Both the position numbers and the translations under genes were made by a program. From the NCBI GenBank assembly GCA_965216875.1, contig OZ244207.1, forward strand, positions 2,720,001-2,784,000: 64,000 nucleotides of DNA. Reading direction: 5' to 3'. This DNA is from Rubripirellula sp. (GTDB lineage: Bacteria; Planctomycetota; Planctomycetia; Pirellulales; Pirellulaceae). Each line of letters starts with the position of its first letter. The stretch's first letter is position 1. Positions 1-64,000 of the stretch are shown piece after piece. Under the pieces are notes generated by a model. That model worked only from the letters and a program-made list of their open reading frames with translations. It did not search any database and had not been told where the DNA came from.

Positions 1-660
1 AGCAGCCCCTTCAGCTCCGAAACCATGATGCTGGTCTGGACCAATCCGACCGACATTGGTGTCCAACCGGGCGACGACTTCACTCATCGTGGCACGGCGT
101 TGGCAGCGCTGCCGATCAAACTCGACCGCCCCAGTTCGCCTGAGTTTGTGATTCCAGCGAGTTTCATTGGCCTGGGTACCTACACAGGCACGCGAGGGGT
201 TTCGTCGATTTTTCACCCACCGACCGGCCGCTGGCTGCAAGATGTTACCAAGGCCGCCGATGTCGAACTTCGACTTGAATTCCCCAAGTCGATCCTGCCA
301 ATCCAGCTAAAGCAAATCAACGTTCACTTGAAGGTCGCGGCACCCTCGCGCGAGCTGGTCGTGACGGCATTCAATGGTGACTCTCCGGTCGAAGTCTATC
401 GACAATCGAGCCCGAACGGAGAAGTCCATTTCTCGATTGACGACGCAAGCTTGCTCGAGCTTGATGACAACGGCGACTTGAAACTCAATGTTGCCGTCAC
501 CCGATCAGAAAACGAACCCGAAGTCGACCCTGGCATCATCGAAGTCAACACGCAGAAGATCAGCGACACTTGGCAGATTGATCGCTTCTTTGTCGACGCA
601 ATTGGAACCACTTCATCGCAAGCCCCTATCAACGCCCAAGCATCTACAGCAGGTAAGTAG
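1..660 (+). CDS. Hypothetical protein, 5'-partial; part of the ABC-2 transporter cluster
   Basis: Frame is open from base 1 to TAG at 658-660; the stop overlaps the GTG of the ABC ATPase gene; no recognisable motif. Confidence 0.7.
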   Translation, partial: SSPFSSETMMLVWTNPTDIGVQPGDDFTHRGTALAALPIKLDRPSSPEFVIPASFIGLGTYTGTRGVSSIFHPPTGRWLQDVTKAADVELRLEFPKSILPIQLKQINVHLKVAAPSRELVVTAFNGDSPVEVYRQSSPNGEVHFSIDDASLLELDDNGDLKLNVAVTRSENEPEVDPGIIEVNTQKISDTWQIDRFFVDAIGTTSSQAPINAQASTAGK

Positions 661-1727
661 TGACAGATTTGGAGCCCATGGTCGTAACGACCGACCTGAC
701 CAAAAGGTACGATGAATTCACCGCCCTTGATTCCTTGTCGATCACGGTCGGCAAGGGACAAATCCTTGGATTCATCGGCCCCAACGGCGCAGGCAAAACG
801 ACAACGATTCGCATTTTGGTCGGCTTGTCCAAACCCACGAGCGGCTCGGCGCACATCGCCGGGGCCGACTGTTTGACCGAGTCTCGCAAGATCAAGCGAC
901 TTGTCGGTTACATGCCCGACGACTTTGGCAAGTACGACAACATGCGCGTCGCCGAATACTTGGATTTCTTTGGCGCCGCCTATGGGATCGGACGCAGCGA
1001 CCGCGTCAAACGCATCGACGAGACCTTAGAGCTTGCCGGTGCAACGCATATGAAAGACTTGTTCGTCGATGCCCTCAGTCGCGGGATGCAACAACGGGTG
1101 GCGATCGCGCGCACGCTGATGCACGACCCCAAGGTGATCATCCTTGACGAACCAGCCAATGGACTCGACCCACAAGCGCGGATCGACATGCGAATCATGT
1201 TGCTGCGACTTGCCGAAATGGGTAAGACGCTGATCGTGACCAGCCATATCCTTCCCGAACTTGCTCGGGTATGTGACTTGGTCGCCATGATCACGCGCGG
1301 CAAGCTTCGAGCCTTTGGCACGCTTGATGACATCATGCGAGACATTCAACAGCGCCGCACGTTCGAGATCCAACTTGTTGACTCCGAACAGATTGACCAA
1401 ACGGCATCATTGGTTTCGTCTTGGTTGAAATCGGGTGACCATGAGGCCGAAGTCAACGCGGCGCCTGCCGAATCGATGGTGCGGTTCACGACCAGCCTTT
1501 CCGATCGCGACATCACACCACTTCTGGCGCACTTGGTCTCACACAACCAGCCAGTCGCTCAATTCCGCGAAGTCCCAACGGACCTGGAAGACGCATTCCT
1601 GTCGGTCGCCAATCAGGGCAAAGAGGACGACAAAGCGAGCGAAGTGGTAGCAGCGGAAGAACCTGCCGAGCCGCTTAGCACTGATACGGATGTCGATGAT
1701 GCAGCATCGGAGACGGCCGCATCATGA
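660..1727 (+). CDS. ABC transporter ATP-binding protein (ABC-2 type)
   Basis: Walker A GPNGAGKTT, signature LSRGMQQR, Walker B IILDEP, H-loop TSH. Confidence 0.95.
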   Translation: MTDLEPMVVTTDLTKRYDEFTALDSLSITVGKGQILGFIGPNGAGKTTTIRILVGLSKPTSGSAHIAGADCLTESRKIKRLVGYMPDDFGKYDNMRVAEYLDFFGAAYGIGRSDRVKRIDETLELAGATHMKDLFVDALSRGMQQRVAIARTLMHDPKVIILDEPANGLDPQARIDMRIMLLRLAEMGKTLIVTSHILPELARVCDLVAMITRGKLRAFGTLDDIMRDIQQRRTFEIQLVDSEQIDQTASLVSSWLKSGDHEAEVNAAPAESMVRFTTSLSDRDITPLLAHLVSHNQPVAQFREVPTDLEDAFLSVANQGKEDDKASEVVAAEEPAEPLSTDTDVDDAASETAAS

Positions 1728-3388
1728 ATGTCATGGCAAACCCTGTTGTGCGTCGCGAGTTCTTCGGGATTCTGCGATCGCCCAAAGCCTTCGGAACGCT
1801 GCTTGCGCTGACAATCGTTTTTTCACTCGCTGTCCTGATGCGCTGGCCAGCCGACGCGACGGTCGACCTCAGTGGCAAACAATCTCTCGAAGTCTTTCGG
1901 ATCTTTGGCTACGGACTGTTGGGCGGAATCATCTTCTTGGTACCCGCCTTTCCCGCAACCTCGATCGTTAATGAAAAGTCAAGCGGCACGTTGGCGTTGC
2001 TGCTGAATTCGCCGCTCGGTGCCTTTTCCATCTACTTTGGCAAGCTTGCTGGCGTTCTGTTGTTTGCCATGCTTGTGTTGCTGGCGAGTCTGCCCGCGGC
2101 CGCCGCTTGCTACGCCATGGGCGGCATCGACCTCTGGAGCGGGCTTGGCCTGCTCTATTTCGTGCTCATGCTGTTGGTGCTGCAATACGCGACGCTCGGA
2201 ATGCTGGTCAGCAGTTACGTGCACACAGCCGATGCGGGTGTTCGAATCACCTACGCCGCCGTTCTTGGATTGGTCTTTCTGACACTCTTGCCCGACGCGT
2301 TTTTCCCTGGTGCCAGTGGCGTGATCGGAATGGTCGCTTCTGCGGTTCGATGCCTCTCACCGATTCCAGTGATTACAGGCATCATGGGACAAGGTGGTTT
2401 GACCACCAAGGGCCTGATGGAAGCCGATGCCACGATGCCATTTGTCTTGGCGACGTTGGTGAGCAGCATCGCTTTCGCGGCGATCACAATCTCGCGACTG
2501 AACTACCGGATCTTTGATCGGTCGCGTTCACAGGGCGTGATCACTGACGACCAAGCCAAAGGCACACGATTGGCGCGTCGATTCCTGTTCATCATCGATC
2601 CCCAGCGTCGCAAAAAGGGGATTCCCTGGTACCTCAATCCTGTGATGGTCAAAGAGTTTCGCTCGCGGCGATTCGGTCGATCACAGTGGCTCTTTCGGCT
2701 GGTTGCCGTCTGTGCTGTTGTCTCGATGGTGTTGACGTTCGCGGCCGCGACCAGCGTGACCAGCTGGGGTGTCGAAACGATCGGCGGGTTGATGGTGATC
2801 TTGCAGGTCATCCTGGTGATCGTGATGACGCCAAGCCTGACCTCGGGTTTGATTAGTGGCGAGCGCGACGGTGGCGGCTGGGCATTGCTACGGCTGACGC
2901 CACTTTCGGCCTCGAAGATTGTCCGCGGGAAACTACTCAGCGTCGTTTGGACCCTGCTGTTGGTCTTGATGGCGACCCTGCCAGGCTACCTGGTGATGAT
3001 CTACATCCGTCCCCAAATGTTTGTGCAAGTCAATCTGGTCTTGATTTGCCTGGCATGGACGGTTCTGTACACGGTTGCCGTGAGTGCGGCGATCGGCAGT
3101 CTGTTTCGATACACCGCTGTCGCAACGACCGTTTCGTACGTCACCGTGATCATCATCTTCATGACGCCAATGCTGATTTGGCTCGGGCGTGATGCTCCGT
3201 TTGGACACGATACGGTCGAGCGGGCGCTCACGGTCACCCCTGTGGGTGCCGCACTGAACGTGATTAAAACGCCTGGCTTCGAAAACTACACGTTGCTGCC
3301 TACCGCATGGTGGGTTGCCGCGAGTGTCTCGGTCGCCATGTTTGGCATCCTTGGAATCAAAGTTTGGCGACTGTGCCGTCCCGTTTGA
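1724..3388 (+). CDS. ABC-2 type permease with two permease modules
   Basis: Many hydrophobic helices; repeated NPVxxxE starts and E(K/R)xxG...GKL motifs; ATGA overlap with the ATPase gene. Confidence 0.85.
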   Translation: MNVMANPVVRREFFGILRSPKAFGTLLALTIVFSLAVLMRWPADATVDLSGKQSLEVFRIFGYGLLGGIIFLVPAFPATSIVNEKSSGTLALLLNSPLGAFSIYFGKLAGVLLFAMLVLLASLPAAAACYAMGGIDLWSGLGLLYFVLMLLVLQYATLGMLVSSYVHTADAGVRITYAAVLGLVFLTLLPDAFFPGASGVIGMVASAVRCLSPIPVITGIMGQGGLTTKGLMEADATMPFVLATLVSSIAFAAITISRLNYRIFDRSRSQGVITDDQAKGTRLARRFLFIIDPQRRKKGIPWYLNPVMVKEFRSRRFGRSQWLFRLVAVCAVVSMVLTFAAATSVTSWGVETIGGLMVILQVILVIVMTPSLTSGLISGERDGGGWALLRLTPLSASKIVRGKLLSVVWTLLLVLMATLPGYLVMIYIRPQMFVQVNLVLICLAWTVLYTVAVSAAIGSLFRYTAVATTVSYVTVIIIFMTPMLIWLGRDAPFGHDTVERALTVTPVGAALNVIKTPGFENYTLLPTAWWVAASVSVAMFGILGIKVWRLCRPV

Positions 3389-3393
3389 GTTGT

Positions 3394-5196
3394 ATGCAAG
3401 AAATCAACATGTTTCATTTGATAACCCAACCACGTACGGCACTGTTGGCACTGGTTGCGTTGTGCACCGTGCCGACAACTACGGTTGCCCAAAGCTTGCA
3501 AACCGTCGACCTCTACATGTATGCCGACCCGGTGTTGACGGGGCCAACCACCCAGTGGCAAGTCCCTAACGCACCAGTGCCGCTTTGGTTCAAAGCACTC
3601 GAACGCAACGATGCTCAACTGCAACGCGTGACCGTTGACACCTTTGCCCTGGCAAAAAAACGTGGCATGGAAGGCCTGGACGATGTCGTGCCCAAACTGG
3701 CCGAGCTGGTCAGTAACGATGCGACTGACGCAGAAGTTCGACAGGCTGCCGTTCGCGCATTGATCGAATTCGACGCGCGCGATCAATCGGCGCTCTTGGC
3801 CGAGGCTGCATCAACACGTGGCCTGGCCGTTGCACGGATTGTGGAACCTGCCCTCGTGCAGTGGAAATCGCCAGTGATGCAACAAGTGTGGCTTGATCGG
3901 GTCAACCAGAAAGCAGGCCTGAAGCCGAATGAGGGGCCAGGCGACACCGATGCCCAAATCATCGTTGCGATCGAAGGGCTCTTGGCTGTCAGTGCAGATG
4001 AAGCCGCCGAGGCACTTTGGGAGCTCGTTCGCAGGAGCGAACTGAAGTCGGTGATCCGCCTGGCCGCCGCCGACACGCTTGGCAAACTCACGTCGCCCGA
4101 CCTCTCCGCGCATGCCGCCGAATTGGTCGCATCCCAGGACTCGGATCCGCTCGCAGCGCTGTTGGCGCTGCGGCTGTTGGTCAACCAGCAGGATGCTTCG
4201 GCCGTCGCGACACTCCAAACGCTCGCCAAAAATCCAATCTCCGCCGTGCAATCCGGCGCGCTCGACCGACTCTTCCGGATCGACCATCAGCTTGTCCTTC
4301 CCTATTGCGAAGAGGCGATCAAAAGCAGTGACGTCAATGTTCGCCGTACGGTCGCCAAGACATTGACCAAAGAGGCGAAGGTTGAATTGATTGCCTCACT
4401 CGCGATGCTGCTTGACGATGTGAACCCGAAGCTCCGTCGCCAGATGGCTGGGGCCATGGTTCATCTCGCAAAACGCCCCGCGCTCAAGGACGAAGTGATC
4501 GCCCAAAGCCATGCCGTGCTTTCCGAAAATTCGTGGCGTGGTTGTGAGCAGGCCACGACCGTGCTGGTCAGCCTCGACCACAAGCCAGCGGGGGACCGTT
4601 TGGTTGAATTGCTGGATCATCCACGGCCCGAGGTCATGTCAACGGCCGCCTGGGGGTTGCGCAAGCTCGCCATTCCGCGTCACCTTCCGGCCATGCTCGA
4701 GCAGGGACAGCAGCAATTCGAAGCCTTCAACAATGGCAGTATTGGCGACCTGAGAAAGGGCGCCGTGCAACAGCTGGCTCAACTCTTCATGGCTTTCGGG
4801 CAAATGCGGTACTTCGAGGCCGATGGGTTGCTTCGGGCCTACATCCCAAAAAACCACTCGCTTGGTGAAGATTCCCGGGCCGCTGCGGCCTATGCGCTCG
4901 GTTTCCTGCATGAAGGCAAGGCGACCGGCGATTTGACCGGGCTCATGGTGCAGCGTCTCAATGACACCGAAGCCGACTTTCCCGAGAGTGACAAAGTGCG
5001 CCGCAATGTCGCGATTGCTCTGGGACGAATGAAATCGGAATCAGCGTTGCCGGACCTGCGAAAATACGGCAGCTATTTCGGTGAGGTTGGCTTGGCCAGT
5101 GCCTGGTCGATCCATTTGATGACGGGCGAGCCGCGGCCGACGCCGGGGGTCACCTCGCAGGTCATCGATGATTGGTTCCTCTCGCCGATCAAGTGA
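3394..5196 (+). CDS. Exported HEAT-repeat protein (start 3394 or 3409)
   Basis: Signal-peptide-like N-terminus ending TVA-Q; repeated LxDxxxxVRxxAxxAL-type HEAT units. Confidence 0.8.
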   Translation: MQEINMFHLITQPRTALLALVALCTVPTTTVAQSLQTVDLYMYADPVLTGPTTQWQVPNAPVPLWFKALERNDAQLQRVTVDTFALAKKRGMEGLDDVVPKLAELVSNDATDAEVRQAAVRALIEFDARDQSALLAEAASTRGLAVARIVEPALVQWKSPVMQQVWLDRVNQKAGLKPNEGPGDTDAQIIVAIEGLLAVSADEAAEALWELVRRSELKSVIRLAAADTLGKLTSPDLSAHAAELVASQDSDPLAALLALRLLVNQQDASAVATLQTLAKNPISAVQSGALDRLFRIDHQLVLPYCEEAIKSSDVNVRRTVAKTLTKEAKVELIASLAMLLDDVNPKLRRQMAGAMVHLAKRPALKDEVIAQSHAVLSENSWRGCEQATTVLVSLDHKPAGDRLVELLDHPRPEVMSTAAWGLRKLAIPRHLPAMLEQGQQQFEAFNNGSIGDLRKGAVQQLAQLFMAFGQMRYFEADGLLRAYIPKNHSLGEDSRAAAAYALGFLHEGKATGDLTGLMVQRLNDTEADFPESDKVRRNVAIALGRMKSESALPDLRKYGSYFGEVGLASAWSIHLMTGEPRPTPGVTSQVIDDWFLSPIK

Positions 5197-5354
5197 GGTC
5201 GCCCGCCGGGTGAGGTAGCGGGTCGGGTGTGGAGAAGCCTCCACAGGGCTGTCTGCCGTCCCGCCATGTGCCGGATGCGTCGAGATTCCGGCAAATGGAG
5301 GGACGAGAAGCCGGTTTCATTGCTAGAAAAGCCGGTCATTGTGGATCGACGCTC

Positions 5355-5382
5355 TTGACAGGATTTTTCCGGTGGAGATACT
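5355..5382 (+). promoter_or_regulatory. Putative sigma70 promoter of the str operon
   Basis: TTGACA (5355-5360), 16 nt, GATACT (5377-5382), upstream of rpsL. Confidence 0.45.
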
Positions 5383-5557
5383 TTCCGGTTTGGTAGCAGA
5401 AAAAGCCGGGAAAAATCCGAGTGCCTCCATCTGAATGGCGCTCCCGTAACCCGTATTTTTCCCGCGAAGACGCTCCCTGCGTCTTCCCTCGTTGATCCCC
5501 AATTTGGACGGGGGTGGCGAGTATGTGAAGTTGGTCAAACCCCAAACACGACGTTCG

Positions 5558-5923
5558 ATGCCCACAATCAATCAACTGGTCCGTAAGCGACGCAAGCTGA
5601 AGAAGAGCCAAAGCAAGTCGCCTGTTCTTGAGAAATGCCCGCAAAAGCAGGGTGTTTGTTTGCAAGTTCGTACGATGACCCCCAAGAAGCCAAACTCGGC
5701 ACTGCGAAAAATCTCGCGTGTTCGCTTGAGCAACGGCAAAGAAGTCACCGTCTACATTCCTGGCGAAGGCCACAACCTGCAAGAGCACTCGATCGTGCTC
5801 GTTCGCGGTGGTCGTGTCCGTGACCTCCCAGGTGTTCGCTACCAAGTGGTCCGTGGCTCGCGTGACGCCCTTGGCGTCGAAGGCCGTAAGCAATCCCGCA
5901 GCCGTTACGGTGCCAAGAAATAG
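5558..5923 (+). CDS. rpsL: 30S ribosomal protein S12
   Basis: [10 protein letters not shown] start, [21 protein letters not shown]. Confidence 0.99.
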
Positions 5924-5990
5924 TGACCGTGGCGTCTTTTTGACACCACGCACCTCGAAACAACTCAATCAAAGCTAACGAAGATTTCAA

Positions 5991-6467
5991 ATGGGACGAA
6001 TCACTTCCAGCAAGACGCAGTTGAAGGGCGATCCTCGGCACAATTCGCTGTTGGCCGGAAAGTTCATCAATTGCCTGATGCTCGACGGCAAAAAGACCGT
6101 CGCTACCAAAGTTTTCTACGACGCACTTGAAGAGATCGGACGCCGTGGCGTCGAAGGTGGCGGTGAGCCCATCGAAGTCTTCGAGACGGCGATCGAGAAC
6201 GTCAAACCTTACATCGAAGTTCGCAGCAAGCGTGTTGGTGGTGCAAGCTACCAAGTGCCAATGCAGGTCAACCGTGCTCGCCAACAAAGCTTGGCGATCC
6301 GCTGGTTGCTTGCCGCTGTTCGCGAAAAGAAGGGCCGCCCAATGCACCTGAAGCTCGCTGACGAACTGTTGGCCGCTTACAAGAAAGAAGGCGTCGCTTA
6401 CACCAAGCGTGAAAACACGCACCGTATGGCCGACGCCAACAAAGCGTTCGCTCACTTCGCTTGGTAG
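5991..6467 (+). CDS. rpsG: 30S ribosomal protein S7
   Basis: [15 protein letters not shown] and [11 protein letters not shown]; follows rpsL. Confidence 0.99.
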
Positions 6468-6494
6468 TCGATTACCAAAGACTTTCACAAAATT

Positions 6495-6532
6495 CCGCGA
6501 CTCGGTTGCCAGAAACCGTGTCGCGGTTTTTT
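6495..6532 (+). terminator. Rho-independent terminator/attenuator after rpsG
   Basis: CCGCGAC-CGGTT...AACCG-GTCGCGG stem followed by a T-run. Confidence 0.75.
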
Positions 6533-6541
6533 ATGCGCCCG

Positions 6542-6598
6542 GTTAACCTACCGGCGCTGAGTTAACCAACCGGCGCTGAGTTAACCAACCGGCACTGG
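6542..6598. repeat. Tandem repeat, 3 x 19 bp (GTTAACCAACCGGCGCTGA)
   Basis: Units at 6542-6560, 6561-6579 and 6580-6598, differing by 1-2 mismatches. Confidence 0.9.
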
Positions 6599-6642
6599 AC
6601 AAGGATTGAACCAAAGCAGATCTCGACGCTCTGACGACCGCC

Positions 6643-8736
6643 ATGGCTACTGACATCTCCAAGATTCGCAACATCGGAATCATCGCACACATCGACGCTG
6701 GAAAAACGACCGTCACCGAACGGATGCTTTTTCTAAGCGGCGCCAAGCACCGCGTCGGTCGCGTCGACCATGGCACGACCGACACCGACGACGACCCCGA
6801 AGAACAAGAACGTGGCATCACGATCTTTAGCGCTTGTGTGAAATACAACTGGCACGATTACAACATCAACCTGCTCGACACCCCGGGCCATGTTGACTTT
6901 ACCGCCGAAGTCGAGCGCTGCTTGCGAGTCCTCGACGGCGCCGTGACCGTCTTTTCAGCGCGTGAGGGTGTCGAGGCACAAAGCGAAACCGTTTGGCGAC
7001 AAGCCGATCGCTACAACGTTCCTCGAATCGTCTTCATCAATAAGATGGACCGTGAAGGTGCCAACTTTGAAGCGGTCTACAACGACATCGAACCACGCCT
7101 TGGCGGTCGCCCTATCGCTGTCGAATTGCCTGTTGGCCAAGGTCCCGCTCACGTCGCCGATCCCTTTCGAGGCGTGATCGATCTGGTCGACATGAAGCTG
7201 CTTCAGTTCGACCCGGAAACCGAAGGCAAAGAAGTCACCGAAACCGAGGTGCCGGAAGAGCTGCAAGAAGAAGCACTGCTGTGGCGCGAACAGATGCTCG
7301 AAACGGTTTACGACCTTAGCGAAGAGGCCGCGATGCTGGCGATGGAGGAACAAGAGGTTCCTCGAGACCTGATCATCAAGACGCTGCGACAAGGTTGTCT
7401 CGAAATGAAGATCCAGCCTGTCCTTTGCGGCTCGGCCCTTCACGGCATCGGCGTTCAACCCCTGATGACCGCGGTTGGCAATTTCTTGCCCAGCCCACTC
7501 GATCGCCCACCGGTTGAAGGAGTCGATCCCAAGAAGCCCGAAAAAAGCCTGTCGCGAAAACCCGACACCAAGGATCCGTTCTGTGGCTTGGTCTTCAAGA
7601 TCCTTCCCGCCAAAACTGGCGACAACTACTGGATCCGAGTCTACAGCGGCGAACTGAAACAAAACACGCGCGTCCACTGTCCCAACCGCGACAAGAAAGA
7701 GAACATCGCCCAGATTTGGCAGATCCATGCGACCAAGAAAGATCGCGACGGGCAAACCGAGGTCGTCAGCGCGGGTGACATCTGCTGCGTGATCGGTCCG
7801 CGTTTTTCGATCACTGGCGATACCCTTTGCGACACCAAGCAACTGGTCGAATTGCCTAGCATCAAGTTCGCCGAGACGGTGCTGTCGATGGCGATCGAAC
7901 CCGAGAACACCGGCGACCGCAAGAAACTCGAAGAAACGCTCGACATGCTTCGTCGCCAAGACCCGACGTTCCGCGCCGTCGAAAACGAAGAACTCGGACA
8001 GACGATCATTAGCGGAATGGGTGAACTTCACCTCGAGGTGATCCAACACCGCCTCACACGTGACTTTGGATTGAACGTCAAGTTCTATAAGCCGCGTGTG
8101 AATTACCGCGAAACGATCGGGGGCGCCGCCGAAATCGTCGGGCAGTGCAATCGCCAGATCGGTGCCCAGCAGATGTTTGCTCGGTTGAACGTCCGCGTTT
8201 CGGCACTCGAAGACACTTCCGCTCCCGTTCAAGTCTTTGATCGCTTGCCGCCAGACACAACGCTCCCGCCAGCGATGCGACAAGCCGCGATCGAAGAGAT
8301 GCGTGAACGTGCTCTTGGCGGCGGCATGCTCGCTGGTTTTCCGCTTTCGGGTGTTCGCATCGAAGTCAACGATGCCGAGTTCCAAGAAGAAAACAGCGAC
8401 GAAGTGGCCTTCCGAATTGCTGCCGGCGATGCCTTTGACAAAGGACTCGAACAAGCCGAACCGGTGTTGCTTGAACCAGTCATGAAGGTCGAAGTCACAA
8501 CCCCCGATGACTACATGGGCGAGCTTGTGGGCGACCTGCAACAACGTCGTGCCATCATTGCCGCGACCGAAACACGCGGTGCCATGACGGTGATCACGGC
8601 CCACGCTCCACTCAAAGAGTTGTTCGGCTACTCGGGTGCGGTACGAAGCCTTTCCCAGGGCCGCGCTGCAAGCAGCATGGAGCCGCTCGATTACCGCCCG
8701 GCTCCCAAAGCCGATGCCGACGCCTTCTTGCATTGA
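6643..8736 (+). CDS. fusA: Elongation factor G (divergent paralog)
   Basis: AHIDAGKTT, RGITI, DTPGH, NKMD, GMGELHL, LLEPVMKVEV; located in the str operon. Confidence 0.93.
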   Translation: MATDISKIRNIGIIAHIDAGKTTVTERMLFLSGAKHRVGRVDHGTTDTDDDPEEQERGITIFSACVKYNWHDYNINLLDTPGHVDFTAEVERCLRVLDGAVTVFSAREGVEAQSETVWRQADRYNVPRIVFINKMDREGANFEAVYNDIEPRLGGRPIAVELPVGQGPAHVADPFRGVIDLVDMKLLQFDPETEGKEVTETEVPEELQEEALLWREQMLETVYDLSEEAAMLAMEEQEVPRDLIIKTLRQGCLEMKIQPVLCGSALHGIGVQPLMTAVGNFLPSPLDRPPVEGVDPKKPEKSLSRKPDTKDPFCGLVFKILPAKTGDNYWIRVYSGELKQNTRVHCPNRDKKENIAQIWQIHATKKDRDGQTEVVSAGDICCVIGPRFSITGDTLCDTKQLVELPSIKFAETVLSMAIEPENTGDRKKLEETLDMLRRQDPTFRAVENEELGQTIISGMGELHLEVIQHRLTRDFGLNVKFYKPRVNYRETIGGAAEIVGQCNRQIGAQQMFARLNVRVSALEDTSAPVQVFDRLPPDTTLPPAMRQAAIEEMRERALGGGMLAGFPLSGVRIEVNDAEFQEENSDEVAFRIAAGDAFDKGLEQAEPVLLEPVMKVEVTTPDDYMGELVGDLQQRRAIIAATETRGAMTVITAHAPLKELFGYSGAVRSLSQGRAASSMEPLDYRPAPKADADAFLH

Positions 8737-8754
8737 TACCGGTGGACTTGCTCA

Positions 8755-9783
8755 ATGACCAGTGCTCCTGAGACGCTCGCGTTCGAGGGTGGTGTCTTGC
8801 GTTTGATCGATCAAACCAAGCTGCCTGGCCAACTCGTCAATTTCGATTGTGAAACGATTGAACAAGCGCACGATGCGATCTCGCGGCTAGTCGTTCGCGG
8901 CGCGCCCGCCATCGGTATCGCCGCGGCATACGGGGTCTGCTTGGCCAAAGACGATTCGGGGACGCTGACCCGCGAAGCTTGCTTGCACGCGATCGATTAC
9001 CTCGCCACCAGTCGGCCGACCGCCGTGAACCTGTTCTGGGCACTCGATCGAATGAAGCAGGTCGTCGTAGCGACAGAGCAGGGGAGTCTCTACGAGTCGC
9101 TTGTCACCGAAGCGCGTGCGATCCACGACGAAGACCGACAAATGTGTCGCTCCATTGGTAAGCACGGCGCTGGCTTGTTGAAAACATGCAACGCCGTCCT
9201 GACTCACTGCAACGCAGGTGGTCTGGCAACGTCGGTGTGGGGAACCGCCCTCGCACCGATCTATCACTTGCATGACGAGGGCCACGACATTTCGGTCTAC
9301 GCAGACGAGACCCGGCCACTGCTGCAAGGCGCTCGATTGACCGCCTGGGAATTGAGCCAAGCGGGTGTGCCTGTGACGGTCTTGACCGATTCGATGTCTG
9401 GCAGTTTGATGCGCGACGGCAAAGTCGACGCCATCATCGTCGGTTCGGATCGCATCGTCGCCAATGGAGACTTCGCCAACAAGATTGGAACCTACCCGCT
9501 CGCGGTGCTGGCCAAGCACCACGGTATCGCGTTCTATGTTGCGGCGCCGACCAGCACCGTCGACATGTCAATTGCCAGCGGCGATCAAATCCCAATCGAA
9601 CAGCGCGCCCGCGATGAAGTCGCCTGTCCCCACGGCACTCGCATCGCACCCGACGAAGCGGGCGTGATCAACCCGGCGTTCGACTGGACCCCAGCCGAAC
9701 TCGTCACCGCCCTGATCACCGAGCGTGGCGTCGTCGAATCGCCAAGTCTCGAGAAGATGACAAAGCACCTCGCAAATAAGTGA
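8755..9783 (+). CDS. mtnA: S-methyl-5-thioribose-1-phosphate isomerase
   Basis: VRGAPAIG, RPTAVNL, THCNAG, DETRPLLQGARLT, ANKIGTY, NPAFD. Confidence 0.96.
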   Translation: MTSAPETLAFEGGVLRLIDQTKLPGQLVNFDCETIEQAHDAISRLVVRGAPAIGIAAAYGVCLAKDDSGTLTREACLHAIDYLATSRPTAVNLFWALDRMKQVVVATEQGSLYESLVTEARAIHDEDRQMCRSIGKHGAGLLKTCNAVLTHCNAGGLATSVWGTALAPIYHLHDEGHDISVYADETRPLLQGARLTAWELSQAGVPVTVLTDSMSGSLMRDGKVDAIIVGSDRIVANGDFANKIGTYPLAVLAKHHGIAFYVAAPTSTVDMSIASGDQIPIEQRARDEVACPHGTRIAPDEAGVINPAFDWTPAELVTALITERGVVESPSLEKMTKHLANK

Positions 9784-9856
9784 GCCGCGACTCGCGCACG
9801 CGACCGCAGAGACGAGGGCCCTTTCCTCGCGGCGGATTGGAATAACGGAGCAAACC

Positions 9857-9960
9857 CCCTCCCGCTTGCGGGAGGGTCGGACGCAAAGTCCGGGGAGGGC
9901 ATGGCTCTTGCAGACAATCCCTCTCCGGGCCTGAGAGCCCGACTCTCCCAAGGGAGAGTG
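9857..9960. repeat. Dispersed palindromic intergenic element, family A, copy 1 (REP/MITE-like)
   Basis: CCCTCCCGCTTGCGGGAGGGTCGGACGCAAAGTCCGGGGAGGG...CCCTCTCCGGGCC...GACTCTCCCAAGGGAGAGTG; near-identical copies at 14100 and 36519. Confidence 0.92.
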
Positions 9961-10289
9961 TCAAGGCGGGCAGCTTTTCGAAGCCTGATATTTCCCCCCA
10001 TCCGCCACCATTCCCCAACGCCCCGCTAGCAAATCTTCATCGATTTCTCACGCGCAGACCAAACGTGTCACACGTTAACGCGATAGTTCTATTGTCGCGG
10101 GGATCAAACCGAGATCGCAAAACGAGACGGATTGATCAAATCGCGCAAGATGAGACAGCGGGTGCTGGCTGATTCAAATAAGACAGCTGGGCCAAACGGA
10201 AAAAGACTTTGTGAAAAATCGGGACGAATACCCGACATTCGCTCAAGTTTATGCACGGCTGGCCGCTGACTGACGCTTTTGGGCATCGA

Positions 10290-10306
10290 TTGGCACGTCA
10301 TTTGTT
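10290..10306 (+). promoter_or_regulatory. Putative sigma54 promoter of csrA paralog 1
   Basis: TTGGCACG-TCAT-TTGT versus consensus TGGCACG-N4-TTGC; one mismatch in the -12 box. Confidence 0.45.
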
Positions 10307-10340
10307 GTTTTAGGGACTCGAAAACGAAACTCCAAACTAT

Positions 10341-10350
10341 TCAGGGAAGT
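10341..10350 (+). promoter_or_regulatory. Candidate CsrA-binding site over the RBS of csrA paralog 1
   Basis: UCAGGGAAGU matches the CsrA/RsmE consensus (A/U)CANGGANG(U/A); 5 nt before the ATG. Confidence 0.55.
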
Positions 10351-10355
10351 CAAAA

Positions 10356-10580
10356 ATGTTGGTACTAAGTCGCAAAGAGGGTGAGCAACTGTTGATCGGC
10401 GATAACATCGTGTTGACGATCAATCGCATTTCAGGAAATCGAGTTGCTATCGGAATCGACGCCCCTCGCGATGTTCGGATTGTGCGAGGCGAACTACAGC
10501 GTCACGAAACGGTTGCCGGAGGATCGGCTCCGATGGCGCTCGAAGAAACCAACGTCGCGGTTGCCAGCAAACCTCACTAG
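10356..10580 (+). CDS. csrA: Carbon storage regulator CsrA family protein, paralog 1
   Basis: MLVLSRKEGEQLLIGDNI...IGIDAPRDVRIVRGEL. Confidence 0.92.
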   Translation: MLVLSRKEGEQLLIGDNIVLTINRISGNRVAIGIDAPRDVRIVRGELQRHETVAGGSAPMALEETNVAVASKPH

Positions 10581-10655
10581 TTTCGAAGACATTCCACCAA
10601 GTGGCGATTCGTGTTTTGGCGTGCCAACCAAAATCGATCGCCGCGAGAAGTGGCC

Positions 10656-11732
10656 TCACTTTCGGAAGCGATTGATGTCTGCAATCGTGTCGTCCCAATT
10701 CCCTTTGAACGGGATCGCGCGATCGTCGACGTAAACGATCGCCGGAGGTTTGGTTTGGCAAACGTCGTCGACCACGATGTCATGTTTCGCCAACCAATCA
10801 CGCACTGCTTGGCAACCCAAATCGGTTGCGGTCCGAGCCGAATGAATCACGACTCGGTAGTTCTTTCGTAGATGCTTGATCGCCTCGCGTACACCATGAA
10901 TGGGCGGATCAGCAATCACCGCTTCTCCCTGCCAGCCCGAACGGTAGGAATGGATCACGCCATCAAAATCGAGACAAATGGTTTTGACCGAGCGTTCAAT
11001 CCCAAGACCAACAAGCGTCTCTTCGCTCGCAGGTCGTGTCGCTAGGATCCTGTCGATCGCATCATGCCCTTCGAGCCAGGGTTGATCGTCCCACGTTCGG
11101 TCGTTGTAGACACGACTGTAGTGTTCGAGCGTATGGTGTCGGCCAGGCAATCGCAGCCAACTGCCCAAATGATTCGAACCAAGTGTCCCCGGAAAAAGAT
11201 CAGGAATGGCATCGAGGCCACGCTGCGAAAAGTCTTTGACGATGTTTTCGGCAAAAGCGCGAACACTTGACGTTCGCATCGGACGCTCGAAGACCACCCA
11301 GAGATGGAAACCACCGCGGCCGTTGGAATCGATAAGCAGTGGGTCGAGCCCCATTGTTTGCAGCTGGTGATACCATTCCCGCGCGGCAACAAAATTCCCC
11401 TCCGGCGTGATCGACAAATCATCTTCGTCGTGACGATCGATGTCGATCGCAAACCATCGCGACGAACCATCCGAAGAACTGCTGTGGATTCCAAGCACAC
11501 CGCCGTCGGTCGCCTTGAAATGCTTTTCCAGCGAGCTGACACCGAGGAAGACTTTGCCACGTTCATCGCGAAAGGGAGCAGTGATTGCGTTCCCTTTGAA
11601 ACCCTTTGCATCGGAATCATGTTTCCGATTTCGTTTTGGAAGGTAGCGTCCCCAAACGTCCTTTCGATTGATCAAGTGAGATTCAATCCATCGCGCGAGC
11701 TCCGGGCCGCGTTCGCGCCATTCGTCAAACAT
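10656..11732 (-). CDS. AEP (archaeo-eukaryotic primase-polymerase)-like domain fused to a C-terminal HAD phosphatase
   Basis: AEP motifs FAIDID, SNGRGGFHLW, LRLPG; HAD motifs CLDFDGVI, HSAR, KPP, YVDDR; start placed at MFDEW (uncertain). Confidence 0.7.
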   Translation of the reverse strand: MFDEWRERGPELARWIESHLINRKDVWGRYLPKRNRKHDSDAKGFKGNAITAPFRDERGKVFLGVSSLEKHFKATDGGVLGIHSSSSDGSSRWFAIDIDRHDEDDLSITPEGNFVAAREWYHQLQTMGLDPLLIDSNGRGGFHLWVVFERPMRTSSVRAFAENIVKDFSQRGLDAIPDLFPGTLGSNHLGSWLRLPGRHHTLEHYSRVYNDRTWDDQPWLEGHDAIDRILATRPASEETLVGLGIERSVKTICLDFDGVIHSYRSGWQGEAVIADPPIHGVREAIKHLRKNYRVVIHSARTATDLGCQAVRDWLAKHDIVVDDVCQTKPPAIVYVDDRAIPFKGNWDDTIADINRFRK

Positions 11733-11909
11733 CCGTTCGATGTAGGGAGAATCAGGCAATGTATCGTTGCAACGTATCGGGAAGCTGGCGTTGGGCCATC
11801 CTAAGCCGACCGCGCAAGCGTTGGGCATTACACTCCATTCAACCGCGCCGCACCTGCGTCGCCATCGCTCTTTGACTCAGCGTACGGTTGGTGTCATGCA
11901 CAGCATGAC

Positions 11910-12611
11910 CTACCGTTTTACCAGTTTCCACAATCGCTCGTCCAAGAGCGAATCGGCGATTAGCTTTGCGCCGGAAAAATCTTGATCTCGCGTGTGTTCA
12001 CTTGGGATCGCGATGGTGTAGGCTCCCGCAGCGACAGCCGACGCGCAACCGTTGCCGGAATCCTCGAGCACCAACATGGTTGCCGGTTCGACACCCAGGC
12101 GTTCTGCAGCCTTGAGGTACATCTCCGGATTGGGTTTTCCCTGGGTGACATCGTCGCCGGTCAATTGAAACGCAAGGGAATCGCCCCAGTCGACCGATTC
12201 GAAAATGATCTCGACAAACTTCCGCCGGCTGCTCGTTGCCAATCCGAAGGGTATTTTCAACGACTGCAGCAGCCCGATCCACTCGGCCAGTCCAGGCATT
12301 GGCTGCAGACCATCGCGCAGCAAGTTCCCGTAGATCTCATCCGACTCATCCAGTAGTTGCTGAGGCTCATCGTCGAGGCGATGAAATTCGATCATTTGGC
12401 CCACAGCATCGAGACCAATGCGCCCCATCATTCGCTGCTGAAGCTCGGCGCTGTAGCGGTACCCACGGCGCTGCAATACCGCGTCGCCGACTTGCCAGTA
12501 CAATTTCTCGGTATCAAACAACAAACCATCCATATCCAATGCCACGCCAACAAGGGTGGGTCGAGTTGGCGCAGAGGATGGCTCGGAGCTATTTGTGGCA
12601 GATTCACTCAT
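11910..12611 (-). CDS. HAD-superfamily phosphatase (beta-PGM/CbbY-like)
   Basis: DMDGLLFDTE, LATSS, GKPNPEMY, VLEDSGNG. Confidence 0.93.
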   Translation of the reverse strand: MSESATNSSEPSSAPTRPTLVGVALDMDGLLFDTEKLYWQVGDAVLQRRGYRYSAELQQRMMGRIGLDAVGQMIEFHRLDDEPQQLLDESDEIYGNLLRDGLQPMPGLAEWIGLLQSLKIPFGLATSSRRKFVEIIFESVDWGDSLAFQLTGDDVTQGKPNPEMYLKAAERLGVEPATMLVLEDSGNGCASAVAAGAYTIAIPSEHTRDQDFSGAKLIADSLLDERLWKLVKR

Positions 12612-14025
12612 CGATCGATACGTCACCAGTTGGTCATTGGATGGTCGCGGCGCGATCACCAGATCGATTGGTGATGCCGCGACGTCGGGCTTTATCCGCG
12701 ACGGGGCAGCTCATTGGTCGATCGAATCGTACATTCCGATCCATACGCACCCATTGATCGATCACCTTCTCGAAAGGGAGGAAACGACCGACGAGATCGC
12801 CGCCGCACTGAAGCTGGCTGCTCCGCAGATCGAATCCATTGTGCGCGAGCAGACTGGTTTCTTCCATGGCAGGTTCAGCGAGCATTACCATCGCGTCGAC
12901 CCTGACAACGACAGCTACGACCCAAACGAGGATGAAGCCAACGAAAACGATACCGCGACCAGCGGATCAAGCAACGGCGAATCAAGTGACGGCGGGTCCG
13001 AAGCGGCGACGCTTCAATCGGCGGCCAAGTCGACTGGCGATGCGTCAAAGAGCGGCCCCAACCAGAACGGTCCGAGTCCCTGCCCTTCCGAGCACGAGGA
13101 CGTCGGTGACATCGACGATGCGGGACCACGAGCCGATGCATCGGGCGCCGCATCCGAGAAACTCCTCGAGGTCTGCAAAGAGGCACTCGAACTGGCTGGG
13201 TACCGCCAACTGAGCCGCGAGGATGTTGAAAAGTGCGTCGGTGTCGCCAGCGGCTGGGGCGTGCCGCTGCACGTTGATTTTGATCTATTCGACCAACTCT
13301 TGATCTACGCGCGTGGTGATATCGTTGGCACTCGATTGCGTCGCCGTCTTCGACGACTCTACCGCGCCGAAACCGTCAATGTCCCGATCTACCAGAGAAT
13401 GTTCATTCTCTTCCGCCTCAAGAATGATGTGCTTTCGCAAGAAGAGCTCAATGCGTCGAAGCTCCATCTTCGAATGTTCAAGAACATCCCCAAGCAGGAT
13501 GTCGACATGTTGCTTCCGGGCACAACGGTCAAGATCACGAAGATCGATCGTGTGAAGATCATTGTGCCAAGTTTGGGCGGCATGCTCATGACGATTCGGA
13601 AAATTGCTCAGTTCATGCTGATCTTTGCCGCGTTGACGCTCTATTCCACCGCGATCCTGGCCGGCTTGATCATTGCCACGATCGGTTACATCGTGAAGAG
13701 CGTGCTGAGCTATTTTCAAACCAAGAACCGCTACCTGCTGAATCTGACACGCAATCTCTATTTCCAGAAGCTCGACACCAACGCAGGTGCCGCTTACCGA
13801 TTGTTCCAACAAACGCATCGACAGCGAGTGAACGAACACATCCTTGCTTATTATGCGTTGATCACAAGCGAGCAACCCGCAAGTGCGCGCCGCCTGCGGC
13901 GAAAGTGCGAACGCATTGTCCGCGAAGCGATCGGCGTTGAGATCGATTTCCAAATGGACCGCGCCATCGAGAATCTGCAGACAGTAGGCCTGGTGACTCA
14001 GTCGGAAGACCGCTGGACAACGTAA
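12556..14025 (+). CDS. DUF3754/TMEM143-like membrane protein; true start probably downstream of 12611
   Basis: MFKNIPKQDVDMLLPG followed by two TM helices and LYFQKLDTNAG; acidic low-complexity insert. Confidence 0.7.
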   Translation: MGRVGAEDGSELFVADSLIDRYVTSWSLDGRGAITRSIGDAATSGFIRDGAAHWSIESYIPIHTHPLIDHLLEREETTDEIAAALKLAAPQIESIVREQTGFFHGRFSEHYHRVDPDNDSYDPNEDEANENDTATSGSSNGESSDGGSEAATLQSAAKSTGDASKSGPNQNGPSPCPSEHEDVGDIDDAGPRADASGAASEKLLEVCKEALELAGYRQLSREDVEKCVGVASGWGVPLHVDFDLFDQLLIYARGDIVGTRLRRRLRRLYRAETVNVPIYQRMFILFRLKNDVLSQEELNASKLHLRMFKNIPKQDVDMLLPGTTVKITKIDRVKIIVPSLGGMLMTIRKIAQFMLIFAALTLYSTAILAGLIIATIGYIVKSVLSYFQTKNRYLLNLTRNLYFQKLDTNAGAAYRLFQQTHRQRVNEHILAYYALITSEQPASARRLRRKCERIVREAIGVEIDFQMDRAIENLQTVGLVTQSEDRWTT

Positions 14026-14099
14026 GCGGTGCGAAGCGGCAACGGCTGGCGTTCGTCGTACCGATCTTTAGTCGGGACTACCAACGACAGCGCTAAACA

Positions 14100-14204
14100 C
14101 CCTCCCGCCTGTGGGAGGGTCGGACGCAAAGTCCGGGGAGGGCATGGTTCCTCAAAAACAAACCCTCTCCGGGCCTTAGAGCCCGACTCTGCAAACGGAG
14201 AGTG
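14100..14204. repeat. Family A intergenic element, copy 2
   Basis: Aligns with 9857-9960; lies between convergent genes. Confidence 0.92.
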
Positions 14205-14253
14205 TCTATGAAAGGCGCTATTTAGAAGCCTGGTGAAAGCGCGACTGCAATCT

Positions 14254-14646
14254 CTATCGCGTTGCAGCGATTGCCATCGCGGCTTCCATCGCCTGGACCA
14301 ACTTGGTTGGACTGAATGGCTTTACAAAGACGCCCGTCAATCGCAGGCTGTTGGTCAACTGCGAGAAATCCATCTCGTACGCTTTTGCGGTGACCATGAT
14401 GATCGGTATTTCAGCGTGGCATGGTTGGCCGCGCATCAACTCGCACAGTTCCGATCCCTGCATGCCGGGCATCTGTTGATCGGTGATGACAGCGTCAAAC
14501 TCAAAGTTCTGGGCTGCCTGCCATGCTTCGGCTCCGTTTTTTGCAACGGTCACCTTATATCCGGCGGCCTGGAAGGCTCGTCGAATGATGAGCGCAAGGA
14601 CAGCGGTGTCCTCGGCGACCAAAAGATGACGTTGGGGCTGGTTCAT
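14254..14646 (-). CDS. Stand-alone response regulator receiver (CheY-like)
   Basis: LVAEDT, ITDQQMPG (phospho-Asp), VTA, VKPF. Confidence 0.92.
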   Translation of the reverse strand: MNQPQRHLLVAEDTAVLALIIRRAFQAAGYKVTVAKNGAEAWQAAQNFEFDAVITDQQMPGMQGSELCELMRGQPCHAEIPIIMVTAKAYEMDFSQLTNSLRLTGVFVKPFSPTKLVQAMEAAMAIAATR

Positions 14647-14889
14647 GGCGAAAGTTCTCCGCCAAAACTCTAGCTCAAGATTCGTGCAAGGCTTCAAAAG
14701 TCGAGAATTCGCACGCGGGTGTTGCGGTAACGTTCAGGTTGTGACGGCTGTCCATCTTGTATCGACGCACCGACCAACCACCTTCGCCATGCCCCGAATT
14801 TTCCCAGCGAAGTCATTTTGATCGGCCCTAGGTTTCTATGAGTCCCTCACGCACGAACGCACTCCCTATACCCTCAACAAACGCCAGCA

Positions 14890-16734
14890 ATGAATCAACG
14901 CACTGCCAAGACCGCTCTGACGCGATGGTTCTGCTGCGGTGTACTGCTTGGTCTGGCATCATCGGTGCAATCGGCCCATGCGGTCGAATCGGAAATGGCG
15001 CTCAACCGCGACGCTCATCGCGTGCTTGAGAGCTTCTGCTATCGATGCCATGGCGTCACCCAAAAGGTTCCCGACTTTGACGTCCTCGATCGCGAGAGCC
15101 TGACCAAGGGCCGTGGATCGGACGGCGGATCACCCTTTGTCGTTCCTGGGGACGCCGATTCGTCAGAGATGTGGCATTTCATGGAAGGCGACGATGCCTA
15201 CATGCCGCTCACGGGATCTCCCGAGGCAGACAAAATGACGGCGGCCGATCGCGAGACGCTGCGAAGATGGATTGATGCCGGCGCGCACTTTCCGGAACGA
15301 GTCCAGCGGCCACTGCGAAAGCCCGCGGATGATCTCGAAGCAATCCGCGACTACCTGCTCGACCTCGATCCCGACGCTCGGCGGAACACCCGTTTCTTTA
15401 CGCTTAGCCATCTGTCGAATCACAACGCACGCTACAGCGAGCAGGACCTGCGGTTGGTGAGAGCCGCCGTCGCGAAGCTGATCAACAGCCTTTCCTGGCA
15501 AGACGCAATCGTTGTGCCTGAAATTGTGCCCAATAGCCAAGACACCGTATTGGCAATCGATCTTCGCGACCTGAAATGGACTGGCGGCAACCACTGGCTC
15601 CAAATCATCAACCACTATCCCTACGGACTCAAATTCAACTACGTCCCGGATCAGCGTTTGAAACAAGTTGCCGACGATGTCCAGCAACTCTCCGGTGCCG
15701 AGATGGCGGTGATACGCGCCGACTGGTTTGTCTTCAATGCCGCACAAGGCACGCTCTACCACGACCTGCTCGGCCTTCCCAATCATGTTGACGAGCTCGA
15801 ACGGATGGTTGGCGTCGATGTCAAGGAGAACATCCTGTCAGGAAACGCAGCACGTTCCGCATTCGGACGCAGCGGCGTTTCAAGACAAAACCGAATGGTC
15901 GAGCGACACGATTCAAAATATGGCGCCTATTGGATCAGTTACGATTTCCTTCCCAGACGCGGTCGTGGTGACTTGATTCGATTTCCACTGGGCCCGAGGT
16001 TCGATGGCAACCGGTTTAATCGGCTCGCCTTTTCCCATGATGGCGGGGAGGCGATTTTTCATTTGCCCAATGGGCTCCAAGGCTACTTTTTAGTCACCGC
16101 CGAAGGCGATCGACTTGATGGCCCCGCCCCGGCGGATGTGGTGTTCGACTCAGCCGCAATCGCGGGTACGCCCGCGATCGTGAACGGCATCTCGTGCATG
16201 AACTGTCATCGCGAGGGGATGATCACCGGGTTTCGCGATGAGATTCGCGACTCCGATGCGTTAGCGGGCGCTCCGCTGGAAAAGGTACGCCAGCTCTACG
16301 TACCCGCCGAACAAATGGAGCGGTTGGTTGAGCGCGACCGGACACAGTTTCTTACCGCACTCCGCGCCACGATCGGTCCCTTCCTACTCGTCGCTGAAGA
16401 CGCCCATAAGTCAGTCACTGACTTCCCAGAGCCGATTGGAAGGGTCGCACAAAACTATCTCGCCGACCTTGGGCCGAGCGATGTCGCTTTTGAGCTGGGC
16501 TTGGCCTCCCTCGACGAAATCGAAAGCCAGATCAAACACGACCGCGACCTCCGCAAACTGGGACTCGGAACGCTCATCCAGGAAAAACCCGGCACGATCA
16601 AGCGCGTTCGCTGGGAAGCCATCGACGGAACCTCCTTCTTTCAGGATGTCGCGGTCGAACTTTCGTTAGGCACACCGATCCTGCCCGGAACACAACACAA
16701 CTTTCAACGATTGATCAACGCCCCAGGCAACTAG
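14890..16734 (+). CDS. Exported diheme c-type cytochrome (planctomycete cytochrome c domain plus a large uncharacterised domain)
   Basis: Signal peptide ending AHA; CYRCH with VVPG...MP...WIDAGA; second heme motif CMNCH. Confidence 0.82.
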   Translation: MNQRTAKTALTRWFCCGVLLGLASSVQSAHAVESEMALNRDAHRVLESFCYRCHGVTQKVPDFDVLDRESLTKGRGSDGGSPFVVPGDADSSEMWHFMEGDDAYMPLTGSPEADKMTAADRETLRRWIDAGAHFPERVQRPLRKPADDLEAIRDYLLDLDPDARRNTRFFTLSHLSNHNARYSEQDLRLVRAAVAKLINSLSWQDAIVVPEIVPNSQDTVLAIDLRDLKWTGGNHWLQIINHYPYGLKFNYVPDQRLKQVADDVQQLSGAEMAVIRADWFVFNAAQGTLYHDLLGLPNHVDELERMVGVDVKENILSGNAARSAFGRSGVSRQNRMVERHDSKYGAYWISYDFLPRRGRGDLIRFPLGPRFDGNRFNRLAFSHDGGEAIFHLPNGLQGYFLVTAEGDRLDGPAPADVVFDSAAIAGTPAIVNGISCMNCHREGMITGFRDEIRDSDALAGAPLEKVRQLYVPAEQMERLVERDRTQFLTALRATIGPFLLVAEDAHKSVTDFPEPIGRVAQNYLADLGPSDVAFELGLASLDEIESQIKHDRDLRKLGLGTLIQEKPGTIKRVRWEAIDGTSFFQDVAVELSLGTPILPGTQHNFQRLINAPGN

Positions 16735-16762
16735 CCGATCGCAACCAAGTGAACTCATCATC

Positions 16763-17893
16763 ATGCTTCAACACACTCTGACTCGACCGCTCGTTTGCGT
16801 ATTCGCGTTCGCCTTTTGCCTGTCAAATGCAACCGCCGAAGACGCGCTCGTGCAAGAACTACGAGCGATGGCCTCGAGCCATATCATGCCTTTGCTCGAA
16901 AAACGCGGCGGCGGTTCGGTTGCAGTCGGCGGCTTCACAGCAGCGGCGAGCGTCAAAGGGGGCGCAGGCCCTGAGATTCAAATGAAGCTCTCCAAGATCC
17001 TGCAGGAGATGGGGGCCAACGTCGACGCGGATGACTATCGCTATGAGATCACAGGCAATTACTTGCCCTACAACGATCGCGAGTCTGATCTGCAAGGCGT
17101 CAAACTGGTTGGTCGACTCGTCGATGCCGAAGATGGCACAACGCTCGGCGAATTCCCTCGGTTTGTTTTCGGCCCCGAAGCCGTTCCTCGAATGCTAGGG
17201 CTGAGCGTCGCGAGCAAAGGCAGTCTCGATCCGCAGGTCCAATCGGTTGCCTTTCGCAAGGCCATCAAAAAGCCGAAGACGTTCTTGCAGGGACCTCAGG
17301 TCTTGGCTTCGCCCGTGTCTCAGTATTCAGTCGAAATTCTCGTGCGCCGCGGGAATCGGTATGTTCCGCAAACCGCGCGCATCGACGGAAAATCACGTCC
17401 GTTTGTCGACCTTGCGCGCAACGACGTCTACGCCGTTCGTTTGGTCAATCACTCCGACCACGAAGCGGCCGTCAAGCTAACCATCGATGGCGTCAATGTC
17501 TTCGCCTTTAGCCAACAATCGCCACAACCAAAGTATTGGGTCGTTCCGCCCAAACGTAACGGGCAACCTGGCACGACGATTGTCCGCGGCTGGGACAAGA
17601 ACGACGGTGTTTCACTTGAATTCAAAATCGTCGACTTTCCCGACAGTGCCGCTGCTCGAGTCAACCTGCGACCGTCCCAATCGATCGGAATGCTCACCGC
17701 GACGTTCGCAGCTTGTTGGAGTGACGATAAAGACCGGCCGCGTAGTGAAGGCCGAACCCGCGCGACCGGTTTCGGCAAAGAAATCGTCGACAAGAAAACG
17801 AGAGTCAAACGCAACATCGGAGCGGTTCGCGATGTCGTTTCGATTCGTTACGAACGACCACAAACCAGCGGCGATCCGCTTGCATTGAAATAG
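16763..17893 (+). CDS. Exported hypothetical protein
   Basis: Signal peptide ending ATA-E; beta-rich C-terminal region (YAVRLVN...LTIDGVNV...VRGW); tightly packed between neighbours. Confidence 0.75.
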   Translation: MLQHTLTRPLVCVFAFAFCLSNATAEDALVQELRAMASSHIMPLLEKRGGGSVAVGGFTAAASVKGGAGPEIQMKLSKILQEMGANVDADDYRYEITGNYLPYNDRESDLQGVKLVGRLVDAEDGTTLGEFPRFVFGPEAVPRMLGLSVASKGSLDPQVQSVAFRKAIKKPKTFLQGPQVLASPVSQYSVEILVRRGNRYVPQTARIDGKSRPFVDLARNDVYAVRLVNHSDHEAAVKLTIDGVNVFAFSQQSPQPKYWVVPPKRNGQPGTTIVRGWDKNDGVSLEFKIVDFPDSAAARVNLRPSQSIGMLTATFAACWSDDKDRPRSEGRTRATGFGKEIVDKKTRVKRNIGAVRDVVSIRYERPQTSGDPLALK

Positions 17894-17901
17894 GGCCGCA
17901 C

Positions 17902-19722
17902 ATGCGCATCATCATCGTCCTAACCGCAATGGCACTGCTCGTCGTTTGCAACGCTGCTGTCGACGCGGGCGACCGATGCGCGATCCTTGTCGGAGTCGGA
18001 AAATACCAAGAAGAGAGTTTTCCTGATCTTCCGGGCGCCGAACCGGACGTGAAAGGGCTCGCCGACGTGCTCATTCAAGGAGGCTTTCAAAAGGACGCCG
18101 TGACGGTGATGAGCGCAACCGAAGGTGCGGTCGATCCACGCAAACTGCCCACCGCTTCTCGCATTCGCAAGCAGTTGCGACGACTCGCCAAGATCGATGC
18201 TCCCGATAGCACGGTGGTGATCGCACTCGCTGGCCATGGCGTGCAACCGATTCACAACAACAGTCAAGACTACTTTTTTTGTCCGCTCGATGCAGAGCTT
18301 GGCAATGAACGCACACTGATTTCCGTCGACGAAATCTACTCGGCTCTGGACCAATGCCAAGCGGAATTCAAGTTGCTCTTGGTCGACGCCTGCCGCGAAG
18401 ACACGTCCCAATTGAATATTGGGAGATCTGCGTCCGGGGAATCTGGTGGGATCCAAAGCGTTACGCGGCGCACCTCATTTTCGAAGGTCGTCTTGCCAGA
18501 ACCACCCCGCAACACAGCGGCGTTCTTTAGCTGCTCGCCGGGCGAGTTAGCCTACGAACGACAGGGCACGCACAACAGTGGCGGAGTCTTCTTTCACGCC
18601 GTCATTCGTGGCATCGCTGGCGCGGCCGCTGACCAGGGCAATTCGGTGACGCTGCCCGGCCTTGAGCGATTCGTGAAGAAGGACGTCGAGGCCTATGTAC
18701 GCGGAACGTATTCGGCAGCTCAGCATCCTGTCATGCGTAACGCAACGAGCGGACTTCGACAGATCGTGCGAATCTGCCCAACTCGCAAGCACGTCCAACG
18801 CGCTCGGGATCTTTGGATTCGCGGCCACCGTGACGCCGCAAACGAGATCATCGATGACGTGCTCACCGAGGCCCCCGAGGACGCCATTGCACTTGCGGCG
18901 AAGGCCCGCATGATGCTGGAGCTCGCTGAGAATAGCGTCGACGAAAGCATTCGACACCAAGCCTGGGCCAACGCGAACGCTGCAACCTCCGCACAACCCG
19001 CCATCGCTGACGGACACGTCGCACAAGCCGACCTGCTTCGCTCGGATGGCAAAATGCAAGATGCGCTAGCAGCTTGTGATCGAGCCCTTCAATGTGATGC
19101 CAATTCGGTCGACGCTCTGGTCATGCGGGCAGCCGTCTATCAACAGCTTGATGATAAACGATTGATGCTCCGAGATATTGAGCGGGCGATTGAACTTGAC
19201 CCTGTCGATCCAATGGCTGTTTCGATCTACGCAGCCATCTTGTTTTACGTCGACCGAGCCGATCAAGGCTTCGAGATCCTCGATGAAGCAATCGGGCTCA
19301 TGCCAGACGTTCCCATGTTGCATTTCATGCGTGGTTATGGACTCGACAGTCAGGGCCGCTATGACAAAGCGATCCTTGCCTACACCGCCGCGATCCGGGT
19401 CGACCCAAATGATGCCGACCTTTTGTGTCGACGCGCCGTGAGCCTGGCCAATGCCGGTGACTTTCCCGGCGCCATCGACGACATCAACACTGCCAATCGC
19501 ATCAGTCCCAACAACCCGAACATCACGGGCGCCCATGTCGTCCTGTTGAACCACCAACAGAAATACCATCAAGCGATCAGCGTGCTTGACAAGGCTGTTG
19601 CACGCTTCCCTGACGAGCTTCAGTTCTATCAAGCACGCGCGGCGCTTTTAACACGCGTCGGCCGAAACGGTGATGCTGCGCGCGATCGCGAGACCATCAA
19701 CCGACTCAGTCAATCTCAATAG
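17902..19722 (+). CDS. Exported caspase-like (peptidase C14) protein with C-terminal TPRs; catalytic dyad intact
   Basis: Signal peptide; AILVGVGKY, AGHG (His), VDACR (Cys codon 18391-18393); multiple TPRs. Confidence 0.9.
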   Translation: MRIIIVLTAMALLVVCNAAVDAGDRCAILVGVGKYQEESFPDLPGAEPDVKGLADVLIQGGFQKDAVTVMSATEGAVDPRKLPTASRIRKQLRRLAKIDAPDSTVVIALAGHGVQPIHNNSQDYFFCPLDAELGNERTLISVDEIYSALDQCQAEFKLLLVDACREDTSQLNIGRSASGESGGIQSVTRRTSFSKVVLPEPPRNTAAFFSCSPGELAYERQGTHNSGGVFFHAVIRGIAGAAADQGNSVTLPGLERFVKKDVEAYVRGTYSAAQHPVMRNATSGLRQIVRICPTRKHVQRARDLWIRGHRDAANEIIDDVLTEAPEDAIALAAKARMMLELAENSVDESIRHQAWANANAATSAQPAIADGHVAQADLLRSDGKMQDALAACDRALQCDANSVDALVMRAAVYQQLDDKRLMLRDIERAIELDPVDPMAVSIYAAILFYVDRADQGFEILDEAIGLMPDVPMLHFMRGYGLDSQGRYDKAILAYTAAIRVDPNDADLLCRRAVSLANAGDFPGAIDDINTANRISPNNPNITGAHVVLLNHQQKYHQAISVLDKAVARFPDELQFYQARAALLTRVGRNGDAARDRETINRLSQSQ

Positions 19723-19754
19723 ATAAACCGAACCATTTCCCTGGGCACAACATC

Positions 19755-22094
19755 ATGATTCTCCGCTCGATCTTCAGCGCGGCCATTGCATCCGTAGTGA
19801 TTGCCATCTCCACAACAAACGCTGTTGCAGACGACAGTGGTTCTCAACATGCTCTGATCGTCGGAATCAAGAACTTTGATCCCGATCAGCTTCGCGACCT
19901 CCCTGCGGCCCAGCAAAATGCGAAGCAACTCGCCGAATTGTTGAAGCGCAGCGGATACGCCGACGCAAACGTTGACGTCCTCTCCAATGCCGAGGGGGCC
20001 ATCTCGCCGCGTCAACTTCCGACACGCAGCAACATCCTCGAACGGCTCTCCGATATCTCTGAGCTCGAGCGTGAAGACACGCTCCTGATCGCCATCGCCG
20101 GGCACGGGCTCACAGGCCCCGACGGTGAATTCCTGCTTTGCCCTTTCGATGGTGATTTGGAAGATACGGACACACTGATTTCCGTCCAAACTCTGTATGC
20201 AGCTGTCGACGAGTGTCCCGCGAAACGCAAATTGATCATCCTCGATGCAATCCAAGCGTCGCCATTCGCGTCCGGTATCGAACCAAGCGTTTCGAAACGC
20301 TATCGGCCAGCGCTACCCCAGCTGCCGCCATCACCACGAGACACCGCTGTCTTCATCGCGTGTGCTCAAGGTCAAGCGGTTGCCCCAGCTTCTCGCGCGA
20401 TCAAGAAACGTGGTGGTTTCCTGGGTGTGATTGCAAAGGCGATCCAAGGTGAAGCGGCCGGCGCCGATGGATCCGTCACGTTACCCGATGTCGAAGGGTA
20501 TGTGAGAAAGGAGTTTGAATCGGCGAGCTTTCATCCCACGCTTTCGAACAACTGCAAAGGGCTATTCACGATCGTCACTCATTCGCTTGGCGATGACGAT
20601 CTCGAGAAAATCCAGAAACTCATTCGGGGCGATCGCTATGACGAAGCCGATGCCATCGTCGCAAGACGATTGGCGACTCACCCTAACGACGCGATCGCTC
20701 TGGCCCAACGTGCGAGGCTGATTGGATACCATGCCGAGCAATTCCGTGACTACTCGCGAATCGACGAGGCGCTGCAAGCCGCTGAAATGTCGGTCTCATT
20801 GGCACCAAACGAGGCTCTGCCCTACATCGCACGATCCAACGTTTATCGGATCCAGAAGAAATACGAAAAGTCGTTGGCCGACGCGTCAAAGGCTGTCCAG
20901 CGCGATCCCAACAACGCGATGGCGCACGTGATCAAGGCGTTCGCCATGCACCACCTTCATGACCTCGAAGGGATGAAGCGGGAAGCCAAGAAGGCGATGG
21001 AAGTCGATCCCGAAAGCCCCGAGGCCCGCGGTACTTACGTTGCTTACCTTTTCGCCAAAGGAAAACTCAACGAAGGGCTTGCCGAGCTCGATCGTGCGAT
21101 CGCGATCACACCCTACATGCCTTCACTCTATTTCCTGAAAGGCTACGGGCTCGAAAAGCAAAAGAAACACCACGATGCCGTCGCTGCATACAACAAAGCG
21201 ATCGAACTCAACGACCAGATTCCCGGCTACTTTTGTCGGCGTGCGATCAGTTTGTCGAGCATCGGAAAATACGATGCCGCGATGGCGGACATCGCCGCGG
21301 CCGAAAAGGTCTACCCCGAGTATTTTGACATTGCCTCAGCGCGATCAATGGTCATCCAATCGCGCCGTGGCTACGGCCATGCCGAAGCAGTGATCGCCGA
21401 AGGACTGAAGGCAAATCCTCAATCGGCCGATCTTTGGCAGGGACGAGGCTTCAACCATTTCAATCGGCGTGAATTCACCAAAGCGCTCGAAGCCTTCAAC
21501 AAGGTGCTCGAAATCAACCCCGGTTACGCCGAAGCGCATATGGGCATTGGCATGACCCACTTTGAACGGAACCGGCTCGACGATGCGTTGGTGCACCTCA
21601 ACCGCGCGACGCGTCACAAAGAACATCTCAGCCGGGCCTACTACGAGAAGTACCGGGTTCACGTTCGTCGCCGCGACTACAACAGCGCGCTGGTCGAACT
21701 TGAAAAAGCAATCAAATATGAGCCAGGCAATGCGATGATGGAAAAGCAACGTCGCCAGCTCGTCGCACGCGGAGCGAAGTCGACTGGGGCCAAGAGTGCG
21801 ACCAAGACCGCCTCGCGGCCACCTCAAGCTCTGCCAGCCGATCAAGCGAGAAAGAAGGCGTCGGTTGACGGCAAGTATTCACAGTTACTCGCTGTGTTGA
21901 CCGTGCGTGGTGACGTTCAGCAATATGGTGAATTTCATGACTACGGTCGCTGGGACGAAACCAACTATGCCGGACGTCGAAATCTGCCTCCAGGGTATTG
22001 GGTTTACGTCTACCCGAACTGGTACATCTGGAAAACGCAGGGGCCAACGGTCAGTCGTCGGCCCGGCTCGCTTGTCAGCACGGCAGCCGAGTGA
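19755..22094 (+). CDS. Exported caspase-like protein lacking the catalytic Cys (pseudo-caspase), with TPRs and a C-terminal aromatic-rich domain
   Basis: Signal peptide ending AVA-D; AGHG retained but LDAIQ replaces xDACR (ATC at 20250-20252); about 10 TPRs. Confidence 0.88.
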   Translation: MILRSIFSAAIASVVIAISTTNAVADDSGSQHALIVGIKNFDPDQLRDLPAAQQNAKQLAELLKRSGYADANVDVLSNAEGAISPRQLPTRSNILERLSDISELEREDTLLIAIAGHGLTGPDGEFLLCPFDGDLEDTDTLISVQTLYAAVDECPAKRKLIILDAIQASPFASGIEPSVSKRYRPALPQLPPSPRDTAVFIACAQGQAVAPASRAIKKRGGFLGVIAKAIQGEAAGADGSVTLPDVEGYVRKEFESASFHPTLSNNCKGLFTIVTHSLGDDDLEKIQKLIRGDRYDEADAIVARRLATHPNDAIALAQRARLIGYHAEQFRDYSRIDEALQAAEMSVSLAPNEALPYIARSNVYRIQKKYEKSLADASKAVQRDPNNAMAHVIKAFAMHHLHDLEGMKREAKKAMEVDPESPEARGTYVAYLFAKGKLNEGLAELDRAIAITPYMPSLYFLKGYGLEKQKKHHDAVAAYNKAIELNDQIPGYFCRRAISLSSIGKYDAAMADIAAAEKVYPEYFDIASARSMVIQSRRGYGHAEAVIAEGLKANPQSADLWQGRGFNHFNRREFTKALEAFNKVLEINPGYAEAHMGIGMTHFERNRLDDALVHLNRATRHKEHLSRAYYEKYRVHVRRRDYNSALVELEKAIKYEPGNAMMEKQRRQLVARGAKSTGAKSATKTASRPPQALPADQARKKASVDGKYSQLLAVLTVRGDVQQYGEFHDYGRWDETNYAGRRNLPPGYWVYVYPNWYIWKTQGPTVSRRPGSLVSTAAE

Positions 22095-22261
22095 TTGACA
22101 TAACCAGCACAAGTGGTGCCAACAACTCGTCGTGCGATCGCTCACACCCAAAACTGGTGGGATCGACCTGAGTCGATCAGCACTGCGAGCAACCCTTCAG
22201 ACGGCAGCTTCCTTTCACCGAGCCCCGATCACCCAGCCCCCAATCCGCAGAAGCAATCATC

Positions 22262-23135
<874 letters not shown>

Positions 23136-23149
<14 letters not shown>

Positions 23150-26100
23150 ACCCGATGCAACGATGGCGGGTTTCGTCCCGCAAAGCACGAATCCAAATGA
23201 GGCGACTCAAGCCGGCTTTGTCTCGGGAACGCCTCACGCAGATGAATCCGGGCCGGCTCAAGCGGATCGTTCTGGGTCAGACCTTGAAACCGGCGTCGAC
23301 ACCGAAACGCCAACACAGCGGACACCCCCTGAGGCTCACGCTTCTGAAAACGATCCCGCCATCGGTACGCGGATCGGCGACTTTCTCATCACCTCGGTGA
23401 TCGCCAGTGGCGGAATGGGCACGGTCTACAAAGCCGACCAACAGGAGCCCGTTCGGCGCACCGTCGCGCTGAAAATGATCCGCAGCGGCATGGCCGACGA
23501 AGCGACGACAAAACGTTTCTTTGTCGAACGTCAAACACTCGCTCTGATGGATCATCCCGACATCGCTCGCGTCTACGATGCCGGAACGACCGCATGTGGC
23601 AATCCTTATTTCGCAATGGAGTATTGCGAAGGAAAACCGATCGACGAATATTGCTGCGATCGCAAGCTCGACGTCCCTATGCGTATCGAGCTTGTCGTCC
23701 GAATCGCGCGAGCTCTGCAACGGGCTCACGCCGCCGGTATCGTGCATCGCGACCTTAAACCGGGCAACATTCTCGTTTCTGATTGCGAGGGCCGACCAAA
23801 TCTGAAAGTGATTGATTTCGGGATCGCCAAATTCACCGACACCGATCAATATGATGAACTGTTCGCTTGTGGCGACAACCACGAGACACGAGTGGGCGAA
23901 CTGGTTGGCACGCCTGCCTACATGAGCCCCGAACAAGCCGCGGGCGCATCCATCGACGCTCGGACCGATGTCTTCGCCATCGGCGCCATCCTCTACAAAC
24001 TACTCACTGGCACGACGCCACTTCCGCCCCCGCCGAAGGGATGCGAAAGCCTGGCTGATGTCATCCAGCACATTCAATCGTTCGTGCCGGTGTCGCCAAG
24101 TCGACGTCTCGCAGCACAGGCTGTCGAGGCAGAGCAGCATGCAACAGGCGCTAATTGCGATCGCGTTTCGCAATTGCGTGCGTCCATCAAAGGCGACCTC
24201 GACTGGGTCACCCTCCGCGCAATCGACCCCGACAAGCTTCGGCGGTACGCAACCGCGGACGACTTTGCCGATGATCTTGAACGGTTTCTCAATCACCAGC
24301 CGGTCGTCGCCGCAGCACCAAGTCACCTCTATCGGTTCAAGAAGTTTTACCAGCGCCGACGTCCAACCGTCCTGGCAACCGCGATCGTTAGCGCCACCCT
24401 CCTTTTATCGCTGGCCTACGGAGGATTCAGCTGGTGGAAAACAAGGTCTGAATTGCTTGCCGATTTCGCGCAGACGACAAACGAGGTCACAACCCTGCTT
24501 TGCCAAGCCGACTCCGCACGCGTTCGCGCCGGCAAAGGCGGCCCCCATTCCGCACAAGCCTTCACCGAGGCACAGACTTCGCTTGCCAAAGCCGAATCAC
24601 GCTTAGCCAGCCTGGACGCGCTCGCACTGTCCGACGCACTGCAGAGCGAACTCAATTCGTTCCATGCCCAATTGAAAAACGCTGATCAAACCATCACCGC
24701 CGATCAGTCGGCGATGGACTTGGTCAAACGGCTAAACGATGCTCGCGAACGGGCGACACAGGTCGACCCTGCTCATGGCAGTGATGCGTTTGGCAAAACG
24801 GCTGGCTTACAAATGTTGGTGGATGCATTTGCTTCATTCGGCATTTGCCCTGACCAAGCCAGCCCTGAACAAGCAGCGCGAATCATCTTGGCCTGCCCAC
24901 CAGCCGTTCAACCGAAACTGATCGAATCGCTCGACTTTTTGGTAAACGAAGATCCGATTGGCGCAGGGATCTACATCCATCAGCAAGGCGGGCGTGTCAC
25001 GGTGGCTGAGATCACCAATGGGTCGGCGACAGATGGCGTCGACTTGCGCGCCGGTGATCGTATCATGGCCATCAACGGAGTCGATTTGCTCGATTCTTTC
25101 ACGACGAATCATTTGCGTGCAGAGACTTACCGCCTACTGTCGGCCGCGCCGGGCACCACCGTTACATTGTCGATTGTCCGAGACTTGGGACAACCGATTC
25201 AACGCGAATTAGTCTGCGGCGGCCAACGAGCCCACTGGGCGGCGAAGGTGCTCGAGCGCGTTGACCGTGATCCCTGGCGCAACCAGCTTCGACGAGCAAC
25301 GCTGACCGCTGACCTGGCATCACTCAGGAAATTGTCAGAATCGAAGGAGGTTGAAACGCAATCACCCTTCTCCTTGATACAACTGGCCGGCACGCTCTTT
25401 CTCTTGGAACGCAGCAACGCGTCGATTCGGTTTCTGAAGATCGCCCAGCAAAGACACCCGGCGAACTTTTGGGCCAACCATTACCTCGGCACAGCGTTAG
25501 CCGTCGCGCATGATCCACCCAAGCCGCGCGAAGCACTTCCCTACTTCACAGCGGCTGTTTCGTTGCGGCCCAAGAGCGTTGGAGCTCGGATGAATTTAGT
25601 CGAAGGCCTCGTGCGCGTCGGCGAAAAGGAAACGGCGCGGTTGCACGCGAGCGTCGCAGCCAAGCTGGCACCCGACTATGCACCACTTCAACAGATCGTC
25701 GCATCCCTTTCGAATTCGGCTGAGGGTGCGGACGCGGTCTCCGCCTCTGAACCTGCTGTTGCCTCTTTGCCAAGACGGTCAACGCCGACGGAAGCACTCG
25801 AATCCGATGACATCGAATCGCTCGAAGGCGTCGCGCGCGAGCTTGCCATTGTCGGTTTACGGGACGAGGCGTTTAAGCTCATCAAACAGGCTGCCGAACA
25901 ATTCCCAGGCGATCCCCGAATCCGACGGATGAAGGGAGCCGTGCTGATCGATCTACGCGATTATGTTGCGGCGCGGGTCGCTCTGTCCGATGCTGCGCGG
26001 CGAATGCCAAACGATGCTGCAACGCGTTTCTATCACGGTGTTGCACTGCAGTATTCCGGCGATAGCGATGCAGCCATCCACGAATACGAAGCGGCGTTAC

Positions 26101-26168
26101 AGATTCGCCCCGACTACAATGCGGCGCGCCGCTACTTGGAATCGCTCAAGCCGAAGCGTCAGGATTAG
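23136..26168 (+). CDS. Transmembrane Ser/Thr protein kinase with PDZ and TPR regions after the TM helix (start GTG 23136 or ATG 23163)
   Basis: [34 protein letters not shown] segment VLATAIV...GGFSWW; PDZ-like GAGIYI...[13 protein letters not shown]-terminal TPRs. Confidence 0.92.
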
Positions 26169-26185
26169 GTCGAACCATCAAAACG

Positions 26186-26226
26186 AAAAAAGGCCGGGCG
26201 TGCTTCGACTCGTCGCACGTCCGGCC
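26186..26226 (-). terminator. Rho-independent terminator oriented for a minus-strand transcript
   Basis: On the minus strand GGCCGGACGUGC...GCACGCCCGGCC followed by U6. Confidence 0.8.
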
Positions 26227-26519
26227 TCAAAGTCAATCCTGACTTTTCAGTTAGCTGGCTTGTTCATCGTGGTTGAATCCATCCAACCGTCCGAGTCATC
26301 CTGACCTCGGGATTCTGGCAAAGGTTTCTTTTCCGCCGTGAGGCATCTTGCCTGTGGGTGCGCCAATCCGTGCGCCGGCGGTGTTTGAAACCCATCACCA
26401 AATTCGACGATGGTTCAGCCGGCTAATCCCACATCCCTGTGAACTGATCATTCACTCCCCTTGTGAACGGGCTGCCGTAACGCATGTGACTTACAAAATT
26501 GCGTGACGGCCAAATGACA
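26186..26519 (-). ncRNA. Candidate CsrB/RsmZ-like CsrA-sequestering sRNA
   Basis: Non-coding interval with 11 GGA trinucleotides on the minus strand and six hairpins with GGA-containing loops (AGGAU, AUGGAU, AGGGAU, ACGGA...); promoter upstream and terminator downstream. Confidence 0.65.
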
Positions 26520-26525
26520 CTCTTC

Positions 26526-26554
26526 AACCTATCCAATCGAGCGTCGTAAGACAA
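26526..26554 (-). promoter_or_regulatory. Putative sigma70 promoter of the candidate sRNA
   Basis: Minus strand TTGTCT (26554-26549), 17 nt, TAGGTT (26531-26526). Confidence 0.5.
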
Positions 26555-26741
26555 CGCAGAATCCTGCGAGCGAAGCCGCCGAGGGTAACGGTTAGTTTTT
26601 GCAGACATGTCTTTTTGAATCTGATTGAGCTCGATCTGCCAACGTCAACGACCAACCGACAAGACAGAGCAACAGCAACGATCTGAAAAAACGTTTCCGA
26701 ACCCCCGACGTTTCGCAAGCGGAGGAAACTCGCGTCGTATG

Positions 26742-27491
26742 TTAGGCAACCAAGCGATACTCTTGGTCGACTCGCTGTGTCACACCTTCGACGAACTCTT
26801 CGAAGATGCGAATGTCGAGCGCCGAAGCGGCACCACATTCAGGATGGAATTGAGTGCCCAATGCGAACCAATCCATCATTTCACTCTCGATCGCTTCGAT
26901 CACACCATCGGGGCATCGCGCGGTGACGCGGAAGCCTGGTGCAACTTCATCGATCGCCATGTGGTGACGACTGCTGACCCGAATCTCGCCATCACCGTAA
27001 ACACGTCCAACAAGCGAATCGCTTTCGACTTCGAGCGTGTGACGATGGTTGGGGTCTTGAGGATCGTGGTGAGGCACAGCCGATGGCATGTCCTCTTTAA
27101 GATGTAGGAACAGGTTTCCGCCCTGCTGGACGTTCAAGAGCTGCATTCCGGTTCCGATACCGAGCAGTGGCATGCGTCGCTCAGCAATTTCTGAGATCAA
27201 CATGCGGTCGCTCGCTTCGCGAACAGGATCAAGTGGTCGCACGCTGGGGTGCAACATAAAACCGTCGTTTCGCGGATCAAGGTCCGCCCCTCCGATCATG
27301 ATGAATCCATGCAGTTGGTCGAGCGTGGCTCGAATCGAGTCAGCGTCTTCCAACGGCGGAATCACCACTGGGATGCCTCCAGCTGCGATCACAGACTGAA
27401 AATAACCGGCGGCGATGTAGCTGTATGCGGGTGTATTGCGAGCAGCTGCACGGTAGTCGGCGTTCATCCCGATCAGTGGTTTACACGTCAT
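26742..27491 (-). CDS. PuuD-like class I glutamine amidotransferase (peptidase C26) lacking the nucleophile Cys
   Basis: KPLIG, AGGIPV, GGADLDP, QFHPE; LGIGTGMQ instead of LGICRGMQ. Confidence 0.85.
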   Translation of the reverse strand: MTCKPLIGMNADYRAAARNTPAYSYIAAGYFQSVIAAGGIPVVIPPLEDADSIRATLDQLHGFIMIGGADLDPRNDGFMLHPSVRPLDPVREASDRMLISEIAERRMPLLGIGTGMQLLNVQQGGNLFLHLKEDMPSAVPHHDPQDPNHRHTLEVESDSLVGRVYGDGEIRVSSRHHMAIDEVAPGFRVTARCPDGVIEAIESEMMDWFALGTQFHPECGAASALDIRIFEEFVEGVTQRVDQEYRLVA

Positions 27492-28135
27492 CCGAAAGTT
27501 CCTCTTCGGTTTCGCGAATAAAAATGTGACGCAGAGTCTTGCCGCGTCGCCCAACTGGTTGACGTCAATCAGCAACCAATCGTTTCTACGGAACCGAGTC
27601 GCTCAGCAGCACAGCCTTGGCCGTTTGCATCCGACTCGAAACAGACAAGTGAAAAGGAAGGTTTGATAAGGAGGGCCACTTTGGCGATGAGCCGGATTGT
27701 TTGCCGGTTGAGTACTTCGGCGTTCCGTTCTCGTTGTTCCAAAGTGTTTATCGACACTCTTCGCAACCTTGCAATCCCTTGCGTTGTTTTCGTCCTCGAA
27801 GCGGTCGTCTTGATGATTGGGGGTCGAAGTTGGGTTGGAAGGCACAACGGTATGCCCTCCGCGTTCGAGAGAAAATTAGCGGGAAAACTCCCAAAGACCA
27901 AAGAGCTTCCACATATTGGGGCACCTCGAGGTCGCTAGCACTACCGGGAGTGCTAGCATTCTGCGAGAATGCTAGCAACTCGCGGCCAGCCGCAGGTTTT
28001 GCGGTCATTTCTGGGGACACGCGAAGGGACAGGCCGGTCTAACGAGAGGCTCTTTGCCAGATCGGTTTGTCACAGCCTAAAATGCGCTTTTCCCAGCGTT
28101 CTTGCCCCACTCTCCCTTTGCCCAACGACACCAGC

Positions 28136-29230
28136 GTGCACTTCGACAACGTTTGCCTTGAAGGTATCGGCGCCACCCTGCCAGAAGAAGTTTGGTCGAG
28201 CGACCAAATTGAACAGCGACTCGAACCGCTGTACGAGCGTTTGAAATTGCCTCAGGGTCGCTTGGAATTGATGAGCGGCATCACGGAGCGACGCGTCTGG
28301 GATGAAGGGACGGTGCCAAGCGGCCCCAGTATCGAAAGCGGGCGCCGCGCGATCGAAGCGGCTGACATCGATCCGTCCGAGATCGGCTGCCTGATCCACG
28401 CGAGTGTTTGTCGCGACTTCCTTGAACCGGCCACGGCCTCTCGAGTCCACCATGGCCTCGGGCTTCCTCGCGACTGCTGGGTCTACGACGTTTCCAACGC
28501 CTGCTTGGGGCTCATCAACGGAGCCGTCCAAATTGGTTCGCTGATCGAAGCGGGTGTGATCCGTGCGGGAATCGTGGTTGGCACAGAAAACAGCCGCCCG
28601 CTGCTTCAGCAGACCATCGAGACGCTCAACGCTGACACAACGCTCACGCGTAAGAGCGTCAAACCAGCTTTCGCCTCACTGACCATCGGGTCGGGAAGCT
28701 GCGCGTTGCTGCTGGTTCACCGCAGCCTTTCGAAGCAGGGCAGCCAAATCGACTGTGCCATCGCCGAAGCAAGGACTGAATTCCACAATCTCTGCCGAAG
28801 CGATGATGACGCTGGCGCGGGAATGCAGCCACTGATGGACACCGATTCCGAAAAACTGATGGCCGAGGGAATTGAGACTGGCGCGTCGGCCCTCGAAAAA
28901 CTGCTCAGCGAAACGGGCTGGAACCGCGACGACATTGTCCATTCAATCTGCCACCAAGTGGGATCCCGCCATCGCGTTTCGATGCTGGAGCGACTTGGAC
29001 TCCCCATCGAACGGGACTTCGCAACCTTCCCGCATCTCGGAAACACCGGCTCGGTGGCCTTGCCGCTCACTCTCGCCACTGCAGCCGCCCAGGGCACGCT
29101 TTCGCCTGGTGAAAAGGTCGCCCTGCTGGGCATCGGCTCGGGCATCAACAGCGTGATGATGGGCACCACCTGGGGAGAGACCCAAGTGGTCGGAAATTTG
29201 GTAAATCAGCGAGAAGCGGCAACCGCGTGA
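28136..29230 (+). CDS. oleA: 3-oxoacyl-ACP synthase III family, OleA-like condensing thiolase
   Basis: RDFLEPATA, SNACLG, CHQVG, GNTGS, LGIGSG; GTG start at 28136. Confidence 0.78.
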   Translation: MHFDNVCLEGIGATLPEEVWSSDQIEQRLEPLYERLKLPQGRLELMSGITERRVWDEGTVPSGPSIESGRRAIEAADIDPSEIGCLIHASVCRDFLEPATASRVHHGLGLPRDCWVYDVSNACLGLINGAVQIGSLIEAGVIRAGIVVGTENSRPLLQQTIETLNADTTLTRKSVKPAFASLTIGSGSCALLLVHRSLSKQGSQIDCAIAEARTEFHNLCRSDDDAGAGMQPLMDTDSEKLMAEGIETGASALEKLLSETGWNRDDIVHSICHQVGSRHRVSMLERLGLPIERDFATFPHLGNTGSVALPLTLATAAAQGTLSPGEKVALLGIGSGINSVMMGTTWGETQVVGNLVNQREAATA

Positions 29231-29236
29231 ATCGCT

Positions 29237-29416
29237 TGAGCCGTGATCGCGTAGGCGGCCGGGCATCGATCACAGCTGCACTCGTCCAAAACACGGGCAA
29301 GTAAGGGCCCGAGGCCTCACGGCCAGCGGCTCACGGTGATTGAGCCGTGATCGCGTAAGCGGCCGGGCATTGATCACTACTGGCCTGAGACAAGGAGAAG
29401 GGGCCGGCGGCTCATG
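29237..29416. repeat. REP-like cluster, family B (GTGAGCCG-type), alternating orientations
   Basis: TGAGCCGTGATCGCGTA(G/A)GCGGCCGGGC at 29237 and 29341; inverted variant GGCCCGAGGCCTCACGGCCAGCGGCTCAC at about 29306. Confidence 0.85.
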
Positions 29417-29424
29417 GGCACGGA

Positions 29425-29658
29425 CTAGACGGTCGCCGATGGCTTGTCAGTCGCCTGTAGCAATTGGTCGGCGCGTGCCAGTAGATCATCCGATGAATCC
29501 ATCTCGGCGATCTCCTCTTTCCCACCGCCTTGAAAACCAGGCTCAGCAATAAACTCCGCTTTGCAATGCTGGCAGCCAACCGTACGCCCCAACAACGCAG
29601 CTCGAATCTCGATACGACGACCACAGGTCGGGCAAGACTGAGTGAAGCGGACGATCAT
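29425..29658 (-). CDS. Small zinc-ribbon protein
   Basis: CPTC...CQHC; GGAG RBS upstream. Confidence 0.7.
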   Translation of the reverse strand: MIVRFTQSCPTCGRRIEIRAALLGRTVGCQHCKAEFIAEPGFQGGGKEEIAEMDSSDDLLARADQLLQATDKPSATV

Positions 29659-30176
29659 ACCAGGCTCCGTTTGGTAGACGATGAGAAGGATCCTTCAAGA
29701 AGGGAAGATGTTATCCCTTGTGGGCGAATAAGGCAAGCTGCTGCGCCGCAACTGACGTCTCGATAAAGGACGCATTTACCCGCAATTTGGTTCGGGTAAC
29801 CCTGGTTTTGCGAGAAAAACTGACGACACCACACCCAGAAGAGGTACGCTAAAATTCCCCTGAAAATTCCCGGAATGTGATTTCGCGCACCACAAAACGG
29901 CACATTCGGGCACCCGAACCGGCAATCGGCCAATTTCGCCAACGACCGGTGCCGGGTGCCGCGCTTGCATGCACCACACTCAGATCGATCGGTGCATGCG
30001 AGGAGCAACCTCCCGATTGCCTCCGATACCGAATGCGACGCAAAAACGCCCCGGCTGGGGGAGCATGCGTGACAGATCGACATCAAAAGTGCTTAAATAC
30101 GCACGATACGACAAACACAGGGGGTCTCCACTCAAACGGACTTTCTGAACACCCTCGAACCAATTGATGATTTGAA

Positions 30177-30674
30177 ATGACCAAGCGCGTCCTGTTCGTC
30201 TGCATGGGCAATATCTGTCGCTCACCGGCGGGCGAAGCTGTGATGGCCCGGTTTGCCGAGGAGTTCCGCGTCGATGTTGATGTCGACTCGGCGGGCACCC
30301 ATGGCTACCACGTTGGCGAACCGGCTGACAAACGGATGCAAGCAGCGGCCGAATTACGCGGCTACGAATTGACCAGTCGCGGTCGTCAGGTGACGGTTGA
30401 GGATCTCGACCCAGACCGATTCGATTTGGTCCTCGCAATGGACACCGAGAACTACGATGCGCTTCAAGCGCTCGCAGGGGGTCCCAACACGCACATTCGC
30501 ATGTTCAGCGACTACCTTGACGACAACTGGCCCATCGATGTGCCAGATCCCTACTACGGTGAAGAAGACGGCTTTGACCAAGTCCTCGACATGCTCGAAG
30601 AAGGTTGCCCCATCATTCTGCAAACGCTGATGGGCGAAGACATCTTCGAAGGCGAGTTCGAAGAAGAACCTTAG
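30177..30674 (+). CDS. Low-molecular-weight protein-tyrosine phosphatase
   Basis: VCMGNICRSP P-loop, DSAGT, DPYYG. Confidence 0.96.
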   Translation: MTKRVLFVCMGNICRSPAGEAVMARFAEEFRVDVDVDSAGTHGYHVGEPADKRMQAAAELRGYELTSRGRQVTVEDLDPDRFDLVLAMDTENYDALQALAGGPNTHIRMFSDYLDDNWPIDVPDPYYGEEDGFDQVLDMLEEGCPIILQTLMGEDIFEGEFEEEP

Positions 30675-30692
30675 GCCGAACGAGATTTTGCG

Positions 30693-31202
30693 TTAGGCCG
30701 CTTCATTGAACAACATCCCGTCACCGCCGGACGCCTGCTGGTTGCCGCTACTGTCGTAGGTTGGTGGCGCTGTGGCGCCCGACATCAACCGCAGGATCTC
30801 GCCGGTCAGATCGGCCAAATGATATTGGCACACAAACAGCGACACAGCGCGGTGGTTGGCCATGTCAACGGCGTGCCCAATCGCCTCGCCTCGATCGGCC
30901 AATTCGAATTGGGCATCCGAGCGAAGCTTTTCCACCAGGGTTGCCCCCACCTGCGGTGCGTCCTCGGCGGTCAACAGATCTTCGCGTTCGGCAATTCGAA
31001 GTTGAAGCTGGTCGATCGCAAGCGCCAACTCGACATTGGCCTCGTCAACGCCGCCAGCATCGCCGGCTTGCGTGTCCACCTTGGTCTTTTCGAGGACGTC
31101 GTTCAGCTTGGAAACGCTCTCTTCAAGAAGTCCAAAGTAGCTCGTCACGCGTTGCTCCCAACGCAGATTCGATGCCTCTTGTTCCGCTGGCTGATTCATC
31201 AT
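30693..31202 (-). CDS. flgN: Flagellar export chaperone FlgN-like
   Basis: Helical 169-aa protein ending TY...LFNEAA; last gene of the flgFGAHIJ run. Confidence 0.55.
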   Translation of the reverse strand: MMNQPAEQEASNLRWEQRVTSYFGLLEESVSKLNDVLEKTKVDTQAGDAGGVDEANVELALAIDQLQLRIAEREDLLTAEDAPQVGATLVEKLRSDAQFELADRGEAIGHAVDMANHRAVSLFVCQYHLADLTGEILRLMSGATAPPTYDSSGNQQASGGDGMLFNEAA

Positions 31203-31648
31203 TGCCTCCGGTGCAACTGATACAGTTCATCTGGCGTCGAAAGCTCGTGCAACTCTTTCAAGCCACCAAGCTCGTGCTCAACTTCAACAGGCTCGTGATT
31301 GCTCAAACCTCGTTGAGCCATGAACAAGTCGTACATCGGGTCGGAAATCGTTCCCGAGGACGCTTCGGTTAGCTCTTCAACAAGCACTTGATCGAGCTGC
31401 TTCTGAAATACTTCTTCGGTGCGACCACCATGCATGTAAGCGGCTTGCCCAGTCGACTTTCGCATGGTGGAGAGCATGCCACCGAACAACGCTTGCCCGA
31501 CGAACTTGGTGAATTGCTCGCGGGCTTCATCCGATTCCTGGATCGGTGCGTTCGGCTCGAGCTGTTGGTCGGCCAAGTTTCTCGACGCGAGCTGTTGATC
31601 AGCCAATGTCTTGGGCATCATTGTCGGCAGATGAGGGCGAATGGTCAT
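31199..31648 (-). CDS. flgJ: Rod-binding protein (FlgJ-like, no muramidase domain)
   Basis: FVGQALFGGMLSTMRKS...EEVFQKQLDQ; follows flgI. Confidence 0.75.
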   Translation of the reverse strand: MTIRPHLPTMMPKTLADQQLASRNLADQQLEPNAPIQESDEAREQFTKFVGQALFGGMLSTMRKSTGQAAYMHGGRTEEVFQKQLDQVLVEELTEASSGTISDPMYDLFMAQRGLSNHEPVEVEHELGGLKELHELSTPDELYQLHRRQ

Positions 31649-31700
31649 CGCTTGTTTCCTAACATCAGCGTTCTCTCAGGATTGCGCTGTCATCCATTGG

Positions 31701-32813
31701 CTATTGAAAAACAACCTCGCCGTACAAATCACCCTTCCGCTTGAGCGTCTTGATGATGGCGATCAGGTCCTCGGTGGGAACATCGAGCGCGTTCAAAGCA
31801 TCCGCAAGGCTCTTGAGCTTTGCATTGCCCACGTCATCCGTTTTCTCCGCGACAGGAACGAGTTCGTTGCCGCCACCTGCTTCGATGCGCAGATTCCGAT
31901 GAGTGACCAACACGGGTGCGATTTCGACGTCTTTGCCGATCAACACAACACCTTCGCGCTCATTGATCACGACACGTGACGAATGGCTTGAGATCTGGAT
32001 CCGAATGTTGTTCAGCAGGAACGCGATGAACTTGATCGGGTTCTGCTGGTAGCGTTCGGGGATCTGTACCTGGATGTGCATCTGATCAATCGCTTGTGCG
32101 CGGGTTCGCCCCGATGCACTGCCCATGTTTCCGGTGTCACCGAAAGTGACCTGCGAAAGGTTGTTGATTTCGTCCTCGATGCGCTGCGCCATATCGAAGC
32201 TGGCGAAGTCTCGATCGAGCACAAGGGTGATGAGGCCATTTCGTTGAAACGCCGCGTTCACCTCGGCTTCCATTTTGGCACCGCCTTGAATTGTCGCACT
32301 GGTCGCCGGCCCGTCTGGCGATACGGACAATGTCCCTTGGGCTGTCGCATAGACCGTTGGGTTGTCGGCCCGTGGCCCCAGCATCATCGTCAACATCAAC
32401 GTGCCGCCCTCGAGGCTCTTCGCGTTGATTGCGTTGACTCGCACATCAAGCAGGTCGCCCGGCTGGGCGCCAACGCTGGGCACGGTCGCAGTGACAAACA
32501 CCATTGCGACGTTGCGAGATTCTTCGACATCAGCAAGATTCAGTTGACCGCCCCGATCGATACTCATCGGCGCGCCCATGTTTTTCATCATTTGCGCAAG
32601 GGCACGCGCTGTCGGTGCAGAATCGGAATCACCCGTACCGCGCAGGCCAACGACCAACCCCAAACCTTGAAGGGTATTGGTTTCCTGTCCCTTGAGACGA
32701 CAGAGTTCGCCCAGCCTCAAGTCACCCGCATGACCTACGTTTGACACGCACAGTGCAAACGCGAGCCCAAGCAGCAGGCCAATCAATCGTAGGTTGCTCA
32801 AACGTCGCCTCAC
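31701..32813 (-). CDS. flgI: Flagellar P-ring protein
   Basis: GLGLVVGLRGTGD, NVAMVFVTA, AKSLEGGTL, VVINEREG. Confidence 0.93.
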   Translation of the reverse strand: MRRRLSNLRLIGLLLGLAFALCVSNVGHAGDLRLGELCRLKGQETNTLQGLGLVVGLRGTGDSDSAPTARALAQMMKNMGAPMSIDRGGQLNLADVEESRNVAMVFVTATVPSVGAQPGDLLDVRVNAINAKSLEGGTLMLTMMLGPRADNPTVYATAQGTLSVSPDGPATSATIQGGAKMEAEVNAAFQRNGLITLVLDRDFASFDMAQRIEDEINNLSQVTFGDTGNMGSASGRTRAQAIDQMHIQVQIPERYQQNPIKFIAFLLNNIRIQISSHSSRVVINEREGVVLIGKDVEIAPVLVTHRNLRIEAGGGNELVPVAEKTDDVGNAKLKSLADALNALDVPTEDLIAIIKTLKRKGDLYGEVVFQ

Positions 32814-33577
32814 TAGAACGGCCCCGCGCGATCAAGGAATCTCGTCCACCAGCCGCGTTTGTAGCCATCACGCAGATGACCGCGGTCCATTTTCCGAATT
32901 TCCAAGTCAATCAGATCTTTGCTTAGCACGACGTTGTCCGGCGCGATGTCGTCGGCGCGACAGATTCCAGACAACGACGTTTCCCATAAGTTGTCGTTTA
33001 CACGAATCGTCTTGCGTGCTTCAAGAACAAGTGAACCGTTTGGTCGAATGTCGACGACCGTTGCCGCGATGTTGAAAGTCATCGATTCGCGTGATTCGAC
33101 GGTCGATTCCGCCCGGTACTGTGCATTCGATTCCCCCGCGACCGTAGGATCCCCATTGGCCTGGGCGTCCGGTCGCAAGCGAAACTCGGTGATGCGAATC
33201 CAATCGCTTAGCACTGCTTCAAACAGCGTTCGCTTGCGGTTTTCGGCGGCACCTTCGGCGAGCACTCGGGTGATTTCGTCCACACGAATCGTGATGATGT
33301 CGTTGATTGCGAATTGCCGAATCGGCGGCGCGGGCTGGTAGGTCCAACTGGCACCATTGAGCAGCACACGAGGACGATCCTCTTGCGCTGTCGGCACGCT
33401 GGCATACGGAATGGGTGGCTGTGCCGTTGCCGCGCCAATCTGACCTTGGCCCGGATAGGTCGGCATCAGTGGCCCCTGGTGCAAAAGCGAGCTGTTTTGC
33501 GCCGATGCGTTGGGCAGGCAGACGACGCTCGCAGCAAGGAAACCTGCGACGGCGACGATTGTCTTAATACTGTTCAT
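32813..33577 (-). CDS. flgH: Flagellar L-ring protein
   Basis: DIITIRVDE, IAATVVDIRPNGSLVLEA, LSGICRADDI, GWWTRFLD. Confidence 0.9.
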   Translation of the reverse strand: MNSIKTIVAVAGFLAASVVCLPNASAQNSSLLHQGPLMPTYPGQGQIGAATAQPPIPYASVPTAQEDRPRVLLNGASWTYQPAPPIRQFAINDIITIRVDEITRVLAEGAAENRKRTLFEAVLSDWIRITEFRLRPDAQANGDPTVAGESNAQYRAESTVESRESMTFNIAATVVDIRPNGSLVLEARKTIRVNDNLWETSLSGICRADDIAPDNVVLSKDLIDLEIRKMDRGHLRDGYKRGWWTRFLDRAGPF

Positions 33578-34740
33578 CGTACCTGTGGAGCTCGAGTGAC
33601 AATTTCGACCAAACCGTGACGCACCACTCGCGCCAATAGACGTTTTCTTGGACTGAGCGTTTCGACTTCGATGGCATCCGAAACCGCTCCCTGTTCAACA
33701 GCGCGACCGCGCGTTGTCACGGTGATCCCGCCTCCAATCACTTGAATGTCGACGGCGTCACCACGTTTGATCACAACCGGCGCACCAACCTCGCCTCTGG
33801 ATATCGGCTGATTGGCCCGCACCATCCCGTGCACTTCCATCCCGACGAGTTCATTTGGATCGCTCACAAATGACGGCTCGAACTCGCCATCGGAAACCGG
33901 TTTGACGACCAAGTCTTCTGATCGCAATCGATGCCCTCGGCTGAAGGTCTTGCGAGGGAAAACGACGCGTGGATGCGCCGTGAGGGTCGCTTCCAATACC
34001 GCTTGGCAGGTCCGATCTTGCGTATTGCCGAGCACCTGAATCGTTTGTCGTCCCTCACCAATCGCACTCAGAAAGTCGATATCCGCTGGACCGATCATGC
34101 CGTGCAAGTGCACCAGTTCGGGCTGCTTCAAATCGATGTCGATCGCATACGCCTCGACCACCGATTCATGTTGTGTTTTTAGAGCCAGTTGAATTCTTGC
34201 CAGGATCGCCTTTGCCTGTGAACGTGGTAACGGCGGCGTCGATGCGGGCAGCCTTGCTTCGGGAATCTGTCGGTAGGCCGGCCGATGCGAGGTCTGGCGG
34301 ATTTCGTTCTGCTTGGGCGCGTTGGGATCGTGAATCACTTTGATCTGTTCTGGCCCCACCCATTCGATCACCGAAGGTGTCGCCTCGGCTTTTCGAATCA
34401 CATCGCCGAGCCGCTCGCGATCGATCACCATCGCGGTGCCATCGAGCGGAACCAGGCCAACCGATGCGCGGCCAAGCCGTTGCCATCCGCCCATCTGAGG
34501 ATCAAGCGGAACAACAATGTCGCGAAGTCGGACGATCGACGACGAAACACGTACGGGCGAGATTGTTCGAAAAGCCCAGCGAGTGTTCGCATCGACCGTC
34601 GCCCACTGCACCGAATCGGCTGATGCCGAAGCGTGTGGGACGCCAGGATGCGATTGCGCATGAAGATTGCCGCTAGCCATGGCAAAAACCAGCGTGAAGA
34701 TCGCGGCAGATCGAATGGCGGTTTGTCGGATCAAGATCAA
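33574..34740 (-). CDS. flgA: Flagellar P-ring formation chaperone
   Basis: C-terminal SAF domain and VIKRGDAV...GRAVEQG; lies between flgG and flgH; start uncertain. Confidence 0.85.
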   Translation of the reverse strand: MILIRQTAIRSAAIFTLVFAMASGNLHAQSHPGVPHASASADSVQWATVDANTRWAFRTISPVRVSSSIVRLRDIVVPLDPQMGGWQRLGRASVGLVPLDGTAMVIDRERLGDVIRKAEATPSVIEWVGPEQIKVIHDPNAPKQNEIRQTSHRPAYRQIPEARLPASTPPLPRSQAKAILARIQLALKTQHESVVEAYAIDIDLKQPELVHLHGMIGPADIDFLSAIGEGRQTIQVLGNTQDRTCQAVLEATLTAHPRVVFPRKTFSRGHRLRSEDLVVKPVSDGEFEPSFVSDPNELVGMEVHGMVRANQPISRGEVGAPVVIKRGDAVDIQVIGGGITVTTRGRAVEQGAVSDAIEVETLSPRKRLLARVVRHGLVEIVTRAPQVR

Positions 34741-34763
34741 CTCTCTTTGCGAGTCAACGCGGC

Positions 34764-35570
34764 TTAGAACCGACGCAGGTTGGAAATGTTCTGCATGATC
34801 TGGTCACCCGCCTGGACGGCCTGACTGTTCAGCTCGAAGGCGCGCTGAGTGGTGATCAAATCGATCAACTCTTGCACAGGCTGGACGTTTGAAGCTTCAA
34901 GCGAACCCTGCACCAACGCGCCCAATCCCTCTTGAGCCGGTGTGCCCAATTGAGGCTGGCCCGAGGCGTCGGTGACGCGATACATGTTCTCGCCCTCTTT
35001 CAACAGGCCATCCGGATTGATGAATTGAGCGATCTGAATCTGACCGACCGAAGCCAACTCGGTCTGACCGGGCTGGCGCACGAGCACTTCGCCGCTCGTG
35101 TTGATTTGAATGGCCGATGCGTCCTGCGGAATGGTGACCGGTGGGTCAAGCAACCGGCCGACCGATGCCGAACCCATGACCAAGTTCCCGTCGGCGTTGA
35201 TGTTGAAGTTGCCAGCGCGAGTAAAGAACTGCTCCTGCGAGGCGGGATCAAGCACCTGAAAGAACCCTTTGCCCTGGATCGCCATGTCGAGCGTCCGCCC
35301 GGTTTGTTGGAGCGTCCCCTGGCTGTGATCGGTTTGCGTGCTGGTCACGCGAACCCCCAGGCCCACCTGAGTTCCCACTGCAGTCGGAGTCTGAGTGGCA
35401 TCCTGAACACCCGGGTGCACCTCGGTTCGGTACAGCAAGTCTTCGAAGTTCGCGCGGTCTTTTTTGAAACCGGTTGTGTTGATGTTGGCTAGGTTGTTAG
35501 CGATGACGTCGAGCTTCGTCTCCATCGCGTCCATGCCGGTAGCGGCCGTGTAAAGCGTTTGCACACTCAT
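34764..35570 (-). CDS. flgG: Flagellar distal rod protein
   Basis: IANNLANINTTGFKK, FEDLLY, LEASNV, QRAFELNS. Confidence 0.95.
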   Translation of the reverse strand: MSVQTLYTAATGMDAMETKLDVIANNLANINTTGFKKDRANFEDLLYRTEVHPGVQDATQTPTAVGTQVGLGVRVTSTQTDHSQGTLQQTGRTLDMAIQGKGFFQVLDPASQEQFFTRAGNFNINADGNLVMGSASVGRLLDPPVTIPQDASAIQINTSGEVLVRQPGQTELASVGQIQIAQFINPDGLLKEGENMYRVTDASGQPQLGTPAQEGLGALVQGSLEASNVQPVQELIDLITTQRAFELNSQAVQAGDQIMQNISNLRRF

Positions 35571-35612
35571 GATGAATTCCGTTTCTTCTTATGCTTGTAG
35601 TCTCAACGCCAA

Positions 35613-36362
35613 CTACTGCAGAACGCGACTGATCAATGATCCCATCACCGAATCCTGGTTCTGGATCATTCGCACGTTCGCTTCGTAAACCCGCGAAGTT
35701 TCGATCATTTCCATCATCGCCCGCGTTGGACTGACGGCAGATTGCTCGAGGCTTCCCGCTACTACATTTCGATTGTCGTTAGCGACAAGATCAAAGTCCG
35801 CCAGCGGTTTGAATTGGTTACCGCCGATATGAGACAAATCGCCGAAACTCTTTGGTTTGGCCAACATCAACGACCATTGATTTGCGCCTTGTCGCAACGT
35901 TCCTTCCGGGCCAACCTCGTAGCGAACGCCCGGTTCGGTTTGAATCAGCCGACCATCGGCACCGACCACTTGGTCACCGTTTTGGTTCACCATTCTTCCG
36001 CGAGCATCAATCAAGAAGTCACCGGCTCGCGTCAGAAACTGTTCTTCGCCGCGCTGAACCACAAAGAACGATTCGTTGTCGGTAATGGCAAAGTCCGTCG
36101 AACGCCCAGTGCTCTTGATCGGACCGGTCGCAAACTTTGTTTCAGCCGGCTGAATCGTGACGCCGCCGCCGATGTCGTCGGCACCACCAAGCCCCGGTTG
36201 GACCTCGCCCTGTTCGATCAATTCAGCAAAGCGGGCCTGGACGATCGTTTGCTGTGGCTTGAACCCTGGCGTGTTGACGTTGGCCAAGTTGTTGCTGAGC
36301 TGCTCCATGCGACGGCTTTGGGCATTGGCCCCGGTCGCAGAGAGGTAAACGCCGTACGGCAT
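35613..36362 (-). CDS. flgF: Flagellar proximal rod protein
   Basis: SNNLANVNTPGFK, LTRAGDF, LEQSAV; directly upstream of flgG. Confidence 0.88.
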   Translation of the reverse strand: MPYGVYLSATGANAQSRRMEQLSNNLANVNTPGFKPQQTIVQARFAELIEQGEVQPGLGGADDIGGGVTIQPAETKFATGPIKSTGRSTDFAITDNESFFVVQRGEEQFLTRAGDFLIDARGRMVNQNGDQVVGADGRLIQTEPGVRYEVGPEGTLRQGANQWSLMLAKPKSFGDLSHIGGNQFKPLADFDLVANDNRNVVAGSLEQSAVSPTRAMMEMIETSRVYEANVRMIQNQDSVMGSLISRVLQ

Positions 36363-36392
36363 TGCAAAAAACCGGTTCTGGGGGATAGATCA

Positions 36393-36409
36393 CGCAATGC
36401 GAACGCCGA
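36393..36409 (-). promoter_or_regulatory. Putative sigma54 promoter of the flgF operon
   Basis: Minus strand TCGGCGTTCGCATTGCG (GG-N10-GC with TTGC), about 30 nt upstream of the ATG. Confidence 0.4.
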
Positions 36410-36518
36410 TCAACCGATCGTCGCCGTCGGCTGATCCCCCCACAGTTCGCCACCAAAAATGGGATTAACAATTAAGAAACCGGCAGCACAAGACCAGAAA
36501 CGTGTGCTCCACCAATCA

Positions 36519-36618
36519 CCCTCCCGCTTGCGGGAGGGTCGGACGCAAAGTCCGGGGAGGGCTCCTCAAAAACAAACCCTCTCCGGGCCTTGGAGCCTGA
36601 CTCTCCCAAGGGAGAGTG
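36519..36618. repeat. Family A intergenic element, copy 3
   Basis: Aligns with copies 1 and 2. Confidence 0.92.
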
Positions 36619-36753
36619 CTAAAGCACGCAGTTTCGAAGCTGTTGCGATGCCAAATTACCAGGCCGATTGTCGATTTTTCACAACGGTTATAGACTTAAT
36701 TCAGAAGCGGCCCCAAACGGCTGAAAACACGGCGAAACCACAATACCGGCTCG

Positions 36754-37194
36754 ATGACCGACGACCACGAAATCTTCCCGCAACATGTCCTCGATCATTA
36801 CGAGGATCCCTACCACCGAGGCCCTCTCGAGGGGGCCACACATGGATTCGAATCGGAAATCCCAGGTTGTGGCGACGCGATTCGCATCGAACTGCAAATT
36901 GCGCAAGACGGGACAATTCGCGAAGCCTGGTTTGATGGTGACGGCTGTGTAGCGAGTCAAGCTGCAGCATCAATGCTTGTTGAGGCGGTCGAGGGAAAAT
37001 CAACCGAGGAAGCTCGTGAATTCTCTCCTCAACAGATGCTTGATCTGCTCGGCAAGGACATCCCCTCTGCGCGACAAAAGTGTTGTCTGCTTGGATGGCG
37101 AACGTTCCAAGACGCGCTGGCTTCGCCGCTGGACGACGACCTCGACGACGCCGGACCGAATTTTGGCGGCCCCAGCCTGAGTGAAGAATGTTGA
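36754..37194 (+). CDS. sufU: SufU/IscU-family Fe-S scaffold or sulfur-transfer protein
   Basis: LDHYEDP, GCGD, GCVASQAAASM, RQKC. Confidence 0.85.
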   Translation: MTDDHEIFPQHVLDHYEDPYHRGPLEGATHGFESEIPGCGDAIRIELQIAQDGTIREAWFDGDGCVASQAAASMLVEAVEGKSTEEAREFSPQQMLDLLGKDIPSARQKCCLLGWRTFQDALASPLDDDLDDAGPNFGGPSLSEEC

Positions 37195-37311
37195 GCCAGC
37201 CGCCGGTTATTCGGTCAATCAGGAAGAACCCCATTGGGCGTGCGGACAGTATTGGGCCCGCTGACAAATCGATGCATTGGCCGACAGCAAGATGAACGCC
37301 AACGCGAGCTG

Positions 37312-39039
37312 ATGGAAAGAGACATTTCGAAGGACAACTTTGTGAACGCAGTTGATGACCTGATCGAAGAATTCGAAGACCTTGATGAACACGAGGCGTG
37401 CCAGGTTTTGGATGAACTTGGTCGTTCACTTCCCGAGATCCCAGAGTCGGTCTACTCAGACGAACACCTCGTCCCCGGATGCCAAAGCCGTGTTTGGATG
37501 GTTTGTGGACTTTCGGAAGAAGAGCCGAAGAGGCTAACGATTCAGGCAGACAGCGATGCGATCATCGTCAAGGGACTCGTCTCGGTGTTGCTTGAGATCT
37601 ATGTCGGCCAAACGCCTGCCGAAGCGATCGAGATCGACTACGCGACCATCTTTGAAAAGCTTGGGCTCGGTCGCTTGATCACGCCCCAGCGCAAGAACGG
37701 TCTCTTTTCGATGGTCAAGACGGTCCGTCAATTTGCGGCTGACCAATTGGGCCAGACCTCGATCCCCACTCTCGCACCGAGCGTGGCCGTCAAGGCCGAG
37801 GCTCCGGTTCCAACCCGATCAATCGAGTCCATCGCCAAAGAATTCCCCATCCTTCAGCGTCCGTTACCCGGTGGGAAACGGCCCGTCTTTCTCGACAGTG
37901 GTGCCAGCTCCCAAAAGCCGCACTGCGTGATCGAGAAAGAACGCGAATGCGAAGAAGAGTATTACGCCAACGCCTTTCGCGGCCGCTACTACTTTGGTCA
38001 GCGTGTTGACGACGAAATTGAATCATCGCGACAGAAAGTGGCAAGCCTGATTGGTGCTGCCGGAAGCGACGAAGTTGCCTTCACCGCTGGTACAACCCTG
38101 TCGCTAAACATGATTGCTTTCGGCTGGGGACGAAAACGTCTTTCGCCTGGTGATGAAATCGTCATCACCGAGATGGAGCATCACGCCAACTACGTGCCCT
38201 GGCAACAGTTGGCCAAAGAAACAGGGGCGACACTGCGCATCCTGTCCATCAATGATCGCTACGAGCTGTCGATGGACGAAGTCGCAGATACTCTCAACGC
38301 GTCCACAAAGATCGTTGCCATCACGAGCATGTCGAACGTGCTGGGCACCATCAACCCAATCGCCGAGATCGCCCAGGCCGCACACGACGTCGGTGCTGTG
38401 GTCGTCGTCGACGCCGCACAAAGCGTCCCGCACGAAGTGACCGATGTGGCAACGAGCGGAGCCGACTTCTTGGTCTTTTCCGGCCACAAAGTCTACGGGC
38501 CTTCCGGAGTCGGTGTGCTTTACGGCAAACGGGAACGACTTGCCCAAATGGATCCCATCGCATTTGGCGGTCACATGATTCGCGAAGTCGGCCGTACCGA
38601 ATCGACCTGGGCCGATCCGCCGGCAAGGTTCGAAGCGGGCACGATGCCGATCGTGCAAATCATCGGCCTCGGTGCGGCAGTCGACTTTGTGCGTTCGGTC
38701 GGCTTCGATGCGATTGGGAAGTTAGAACGAGAACTCACCCTGGCGGCGCATCAACAACTCAGCGAGATCAAGGGGTTGAAAATTCACGGCCCAGAAGTGT
38801 CAAAGAAGGGCGCCATCGTCAGTTTTTCGATTGACGGGATTGCGACGGAAGATCTCGCGATTCGACTCGACCAACACGGGGTCTTCACGCGACATGGTCA
38901 TCACTGCGCGATGGTGTTGCACGAGAAATTGGGCGTTGCCGCCACAACGCGAGCCAGTTTCGGACTCTACAACACCCTCGAAGATGTCAACGCATTGACA
39001 ACCGCCGTCCGCGAAGGTGTCGCCGACATCCGCCGCTAA
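37312..39039 (+). CDS. sufS: SufE-SufS fusion (sulfur acceptor plus PLP cysteine desulfurase)
   Basis: N-terminal VPGCQSRVW, DSDAIIVKGL, TPQRKNG (SufE); then FLDSGASSQKP, EHHAN, FSGHK, RHGHHCA (group II desulfurase). Confidence 0.9.
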   Translation: MERDISKDNFVNAVDDLIEEFEDLDEHEACQVLDELGRSLPEIPESVYSDEHLVPGCQSRVWMVCGLSEEEPKRLTIQADSDAIIVKGLVSVLLEIYVGQTPAEAIEIDYATIFEKLGLGRLITPQRKNGLFSMVKTVRQFAADQLGQTSIPTLAPSVAVKAEAPVPTRSIESIAKEFPILQRPLPGGKRPVFLDSGASSQKPHCVIEKERECEEEYYANAFRGRYYFGQRVDDEIESSRQKVASLIGAAGSDEVAFTAGTTLSLNMIAFGWGRKRLSPGDEIVITEMEHHANYVPWQQLAKETGATLRILSINDRYELSMDEVADTLNASTKIVAITSMSNVLGTINPIAEIAQAAHDVGAVVVVDAAQSVPHEVTDVATSGADFLVFSGHKVYGPSGVGVLYGKRERLAQMDPIAFGGHMIREVGRTESTWADPPARFEAGTMPIVQIIGLGAAVDFVRSVGFDAIGKLERELTLAAHQQLSEIKGLKIHGPEVSKKGAIVSFSIDGIATEDLAIRLDQHGVFTRHGHHCAMVLHEKLGVAATTRASFGLYNTLEDVNALTTAVREGVADIRR

Positions 39040-39179
39040 GGTCTATCGTGAGCCGCACCTGCAAGCGGCGGGCCTTGCAGGATTATTAGAAAGCCACAGA
39101 GGACACAGAGAGCACCGAGCAATCAACCGAAGGTCGGCAAACCAGTCGTGCTCGTGCTCGTGCTCAGCAAAGCGCTCGA

Positions 39180-40958
39180 CTAGATCCTCGATTCACTTTC
39201 GAGGTTGAGTTCCGCGAGTTTCCAAGCTCCGTCAACGAGCTTCACTGCAAACGTCCCAACATATTGATTGCGTCGCTCGTGAAGGTGCCCCCAGTGCCCA
39301 ACGCTGCCAGCAACGTCCCAAACACATCTTGCTGAAAACGAGCCGCTGCTTGATTCGGTGACTTCACAACCGACCAAATCGACTTGCTTCACTTTCACGC
39401 GTGCTCCCCCCTGACTCGCCAGCGTCAGCGATCGACGCGTCTCGAGGTAAACCTCAGTCAGAAGTTCACCGGAGACACTTTGATCTAGAACGTTGTAGAC
39501 CGTACTCTCATCGCGATAGTCAAACGCCCGATAGACGTTGTGCAATAGCGAGTGCATCACTTCGTTGGACTGGGAATCAGTTAATGCCACCGGTCGCCCA
39601 AGGGGCAAATCGATCTGCAACCATTGCAGACGAGATGACGCCACCGCGACAAACACAAAACTTAATGCTGCAGCAAAACGGAGCATCACCTCGCGTGTCG
39701 ACGCATTTTCGCGTTTACGCATCCAGATGGTCACCGCAGCGATCATGCACGCGACCATCGCCAGAGAAATCGAGACGCCTCGTTGTGTCGGCGGGGGCAC
39801 GACACGCATCGCGGGGATTTTTGGGGACTTTAAATGATTCGTCCAAACCAAGGTGGGCGATTCCGCACTGAGAAAACTTGGCATGCCACCAGCCTGGTCG
39901 GTCGCAACCGCGGGGATTCGTGAAATGCGTTGGTCGAACAACTCCCATCGCAATTCGGCCTGCTTGGGCAACGATGCAACCGGATACACGTAAATTGCGC
40001 CGATCATTGCGTTATCAAGCGACACATCTTGGCCTTCCGGAACGACGCCGGTTGTGCGCAGCGATTGTGTGACAAAGTGCACACGGTCGAGCGTCCCGCC
40101 GATTTCCTTGCCATCGATCAACAAAGGCGTCTGTTCATGTAGAAATTCGGCGGCCAACGCACACACGCTCGATCGCTGGTCTGCTTTGACGACCGTCGCC
40201 CCCTCGAGGCCAAGATCCACCCACCGCTGCAAATCTCGCGGACGAAAGAGGACTTCCTTGCGAACTTCGAGGTGTTCGATGTAGAGGAACGCCGCTGCTG
40301 GCGCATCAAAGCGGCGTTTCAAGTTCTTTCGTTCAAATGCGCTATACCAAGGATCTTCCCAATCCAACCGCAACGTTTCAACATTCGAAAGGTAGCGAAA
40401 ATCATTGATCGCGACGCCATTGTGATAGGCAACGAAACCGATATTAGCGATCGAAGTCGGCGGCGAGCTCTCAGCCGATCGCCCCAACTCCGTTACATCG
40501 AACGTGAGCGCCGCCGGTCGATTGGCAAGAGCAAACAGGACTTCGACGCGCGCTACCCGTTCGGCTTCGTCACTTTCAATCACAATCGGCTGGCCAGTGA
40601 TTTCGTCTCGCTCGATTCGACGTCCGACTTCACATCTGGTCACGCGACCGGCGAGTACTTTCTGGTCGGCCACCATTTTCCATTGTTTGGATAAAAACTC
40701 CGGTGCTCGGCGATCGAGGGCAACCTCTTGGCCCGTCGAGTCTCGATAGAGCGCATCGGGCAAAATGTCCGCAAAAGCCTCTGCGTCGGCCGCTCCAATT
40801 TCCAGCGAGAGACGGACCTGGCCCTCTTCGACAAAAATCTCCGCGATCGTTGAAGCGGACATCGCCTTGGTGACGACCAACGCGTCCGCTAACAAAGCGG
40901 TGGGCTGCAGGACGCCAAGCATCAGCAGGAATAGAACGAGAAGTCGCAGGCGAGCCAT
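39180..40958 (-). CDS. Membrane-anchored hypothetical protein
   Basis: Signal peptide, two TM helices, C-terminal NVYRAFD and GSVGHWGHLHER motifs; start at MARL. Confidence 0.7.
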   Translation of the reverse strand: MARLRLLVLFLLMLGVLQPTALLADALVVTKAMSASTIAEIFVEEGQVRLSLEIGAADAEAFADILPDALYRDSTGQEVALDRRAPEFLSKQWKMVADQKVLAGRVTRCEVGRRIERDEITGQPIVIESDEAERVARVEVLFALANRPAALTFDVTELGRSAESSPPTSIANIGFVAYHNGVAINDFRYLSNVETLRLDWEDPWYSAFERKNLKRRFDAPAAAFLYIEHLEVRKEVLFRPRDLQRWVDLGLEGATVVKADQRSSVCALAAEFLHEQTPLLIDGKEIGGTLDRVHFVTQSLRTTGVVPEGQDVSLDNAMIGAIYVYPVASLPKQAELRWELFDQRISRIPAVATDQAGGMPSFLSAESPTLVWTNHLKSPKIPAMRVVPPPTQRGVSISLAMVACMIAAVTIWMRKRENASTREVMLRFAAALSFVFVAVASSRLQWLQIDLPLGRPVALTDSQSNEVMHSLLHNVYRAFDYRDESTVYNVLDQSVSGELLTEVYLETRRSLTLASQGGARVKVKQVDLVGCEVTESSSGSFSARCVWDVAGSVGHWGHLHERRNQYVGTFAVKLVDGAWKLAELNLESESRI

Positions 40959-41136
40959 CAATTGCAATTCCGAGGAAAAGGGATGGCATTCTAGTTCCGC
41001 GCATCTTCTTTCCCAAGCATCCCTAAGAAACACTCGCCCCGATCGTTGTCGAATTGACCAGAGTCTCGGTGAGCTCCGCCATGCTGCCATCGGGTAAAAG
41101 AACGATCTCACTACGTTCCCTTCAAGAGAACCTCCC

Positions 41137-41658
41137 ATGCGCAAAGCCAGCCTTCTAATCGCGACGGCGTTGGTGCTATTCGGCGCCACAACCAGCTACG
41201 CCCTCTACAGCATTGCCGACACCGGAACGTGGCCGAAAACCTGGCCAACCGAACTGGAACCGCTGCGGAAGCAATCGCGCACCGCCGCCGGCCCCACCAT
41301 CATGCAGCGGCATTACGACATTCCCTGTAAAGATCAGGCCGAATTCGAAAAGGTGTGGCCGCACCTGTTGGCGGTCAAAAGCGAGGGAGCACCGATCATT
41401 CTGATGCCTGGTCCCAACAAGTGGTTAGGCAATACGATCCAAGGCGGTGTTCGGATTCATTGCCCGCCCTCCAGTCGCCACCCTGAAAAAGACCCTGTTG
41501 CTCCCAAGGGCAAGATCATCAACACCGACAACCCACGTGTGCGATGGATGAACCGAAACTACATCGAATTGATTGTCGATGGAAAGATCGTCGACCTGAA
41601 TCGAATCGAGCTACCGCCGGACACGCCCATCATCGACGAACGTTTCAAGAAGAAATGA
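41137..41658 (+). CDS. Exported hypothetical protein
   Basis: Signal peptide ending SYA; coherent 173-aa ORF. Confidence 0.7.
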   Translation: MRKASLLIATALVLFGATTSYALYSIADTGTWPKTWPTELEPLRKQSRTAAGPTIMQRHYDIPCKDQAEFEKVWPHLLAVKSEGAPIILMPGPNKWLGNTIQGGVRIHCPPSSRHPEKDPVAPKGKIINTDNPRVRWMNRNYIELIVDGKIVDLNRIELPPDTPIIDERFKKK

Positions 41659-42927
41659 TCAGACGATCAAGAAAGTGTGCGTCTCACTGCACCACTTCGC
41701 GTTCTTCATCCGCTGTGGTGTCAAACGCATTTGATTGATCATCGGGTCGCAAACCGGTCGGGCAATTTCCAGCGACGTCGATTCGAGTTCAATCCGTTTC
41801 CCGTCGCTGCCGAGCAACACTGGAGCAGCAAATCCTGCCTTGGGTCGCCGAATCACTTGAGCAAGTTCGCCATTCTTGAGCTCCACCATGCTACCGAGCG
41901 GGAACATCGTTTCCGTGTTCACAAAAGCACGCATCACCTGAGGGTCAAACAATCCCCGGCCAGCTTGGTGCAACATCAAACCAAGTGCGTCGTGCGGCAC
42001 AATGGCTTGCCGCGTTGCCGCAGGTGCGGTCAAGGTTAGATAGGCATCAACGACATTTAGGATTCGAGCGTAGAGGTGGATGCGCTGTCCCTTCGTGCCA
42101 CGCGGATACCCCGAACCGTCGAACTGCTCGTGCACCTGAGCGATTGCCAACAACACCGAATGTGGGATCTCCATAAAGTCTTGAGCGACTCGGGCCGAAA
42201 GCAACGGGTGTTTTTGAAACTCCCAATGTTCGGAAGGATCGAGAGCTCGCGTGGCTTCTTGGAATCGGCCATCCATTGCGTAGATGCCAACGTCATGCAA
42301 GAGAGCGGCCATACCGATTTCGGTGGTCTTTTCGCCATCGAGTCCCATTTCGATCCCGATCGCCATCCCGATGACCGCCATGCGGACACTGCGTTCGGCA
42401 ATGTCGTCGATTGGACTTGAAGAGCCCATGATGCCAACCGTTTGGTCGTGGTCGTCGACCATCATGCGCGCGTAGACTTCCGAAACCGAAGTCAGATCCG
42501 AGATCGAATCAAGCTCGCTGCTTCCCAACAGTTTTTGCATGCGCTCATATTGCGCCTTTGCAGTTCCCATGCCACGTTTGAGCGTCTGAGTCCTTTCATC
42601 ACTGAGGTCTTCGTCATGGCGATCGACCAACAGGTCTTTGACTGGTTGGCTCGAAATCCAGCGTCCCGTTGGGTTCGACGGCTTTTCCTTTCGAGGCAAC
42701 GCTTTCGCGCGCGGATTCGATCCACTACCTCGCAGCTTTGCCAGGTCACTGGGGTGAACTTCGATGGACGTAATGCCACGTTCACGCAGACCATTGATCA
42801 CGTGAGGCGTGATCTTGGTGTCGGCACCAAGCAGCAGCACGCCGCACTCGCCTTCAATCGGGTAACTGCACGAGGCGCCTGCCTTGATTTCGTCGATAGA
42901 AACGGTGACTGTGCTGCTTAGCGCCAT
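41659..42927 (-). CDS. HD-GYP domain protein (partly degenerate)
   Basis: LLHDVG, HEQFDGSGYPRG, ARILNVVD. Confidence 0.88.
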   Translation of the reverse strand: MALSSTVTVSIDEIKAGASCSYPIEGECGVLLLGADTKITPHVINGLRERGITSIEVHPSDLAKLRGSGSNPRAKALPRKEKPSNPTGRWISSQPVKDLLVDRHDEDLSDERTQTLKRGMGTAKAQYERMQKLLGSSELDSISDLTSVSEVYARMMVDDHDQTVGIMGSSSPIDDIAERSVRMAVIGMAIGIEMGLDGEKTTEIGMAALLHDVGIYAMDGRFQEATRALDPSEHWEFQKHPLLSARVAQDFMEIPHSVLLAIAQVHEQFDGSGYPRGTKGQRIHLYARILNVVDAYLTLTAPAATRQAIVPHDALGLMLHQAGRGLFDPQVMRAFVNTETMFPLGSMVELKNGELAQVIRRPKAGFAAPVLLGSDGKRIELESTSLEIARPVCDPMINQMRLTPQRMKNAKWCSETHTFLIV

Positions 42928-43251
42928 GATGCGCCCCAATATCTCTCTTACGCCGGATCACGCCGTAGAAGGCCCACGTTGGACCGGTCTACAATCAACG
43001 GTAGGGCGAAAAATGAGCATTGCCAAACGCCAGGCATGTGGATTGCCGCGAAACTGAGCCATATCGTCACAATTGCCTGTCAGGCAAACCACAACCGGTT
43101 GCGTTTGTGAGGGTTGTGACGGCAGCGCGGGGGGAGAATCCCCGACGGTGAAAATTTTGAAGGGGCATGGCCATGTGGGCGCCCGCAAGTATTCTTTCCT
43201 AACGTCTTCGCAAAGACTCGAGATCCCCGTTTCCCTCGTTGGCTCTTCATC

Positions 43252-44448
43252 GTGCCCCAATCCGACGTCGTCATCGTGGGTGGAGGAATCGTCGGTTTGG
43301 CGACCGCCTACCGCCTCCAACAGCGCTACCCCGATTTATCGCTCACAATCGTTGAAGCCGAAGACAGAGTCAGCGCCCACCAGAGCGGGCACAACTCTGG
43401 AGTGCTTCATTCCGGGATCTACTACAAACCCGGATCCGAAAAAGCGATCTGTTGTCGCGCTGGGAAAGCGGACATGGAGGCCTTCTGTGACGAGCACAAC
43501 GTCGACTGGCAACGGTGCGGCAAGGTCGTCGTCGCCACCTCTGCCCAGGAGATTCCGCGGCTCGAGAGTATCGCGGAACGAGCGGGCGAAAACGGTGTGG
43601 AAGCCGAACGGATCGATACCGACCAATTGCGCGAACTCGAACCCTCGGTCGCCGGAGTCGCCGCGATTCATGTTCCCGAGACTGGCATTGTGAACTTTGC
43701 GAACGTGTGCCAAACGCTCGCAGCACTCCTGCAAGACCGCGGCGCAACGCTCAGGCTGGAATTCAACGTCAGCTCGATTTCAAAAGAGTCTTCGTCCCTT
43801 ACGCTCAAGAGTTCTCGTGGCGATACGCTGACCTGCGGTCGCCTGATCAATTGCGGCGGCTTGCAAAGTGACCGAGTATGCCGGATGACGGGCGAGACGC
43901 CTCAACTGCAAATCGTGCCCTTTCGCGGCGAGTACTATGACCTGGCCGAAGGCAGCCAATCGCTCTGCCGCAATCTGATCTACCCTGTTCCGGATCCGTC
44001 CTTTCCATTTCTTGGTGTTCATTTCACGCGGATGGTGGACGGTGGCGTTGAATGCGGACCAAACGCCGTCCTGGCACTGGGGCGTGCCGGTTACTCTTGG
44101 TCGCAAGTCAACGTGGGAGACCTGGTTTCGACGCTGACCTACGGTGGCTTTCTCAAGCTGGCTTCGAAACATTGGAAGATGGGAGCTGGTGAGATTCACC
44201 GCTCACTCAGCAAAGACGCCTTCGTCAAAGCGCTGCAAAAACTCATTCCCTCGATCAAGTCATCGGATCTCGTTCCGGGTCGCGCCGGAGTGAGAGCTCA
44301 AGCAGTGACGCCGGACGGAAACCTCGTCGACGATTTTCTAATCCAACCCAGTGATCATGCGATTCATGTGCTCAACGCACCATCACCTGCGGCGACCGCA
44401 TCGCTGGCGATTGGTGCAAGAATCGTTGATCACTTCGCCGACATGTAG
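43252..44448 (+). CDS. lhgO: L-2-hydroxyglutarate oxidase
   Basis: GGGIVG, HQSGHNSGVLHSGIYY, PFRGEY, PFLGVHFT, NAPSPAATAS. Confidence 0.93.
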   Translation: MPQSDVVIVGGGIVGLATAYRLQQRYPDLSLTIVEAEDRVSAHQSGHNSGVLHSGIYYKPGSEKAICCRAGKADMEAFCDEHNVDWQRCGKVVVATSAQEIPRLESIAERAGENGVEAERIDTDQLRELEPSVAGVAAIHVPETGIVNFANVCQTLAALLQDRGATLRLEFNVSSISKESSSLTLKSSRGDTLTCGRLINCGGLQSDRVCRMTGETPQLQIVPFRGEYYDLAEGSQSLCRNLIYPVPDPSFPFLGVHFTRMVDGGVECGPNAVLALGRAGYSWSQVNVGDLVSTLTYGGFLKLASKHWKMGAGEIHRSLSKDAFVKALQKLIPSIKSSDLVPGRAGVRAQAVTPDGNLVDDFLIQPSDHAIHVLNAPSPAATASLAIGARIVDHFADM

Positions 44449-44726
44449 GGGCGCGTTTGCACGGGAAAGACCACCGTTCATCGACGCTGGTGCGTGCAAG
44501 CACACACCCTACGAAGAAATCCAAGTAGGGTGTGTGCTTGCACGCACCAAACCCCAACGTTCTCGCTCATACTCAGCATCGCGGTACTCGTACTCGTTAT
44601 CGATCGGCTGCTCAGAGACTAGATCCGGCCGGCTGCTCAGGTTGCGCGAAGATACCTCTGAAAGACTCGAGTAGGAGCACGAGGGAGAGAAAGCATGACG
44701 CTGGTGCGTGCGAGCACACACCCTAC
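44445..44726. repeat. GTAG-type REP cluster (BIME-like)
   Basis: TGGTGCGTGCAAGCACACACCCTAC (44488-44512), inverted copy 44525-44549, third copy 44702-44726, degenerate copy over the lhgO stop codon. Confidence 0.88.
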
Positions 44727-44794
44727 GAAAAAAGCCATCGCCAGGAATGCTCCGGCGATGGCTTGATGAGCTTTTAGACTTGCCTTGGCTTGCC

Positions 44795-46078
44795 CTAGCT
44801 ATCGATGCAGGTTTCGAGGAACCGTGCCAAGCGGTGGAAGTCGCTCCCCTGTTCGATGAAGCGGACTTTGGTGACCAGAGTCTCTGGATCCACCAGTTCT
44901 TCGAATGGCACATAGTGCAGATCGAGTTGGCCCGAGACCGAAACCATCACACCGTTGAGTTTTTCCTCGACGAGTGCACGATAGGCCCCGACACCGAGTT
45001 GCGAACCGAGCATCACATCATAGGCGTGAGGTGGTGCACAGCGTGATTCGTAACCAAGTTGCAGACCGTTGACCTTGCGTGTGCGGCCGGTTCGCTCGTT
45101 GTAACGTTCAGCAATCAGTTTTGAGATCAATGCGGACAGGTTGATCGATGAGATGTTGATGTGACCGTGATCGTCGCGGCTAATGCCTTCCAAGTATTGG
45201 CTTGGCAGGTACTCGGCCATCCCCTCGGCAAGAACGATAGTGCCGTATTCGCGGCCTTCTCGTTCGCGAGCGATCATCATGTCGACCATTCGATCGATGA
45301 CGCGATCCATTGCCATGACCTTGCGCGTTTCGCCGGTCTCTTGGTTGACCACTTCTTCTTCGGCCAGTGCACCAGTGACATCCTCGACACTCATCACCAT
45401 GCTCGCTTCACCGGCGATGGCGGCACCGTATGCCAACCAACCTGCACTGCGTCCCATGGCTTCACAAAGGAAGTAGGAGCGGCCAGCGGCTGCATCAAAG
45501 TTCAAGTTTCGAATCTCTTCGGCCAACGTTTCGACGGCGGTGAAGAATCCAAATGTGAAATCGATGCCCGAGTAATCGTTGTCGATGGTCTTAGGCAGGT
45601 GAACGACGGGGAACCGACGTGCATCGGCTGGTAACAAGTCTTGGAACATCTTCAACTTGTTTGCGGTCTTGAGCGTGTCGTCACCGCCGATCGAAATCAA
45701 CGCGTCCACTTCCAACGAGCACAGGCCCTCGTAGACGCGGCGAAGCGGCGCGACTTGTTCAGGATCGGTGAGATGCTCTGGCGAGCTGACGTGTTTGCCA
45801 GGGTTGGTTCGTGCCGTGCCGATCATGATGCCGCGGCTGCTGCGAGCGTTGGTCAACGAATCGTGCGTGAAGCGAATGTAGTCTGCACCTTCTTGCAGAG
45901 GCCCCGCCGCGGTGTATTCGGCAAGCCGGCTGTAACCATGCTTGATGCCAAAGACCTGAGCGCCCTCTTCAAGAAACGAAAAAGCGGCCGTAGAGATAAC
46001 GGCATTCGCAGCAGGTGCGGGGCCACCCGCAAAAAGAATGGCGACCCGCTTGATATCGAGATTGTGATGTTCTGGCAT
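44795..46078 (-). CDS. 6-phosphofructokinase, probably PPi-dependent (start 46078 or 46159)
   Basis: GGPAPAANAVI, GGDDT (Asp typical of PPi type), PKTIDND, MGR, GYESRC. Confidence 0.9.
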   Translation of the reverse strand: MPEHHNLDIKRVAILFAGGPAPAANAVISTAAFSFLEEGAQVFGIKHGYSRLAEYTAAGPLQEGADYIRFTHDSLTNARSSRGIMIGTARTNPGKHVSSPEHLTDPEQVAPLRRVYEGLCSLEVDALISIGGDDTLKTANKLKMFQDLLPADARRFPVVHLPKTIDNDYSGIDFTFGFFTAVETLAEEIRNLNFDAAAGRSYFLCEAMGRSAGWLAYGAAIAGEASMVMSVEDVTGALAEEEVVNQETGETRKVMAMDRVIDRMVDMMIAREREGREYGTIVLAEGMAEYLPSQYLEGISRDDHGHINISSINLSALISKLIAERYNERTGRTRKVNGLQLGYESRCAPPHAYDVMLGSQLGVGAYRALVEEKLNGVMVSVSGQLDLHYVPFEELVDPETLVTKVRFIEQGSDFHRLARFLETCIDS

Positions 46079-46441
46079 GTCTGTCACGGCGTTGTTTGGG
46101 TTGATGTTCGGATTAGGACCTGTCCGCCCAGGAAATCGCGATCGCCGCTTCGAGCTCAACCCGACTCACCCAAAAGGCAAGACTGTAAGTTCAGCATTCG
46201 GTCCACAGTGCAGCTGACCGGTTTTCTTTGGTCGGCCGTCCGGTCATCGATGGTTCGCGTCGGTTGGTTTGATCAACCAAGGCTGAAACGACTAGCAATC
46301 AAAGGCCTCGTTGGGCCAGATCGCCCGTTGGACCGGCGGCGGTAAGCAGACGATTTTAAGCATGAAAGACGATCCGCCAAGCCTCCGAGCACGCATCGCC
46401 AGATGACACCCCTGCAAGCCGGTTGCGGGAAGATCAGCCCC

Positions 46442-47071
46442 TTAAACGGCGTCCCACTCAAGTGCCTGTTCAATTGCACCTTGGTATTCTTCGCTGGTCA
46501 GCTCGAGCATCTCGCGCATCTTCGTCAATGTTTCAAGCTGTTGGTCGCCCATTGGCCCATCGGCGGACGCAGCCAAAAACATGCCTTGAAGGGCAAGTCG
46601 ACGTTGCTCAGGGCTCCAGGCTCGCGAAACGGTAAGCACGTAGTTACAAGCCTCAATTCGGTTCTGTTTGGCGATCGAGCAGAGTTCACCCAGTTCTTCG
46701 CGGTCAATTGGGCGATTAAAGAGCCGATTGGAAACGCGCTTGAGCGCTTCGATCTCGTTTTCGGTGATCGTTCCGTCGGCAATGACCACCAACACCGAAG
46801 AACGCATCGCCTGCTCAAGGAATTCTTCCTCGGCCGCCTGTTGGTAGGACTCACGATCCATCGCGAGAACCGTCGGATCCCAGCTCTGTCGGCACGAATC
46901 GCACTCCACAAACTCCTCAGCACCACCGACAGGGACGGTCGGAATGAAATAGAGCGTCAGCCATGGGCGACGGGCTCGCAGCCGGTACGAACGATCGCCT
47001 TCACAATGTGGGCAATAAAAATCGCCACGATCATGGGTTCGCGTCAAATTCATCGTGCCGATCAGGATCAT
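46442..47071 (-). CDS. Zinc-ribbon plus TerB-like domain protein
   Basis: CPHC...LYFIP...CDSC; ADGTITENE and ADGPM...Q TerB-type motifs. Confidence 0.8.
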   Translation of the reverse strand: MILIGTMNLTRTHDRGDFYCPHCEGDRSYRLRARRPWLTLYFIPTVPVGGAEEFVECDSCRQSWDPTVLAMDRESYQQAAEEEFLEQAMRSSVLVVIADGTITENEIEALKRVSNRLFNRPIDREELGELCSIAKQNRIEACNYVLTVSRAWSPEQRRLALQGMFLAASADGPMGDQQLETLTKMREMLELTSEEYQGAIEQALEWDAV

Positions 47072-47288
47072 TCGCTCACTTCCTCACTCTGTTACTTCCG
47101 ACATGCCGCGTTTAACACAGGCAATCTAGCGACCTTAAAAGCACCCTGCGATCTTGGGTCGACCTGGCAATCCTTTCCGATTGCGTCACCGTGTCGGGTC
47201 GTACCGGTTCTTCTGCATCGGCACGAAGGATCAGGTCGATAACGCAAATCGGATTGTCCCTGTTGTCTTCCTGGACCTGCGGAAACAC

Positions 47289-49244
47289 ATGCCACTGCTG
47301 CCAGTATCAACGACTCGCACCAGCGCGCCGCTGACGACTCAGCGTCTGATGTTCCAGCTCAACGCGGACCAGCTGCAAATCCAGAATCAGTATGACCAAC
47401 TGAGCACGGGTCGCCGAGTCCTCAGATTGTCCGACGACCCAGCGGCCGCGGGGCGAGCCATCAGTTTGCACCGTGGCATCGACCGGGGAAATCAGCTTCA
47501 AAGGAACGCCAATTCTGCCGCAGCATTCTATCAAGCCTCCGACGAGGCCCTCGGCCGCGTGGACAACGCCTTGATCGAATCGCGCGGGGTTGCCGTCCAG
47601 GCCGCTCAAACCATCAACTCGGACGACGAACGGGCGGCACTCGCCCAAACGATCCAGCAATCGATCAACTCGGTCTTCGCGGCAGGAAACTCACTGTTTC
47701 GCGACCACCAGGTCCTTGGCGGCTTCCTGAACAAGGGAACTGCGTTCCAGTATGACGGATTGCACATCGTCTATTCGGGTAACGACGCAATCGGTCGAAA
47801 TGCACTCGGCGGTGGGCAGCCGAACGCGATCAGCGTCAATGCGAACGAGACCCTGGGAGCCTTCGCAACCTTCATGGAAGGCGAACCACTCAACGCTGCT
47901 CTCGATCCCGCCTCGCGTTTGGTCGACCTGAAAGCTGGCAAAGGGGTGACACCCGGTGTGATCCAACTTTCCGGAGGAACGAACTGGGTTGACCTCGATT
48001 TGCGATCCGCTGCAACGATTGGCGACGTGATTGACCTTCTCAATACGGTTGAGCTTGAAGGGCGGCCGATTTCCGCCACGCTGACCACCGATGGCGTGCG
48101 AATTGAATACTCCGATGGCCTCGCGGGCACGTTGGCAATCGCCGACACCGTCGGCAGCACCACCGCGGCTGAACTCGCGATCGCCAATCCTGACGGTTTG
48201 TCCGCCCCTCCGATCATCGGTGACGGCTTGTCGCCGCGTGTCACGGCTAACACCAACATCGCAGACCTCGACAACGGAAGCGGATTGAACCTGACCGATG
48301 GGATCCAGATCCTGCAAGGCGACGAGGTGTTCGCAATCGACCTCAGCAACGCGCAAACGTTGGGCGATGTCCTCATTGCGATCAATCGATCGGGCGCCGA
48401 CGTACGCGCCGAATTGAATCAAGAAGAAGGGCGTTTGCGACTCCGCTCTCTAAGAAGCGGCGTCGACTATTCCGTAGGCGAAAACGGCGGCATCGCTGCT
48501 CGCGAACTTGGGATTCGATCGGCCACCGAAGAAACGCAACTCAAAGAGCTGGGAAAAGGCCGCGGCGTCGCACTCAATCCCGCTGGCGACGATTTGTTGA
48601 TCATCCGACCAGACGGCGTGCAACTTAGCCTCGATCTCGATGGCGCCGAAACCATCAACGACGTGATGGACTTGATTCGAAATCATCCTGCGAACCAAGA
48701 CACGCTGCGGGTCTTGGTCAACCTGAATGATTTTGGCAATGGTCTTCAGCTCGAAGCACCTCCGGGTGCCGACCCGTTGACCGTGCGTCAAATCGGTGTC
48801 AGTGACGCGGGAACTCGATTGGGAATCATTCCCAAGGGCGCGAGCGAAGCGGTCGGATCACTCGTTGGCAGTGTCGATGCGATCGTTGGCTCCGACTACC
48901 TGCCCAAAGATGCCGGTGGCGCGCTCGACACGCTGTTGCGTTTGCACGACGCGGTCTTGGAAGGGGACATTCCCGAGATCGAACGGCTTCAAAAAGTGGT
49001 CGACGTCGACTTGGATCGCGCCAGCCGCACGCGTGGGCGTGTCGGTGTGTGGACTCGGAACCTCCAGCAGCTCCGTGCATCCACCGAGGACAAAGTCATT
49101 CAAATGAAATCGCAGCTCTCTGACGAAATCGATGCTGACTTGGCAACGGTGATCTCTGACTTGAGCCAACGGCAAGTGGCGTTGGAAGCGTCGATGCGGA
49201 TCATTGGCCAAACCTCCCAACTTACCGTTCTGAACTTCTTGTAG
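47289..49244 (+). CDS. flgL: Flagellar hook-associated protein 3
   Basis: [18 protein letters not shown] at the N-terminus, QLTVLNFL at the C-terminus; three internal DLxxAxT(I/L)xDV repeats. Confidence 0.88.
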
Positions 49245-49360
49245 CGATTTTGTCGATTCAACCGGTCATCAGGCCGATGAAGATCGCAGGCAGTGCGTGC
49301 GCTCTTTGCGTTTCACCTATCACCACCCTCACGCTGCGATTGAAAGTCGGGAACCATCCC

Positions 49361-49822
49361 ATGCGGATCAACACACAACGATTTGGCACGTTGCGACTGA
49401 ACGCAAATCAGCTCTTCCTGTTTCCACAGGGACTGATTGGAATGGAAACCCTTCGGCAGTGGGCTCTGTTGCCTGACCAGGACAACGCGTCGGTCGCGTG
49501 GTTGCAGAGCGCTTCACGTGGTGATCGAGCCATTCCGCTCATCAGCCCTCGTGCGTTTTACAACGATTATCGGGTCCACGTCAGTCGTCGCGACCTGGAG
49601 ACGTTGCACATGCGTCCTGGTGCGGAAATCTATGTGATGACCACGGTGTCGGGGCACGTTGGCAAACTGACGACCAATCTGCGATCGCCCGTTCTCTTGA
49701 ACTTGAATCGACGTCTCGGTTGCCAGGTGATCACGAGTGATGATCAACCTTTGCAGCATCCTGTGCCATTGGCTTCACCACAGCAGCCTTCGGTCTCTGA
49801 GATCATCAAAAAGGTCGCCTAA
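49361..49822 (+). CDS. fliW: Flagellar assembly factor FliW
   Basis: [27 protein letters not shown]...GCQVI; lies between flgL and csrA. Confidence 0.92.
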
Positions 49823-50055
49823 GGGTTTCGAGACCCTCAAACCGCGTGTCGGCTGAAACACTTGGCGTCCGAACCGGCACGACCGGTATGGACCGACCTT
49901 CCGAGCTTCGGTGTCAATTCGTCGCAATTCGCGGCCGATCATCTCTCTAGCGAGCAAGACAGGATTCTTCTCGCCATTGCACTGCGGCCGAACTCTACCC
50001 GCCGGTCGTGCATTGAAATTGTAAGCACCCCCAATCAAACACCTCCGAGGACGAC

Positions 50056-50283
50056 ATGCTGGTCCTTTCACGACACCGAGACGAAAGCATCATGATCGGC
50101 GACGATGTTGTTGTGACGATCGTGGACATCCGTGGTGACAAGGTCCGGCTTGGAATCGAGGCTCCACAGTCGATTCCGGTCCACCGCCAGGAAGTCTACG
50201 ACGCGATCCAACGCGAGAATCGCCGTGCGACCCAAACGGGCGCAGGAGCAACCAAGGACGTTCAACCTCCGCAAGAGGACTAA
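50056..50283 (+). CDS. csrA: CsrA paralog 2, FliW-associated type
   Basis: MLVLSR...VRLGIEAP...[14 protein letters not shown]. Confidence 0.96.
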
Positions 50284-50312
50284 CGTCCAACGCTTGCCTA
50301 TCAAACGACGTC

Positions 50313-50348
50313 ATGATCCCGGCCCTCGCGGTTGGGATCATTTTTTTT
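50313..50348 (+). terminator. Rho-independent terminator after csrA paralog 2
   Basis: ATGATCCC...GGGATCAT stem plus T8. Confidence 0.85.
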
Positions 50349-50377
50349 GCGCTTGTTCCCCTGCTCACGCAGCGTCC

Positions 50378-50496
50378 GTGAGCCGCAGGCCGTGAGGCGT
50401 CTCGGGCCCTTGCCGCACGGACCCTGCACCCATGGCCCCTGCACCATGGGCCAGGCAGCATTGCACGGCCCGGCCGCTTACACGATCGCGGCTCAC
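50378..50496. repeat. Family B REP-like pair
   Basis: GTGAGCCGCAGGCCGTGAGGC... and inverted GCCCGGCCGCTTACACGATCGCGGCTCAC. Confidence 0.8.
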
Positions 50497-50826
50497 TTGT
50501 GAAAACGTAGGCAGGGGTGCGTTCTGCTGAATTCGCAGACGCAATCTGCGCCATTACTGCGGCTCGCCGCTATCTTGATCCCACCTCTTTTCGGGTCATG
50601 CCGGTCGTGTCGGATACGACGGGCGCCAGCGACAATTCGTCAGGGTTTCTTCGCTAACAACCACTGGTTTTCCCCACACGTAACCAAGGCTTCGTCAGAC
50701 GCAAAGATTGCCAAGGGGTTGTCGACCGAAGTTGGTCGTCGATTGGCTTTCTTTGCTAGCCGGTCCTTTAGCGGCCGTATCCAACCATACCGATTGCGAT
50801 CCGCCGCACGTTAGGGGTAATCATCA

Positions 50827-52851
50827 ATGACTAGAATCAACACCAATGTCTCCTCGCTGGTTGCACAGAACCGACTGAAGACCAGCAACAACGACTTGCA
50901 ATCCGCTCTGACTCGACTGAGCACCGGTTTGAGAATCAATAGCGGTGCCGATGACCCCGCTGGTTTGATCGCCAGCGAGGCTCTTCGAAGTGAAATCACG
51001 GGTCTCAACAAAGCGATCTCGAACACGCAACGTGCCAGCCAGATCATCGCGACGGCCGACAGTGCCCTCGGGCAGGTCAGCACGCTGCTTAATGACGTCC
51101 GCGGCTTGGTTGTCGAAGCGGCCAACGGCGGTGCGTTGAGCGAAGAGGAAATTGCTGCGAACCAACTTCAAATTGACAGTTCGCTCGAAGCCATTAACCG
51201 AATCTCGCAGACCACGACCTTCCAAGGGCGTAAATTGCTTGACGGTTCACAAGACTTTGTCTCGACCGTCGGCAGCGTTTCGTCGGTCCGTGACGCAAGT
51301 ATCGAACAAGCCAAACTCGGCTCGGGCAACTTGAACGTCGAAGTCGTTGTCAGTGCAGCTGCTGAGCAAGCGACCGCAACGGCAAGTGCGTCGGCCTTTA
51401 CAACCGCCGCTCAAGCAAACGCAGCCACACCAGACGGCCGCGTTGGCACCGCCGCCATCGGTGGTGAAACGATCACAATCACCGGTGACGACGGATTCGC
51501 CAACGTGACTTTGGCTGACAATGCCGGCGATGGCACGGGTGTCGTCTCTTACAACTCGGGCACCGGCGAATTGACCATCTCGGCCGACTTCACCGGGACC
51601 TCAGCTGACGCTCAAGTCATTCAAGACGCAATCGACGACTTGGATGGTTTTGTTGCAACGGGTGCCTCCGGTGCTGGTACCGGTGGTGGTACTGCGGGTA
51701 CGACCGCAACCGCTGCAGCCGGCGCGGTTGTTGACATCACCGCCGTCAACAGCGGCTCGGATTACAACAATGTGACCGTTGAATTTGTCTCGGGTGCCTC
51801 CAACGCAGCCGACTACGACAGCGAACAAAAAGTCTTGACCGTTACGGTCAACTCCTCGGCACCTCAAACCGCGACGGCCATCGCAAGTGCGATTGGAAGC
51901 CACACCGTTGACGGAGCATCGGCCACAGCACTTTTCAGTGCCACTGGATTGGCCAACGCTTCGGTTGACATCGGCGATGGCGTCGACTCGATCACCACCG
52001 GCAGCACCGGCGGTGAAGTGTTGGCAGCCGACTTGGTCTTCCAACTCAACGGCTCGCAAGGTGCTGAAACATTCAACTTTGGTTCGGGAACGAGCAAAGA
52101 CCAGATCGCTGAAGCCATCAACTTGGTCTCCGACAGTACCGGTGTCGGTGCCGCTGTGGCATCGGGTGCCTTGACACTGACATCGACCGACTACGGTAGT
52201 GATGCTTTGGTCAATGTCGATGTGATCAATGAAGGCTCGGGCGGAACCTTCGCCTCCAACCTTGACACCACTCGCGACACAGGTACCGACATTCAAGCCA
52301 AGGTCAACGGTGTCGAAGCAACCGGAAACGCGAACACATTGTCGATCAACACCAGTTCGCTTGACTTGTCATTGACCGTTGATGACGGCAGCAGCACCAA
52401 CTTCTCGTTCTCGATCTCGGGCGGTGGAGCCACCTTCCAATTGGGACCTGAAGTCAGCAGCACTCAGCAAGCCGCACTCGGCATCGGCAGCGTCAGCACC
52501 GGTCAACTCGGTGGTGCCACTGGACGTTTGTACGAACTCGGCAGCGGTCAGGCTCGCAGCTTGAACAATGATGTGACCGGAGCCGCAAAGATCATTGACG
52601 AAGTGATCGGTAAAGTCACCGGCCTTCGCGGTCGATTGGGTGCGTTCCAGTCCACGACGCTGGAAAGCAACTTGGTCTCGCTCAATGACACCAAAGCCAA
52701 CCTGCAAGAAGCAGAAAGCTCGATCCGCGACGCTGACTTTGCTCAAGAGTCGGCGAAGTTGACCCGAGCTCAGATCCTGGTTCAGTCGGGCACCAACGTG
52801 TTGTCGCTGGCCAACCAGAATCCACAAAACGTTTTGGCTCTGCTGCGATAA
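50827..52851 (+). CDS. fliC: Flagellin
   Basis: MTRINTNVSSL, RLSTGLRINSGADDPAGL, IRDADFAQE, QNVLALLR. Confidence 0.97.
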   Translation: MTRINTNVSSLVAQNRLKTSNNDLQSALTRLSTGLRINSGADDPAGLIASEALRSEITGLNKAISNTQRASQIIATADSALGQVSTLLNDVRGLVVEAANGGALSEEEIAANQLQIDSSLEAINRISQTTTFQGRKLLDGSQDFVSTVGSVSSVRDASIEQAKLGSGNLNVEVVVSAAAEQATATASASAFTTAAQANAATPDGRVGTAAIGGETITITGDDGFANVTLADNAGDGTGVVSYNSGTGELTISADFTGTSADAQVIQDAIDDLDGFVATGASGAGTGGGTAGTTATAAAGAVVDITAVNSGSDYNNVTVEFVSGASNAADYDSEQKVLTVTVNSSAPQTATAIASAIGSHTVDGASATALFSATGLANASVDIGDGVDSITTGSTGGEVLAADLVFQLNGSQGAETFNFGSGTSKDQIAEAINLVSDSTGVGAAVASGALTLTSTDYGSDALVNVDVINEGSGGTFASNLDTTRDTGTDIQAKVNGVEATGNANTLSINTSSLDLSLTVDDGSSTNFSFSISGGGATFQLGPEVSSTQQAALGIGSVSTGQLGGATGRLYELGSGQARSLNNDVTGAAKIIDEVIGKVTGLRGRLGAFQSTTLESNLVSLNDTKANLQEAESSIRDADFAQESAKLTRAQILVQSGTNVLSLANQNPQNVLALLR

Positions 52852-52882
52852 CTTCGCCGAGTCACGACGAGCAATCCATCGA

Positions 52883-52918
52883 CAAACGGTCGCCGAATTC
52901 CATCGGCGACCGTTTTTT
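52883..52918 (+). terminator. Rho-independent terminator after fliC
   Basis: AAACGGTCGCCGA...TCGGCGACCGTTTTTT. Confidence 0.9.
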
Positions 52919-52947
52919 CGTTTCCACGCGGAGCGGGTAACGAGGAT

Positions 52948-53004
52948 GGGAGCGTGAGGCTCCTGCCGAACCTCGAGCGCAGCTCCGCAGGAGCGTCGCC
53001 CTCC
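52948..53004. repeat. Inverted REP-like pair
   Basis: GGGAGCGTGAGGCTCCTGCCGAAC and inverted GCTCCGCAGGAGCGTCGCCCTCCC. Confidence 0.6.
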
Positions 53005-53384
53005 CGTTGTTCGTTCGGCTCACGGGCCGTCGCTAGGGATTCCATCACCGGTATCGCTGAGAGCACTGACAGCGGTGATGACGGCTGGTCCACTTATGCG
53101 ATCGTTGGACGGACTTCTTGATCGTCTTCTTGGCAATGCGTGCCCGAGCGGGGGGTGGTTCAGCCGATCCAACTCCACATGGGCCAGCGCTGAGACTCCA
53201 GACCTGGCCCGGAACGGAATCGCATTTTGGGTACGGATCACCCAACGCAACCGGTTCGCTCGTCGAATCCGTCGCACACGCGAGAGCTCTCACGTGACTG
53301 CATTGGAAGTGCAGCATCTCGGATCGCGCGTATCGTGTGGCGGCTAATGGATCGCGACGAGTAAGCATGTAAAGGATTCGTACA

Positions 53385-54854
53385 ATGAGAACCAACATTC
53401 TGCGCAGCTTCGCTGTCGCCATCGGTTTGAGCACCTGCTCAATCGGACAAGCACAATACACATCGCCGGCCTCTGCCTACACGTCACCGGCCCCCTACTC
53501 ATCGCCAGCCAAGTGGAACAACTTCAACGTTCCCAAGAACGTCTTCCTGACCGCTGCGGACAATCATGCCGCACAGCAGGCCGATGACGTTGCTGCCGAG
53601 CTTCCGGCTCCCAAACCACAAGTTGACGCCACCGCAGACGCGCCGGCTAAAATGGTGGGAAGCGCGATCGGTAGTGCTGAGGTTGCCGCCGACGACGGAA
53701 GCTGCAACAGCTGCTACTCCACGGCTGCCGCCGCGCCATGGAGTGGACGCCCTCAGCTTGCACGCTACTTTGGCGGTGCCAGCCTGCTGTTCCTGACGAT
53801 GGAAAACAAAGGCTATCGCAACCTGATCAACAATGATGCAACGGGAGCCGTTCTTTTCACCACAGCCGATGTTGATCCAAGTGGCAGCACCGGGTTTGAA
53901 GTCTTTGGCGGACGCTACATCAACTGCAACCGCCACGCCTTGAGCTTCGGGTACATGCTTTGGAATCCCGGCGAGCAAGAAATCTTGTCGATTCCAGGCG
54001 TTGCCGGGGCCTACCGTGCTCCCTTCCCTGCATTCAATGACATCAGCGTCGACCCAGGTACCGGTGTCGACACGATCTACAACCACTTTGATGGTGCAGC
54101 CGGCTATCGCGTCCGGCGCGACCTCCGCTTCCAAGGCATCGAAGCGAACCTTTCGAGCTTCGGTATTGGCGGCGCCGGTCGAGTCGCTTCGTGCAACCCT
54201 CGATCGATTCTTGGCAGCCGCTTTGGCGCCGGTATCGGTCTCGGTAAACACAGCTGCCGCGGCTACGGTGGAATGGGTGGACCACTCACACGCGGCGCCT
54301 GCGGTCGCTTGCAACTGGTGACAAGCCACGGGTTCCGTTGGTTCCAAGTCCGCGACGCCTTCGAGCTTGCAGGCAACATCGACGGCACAGTCGGGTATCA
54401 AGCCAACGATATCTATTACAACGTCGATACCCGAAACAACCTGTTTGGTTACCAATTCGGTGGTCGGCTGATCTACGTTCTCGGCTGCCGCTGGAACCTC
54501 TCGGTTGGTGGTAAGTTTGGCCTCTATGGCAACCGCGCCGAGTACCGTCAACGAATCGGAACCTTGGGCACCTTGGCCTATCGCAATGCGACGCCAACCG
54601 ATTTCATCCTAACCGAAGACAAAGACACCGTCTTGTCGACTTTGGGCGAACTGGACCTGGGCGTCGGCTTCCGACTCAGTGCCGCTTGGACCATTCGAGG
54701 CGGATACCGTTTGATGGGTGTCACCGGATTGGCAACGGCAACCGATCAATTCGCTCCCGAATATGGGTCGTCATTGCTGCCAAGCACCTACCTCAGTGCA
54801 AACGACTCGATCGTTTTGCACGGTGGATACCTCGGTGCCGAATACAACTGGTAA
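53385..54854 (+). CDS. Planctomycete outer-membrane beta-barrel protein (BBP7/DUF1551-like)
   Basis: Signal peptide; NNLFGYQFG, IRGGYR, C-terminal LHGGYLGAEYNW. Confidence 0.78.
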   Translation: MRTNILRSFAVAIGLSTCSIGQAQYTSPASAYTSPAPYSSPAKWNNFNVPKNVFLTAADNHAAQQADDVAAELPAPKPQVDATADAPAKMVGSAIGSAEVAADDGSCNSCYSTAAAAPWSGRPQLARYFGGASLLFLTMENKGYRNLINNDATGAVLFTTADVDPSGSTGFEVFGGRYINCNRHALSFGYMLWNPGEQEILSIPGVAGAYRAPFPAFNDISVDPGTGVDTIYNHFDGAAGYRVRRDLRFQGIEANLSSFGIGGAGRVASCNPRSILGSRFGAGIGLGKHSCRGYGGMGGPLTRGACGRLQLVTSHGFRWFQVRDAFELAGNIDGTVGYQANDIYYNVDTRNNLFGYQFGGRLIYVLGCRWNLSVGGKFGLYGNRAEYRQRIGTLGTLAYRNATPTDFILTEDKDTVLSTLGELDLGVGFRLSAAWTIRGGYRLMGVTGLATATDQFAPEYGSSLLPSTYLSANDSIVLHGGYLGAEYNW

Positions 54855-54879
54855 GCCCAACCGACTGAATCGACAAAAG

Positions 54880-54918
54880 AAAAGAGCCCCGTCCAACGTT
54901 TGGCCGGGGCTCTTTTTT
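54880..54918. terminator. Bidirectional terminator
   Basis: AAAAGAGCCCCG...CGGGGCTCTTTTTT between convergent genes. Confidence 0.85.
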
Positions 54919-54944
54919 CGTATGAATCGAAATGCGCTACGGAC

Positions 54945-55442
54945 CTACATCATCAACGGATCGCGTCCCGCGGCGCGCCGGCAATCGGCAACCTGACCGG
55001 CATGGAAAGCAATGTGCGTGCTCATCGCCGCAAAACAGGCACCGACCGTCCCGAAAAACGCTCCGTATTCTTCGGGCGCGCCGGTCTTGGCGTCCAAGTC
55101 GCTCTCGCTGATCGAGTCGAGCTTTTCAAGTGTTGCCGCTCGCACTCCCTGGAACTTACCCATCAACTCTTCGAAACTCGGGTAGTCATCCAAGTTACTC
55201 GAAGGCGTGCTCTTGGGAGCGAACAGACTTTCCCAGTCCGCGAATCGATTCTCTTGGCCAATGATGAAGCCATCCAACAGAAAACTCTCGCCATAGGCGA
55301 GGTGGCCAAGGATCCAAAGTGGGTGATTGCCACCGTTGGCCGTTGGTTGTTGTAAGGGTGCGTTTTGCATGTCTTGAATCAGCCCCATGCACCAACCCGT
55401 ACTGTTTTCGAGCGACAGTCGAATCAGATCATTAGCCTTCAT
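54945..55442 (-). CDS. DinB/DUF664-family protein
   Basis: GNHPLWILGHL and HIAFHAGQ His triad; start at MKAND. Confidence 0.85.
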   Translation of the reverse strand: MKANDLIRLSLENSTGWCMGLIQDMQNAPLQQPTANGGNHPLWILGHLAYGESFLLDGFIIGQENRFADWESLFAPKSTPSSNLDDYPSFEELMGKFQGVRAATLEKLDSISESDLDAKTGAPEEYGAFFGTVGACFAAMSTHIAFHAGQVADCRRAAGRDPLMM

Positions 55443-55489
55443 TGGAATCCCCGCTTTGGATGAGTGGTCGAACTTGCCAGAGCGGCGGA

Positions 55490-57955
55490 TTATATCCGCG
55501 CAACCGACTCTGCGGATGCATGTTTGGGACGCAACGAAGAATCTTCTTCGACGACTGGAAGCTGCCGAACGTCGTTGGGTTCGGACGAGTCTTCTTGGTC
55601 CGCATACAAAGCGCCACCATGACTTGAGCCCACCGTGTGAGATAGCCAACGCCCGAGCGGTGTCGACATCAGAGTGGGCAACAAGAACACAACGCCAAGT
55701 AGTGCGGCGGTGAGCAACCCAAACATGAACAACGAGAACTGACTGGTGGGAACAAAATCGCTGAACCAATACACCATCAGTGAAAGGCCGCACACAAACG
55801 TCGTTTGCAACATCGCCCAAAAGCACTGCGAAAGCGCCCCGTAGGCGGCTCGAATCTGGCCGAGCCCGCGGGATCGCCGCGCACCATATCGGCTCAAAAG
55901 ATGAACGGTGTCGTCGACCGCGATCCCAAGGGCAACGCTCGCGGACATGACCGATCCGATATCAAGCGGCAATCGAATCAACCCCATCAAGCCGAACAAA
56001 GCAATCGTCGGAAAGAGGTTCGGCGCCATCGCGATCAGTCCGCCGATCACACTCCGCAGCATCAGTGTCATCACAATCGCGATGATGCCGAACGCAGTCA
56101 TAAAGCTACGAAAGAGGTCACTCAGGAGAATCTCTTGCGACTTTTGGACGATCGTCACATGTCCGGTCAGGGTCACCGTGGTGGGGACCGCCGCATCTGC
56201 CAATTCATCTCGAATCGCCCTTTCGATCGCAACGATTTCGGCCCCATAGTCCTCTTGGTCTCGCTGGGGCATCCGCAAGCTGATCCGCCAAATCTCTTCT
56301 TGATCGCTACGCGCGATGAACCCAAGTTTTCCGAGCGATGATTCGGGATCTCGAATCAGCTGCTTGATCACACTGCGTTTGGCGGCCGCGCTGAGACTTC
56401 GTTTTCGAGGAATGGACGGCACAAACGACATCGCCGACAGCACGCCTTCGACACAAGGTTCGTTCAGTGCACTGATGTGAGCGCGACGAATCAGATCGAG
56501 ACGCTCGAGCGGATCGTCTTCCTCGGTGGCAAGCGGAAAGCTAACCAACAAATCGCCAGTCACCGTTGGGCCAACATGGTTTTCGAACCACGTGTACTGC
56601 TGGCGAATATCGCTATCGGGCAAGAACATTCGTGGAATGTTGACCGAGCTATGCAGCTTTGTCAGGCCTGTCGACAACACGACGGCGACCAGCAGGAATG
56701 CGGTGATCAAAGGCCAAGGCTTCGCCAATCGGCGACGCATCCAAACGCTCCATCCTCGCCGGCTATCATTCGCGGCACCCTCGACCGGTTGCTTTCGCTT
56801 GACGGGTGTCAGCAACATGGCCCCTGGCAACACCAAAAACAACAACACCAGCGTTGTGATCACGCCGATGGATGCGATCGCACCGAACAATCGCACAGGC
56901 TCAAGTCGAACAAGCATCAACGAGCCAAGTCCGATCACGGTCGTTCCGGTTGCCAAACAGCACGGGGCGACTCCCGCCTGCATCGCACGGCGAGCCGCTT
57001 GCGCGCGAGACATGTCGGGGAACTCACGTGCGGCATCAAGGTAATAGTTACTCAGGTGAATGCCGGCAGAAACCGTTAACACAAAAACGAGCGGTGGCAA
57101 CACGATCAGAACGGCGTTCATCGGTACGCCAGCGTAGTAGACCGAAGCCAGCACCAGACCTTCGCCGATCACTGCGGTTGCGACAATCGCCGCCGTCATC
57201 GGCAAGCTCCGAAGACAAAGCAAGCAGAGGATCGCGGCCACGATCGCCGATGGCGGTGAAAAGAATCGAATGGACTCGATGCTCGCTGTATCGACGGTCG
57301 CACCATCGAGCGGTCCGCCCACCAGCGCAACCTCTTTAACGTTCATGTCGTTAAGCCGCGCGACCATCTCACGAAGCTTTGGAACGAGGTACCTTCGGTT
57401 CTGAATCCCAGACTCAGCGAACGAAACGACCAAACAACTCTGCTTGCCGTCACGCCCGACCAACGATCCTTGCAAGCGACGAATCGCCGAGGCCTCGGAG
57501 ATGTTGGCGGGTGCAGACGTTAGCCGATTGAGCGTGTCGTTGCCGCTCCGCACCCATTCCAAGGGTGTGTCGGTGCCACATTCATCGCGAACATCAAGGA
57601 TGGCGTCTTGAGCCCACGTCGGGTGTTCACTCAGCGCGATCAGGTCGTTGTCTGGTTCGAAGTCCGCACTGCTCAAGTTGCGAAGCAGACTCGCCGACCG
57701 ATCAAGCGAATCCGAACCGAGCACAGCGCCGTCCCATGAGACCATCACGATGTCGGCACCCGAAAAGTTCTCGACGAACTTGTTGAAATCTTGCTTCACC
57801 TCGAGATCATCAGGCAGCCAATCCGAGGGGCGATTGAAGAGTGAACCAATCGCTGCGTGCGAATGAATCGCAGCGGGGAGGGCGAGGAGAATGAGCAAGA
57901 GCGCGCCTACCTTCAGCCGGCGATAATATCGCTGCTGGAGGTCATCGTCACTCAT
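55490..57955 (-). CDS. MMPL/RND-family transporter
   Basis: Two TM blocks; ALGIAVDDTVH motif. Confidence 0.88.
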   Translation of the reverse strand: MSDDDLQQRYYRRLKVGALLLILLALPAAIHSHAAIGSLFNRPSDWLPDDLEVKQDFNKFVENFSGADIVMVSWDGAVLGSDSLDRSASLLRNLSSADFEPDNDLIALSEHPTWAQDAILDVRDECGTDTPLEWVRSGNDTLNRLTSAPANISEASAIRRLQGSLVGRDGKQSCLVVSFAESGIQNRRYLVPKLREMVARLNDMNVKEVALVGGPLDGATVDTASIESIRFFSPPSAIVAAILCLLCLRSLPMTAAIVATAVIGEGLVLASVYYAGVPMNAVLIVLPPLVFVLTVSAGIHLSNYYLDAAREFPDMSRAQAARRAMQAGVAPCCLATGTTVIGLGSLMLVRLEPVRLFGAIASIGVITTLVLLFLVLPGAMLLTPVKRKQPVEGAANDSRRGWSVWMRRRLAKPWPLITAFLLVAVVLSTGLTKLHSSVNIPRMFLPDSDIRQQYTWFENHVGPTVTGDLLVSFPLATEEDDPLERLDLIRRAHISALNEPCVEGVLSAMSFVPSIPRKRSLSAAAKRSVIKQLIRDPESSLGKLGFIARSDQEEIWRISLRMPQRDQEDYGAEIVAIERAIRDELADAAVPTTVTLTGHVTIVQKSQEILLSDLFRSFMTAFGIIAIVMTLMLRSVIGGLIAMAPNLFPTIALFGLMGLIRLPLDIGSVMSASVALGIAVDDTVHLLSRYGARRSRGLGQIRAAYGALSQCFWAMLQTTFVCGLSLMVYWFSDFVPTSQFSLFMFGLLTAALLGVVFLLPTLMSTPLGRWLSHTVGSSHGGALYADQEDSSEPNDVRQLPVVEEDSSLRPKHASAESVARI

Positions 57956-58224
57956 ACGCATCCTTTCCGCGTGCAGGCACATTCGGTCTCCCCATTCCGC
58001 GGAACCTCGAAAAAGATCCTCATTGGGGAGGCCAAACGGCTAATGGCCAACCTTGGTTATAGACCACCTATGCCCCTGCTGGCAGGGTACGACGGGGAGT
58101 GACAGATCGTATCGGCGGTCCAAAATGCCCTCCCACAGGGTTAACAACCCTGTATCGTGTCGGTAAGGAGTGCATTGGGTGAGTTTCCCCGCCTCTGAAT
58201 CCCTTCGAATTTGGTGGATTTGCA

Positions 58225-59463
58225 TTGTTGAAATCGAGTTACGACTGTGTGGTGATCGGTGCTGGCCCTGGTGGGGGTGCCGCGGCGGCGGTCACGGCCG
58301 CCGGTGGCGTGGACACGCTGTTGATTGAACGGGATGCCATTCCGCGGTTTCACGTCGGCGAATCGCTCATGCCCGAGACGTATTGGCCGCTCGAGCGTTT
58401 GGGCCTGTTGGATCGTGTGCGAACCAGCGGCTGGCAGACCAAAAAGAGTGTTCAGTTCGTGACACACCGGGGGACCGAGTCCGAGCCATTCTTCTTTCGC
58501 CAACACGACGACCGTGAGTGCAGCACCACTTGGCAGGTCGAACGCAGCGAATTCGACAAGATGTTGTTTGATCGCGCCGCCGAACTTGGTGCCGACTGCC
58601 AAGACCAGACCCGCCTACTTGACGTCTGTTTTGACGAAACGGGAAAAGCGACGGGAGTGCGTGTTCGTGATCGCGACGGCAACGAACACGACATCAGCTC
58701 CAAAGTGGTTGTCGACGCCTCGGGCCAATCCGCAATCATCGCGAGCCGCCTTGGGTTAAAGGAGATCAACCCGGATCTTAAGAAGGCAGCGATCTGGGGC
58801 TACTACAAAGGTGCCGTACGAGGCGAAGGAGACAATGAGGGCGCCACGATCATCTTGAATACCGAAATGAAGGAGTCGTGGTTCTGGTTCATCCCCCTGT
58901 CTCGCGGAATCACAAGCATCGGCTGTGTCGGCGACAACGACTACATGCTCAAGGGACGCGGCAAACCCGAACAAGTCTTTGAAGAAGAACTGGCAAAGTG
59001 CCCCGGCCTGACACCACGTTTGATGTCGGCTCAACGCCTCGGCGATTTGAAGGTTGCGAAAGAGTTTTCGTACATGACGTCGACCAGCAGCGGTGATGGC
59101 TGGGTCCTCGTCGGTGACGCACTTGGCTTCATCGACCCCGTGTATTCTTCCGGGGTCTACTTTGCACTCGAGATGGGAATCCGAGCCGGCGACGCGATCG
59201 TCCAAGGCGTCGACAAAGACGACCTCAGCGGACAGCAACTCGGATGCTGGATCGACGAATTCAAAGAAGGGGTCCACTGGATTCGCAAGCTCGTCCACGC
59301 GTTCTATTCGAAAGAATTCAGCATCGGACGGTTCATGAAAGAGCACCCAGAGCATCGCGGCAGTGTGACCGACCTGTTGATCGGACGGATCTTCAACGAA
59401 GGCGCCGCCAAAATGTTCGAAGATATGGATGCGTCGATCGCCCGCGCAAAGATGCACGCGTAG
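58225..59463 (+). CDS. FAD-dependent oxidoreductase, flavin-dependent halogenase-like
   Basis: GAGPGG, PRFHVGESL, WFWFIPL (WxWxIP), GDALGFIDPVYSSGV. Confidence 0.8.
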   Translation: MLKSSYDCVVIGAGPGGGAAAAVTAAGGVDTLLIERDAIPRFHVGESLMPETYWPLERLGLLDRVRTSGWQTKKSVQFVTHRGTESEPFFFRQHDDRECSTTWQVERSEFDKMLFDRAAELGADCQDQTRLLDVCFDETGKATGVRVRDRDGNEHDISSKVVVDASGQSAIIASRLGLKEINPDLKKAAIWGYYKGAVRGEGDNEGATIILNTEMKESWFWFIPLSRGITSIGCVGDNDYMLKGRGKPEQVFEEELAKCPGLTPRLMSAQRLGDLKVAKEFSYMTSTSSGDGWVLVGDALGFIDPVYSSGVYFALEMGIRAGDAIVQGVDKDDLSGQQLGCWIDEFKEGVHWIRKLVHAFYSKEFSIGRFMKEHPEHRGSVTDLLIGRIFNEGAAKMFEDMDASIARAKMHA

Positions 59464-59494
59464 CGGCGGTGTATTGATTCAATCGAGTTCGAGC

Positions 59495-59596
59495 GTCGTT
59501 TTTGCTTCGCAAAAGTTGCGTTTGTGAACGCGCTACTTTCGCGGAGCGAAAGGCGACTATAAAGAGCCTCTCAGCCTTGAGGCGAAAGGCGACGAT
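59495..59596. repeat. REP-like repeats (GCGAAAGGCGAC type)
   Basis: CTACTTTCGCGGAGCGAAAGGCGACTAT, a second GCGAAAGGCGACGAT and a degenerate inverted copy at 59495. Confidence 0.6.
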
Positions 59597-59954
59597 CTCC
59601 ACGCTCTGGCAAACGTAGTGATCGATGTCTTCTTTGAAGTTGGTGTTTGCGATTAGAGGCTAATCACAACCATCAACACGATGAGGATAAAGACCAATGA
59701 CACAACGACTTCCCTTGTTGTGAATCTGCAATGTCGACGCCGGAAAAGTCACCATTTGGTAAACAAGCGGTGAAGCGTTGACTAAGTTTTAGCGTCGATC
59801 GCAAATTGCCAGCAAGATGAATTTGCAATCAACGTCCGAGACGGCATCCAGCATCCTGCGCCGTCTACCTAAGCCACCCTGACTAACGCAGATCGTCCTC
59901 TTGGTAGCTTCGTAGGTCATGCTCCGCATGACAACCATCCACAAACCCTTGAAT

Positions 59955-60047
59955 GCCCGGCCGCTTACGCGATCGCGGCTCACAATCGATTCACTGGCTG
60001 ATCGAGTCCTCAACACCCGTGAGCCGCCGGCCGTCAGGCCTAGGGCC
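59955..60047. repeat. Family B REP-like pair
   Basis: GCCCGGCCGCTTACGCGATCGCGGCTCAC and GTGAGCCGCCGGCCGTCAGGCCTAGGGCC. Confidence 0.85.
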
Positions 60048-60155
60048 TTTGCAATCCCTACCCACGTGTAAGGCCCGGCGATCGCGGTACACAAAAAAAC
60101 GCACCACACTCCGATGAGCGTGGTGCGCACGAATTAGGTCAAAGCAACGAACCGC

Positions 60156-61097
60156 CTACAGGCCCAGATCGGCATACAGCGGCGTGCTGAGGTAGCGTTC
60201 ACCAAGGCTGCACATGATCGTCACGATCCGCTTGCCTTTCATTTCAGGTCGCGCCGCAACCTGAGCAGCGGCCCACATGTTTGCGCCACTGCTGATGCCG
60301 GCAACGATGCCTTCTTCTTTCGCCAACTTGCGTCCCCACTCGAAGGCGTCTTCGTCATCGACCTGGACAACATCATCAACAAGCGAGGTATCGAGGTTGC
60401 GAGGAACAAAACCAGCACCGATGCCTTGAATGCGGTGCTTCCCAGGATCACCACCACTGATCACGGGCGAGTGCTTTGGCTCGACGGCAAAGGTCTTGAA
60501 GTCCGGGTTGACCGACTTGATAAATCGGCTGACCCCGGTGATCGTTCCGCCGGTCCCCACACCAGCCACGATCGCGTCGATCTGTTGGCCGCTGTCTTCC
60601 CAAATCTCAGGTCCTGTGGTCGCTTCGTGGATCGCTGGATTGGCTGGATTGTCGAATTGCTGAGGCATGAACGAGCCGGCTGTCGAATCTGCCAATTCAG
60701 CCGCCCGATTGATCGCTCCCTTCATCCCTTCACCTGCTGGCGTCAAGACAAGGTTGGCGCCCATGCCGCGAAGCAACGCACGACGTTCGACCGACATCGA
60801 CTCGGGCATTGTCAGGGTCAACTTGTAACCTTTGGCAGCGCAGACACAGGCAAGCGCGATGCCAGTGTTGCCGCTGGTTGGCTCGATAATGTGCGTGTCT
60901 TTGTTGATCTTTCCGTCACGTTCACCGGCTTCGATCATCGCGACGCCGATTCGGTCTTTCACGCTATTGAGCGGCTGAAAGAACTCGCATTTGGCAAACA
61001 CGGTTGCGCCACCTTCGGGCACCAACCGATTGATCTGGATCATCGGGGTGTCGCCAATTGCTTTTGAAACGTCAGAGAAAGTGTTCCCACGTGGCAT
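60156..61097 (-). CDS. cysK: Cysteine synthase A
   Basis: SVKDRI (PLP Lys), EPTSGNTG, GVGTGGT, HRIQGIGAGF, GERYLST. Confidence 0.96.
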   Translation of the reverse strand: MPRGNTFSDVSKAIGDTPMIQINRLVPEGGATVFAKCEFFQPLNSVKDRIGVAMIEAGERDGKINKDTHIIEPTSGNTGIALACVCAAKGYKLTLTMPESMSVERRALLRGMGANLVLTPAGEGMKGAINRAAELADSTAGSFMPQQFDNPANPAIHEATTGPEIWEDSGQQIDAIVAGVGTGGTITGVSRFIKSVNPDFKTFAVEPKHSPVISGGDPGKHRIQGIGAGFVPRNLDTSLVDDVVQVDDEDAFEWGRKLAKEEGIVAGISSGANMWAAAQVAARPEMKGKRIVTIMCSLGERYLSTPLYADLGL

Positions 61098-61250
61098 CGC
61101 CTACTCCTTTGAGTCGATATTTTGGGGTGAATTCATGCGGTTACCCGCTCAGGATGATACGGCGAAACGACACAGCCATTCCAGAGTATCGATTGATTTT
61201 TAGAGTGTAGCCGGAGAGAGAGAGCCGGGCGCGGCCGACAAGACACCAGC

Positions 61251-61324
61251 CCCTGTTCCGTATAGTGGACGAGGCTACGAGTCCCTCTTCCGTGTAGTGG
61301 ACGAGGCCACGAGTCCCTCTTCCC
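61251..61324. repeat. Tandem 32-bp repeat (about 2.3 units) containing GTAGTGGACGAGGCYACGAGTCC
   Basis: Units at 61251-61282 and 61283-61314 plus a partial unit; no spacers. Confidence 0.85.
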
Positions 61325-61473
61325 GATTCGCGGCCCCAAGCCTGCAACCGTCACTGCGGGCAAACCCCGCCGGCCACCTTACCGCCGCCAACTGAAAACG
61401 CTTGACGATGATCGCGGTGGACACGCCGGCCTTGGTGCCTCATCCGCGACGAAGCCCAATTCCCGGAGAATAC

Positions 61474-61950
61474 CTAGTTCGGCTTATCCAAGCCGAGAAA
61501 GTCGGTCATGGTTTGGTCGCTGGTTTCTTGTTGAGGCGGGTAGGGAGCCAGCAGATTGCTCCAGAATCCAGGCTCTTTTTTCTTTGGCTTGCTCGGCAGC
61601 TTGGCCGATGCGGGGAACATCCGGGCGGGGTTCAGCTTTTGAGGATTGAGTGCTTCTTTGGTTCGATTCCACGTGTTGGCCGTGGTCGTTTTCACCTCAT
61701 CGAACAGACTCTCTTTCTTCTTGACGATGCGAGCCTTTTCCTCTTTTTGCGGCAAGATGCTACCGAATTTCGGCATCTTCCACTTCGGCATCCGCCAATT
61801 GGTCGGATTCAGATTGTGAGTGACCGTTTTGACCGGGCCAGGTTTGACGATGTGATCGGCGGCAGCTTGATTGGCCGAGATTGTGGCTGTGGCAGCGACA
61901 ATCAAACCGCACAGGGTTCGGCGGATTCCGTTCCAATTCATCTCAAACAT
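61474..61950 (-). CDS. Exported hypothetical protein
   Basis: AGGAG RBS; signal peptide; Lys/Pro-rich. Confidence 0.7.
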   Translation of the reverse strand: MFEMNWNGIRRTLCGLIVAATATISANQAAADHIVKPGPVKTVTHNLNPTNWRMPKWKMPKFGSILPQKEEKARIVKKKESLFDEVKTTTANTWNRTKEALNPQKLNPARMFPASAKLPSKPKKKEPGFWSNLLAPYPPQQETSDQTMTDFLGLDKPN

Positions 61951-62215
61951 TCTCCTGCGTCAGCAGTCGCGCCGGCGGGGACGTTGGGCCAATGCCTCAC
62001 TTCGCGTCGTCGCGGGCGTGCTTAATGGGTGCAAAATCGAGTGTCGGTCGCAGCTATCGCAATTCCGAGTGGGGCACGGCAAGAGCAGTTATTCGGAAAT
62101 TGCGGTCAAAAATGGTCCCCAGCGAACCTCGCCCCCTGTGCTGGCCTCTCCCAGAACCGATCCTTCCGATATCATCTCGGCTGATTCCAAACCCCGAAGT
62201 CGAACATTCCGACCC

Positions 62216-64000
62216 ATGAAAACTGACGAGCTACGCGAAAAATACCTTGAGTTCTTCCAGTCCAAGGGCTGTGTCCGCCAACCGAGCGATGTGTTGGTTC
62301 CGACATGGGACCCCTCGGTGCTGTTTACTCCAGCCGGCATGAACCAGTTCAAGGATCATTTCCTTGGCAAAGTCAAACTCGACTTCACGGGCGCCACAAC
62401 CTGCCAAAAATGCCTCCGCACCGGGGACATCGACAACGTGGGCCGAACCGCCTTTCACCACACCTTCTTCGAGATGTTGGGTAACTTCAGCTTTGGCGAC
62501 TACTTCAAAGAAGAAGCCATCCTGTGGGCCTGGGAATTCTTGACCGACAAGAAGTGGCTCGACATCGAACCCGCACGGCTGAACGTGACCGTCTATAAGG
62601 ATGACGACGAAGCTTACGGGATCTGGAAGGAAAAGGTCGGCCTTCCCGACAACCGCATCACTCGGATGGACGAGGACGAGAACTTCTGGCCCGCTTCCGC
62701 ACCAAGCCAAGGCCCCGATGGCGTCTGCGGTCCATGCAGCGAGATCTACTACCAACTTGAAGATGGTGGTGACGTCGAGATCTGGAATCTCGTCTTCACT
62801 CAATTCAATCGCATCGGCGATCCGCCAGACAACTTGCACCCACTGCCAAGTAAGAACATCGATACCGGCATGGGGTTGGAACGAACGGCAAGCGTTCTGC
62901 AAGGTGTGCCGACGAACTTCCACATCGATTCGTTGTTCCCGATTGTCGAAGCTGCATCCGACGTCGTTGGCGTCAAATACGAATACGAAAGTGACAACGG
63001 CCGGCGTTTGCGGCGCATCACCGATCACGCTCGTGCCGCGACCTTCGCCGTCCACGAAAACGTCTACCCAGGTGCCAAAGACGCGCGGTCGGTCATCCGC
63101 CGACTCATTCGGCGCGCCGTTTTGGACGGCTACCAAATGAACGTCCAAGAACCGTTCCTTTACAAATTGGTCGAAGCCGTCGCGGAAGCCTCCAAGGTTC
63201 CTTACCCCGAACTCGGTCAAACGACCGCGCGTGTCGCGGAAGTGATCGAGTCCGAAGAAAAGGCCTTCTTCCAAACCATCGATGGTGGCGTCAAACGGAT
63301 CGACCAACTCTTCACGCAAATGCGCGAAGAATCGGCTGTCATGGTTCCAGGAAACGAAGCCGCTGACTTGCTGACCACCTATGGCGTCCCACCTGAACTC
63401 GTGCAAACCCTCGCTGCCGAACAAAACTTCACGTTTGATTGGCCAGGTTTTCGCGCTGCGATGGACGTTCATGGTGACGTCAGTGGCGGAGACCGTAATC
63501 GACTGTTCCAAACCGGCCCACTCGAAACTCTCAAGGAAGCCCTTCGCGAAACACCATTCATGGGGTACGAAACGACTTCCTGCGAAGCCGTTGTGAAAGG
63601 CATCATCACCGGTTCGGGTGAAGAAAAAGACGACGACGGTCAATTGCTCCGCAAGCTTGAGCGAGCTGACAAAGACTCACCGATGCGTTTGGTCCTCGAC
63701 AAGTCACCTTTCTACGGTGAATCGGGGGGGCAAATCGGCGACACCGGCACGATCAAGAACGATGCGTTCGAGTTCCGCGTCGTCGACACGAAGAAACACG
63801 CCGCGTTGATTGTGCATCACGGCTACCTCGCAAGTGGCACGATCAACGAAGGCGACACCTGCACAGCAAGCGTCGATATCGATCGCCGGCAAGCACTTTG
63901 CCGCGCCCACTCGGCCACGCACATTTTGCACCACGCGTTGCACCAGAACGTCGGCGATCACGCCGAACAGCAGGGCAGCAAAGTCGAACCCGATCGCCTG
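62216..64000 (+). CDS. alaS: Alanine--tRNA ligase, 3'-partial (absent from the ORF track because it runs off the window)
   Basis: MKTDELREKYLEFF, LFTPAGMNQFK, HHTFFEMLGNFSFGDYFK, EIWNLVF, IDTGMGLER, HSATHILH. Confidence 0.97.
   Translation, partial: MKTDELREKYLEFFQSKGCVRQPSDVLVPTWDPSVLFTPAGMNQFKDHFLGKVKLDFTGATTCQKCLRTGDIDNVGRTAFHHTFFEMLGNFSFGDYFKEEAILWAWEFLTDKKWLDIEPARLNVTVYKDDDEAYGIWKEKVGLPDNRITRMDEDENFWPASAPSQGPDGVCGPCSEIYYQLEDGGDVEIWNLVFTQFNRIGDPPDNLHPLPSKNIDTGMGLERTASVLQGVPTNFHIDSLFPIVEAASDVVGVKYEYESDNGRRLRRITDHARAATFAVHENVYPGAKDARSVIRRLIRRAVLDGYQMNVQEPFLYKLVEAVAEASKVPYPELGQTTARVAEVIESEEKAFFQTIDGGVKRIDQLFTQMREESAVMVPGNEAADLLTTYGVPPELVQTLAAEQNFTFDWPGFRAAMDVHGDVSGGDRNRLFQTGPLETLKEALRETPFMGYETTSCEAVVKGIITGSGEEKDDDGQLLRKLERADKDSPMRLVLDKSPFYGESGGQIGDTGTIKNDAFEFRVVDTKKHAALIVHHGYLASGTINEGDTCTASVDIDRRQALCRAHSATHILHHALHQNVGDHAEQQGSKVEPDRL

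What the first reader, a model, noticed from the sequence alone, without database searches (positions are those of the whole stretch)
26186..26554. Candidate CsrB/RsmZ-like sponge sRNA in a planctomycete
Seen on the minus strand, 5' to 3': promoter TTGTCT-N17-TAGGTT (26554-26526), then hairpins UUCAC-AAGGGGA-GUGAA (26467-26451), UUCAC-AGGGAU-GUGGG (26443-26428), GCGC-ACGGAUUG-GCGC (26375-26360), AGGC-AAGAU-GCCU (variant, 26353-26341), CCGAGGUC-AGGAU-GACUCGG (26310-26291), GGUUGG-AUGGAU-UCAACC (26288-26271) and AAAGUC-AGGAUU-GACUUU (26246-26229), then a terminator with U6. There are 11 GGAs in about 280 nt, G-U pairs that form only on this strand, and no credible ORF. Established: CsrB/CsrC and RsmX/Y/Z of Gammaproteobacteria have this architecture (A(N)GGA in short hairpin loops plus a terminator). 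Inference: a ~335-nt CsrA-titrating RNA. I know of none described in Planctomycetota.
Basis: partly seen in the sequence, partly recalled or inferred. Interest (0 to 1): 0.9.

Follow-up and report, generated by a model that had tools for sequence, protein, structure and literature searches.

The report
Candidate CsrA decoy RNA, Pirellulaceae
Just after a conserved amidotransferase gene, this planctomycete and many relatives keep a folded non-coding RNA whose hairpin loops display the binding motif of the regulator CsrA, so it is probably a decoy for CsrA in a phylum where none has been described.

Summary

The element is a conserved, structured non-coding RNA:
- It always lies downstream of the same Peptidase_C26/GATase gene. 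This holds in 16 of 151 sampled Pirellulaceae genomes and 61 of 80 GATase loci from named genera such as Rubripirellula, Novipirellula, Rhodopirellula, Roseimaritima, Aporhodopirellula and Laterigemmans.
- On a structure-blind alignment of 30 sequences, 85% of cells pair against 30-38% in slid controls, and 39 of 57 pairs carry compensatory changes.

GGA is displayed selectively:
- 282 loop GGAs occur on the sense strand against 50 antisense.
- The loop consensus is CA(N)GGAUG.
- Mean unpaired probability of GGA is 0.55, against 0.11-0.21 for GGC, GGU and GGG.

The genome has seven CsrA paralogs and one FliW. No Rfam family matches.

New here: the GATase leader holds a covarying hairpin, then its GAGGA Shine-Dalgarno in a second hairpin's loop.

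Still untested are expression, the 5' end (own promoter or 3'UTR-derived) and CsrA binding. I put the probability of a CsrA-titrating RNA at about 0.6.

The parts
26186..26519 (-). Proposed non-coding RNA. The 3' end at 26186 is firm.
   Evidence: fold, z = -5.3. Orthologs were found. The conserved core spans about 260-290 nt measured from the 3' end.
26526..26554 (-). Unverified.
   Evidence: The sequence is present. The consensus scan did not call it. A TTGATAG/TTGGATAG-like box recurs upstream of H0 in Rubripirellula-like relatives, but no shared -35 element could be fixed.
26451..26467 (-). H0 hairpin UUCAC-AAGGGGA-GUGAA. Relatives carry the conserved CGCUGAGGAG here.
   Evidence: P(unpaired) of its GGA is 0.65.
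26428..26443 (-). H1 hairpin UUCAC-AGGGAU-GUGGG. The family consensus is UCACA(N)GGAUGUGA.
   Evidence: 89% of cells pair and 3 of 4 pairs carry compensatory changes. P(unpaired) is 0.94.
26417..26426 (-). P1 long-range helix, 5' strand (UUAGCCGGCU).
   Evidence: It pairs with 26260-26251 in the MFE fold. All 10 of 10 pairs show changes on both sides across 30 sequences (helices 2 and 3).
26360..26375 (-). H2 hairpin GCGC-ACGGAUUG-GCGC.
   Evidence: The loop A.GGA is invariant in 30 sequences. The stem covaries. P(unpaired) is 0.95.
26341..26353 (-). H3 hairpin AGGC-AAGAU-GCCU. The loop is AGGAU in some relatives and AAGAU in most.
   Evidence: 95.5% of cells pair.
26291..26310 (-). H4 hairpin CCGAGGUC-AGGAU-GACUCGG.
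   Evidence: All 7 of 7 pairs carry compensatory changes. The GGA is invariant in the 13-sequence alignment. P(unpaired) is 1.0.
26271..26288 (-). H5 hairpin GGUUGG-AUGGAU-UCAACC.
   Evidence: P(unpaired) of the loop GGA is 1.0. This part is poorly aligned by MAFFT, with 55-75% of cells paired.
26251..26260 (-). P1 long-range helix, 3' strand (AGCCAGCUAA). It closes the H2-H5 domain.
26229..26246 (-). H6 hairpin AAAGUC-AGGAUU-GACUUU.
   Evidence: With the terminator, this is the most conserved block: 79-94% identity across genera. 91.5% of cells pair. The loop is ACGGCU, AUGGCU or AGGGUU in some genera.
26186..26228 (-). Intrinsic terminator: a 14-bp stem, the conserved apical loop GACGAGUCGAA, then U6.
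   Evidence: 98.3% of cells pair and 6 pairs carry compensatory changes. It is part of model R1.
26686..26729 (-). Terminator-like hairpin plus U6 lying 12 nt after the GATase stop codon.
   Evidence: -14 kcal/mol. Only 3 of 62 orthologous intervals have such a site by that rule.
26742..27491 (-). Peptidase_C26 / class-I glutamine amidotransferase gene (PuuD-like). The likely start is the ATG at 27491. It is the invariable upstream neighbour of the RNA.
   Evidence: Pfam PF07722, E = 1.2e-63. The best NCBIfam match is gamma-glutamyl-GABA hydrolase, below its cut-off. Synteny.
27492..27509 (-). Shine-Dalgarno hairpin of the GATase leader, CCGAAG-AGGAA-CUUUCGG, immediately before the AUG. This is a CsrA-operator-like site.
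   Evidence: 85% of cells pair, but only 2 of 6 pairs show changes on both sides. The AGG of the SD is invariant in 62 leaders.
27528..27548 (-). Leader hairpin L1, GACGC-GGCAAGACUCU-GCGUC. Relatives have GAUGC-GGGACGAGUCU-GCAUC.
   Evidence: All 7 of 7 pairs carry compensatory changes across 60 distinct leaders.
49421..49762 (+). Context: the only FliW gene of the genome (domain match).
50056..50211 (+). Context: CsrA paralog next to FliW. A flagellin gene follows, with its domain match starting at window 50836.
10356..10502 (+). Context: a second CsrA paralog in the window, with no FliW beside it.

Best explanation
The interval encodes a conserved, highly structured non-coding RNA. Its core is about 290 nt, and it is up to about 335 nt long in this genome. 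It is transcribed on the minus strand immediately downstream of a PuuD-like amidotransferase gene and ends at a strong intrinsic terminator.

Its architecture is two 5' hairpins (H0, H1), then a long-range helix (P1) enclosing four hairpins (H2-H5), then a final hairpin (H6) abutting the terminator. Five to seven of these hairpins present (C)A(N)GGA(U)(G) in their loops.

The most likely function is to bind dimers of one or more of the genome's CsrA paralogs at these loops and so titrate them away from mRNA leaders. This is how CsrB/CsrC and RsmX/Y/Z work.

Shown here: the RNA's conservation, its structure, the selective exposure of GGA, and the presence of many CsrA genes with a single FliW.

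Inferred: that the RNA is made, that CsrA binds it, and that binding has a titrating effect.

Open: whether it has its own promoter, as this genome's layout suggests, or is released from or acts as the 3'UTR of the amidotransferase mRNA, as the short intervals in most relatives suggest.
For: (1) Structure. z = -5.3. On a MAFFT alignment of 30 orthologs, 57 pairs are 85.3% paired against 30-38% when partners are slid. 39 pairs and 165 cells carry compensatory changes, and 0 of 500 shuffles reach any measure.

(2) Conservation and synteny. The RNA follows the same GATase gene in 16 of 151 sampled family genomes. Model R1 gave 22 hits there, of which 6 were plain terminators without GATase. It also follows that gene in 61 of 80 GATase loci from named Pirellulaceae. 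It is single-copy in its own genome.

(3) GGA display. In 62 non-redundant intervals there are 282 loop GGAs on the sense strand, 50 on the antisense strand and 86.9 in shuffles. There are 612 GGA against 236 TCC, and sense exceeds antisense in 61 of 62 intervals. Mean P(unpaired) is 0.553 for GGA, 0.107 for GGC, 0.161 for GGU and 0.207 for GGG, and 0.164 for antisense GGA.

(4) Loop consensus. Over 301 loop GGAs the consensus is C(46%) A(59%) A/C GGA U(56%) G(48%). This resembles the CsrA SELEX consensus RUACARGGAUGU with GGA in a hairpin loop (PMC4347634).

(5) Site number. There are up to 10 loop GGAs and 22 GGA in total in one ortholog, which includes four repeated units (L131).

(6) Protein context. 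The genome has seven CsrA-domain genes, one matching solved CsrA/RsmE chains at E about 1e-12, and only one FliW. Across the family there are 2-17 CsrA matches in 151 of 151 genomes and 0-1 FliW in 31 genomes.

(7) Spacing. 76 of 230 spacings between successive loop GGAs are 10-29 nt. From recall, this is within the range a CsrA dimer can bridge.

(8) Non-coding. Longest sense ORFs (median 50 aa) are no longer than antisense ones (median 46 aa), and only 50 of 521 gap runs are multiples of three.
Against: - There is no evidence that the RNA is expressed and no binding data.
- The raw GGA count in this genome is within the range of dinucleotide shuffles.
- There are only about 7 exposed sites here, against the 18 reported for CsrB (PMC4347634).
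- H3 is AAGAU in most sequences. H6 loses GGA in some genera, where it reads ACGGCU, AUGGCU or AGGGUU.
- A fixed multi-helix architecture and a nearly invariant terminator loop (GACGAGUCGAA) are more than a simple decoy needs. They hint at a further partner or function.
- The four flagellin leaders, the classical CsrA target in FliW systems, carry no GGA within 110 nt of the start. CsrA motif use in this organism therefore could not be calibrated.
- Model R1 finds the RNA in only 11 of 126 sampled genera of a family in which all genomes have several CsrA genes. It cannot be the general CsrA antagonist of the family, although R1 is insensitive: L130 and L133 have 6-7 loop GGAs and no R1 hit.
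Confidence: 0.6

Rival explanations
1. The element is a cis-acting 3'UTR of the amidotransferase mRNA. The structured tail, possibly bound by CsrA, controls the stability, 3' processing or translation of that one mRNA and does not titrate CsrA globally.
For: The RNA is always directly downstream of the same gene and on the same strand. By my rule, 59 of 62 intervals have no terminator between gene and RNA, and many are only 280-310 nt long. The same mRNA carries conserved CsrA-operator-like hairpins in its leader.
Against: Five to ten displayed sites are more than a single-mRNA operator needs. This genome has a hairpin plus U6 12 nt after the stop codon and about 170 nt of unconserved spacer before the core. 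The leader persists in a Stieleria locus (L102) that has no RNA, so leader and tail are separable.
Confidence: 0.17
2. The element is a structured non-coding RNA with another role, such as scaffold or ligand of a different RNA-binding protein, or a base-pairing sRNA. On this view its GGA loops are recognised by something other than CsrA.
For: The long-range helix P1, the fixed order of the hairpins and the nearly invariant terminator loop suggest a specific three-dimensional architecture. H3 and H6 tolerate loss of GGA. The flagellin leaders lack GGA.
Against: The loop consensus matches the CsrA consensus closely. GGA, and not GGC, GGU or GGG, is the triplet kept unpaired. CsrA paralogs are abundant. 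I found no other protein family to propose.
Confidence: 0.17
3. There is no functional RNA: a G+C-rich intergenic spacer with chance hairpins, plus the terminator of a neighbouring gene.
For: The raw GGA count is within the range of dinucleotide shuffles. Six of 22 R1 hits in the family, and the only hit outside it, were ordinary terminators.
Against: There is compensatory covariation in 39 of 57 pairs on a structure-blind alignment. Hairpins keep fixed positions across genera. Sense exceeds antisense in 61 of 62 intervals.
Confidence: 0.02

Closest known systems
CsrB / CsrC of Escherichia coli (CsrA-sequestering sRNAs)
   Same: A non-coding RNA of a few hundred nucleotides with many short hairpins that carry GGA in the loop, ended by an intrinsic terminator. 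The loop consensus CA(N)GGAUG fits the CsrA ligand consensus.
   Different: There is no similarity to any Rfam model even at E up to 10. It has about 7 exposed sites, against 18 in CsrB and 9 in CsrC (PMC4347634). It has a conserved long-range helix and a fixed hairpin order. It occurs in Planctomycetota, not Gammaproteobacteria. It is always 3' of one gene. A BarA/UvrY-type promoter was not looked for.
RsmX / RsmY / RsmZ of Pseudomonas
   Same: The principle is the same: GGA loops plus a terminator, serving several CsrA/Rsm paralogs.
   Different: Those RNAs are about 110-120 nt long (recalled) and GacA-dependent. No homology was detected.
RsmW of Pseudomonas aeruginosa (PMC4950607; abstract and passages read)
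   Same: RsmW is an RsmA-binding RNA with 7 GGA motifs lying less than 30 nt after an ORF, with no terminator between them, and apparently processed from the 3'UTR. This is the layout seen in most relatives here.
   Different: RsmW is about 120 nt long and follows a small hypothetical ORF. The RNA here is about 290 nt long, follows a conserved enzyme gene and is conserved across many genera. This genome itself has a terminator-like site between gene and RNA.
FliW (protein antagonist of CsrA)
   Same: It has the same presumed target, CsrA. It is present in this genome next to one CsrA paralog and a flagellin gene.
   Different: It is a protein, not an RNA. There is one copy for seven CsrA paralogs and 0-1 copies per genome in 31 family genomes.

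Membership tests
CsrB/CsrC and RsmX/Y/Z RNA families (Rfam) | Match to the family covariance model (sequence plus structure homology) | tested here: not met
   There were 0 matches at gathering score in the 64-kb window. Only a noise hit to Ref68 (E = 6) appeared at E up to 10 in 26100-26800. There were 0 relevant matches in 12 orthologous loci.
CsrB/CsrC and RsmX/Y/Z RNA families (Rfam) | Transcription driven by BarA/UvrY (GacS/GacA) through an upstream activating sequence | not tested
   The promoter is not defined. No search for UvrY/GacA orthologs or their box was run.
CsrA-titrating decoy RNAs (functional class) | Several A(N)GGA motifs in loops of short hairpins | tested here: met
   Five canonical and seven exposed GGA loops in G000. 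The median is 5 per ortholog, range 1-10, in 62 sequences. The loops are conserved while the stems covary.
CsrA-titrating decoy RNAs (functional class) | Non-coding, with its own 3' end (intrinsic terminator) | tested here: met
CsrA-titrating decoy RNAs (functional class) | CsrA encoded by the same genome | tested here: met
   Seven PF02599 matches over the cut-off. One matches solved CsrA/RsmE chains at E about 1e-12.
CsrA-titrating decoy RNAs (functional class) | The RNA is expressed and accumulates | not testable with these tools
   No RNA run holds the stretch. Four runs guessed to be RNA laid 0 contigs.
CsrA-titrating decoy RNAs (functional class) | GGA-dependent binding of CsrA and relief of CsrA-mediated repression | not testable with these tools
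   This needs EMSA, CLIP or genetics.
3'UTR-derived Rsm-type RNA (RsmW-like) | No terminator and little space between the upstream ORF and the RNA; co-transcription and processing | tested here: inconclusive
   59 of 62 orthologous intervals lack a terminator by my rule, and many are 280-310 nt long. G000 itself has a hairpin plus U6 12 nt after the stop codon. Transcripts were not observable.

The most novel reading that the evidence does not exclude
A subclade of Pirellulaceae runs a Csr-like circuit built into one transcription unit. The mRNA of a PuuD-like amidotransferase carries a covarying hairpin and a Shine-Dalgarno-in-loop hairpin that resemble CsrA operators in its leader. It also carries a multi-site CsrA decoy at its 3' end, released as a 3'UTR-derived RNA or made from an internal promoter. 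Expression of a nitrogen/polyamine-type enzyme would then be coupled to the free pool of several FliW-less CsrA paralogs, one of which is fused to a response-regulator receiver domain. This would be an RNA-based CsrA antagonist that arose independently of the gammaproteobacterial CsrB/Rsm families.
Probability: 0.3. Interest if true: 0.85.

Novelty: new variant of a known kind. Interest (0 to 1): 0.72.

Why it matters
RNA decoys of CsrA are characterised mainly in Gammaproteobacteria. Elsewhere the protein FliW is regarded as the ancestral antagonist (PMC13443453, passages read).

Planctomycetota are among the phyla richest in CsrA, with up to 15 paralogs per genome reported in that paper. Here there are 2-17 matches in 151 of 151 Pirellulaceae genomes, yet 0-1 FliW per genome in the 31 searched. 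What controls the other paralogs is unknown.

This would be an independently evolved decoy RNA family with strong comparative support. It occurs in cultured species, including Novipirellula rosea, Novipirellula herctigrandis, Rubripirellula obstinata, Roseimaritima sediminicola, Rhodopirellula europaea and Aporhodopirellula rubra. That makes the question directly testable.

It would also add a well-supported member to the very few sRNA families annotated in the PVC group: 8 according to the table in PMC9029176.

Tried and rejected
- Expression. No RNA holder was listed for 26100-26900. The four runs guessed to be RNA (X5-X8) laid no contig. Nothing can be said about transcription.
- Full-length covariance model from A4. 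I did not build a shorter substitute, so hairpin H2 and the distant orthologs were judged only on MAFFT columns, which are out of structural register for some rows.
- Raw GGA enrichment. It is not significant against dinucleotide shuffles.
- Loose genome scan for any GGA loop. The top windows are dominated by REP-like palindromes. The scan was replaced by the A(N)GGA scan.
- Promoter. Inspection of 32 upstream regions showed a recurrent TTGATAG-like box but no consistent -35 element.
- Internal terminator. It is present in only 3 of 62 intervals by a strict rule. Two further cases, L015 and L019, have a U-run 6-8 nt after a hairpin and were not counted.
- R1 outside the family. In 151 genomes of the class, the only non-self hit (G289) was an ordinary terminator after an ORF.
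- Flagellin leaders as a positive control for CsrA sites. No GGA was found within 110 nt upstream in 4 of 4 leaders.
- Earlier scan notes. There was nothing near this place or by sequence.
- Pairing the RNA with one particular CsrA paralog by phylogenetic profile. I considered it and dropped it, because the RNA-bearing genera are close kin and the profile would be confounded by relatedness.
Full report
**Observation**

Region 26186-26467 holds 11 GGA and 1 TCC.

The MFE fold of 26180-26530 contains all of these hairpins. Its energy is -138.2 kcal/mol against -112.3 +/- 4.9 for dinucleotide shuffles (z = -5.3; 0 of 100 as good). No open frame in 26186-26560 exceeds 55 codons.

The raw number of GGA is not significant on its own: shuffles give 9.3 +/- 2.1 and 266 of 1000 reach 11. 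What is unusual is where they sit. Five A(N)GGA motifs lie in loops of stems of at least 4 bp within 203 nt. Among the top windows listed for the 8.26-Mb genome, 15 loci including this one reach that density. Of the 11 others I inspected, none is a gene-free, non-repeated locus: eight overlap open frames of 235-1373 codons, one straddles two such frames, one is a duplicated repeat, and one overlaps frames of 126 and 118 codons. Three windows with very short spans were not inspected. A looser scan was useless because REP-like palindromes dominate it.

**Surroundings**

The interval lies between two genes:
- a Peptidase_C26 / class-I glutamine amidotransferase gene on the same strand (26742-27491; PF07722, E = 1.2e-63; its best NCBIfam match is gamma-glutamyl-GABA hydrolase, below the cut-off);
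- a convergent 1031-aa Ser/Thr kinase gene with PDZ and TPR domains that ends at 26168.

Twelve nucleotides after the amidotransferase stop codon there is a hairpin followed by U6 (26729-26686). About 170 nt of spacer follow, and then the RNA core.

**Conservation and synteny**

- BLASTN of the interval against 201 genomes of the family (G000 included) found the last hairpin plus terminator at 79-94% identity in 12 other genomes of 7 genera.
- A covariance model of that 80-nt module (R1) hit 22 of 151 sampled family genomes. Sixteen of these, in 11 genera, lie downstream of the same amidotransferase gene. Six are ordinary terminators elsewhere.
- The model finds one copy in the window's own genome.
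- Outside the family it found nothing real in 151 genomes of the class.
- Starting instead from the amidotransferase protein, 80 loci were fetched from named records. Sixty-one have an R1 match 190-500 nt after the stop codon.
- Carriers include Rubripirellula, Novipirellula rosea and N. herctigrandis, Rubripirellula obstinata, Roseimaritima sediminicola, Neorhodopirellula pilleata, Rhodopirellula europaea and R. sallentina, Aporhodopirellula and Candidatus Laterigemmans.
- Two further loci (L130, L133) have 6-7 GGA loops and a different terminator.
- The five Stieleria loci, Roseiconus nitratireducens, Rhodopirellula sp. SM50 and Rhodopirellula baltica BR-MGV show nothing comparable at this locus.
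- Two loci (L106, L122) held too little downstream DNA to judge.

**Structure**

Hairpins keep fixed distances from the 3' end in the Rubripirellula-like group: H1 about -258, H2 about -198, H4 about -125, H6 about -60.

On a MAFFT alignment of the last 292 nt of 30 sequences (A4), RNAalifold found 29 pairs, 14 of them with compensatory changes. I then wrote a fuller structure containing H1, a long-range helix P1 that closes the H2-H5 domain, H2-H6 and the terminator. For it, 85.3% of 1682 cells pair, against 30-38% when the partners are slid by 1-3 columns. Thirty-nine of 57 pairs and 165 cells carry changes on both sides, and 0 of 500 shuffles reach any of the five measures.

This alignment was not fitted to the structure, and some distant rows are out of register, so these figures are conservative. 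The sequences are related, so the shuffle control overstates. The slid control does not.

**Display of GGA**

- In 62 non-redundant intervals (21.7 kb) there are 282 loop GGAs on the sense strand, 50 on the antisense strand and 86.9 in shuffles. One per sequence (H6) is there by construction of R1. Sense exceeds antisense in 61 of 62 intervals.
- Over 301 loop GGAs the flanks read C(46%) A(59%) A/C-GGA-U(56%) G(48%).
- Partition-function folding gives GGA a mean unpaired probability of 0.553. The values are 0.107 for GGC, 0.161 for GGU, 0.207 for GGG and 0.367 for all positions. GGA on the antisense strand scores 0.164.
- In this genome seven GGAs are exposed (P > 0.6): 26458, 26436, 26429, 26369, 26301, 26280 and 26239.

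**Protein context**

The genome has seven CsrA-domain genes, all beginning MLVL(S/T)R:
- one matches solved CsrA/RsmE chains at E about 1e-12;
- one sits beside the only FliW and a flagellin gene;
- one is fused to a response-regulator receiver domain.

Across the family, 151 of 151 genomes have 2-17 CsrA matches, while 31 genomes have 0-1 FliW.

**A second feature of the locus**

The amidotransferase leader is conserved well beyond neutral expectation. Identity is 0.78 at positions -10 to -1, against 0.56 at third codon positions. It has two elements:
- an upstream hairpin (27548-27528) in which 7 of 7 pairs show compensatory changes;
- a hairpin (27509-27492) that places the GAGGA Shine-Dalgarno in its loop directly before the AUG. 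It is 85% paired but varies too little to show much covariation.

A Shine-Dalgarno in a hairpin loop with a second hairpin upstream is the textbook form of a CsrA-repressed leader. This remains an inference: in this genome the upstream loop (GGCAAGACUCU) has no GGA, and relatives that read GGGACGA there keep one G of the GGA in the stem. The leader is also present in a Stieleria locus (L102) that lacks the RNA.

**Transcript boundaries**

A TTGATAG-like box recurs upstream of H0 in close relatives, without a consistent -35 element.

Only 3 of 62 intervals have a strict terminator between gene and RNA, and many intervals are 280-310 nt long, so the core starts 20-40 nt after the stop codon. The RNA may therefore be co-transcribed and processed. 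This is reported for RsmW of P. aeruginosa, an RsmA-binding RNA with 7 GGA motifs derived from a 3'UTR (PMC4950607, abstract and passages).

**Comparison with known families**

No Rfam family matches the window at gathering score, the interval at E up to 10 or 12 orthologous loci. The RNA is therefore not a member of the CsrB, CsrC or RsmX/Y/Z families, although it looks as if it works like them.

Literature searches returned no planctomycete CsrA decoy:
- CsrA with Planctomycetes;
- CsrA or sRNA with Planctomycetota, Pirellula, Rhodopirellula or Pirellulaceae;
- FliW with CsrA, Gammaproteobacteria, CsrB and ancestral;
- planctomycet with sRNAs or noncoding RNA.

Supplements were not examined. 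I did not test it.

**Mechanism and rivals**

My best reading, at about 0.6, is a trans-acting decoy that binds CsrA dimers at its loops. Seventy-six of 230 spacings between successive loop GGAs are 10-29 nt, a range I recall a dimer can bridge.

The rivals are:
- a cis-acting 3'UTR of the amidotransferase mRNA (about 0.17);
- a structured RNA with another partner (about 0.17);
- chance (about 0.02).

Points against the decoy reading:
- no expression or binding data;
- a modest number of sites;
- loss of GGA in H3 and in some H6 loops;
- a fixed architecture and an invariant terminator loop that a decoy does not need;
- flagellin leaders without GGA;
- a distribution narrower than that of CsrA.

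Noticed in passing
L006:1501-2283 (G000:C1 about 7909558-7910340, + strand; outside the window): A 261-aa protein that fuses an N-terminal CsrA domain to a C-terminal response-regulator receiver domain (PF02599 plus PF00072). It would be a CsrA whose activity could be set by phosphorylation.
   Followed up: partly
window 49421-50211 and about 50827 onward (+ strand): A gene run of FliW, CsrA and flagellin. None of the four flagellin leaders in the genome has a GGA within 110 nt of the start; their Shine-Dalgarno regions read AGGGG or AAGGGC.
   Followed up: partly
G000:C1 4259693-4259992(-), 3440092-3440391(-), 658662-658961(+), 1640143-1640442(+), 6442766-6443065(+), 7115897-7116196(+) (outside the window): Intergenic clusters of REP-like palindromes such as GGGACGCGGAGCGTCC, GTTCCCACGGAGGACCGTGGGAAC and GTCATGCGGAGCATGAC. 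All have a CGGAG-type apex and occur in many copies.
   Followed up: no
G000:C1 692662-692780(+) and 1240687-1240876(+) (outside the window): Short stretches with several A(N)GGA hairpin loops that run into the start of long ORFs. At 692662 this includes a GGAGGA Shine-Dalgarno in a hairpin before a 1299-codon frame. These are possible CsrA-regulated leaders.
   Followed up: no
Terminator loop at window 26214-26204; leader hairpin of relatives (e.g. L057 leader): The nearly invariant apical loop of the RNA's terminator (GACGAGUCGAA) shares the heptamer GACGAGU with the loop of the amidotransferase leader hairpin in Rubripirellula-like relatives (GGGACGAGUCU). This genome's own leader loop differs (GGCAAGACUCU). 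It could be chance or a shared ligand.
   Followed up: no
L131 (Candidatus Laterigemmans baculatus), 421-nt interval after the amidotransferase gene: The ortholog has 22 GGA and 10 loop GGAs. These include four tandem copies of a unit GCUGCAC-ACGGA(C/A/G)-GUGCGGC about 33 nt apart, which looks like local expansion of binding sites.
   Followed up: partly
L017:1812-1889 (- strand): A match to the Rfam group II intron model (RF00029, 40.6 bits against a gathering score of 40) about 250 nt beyond the RNA's terminator in one relative.
   Followed up: no
L123, from about 40 nt after the RNA's terminator: A tandem heptamer array (GCTTCTA and GCTGCTA units) directly downstream of the RNA in a Rhodopirellula MAG.
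   Followed up: no
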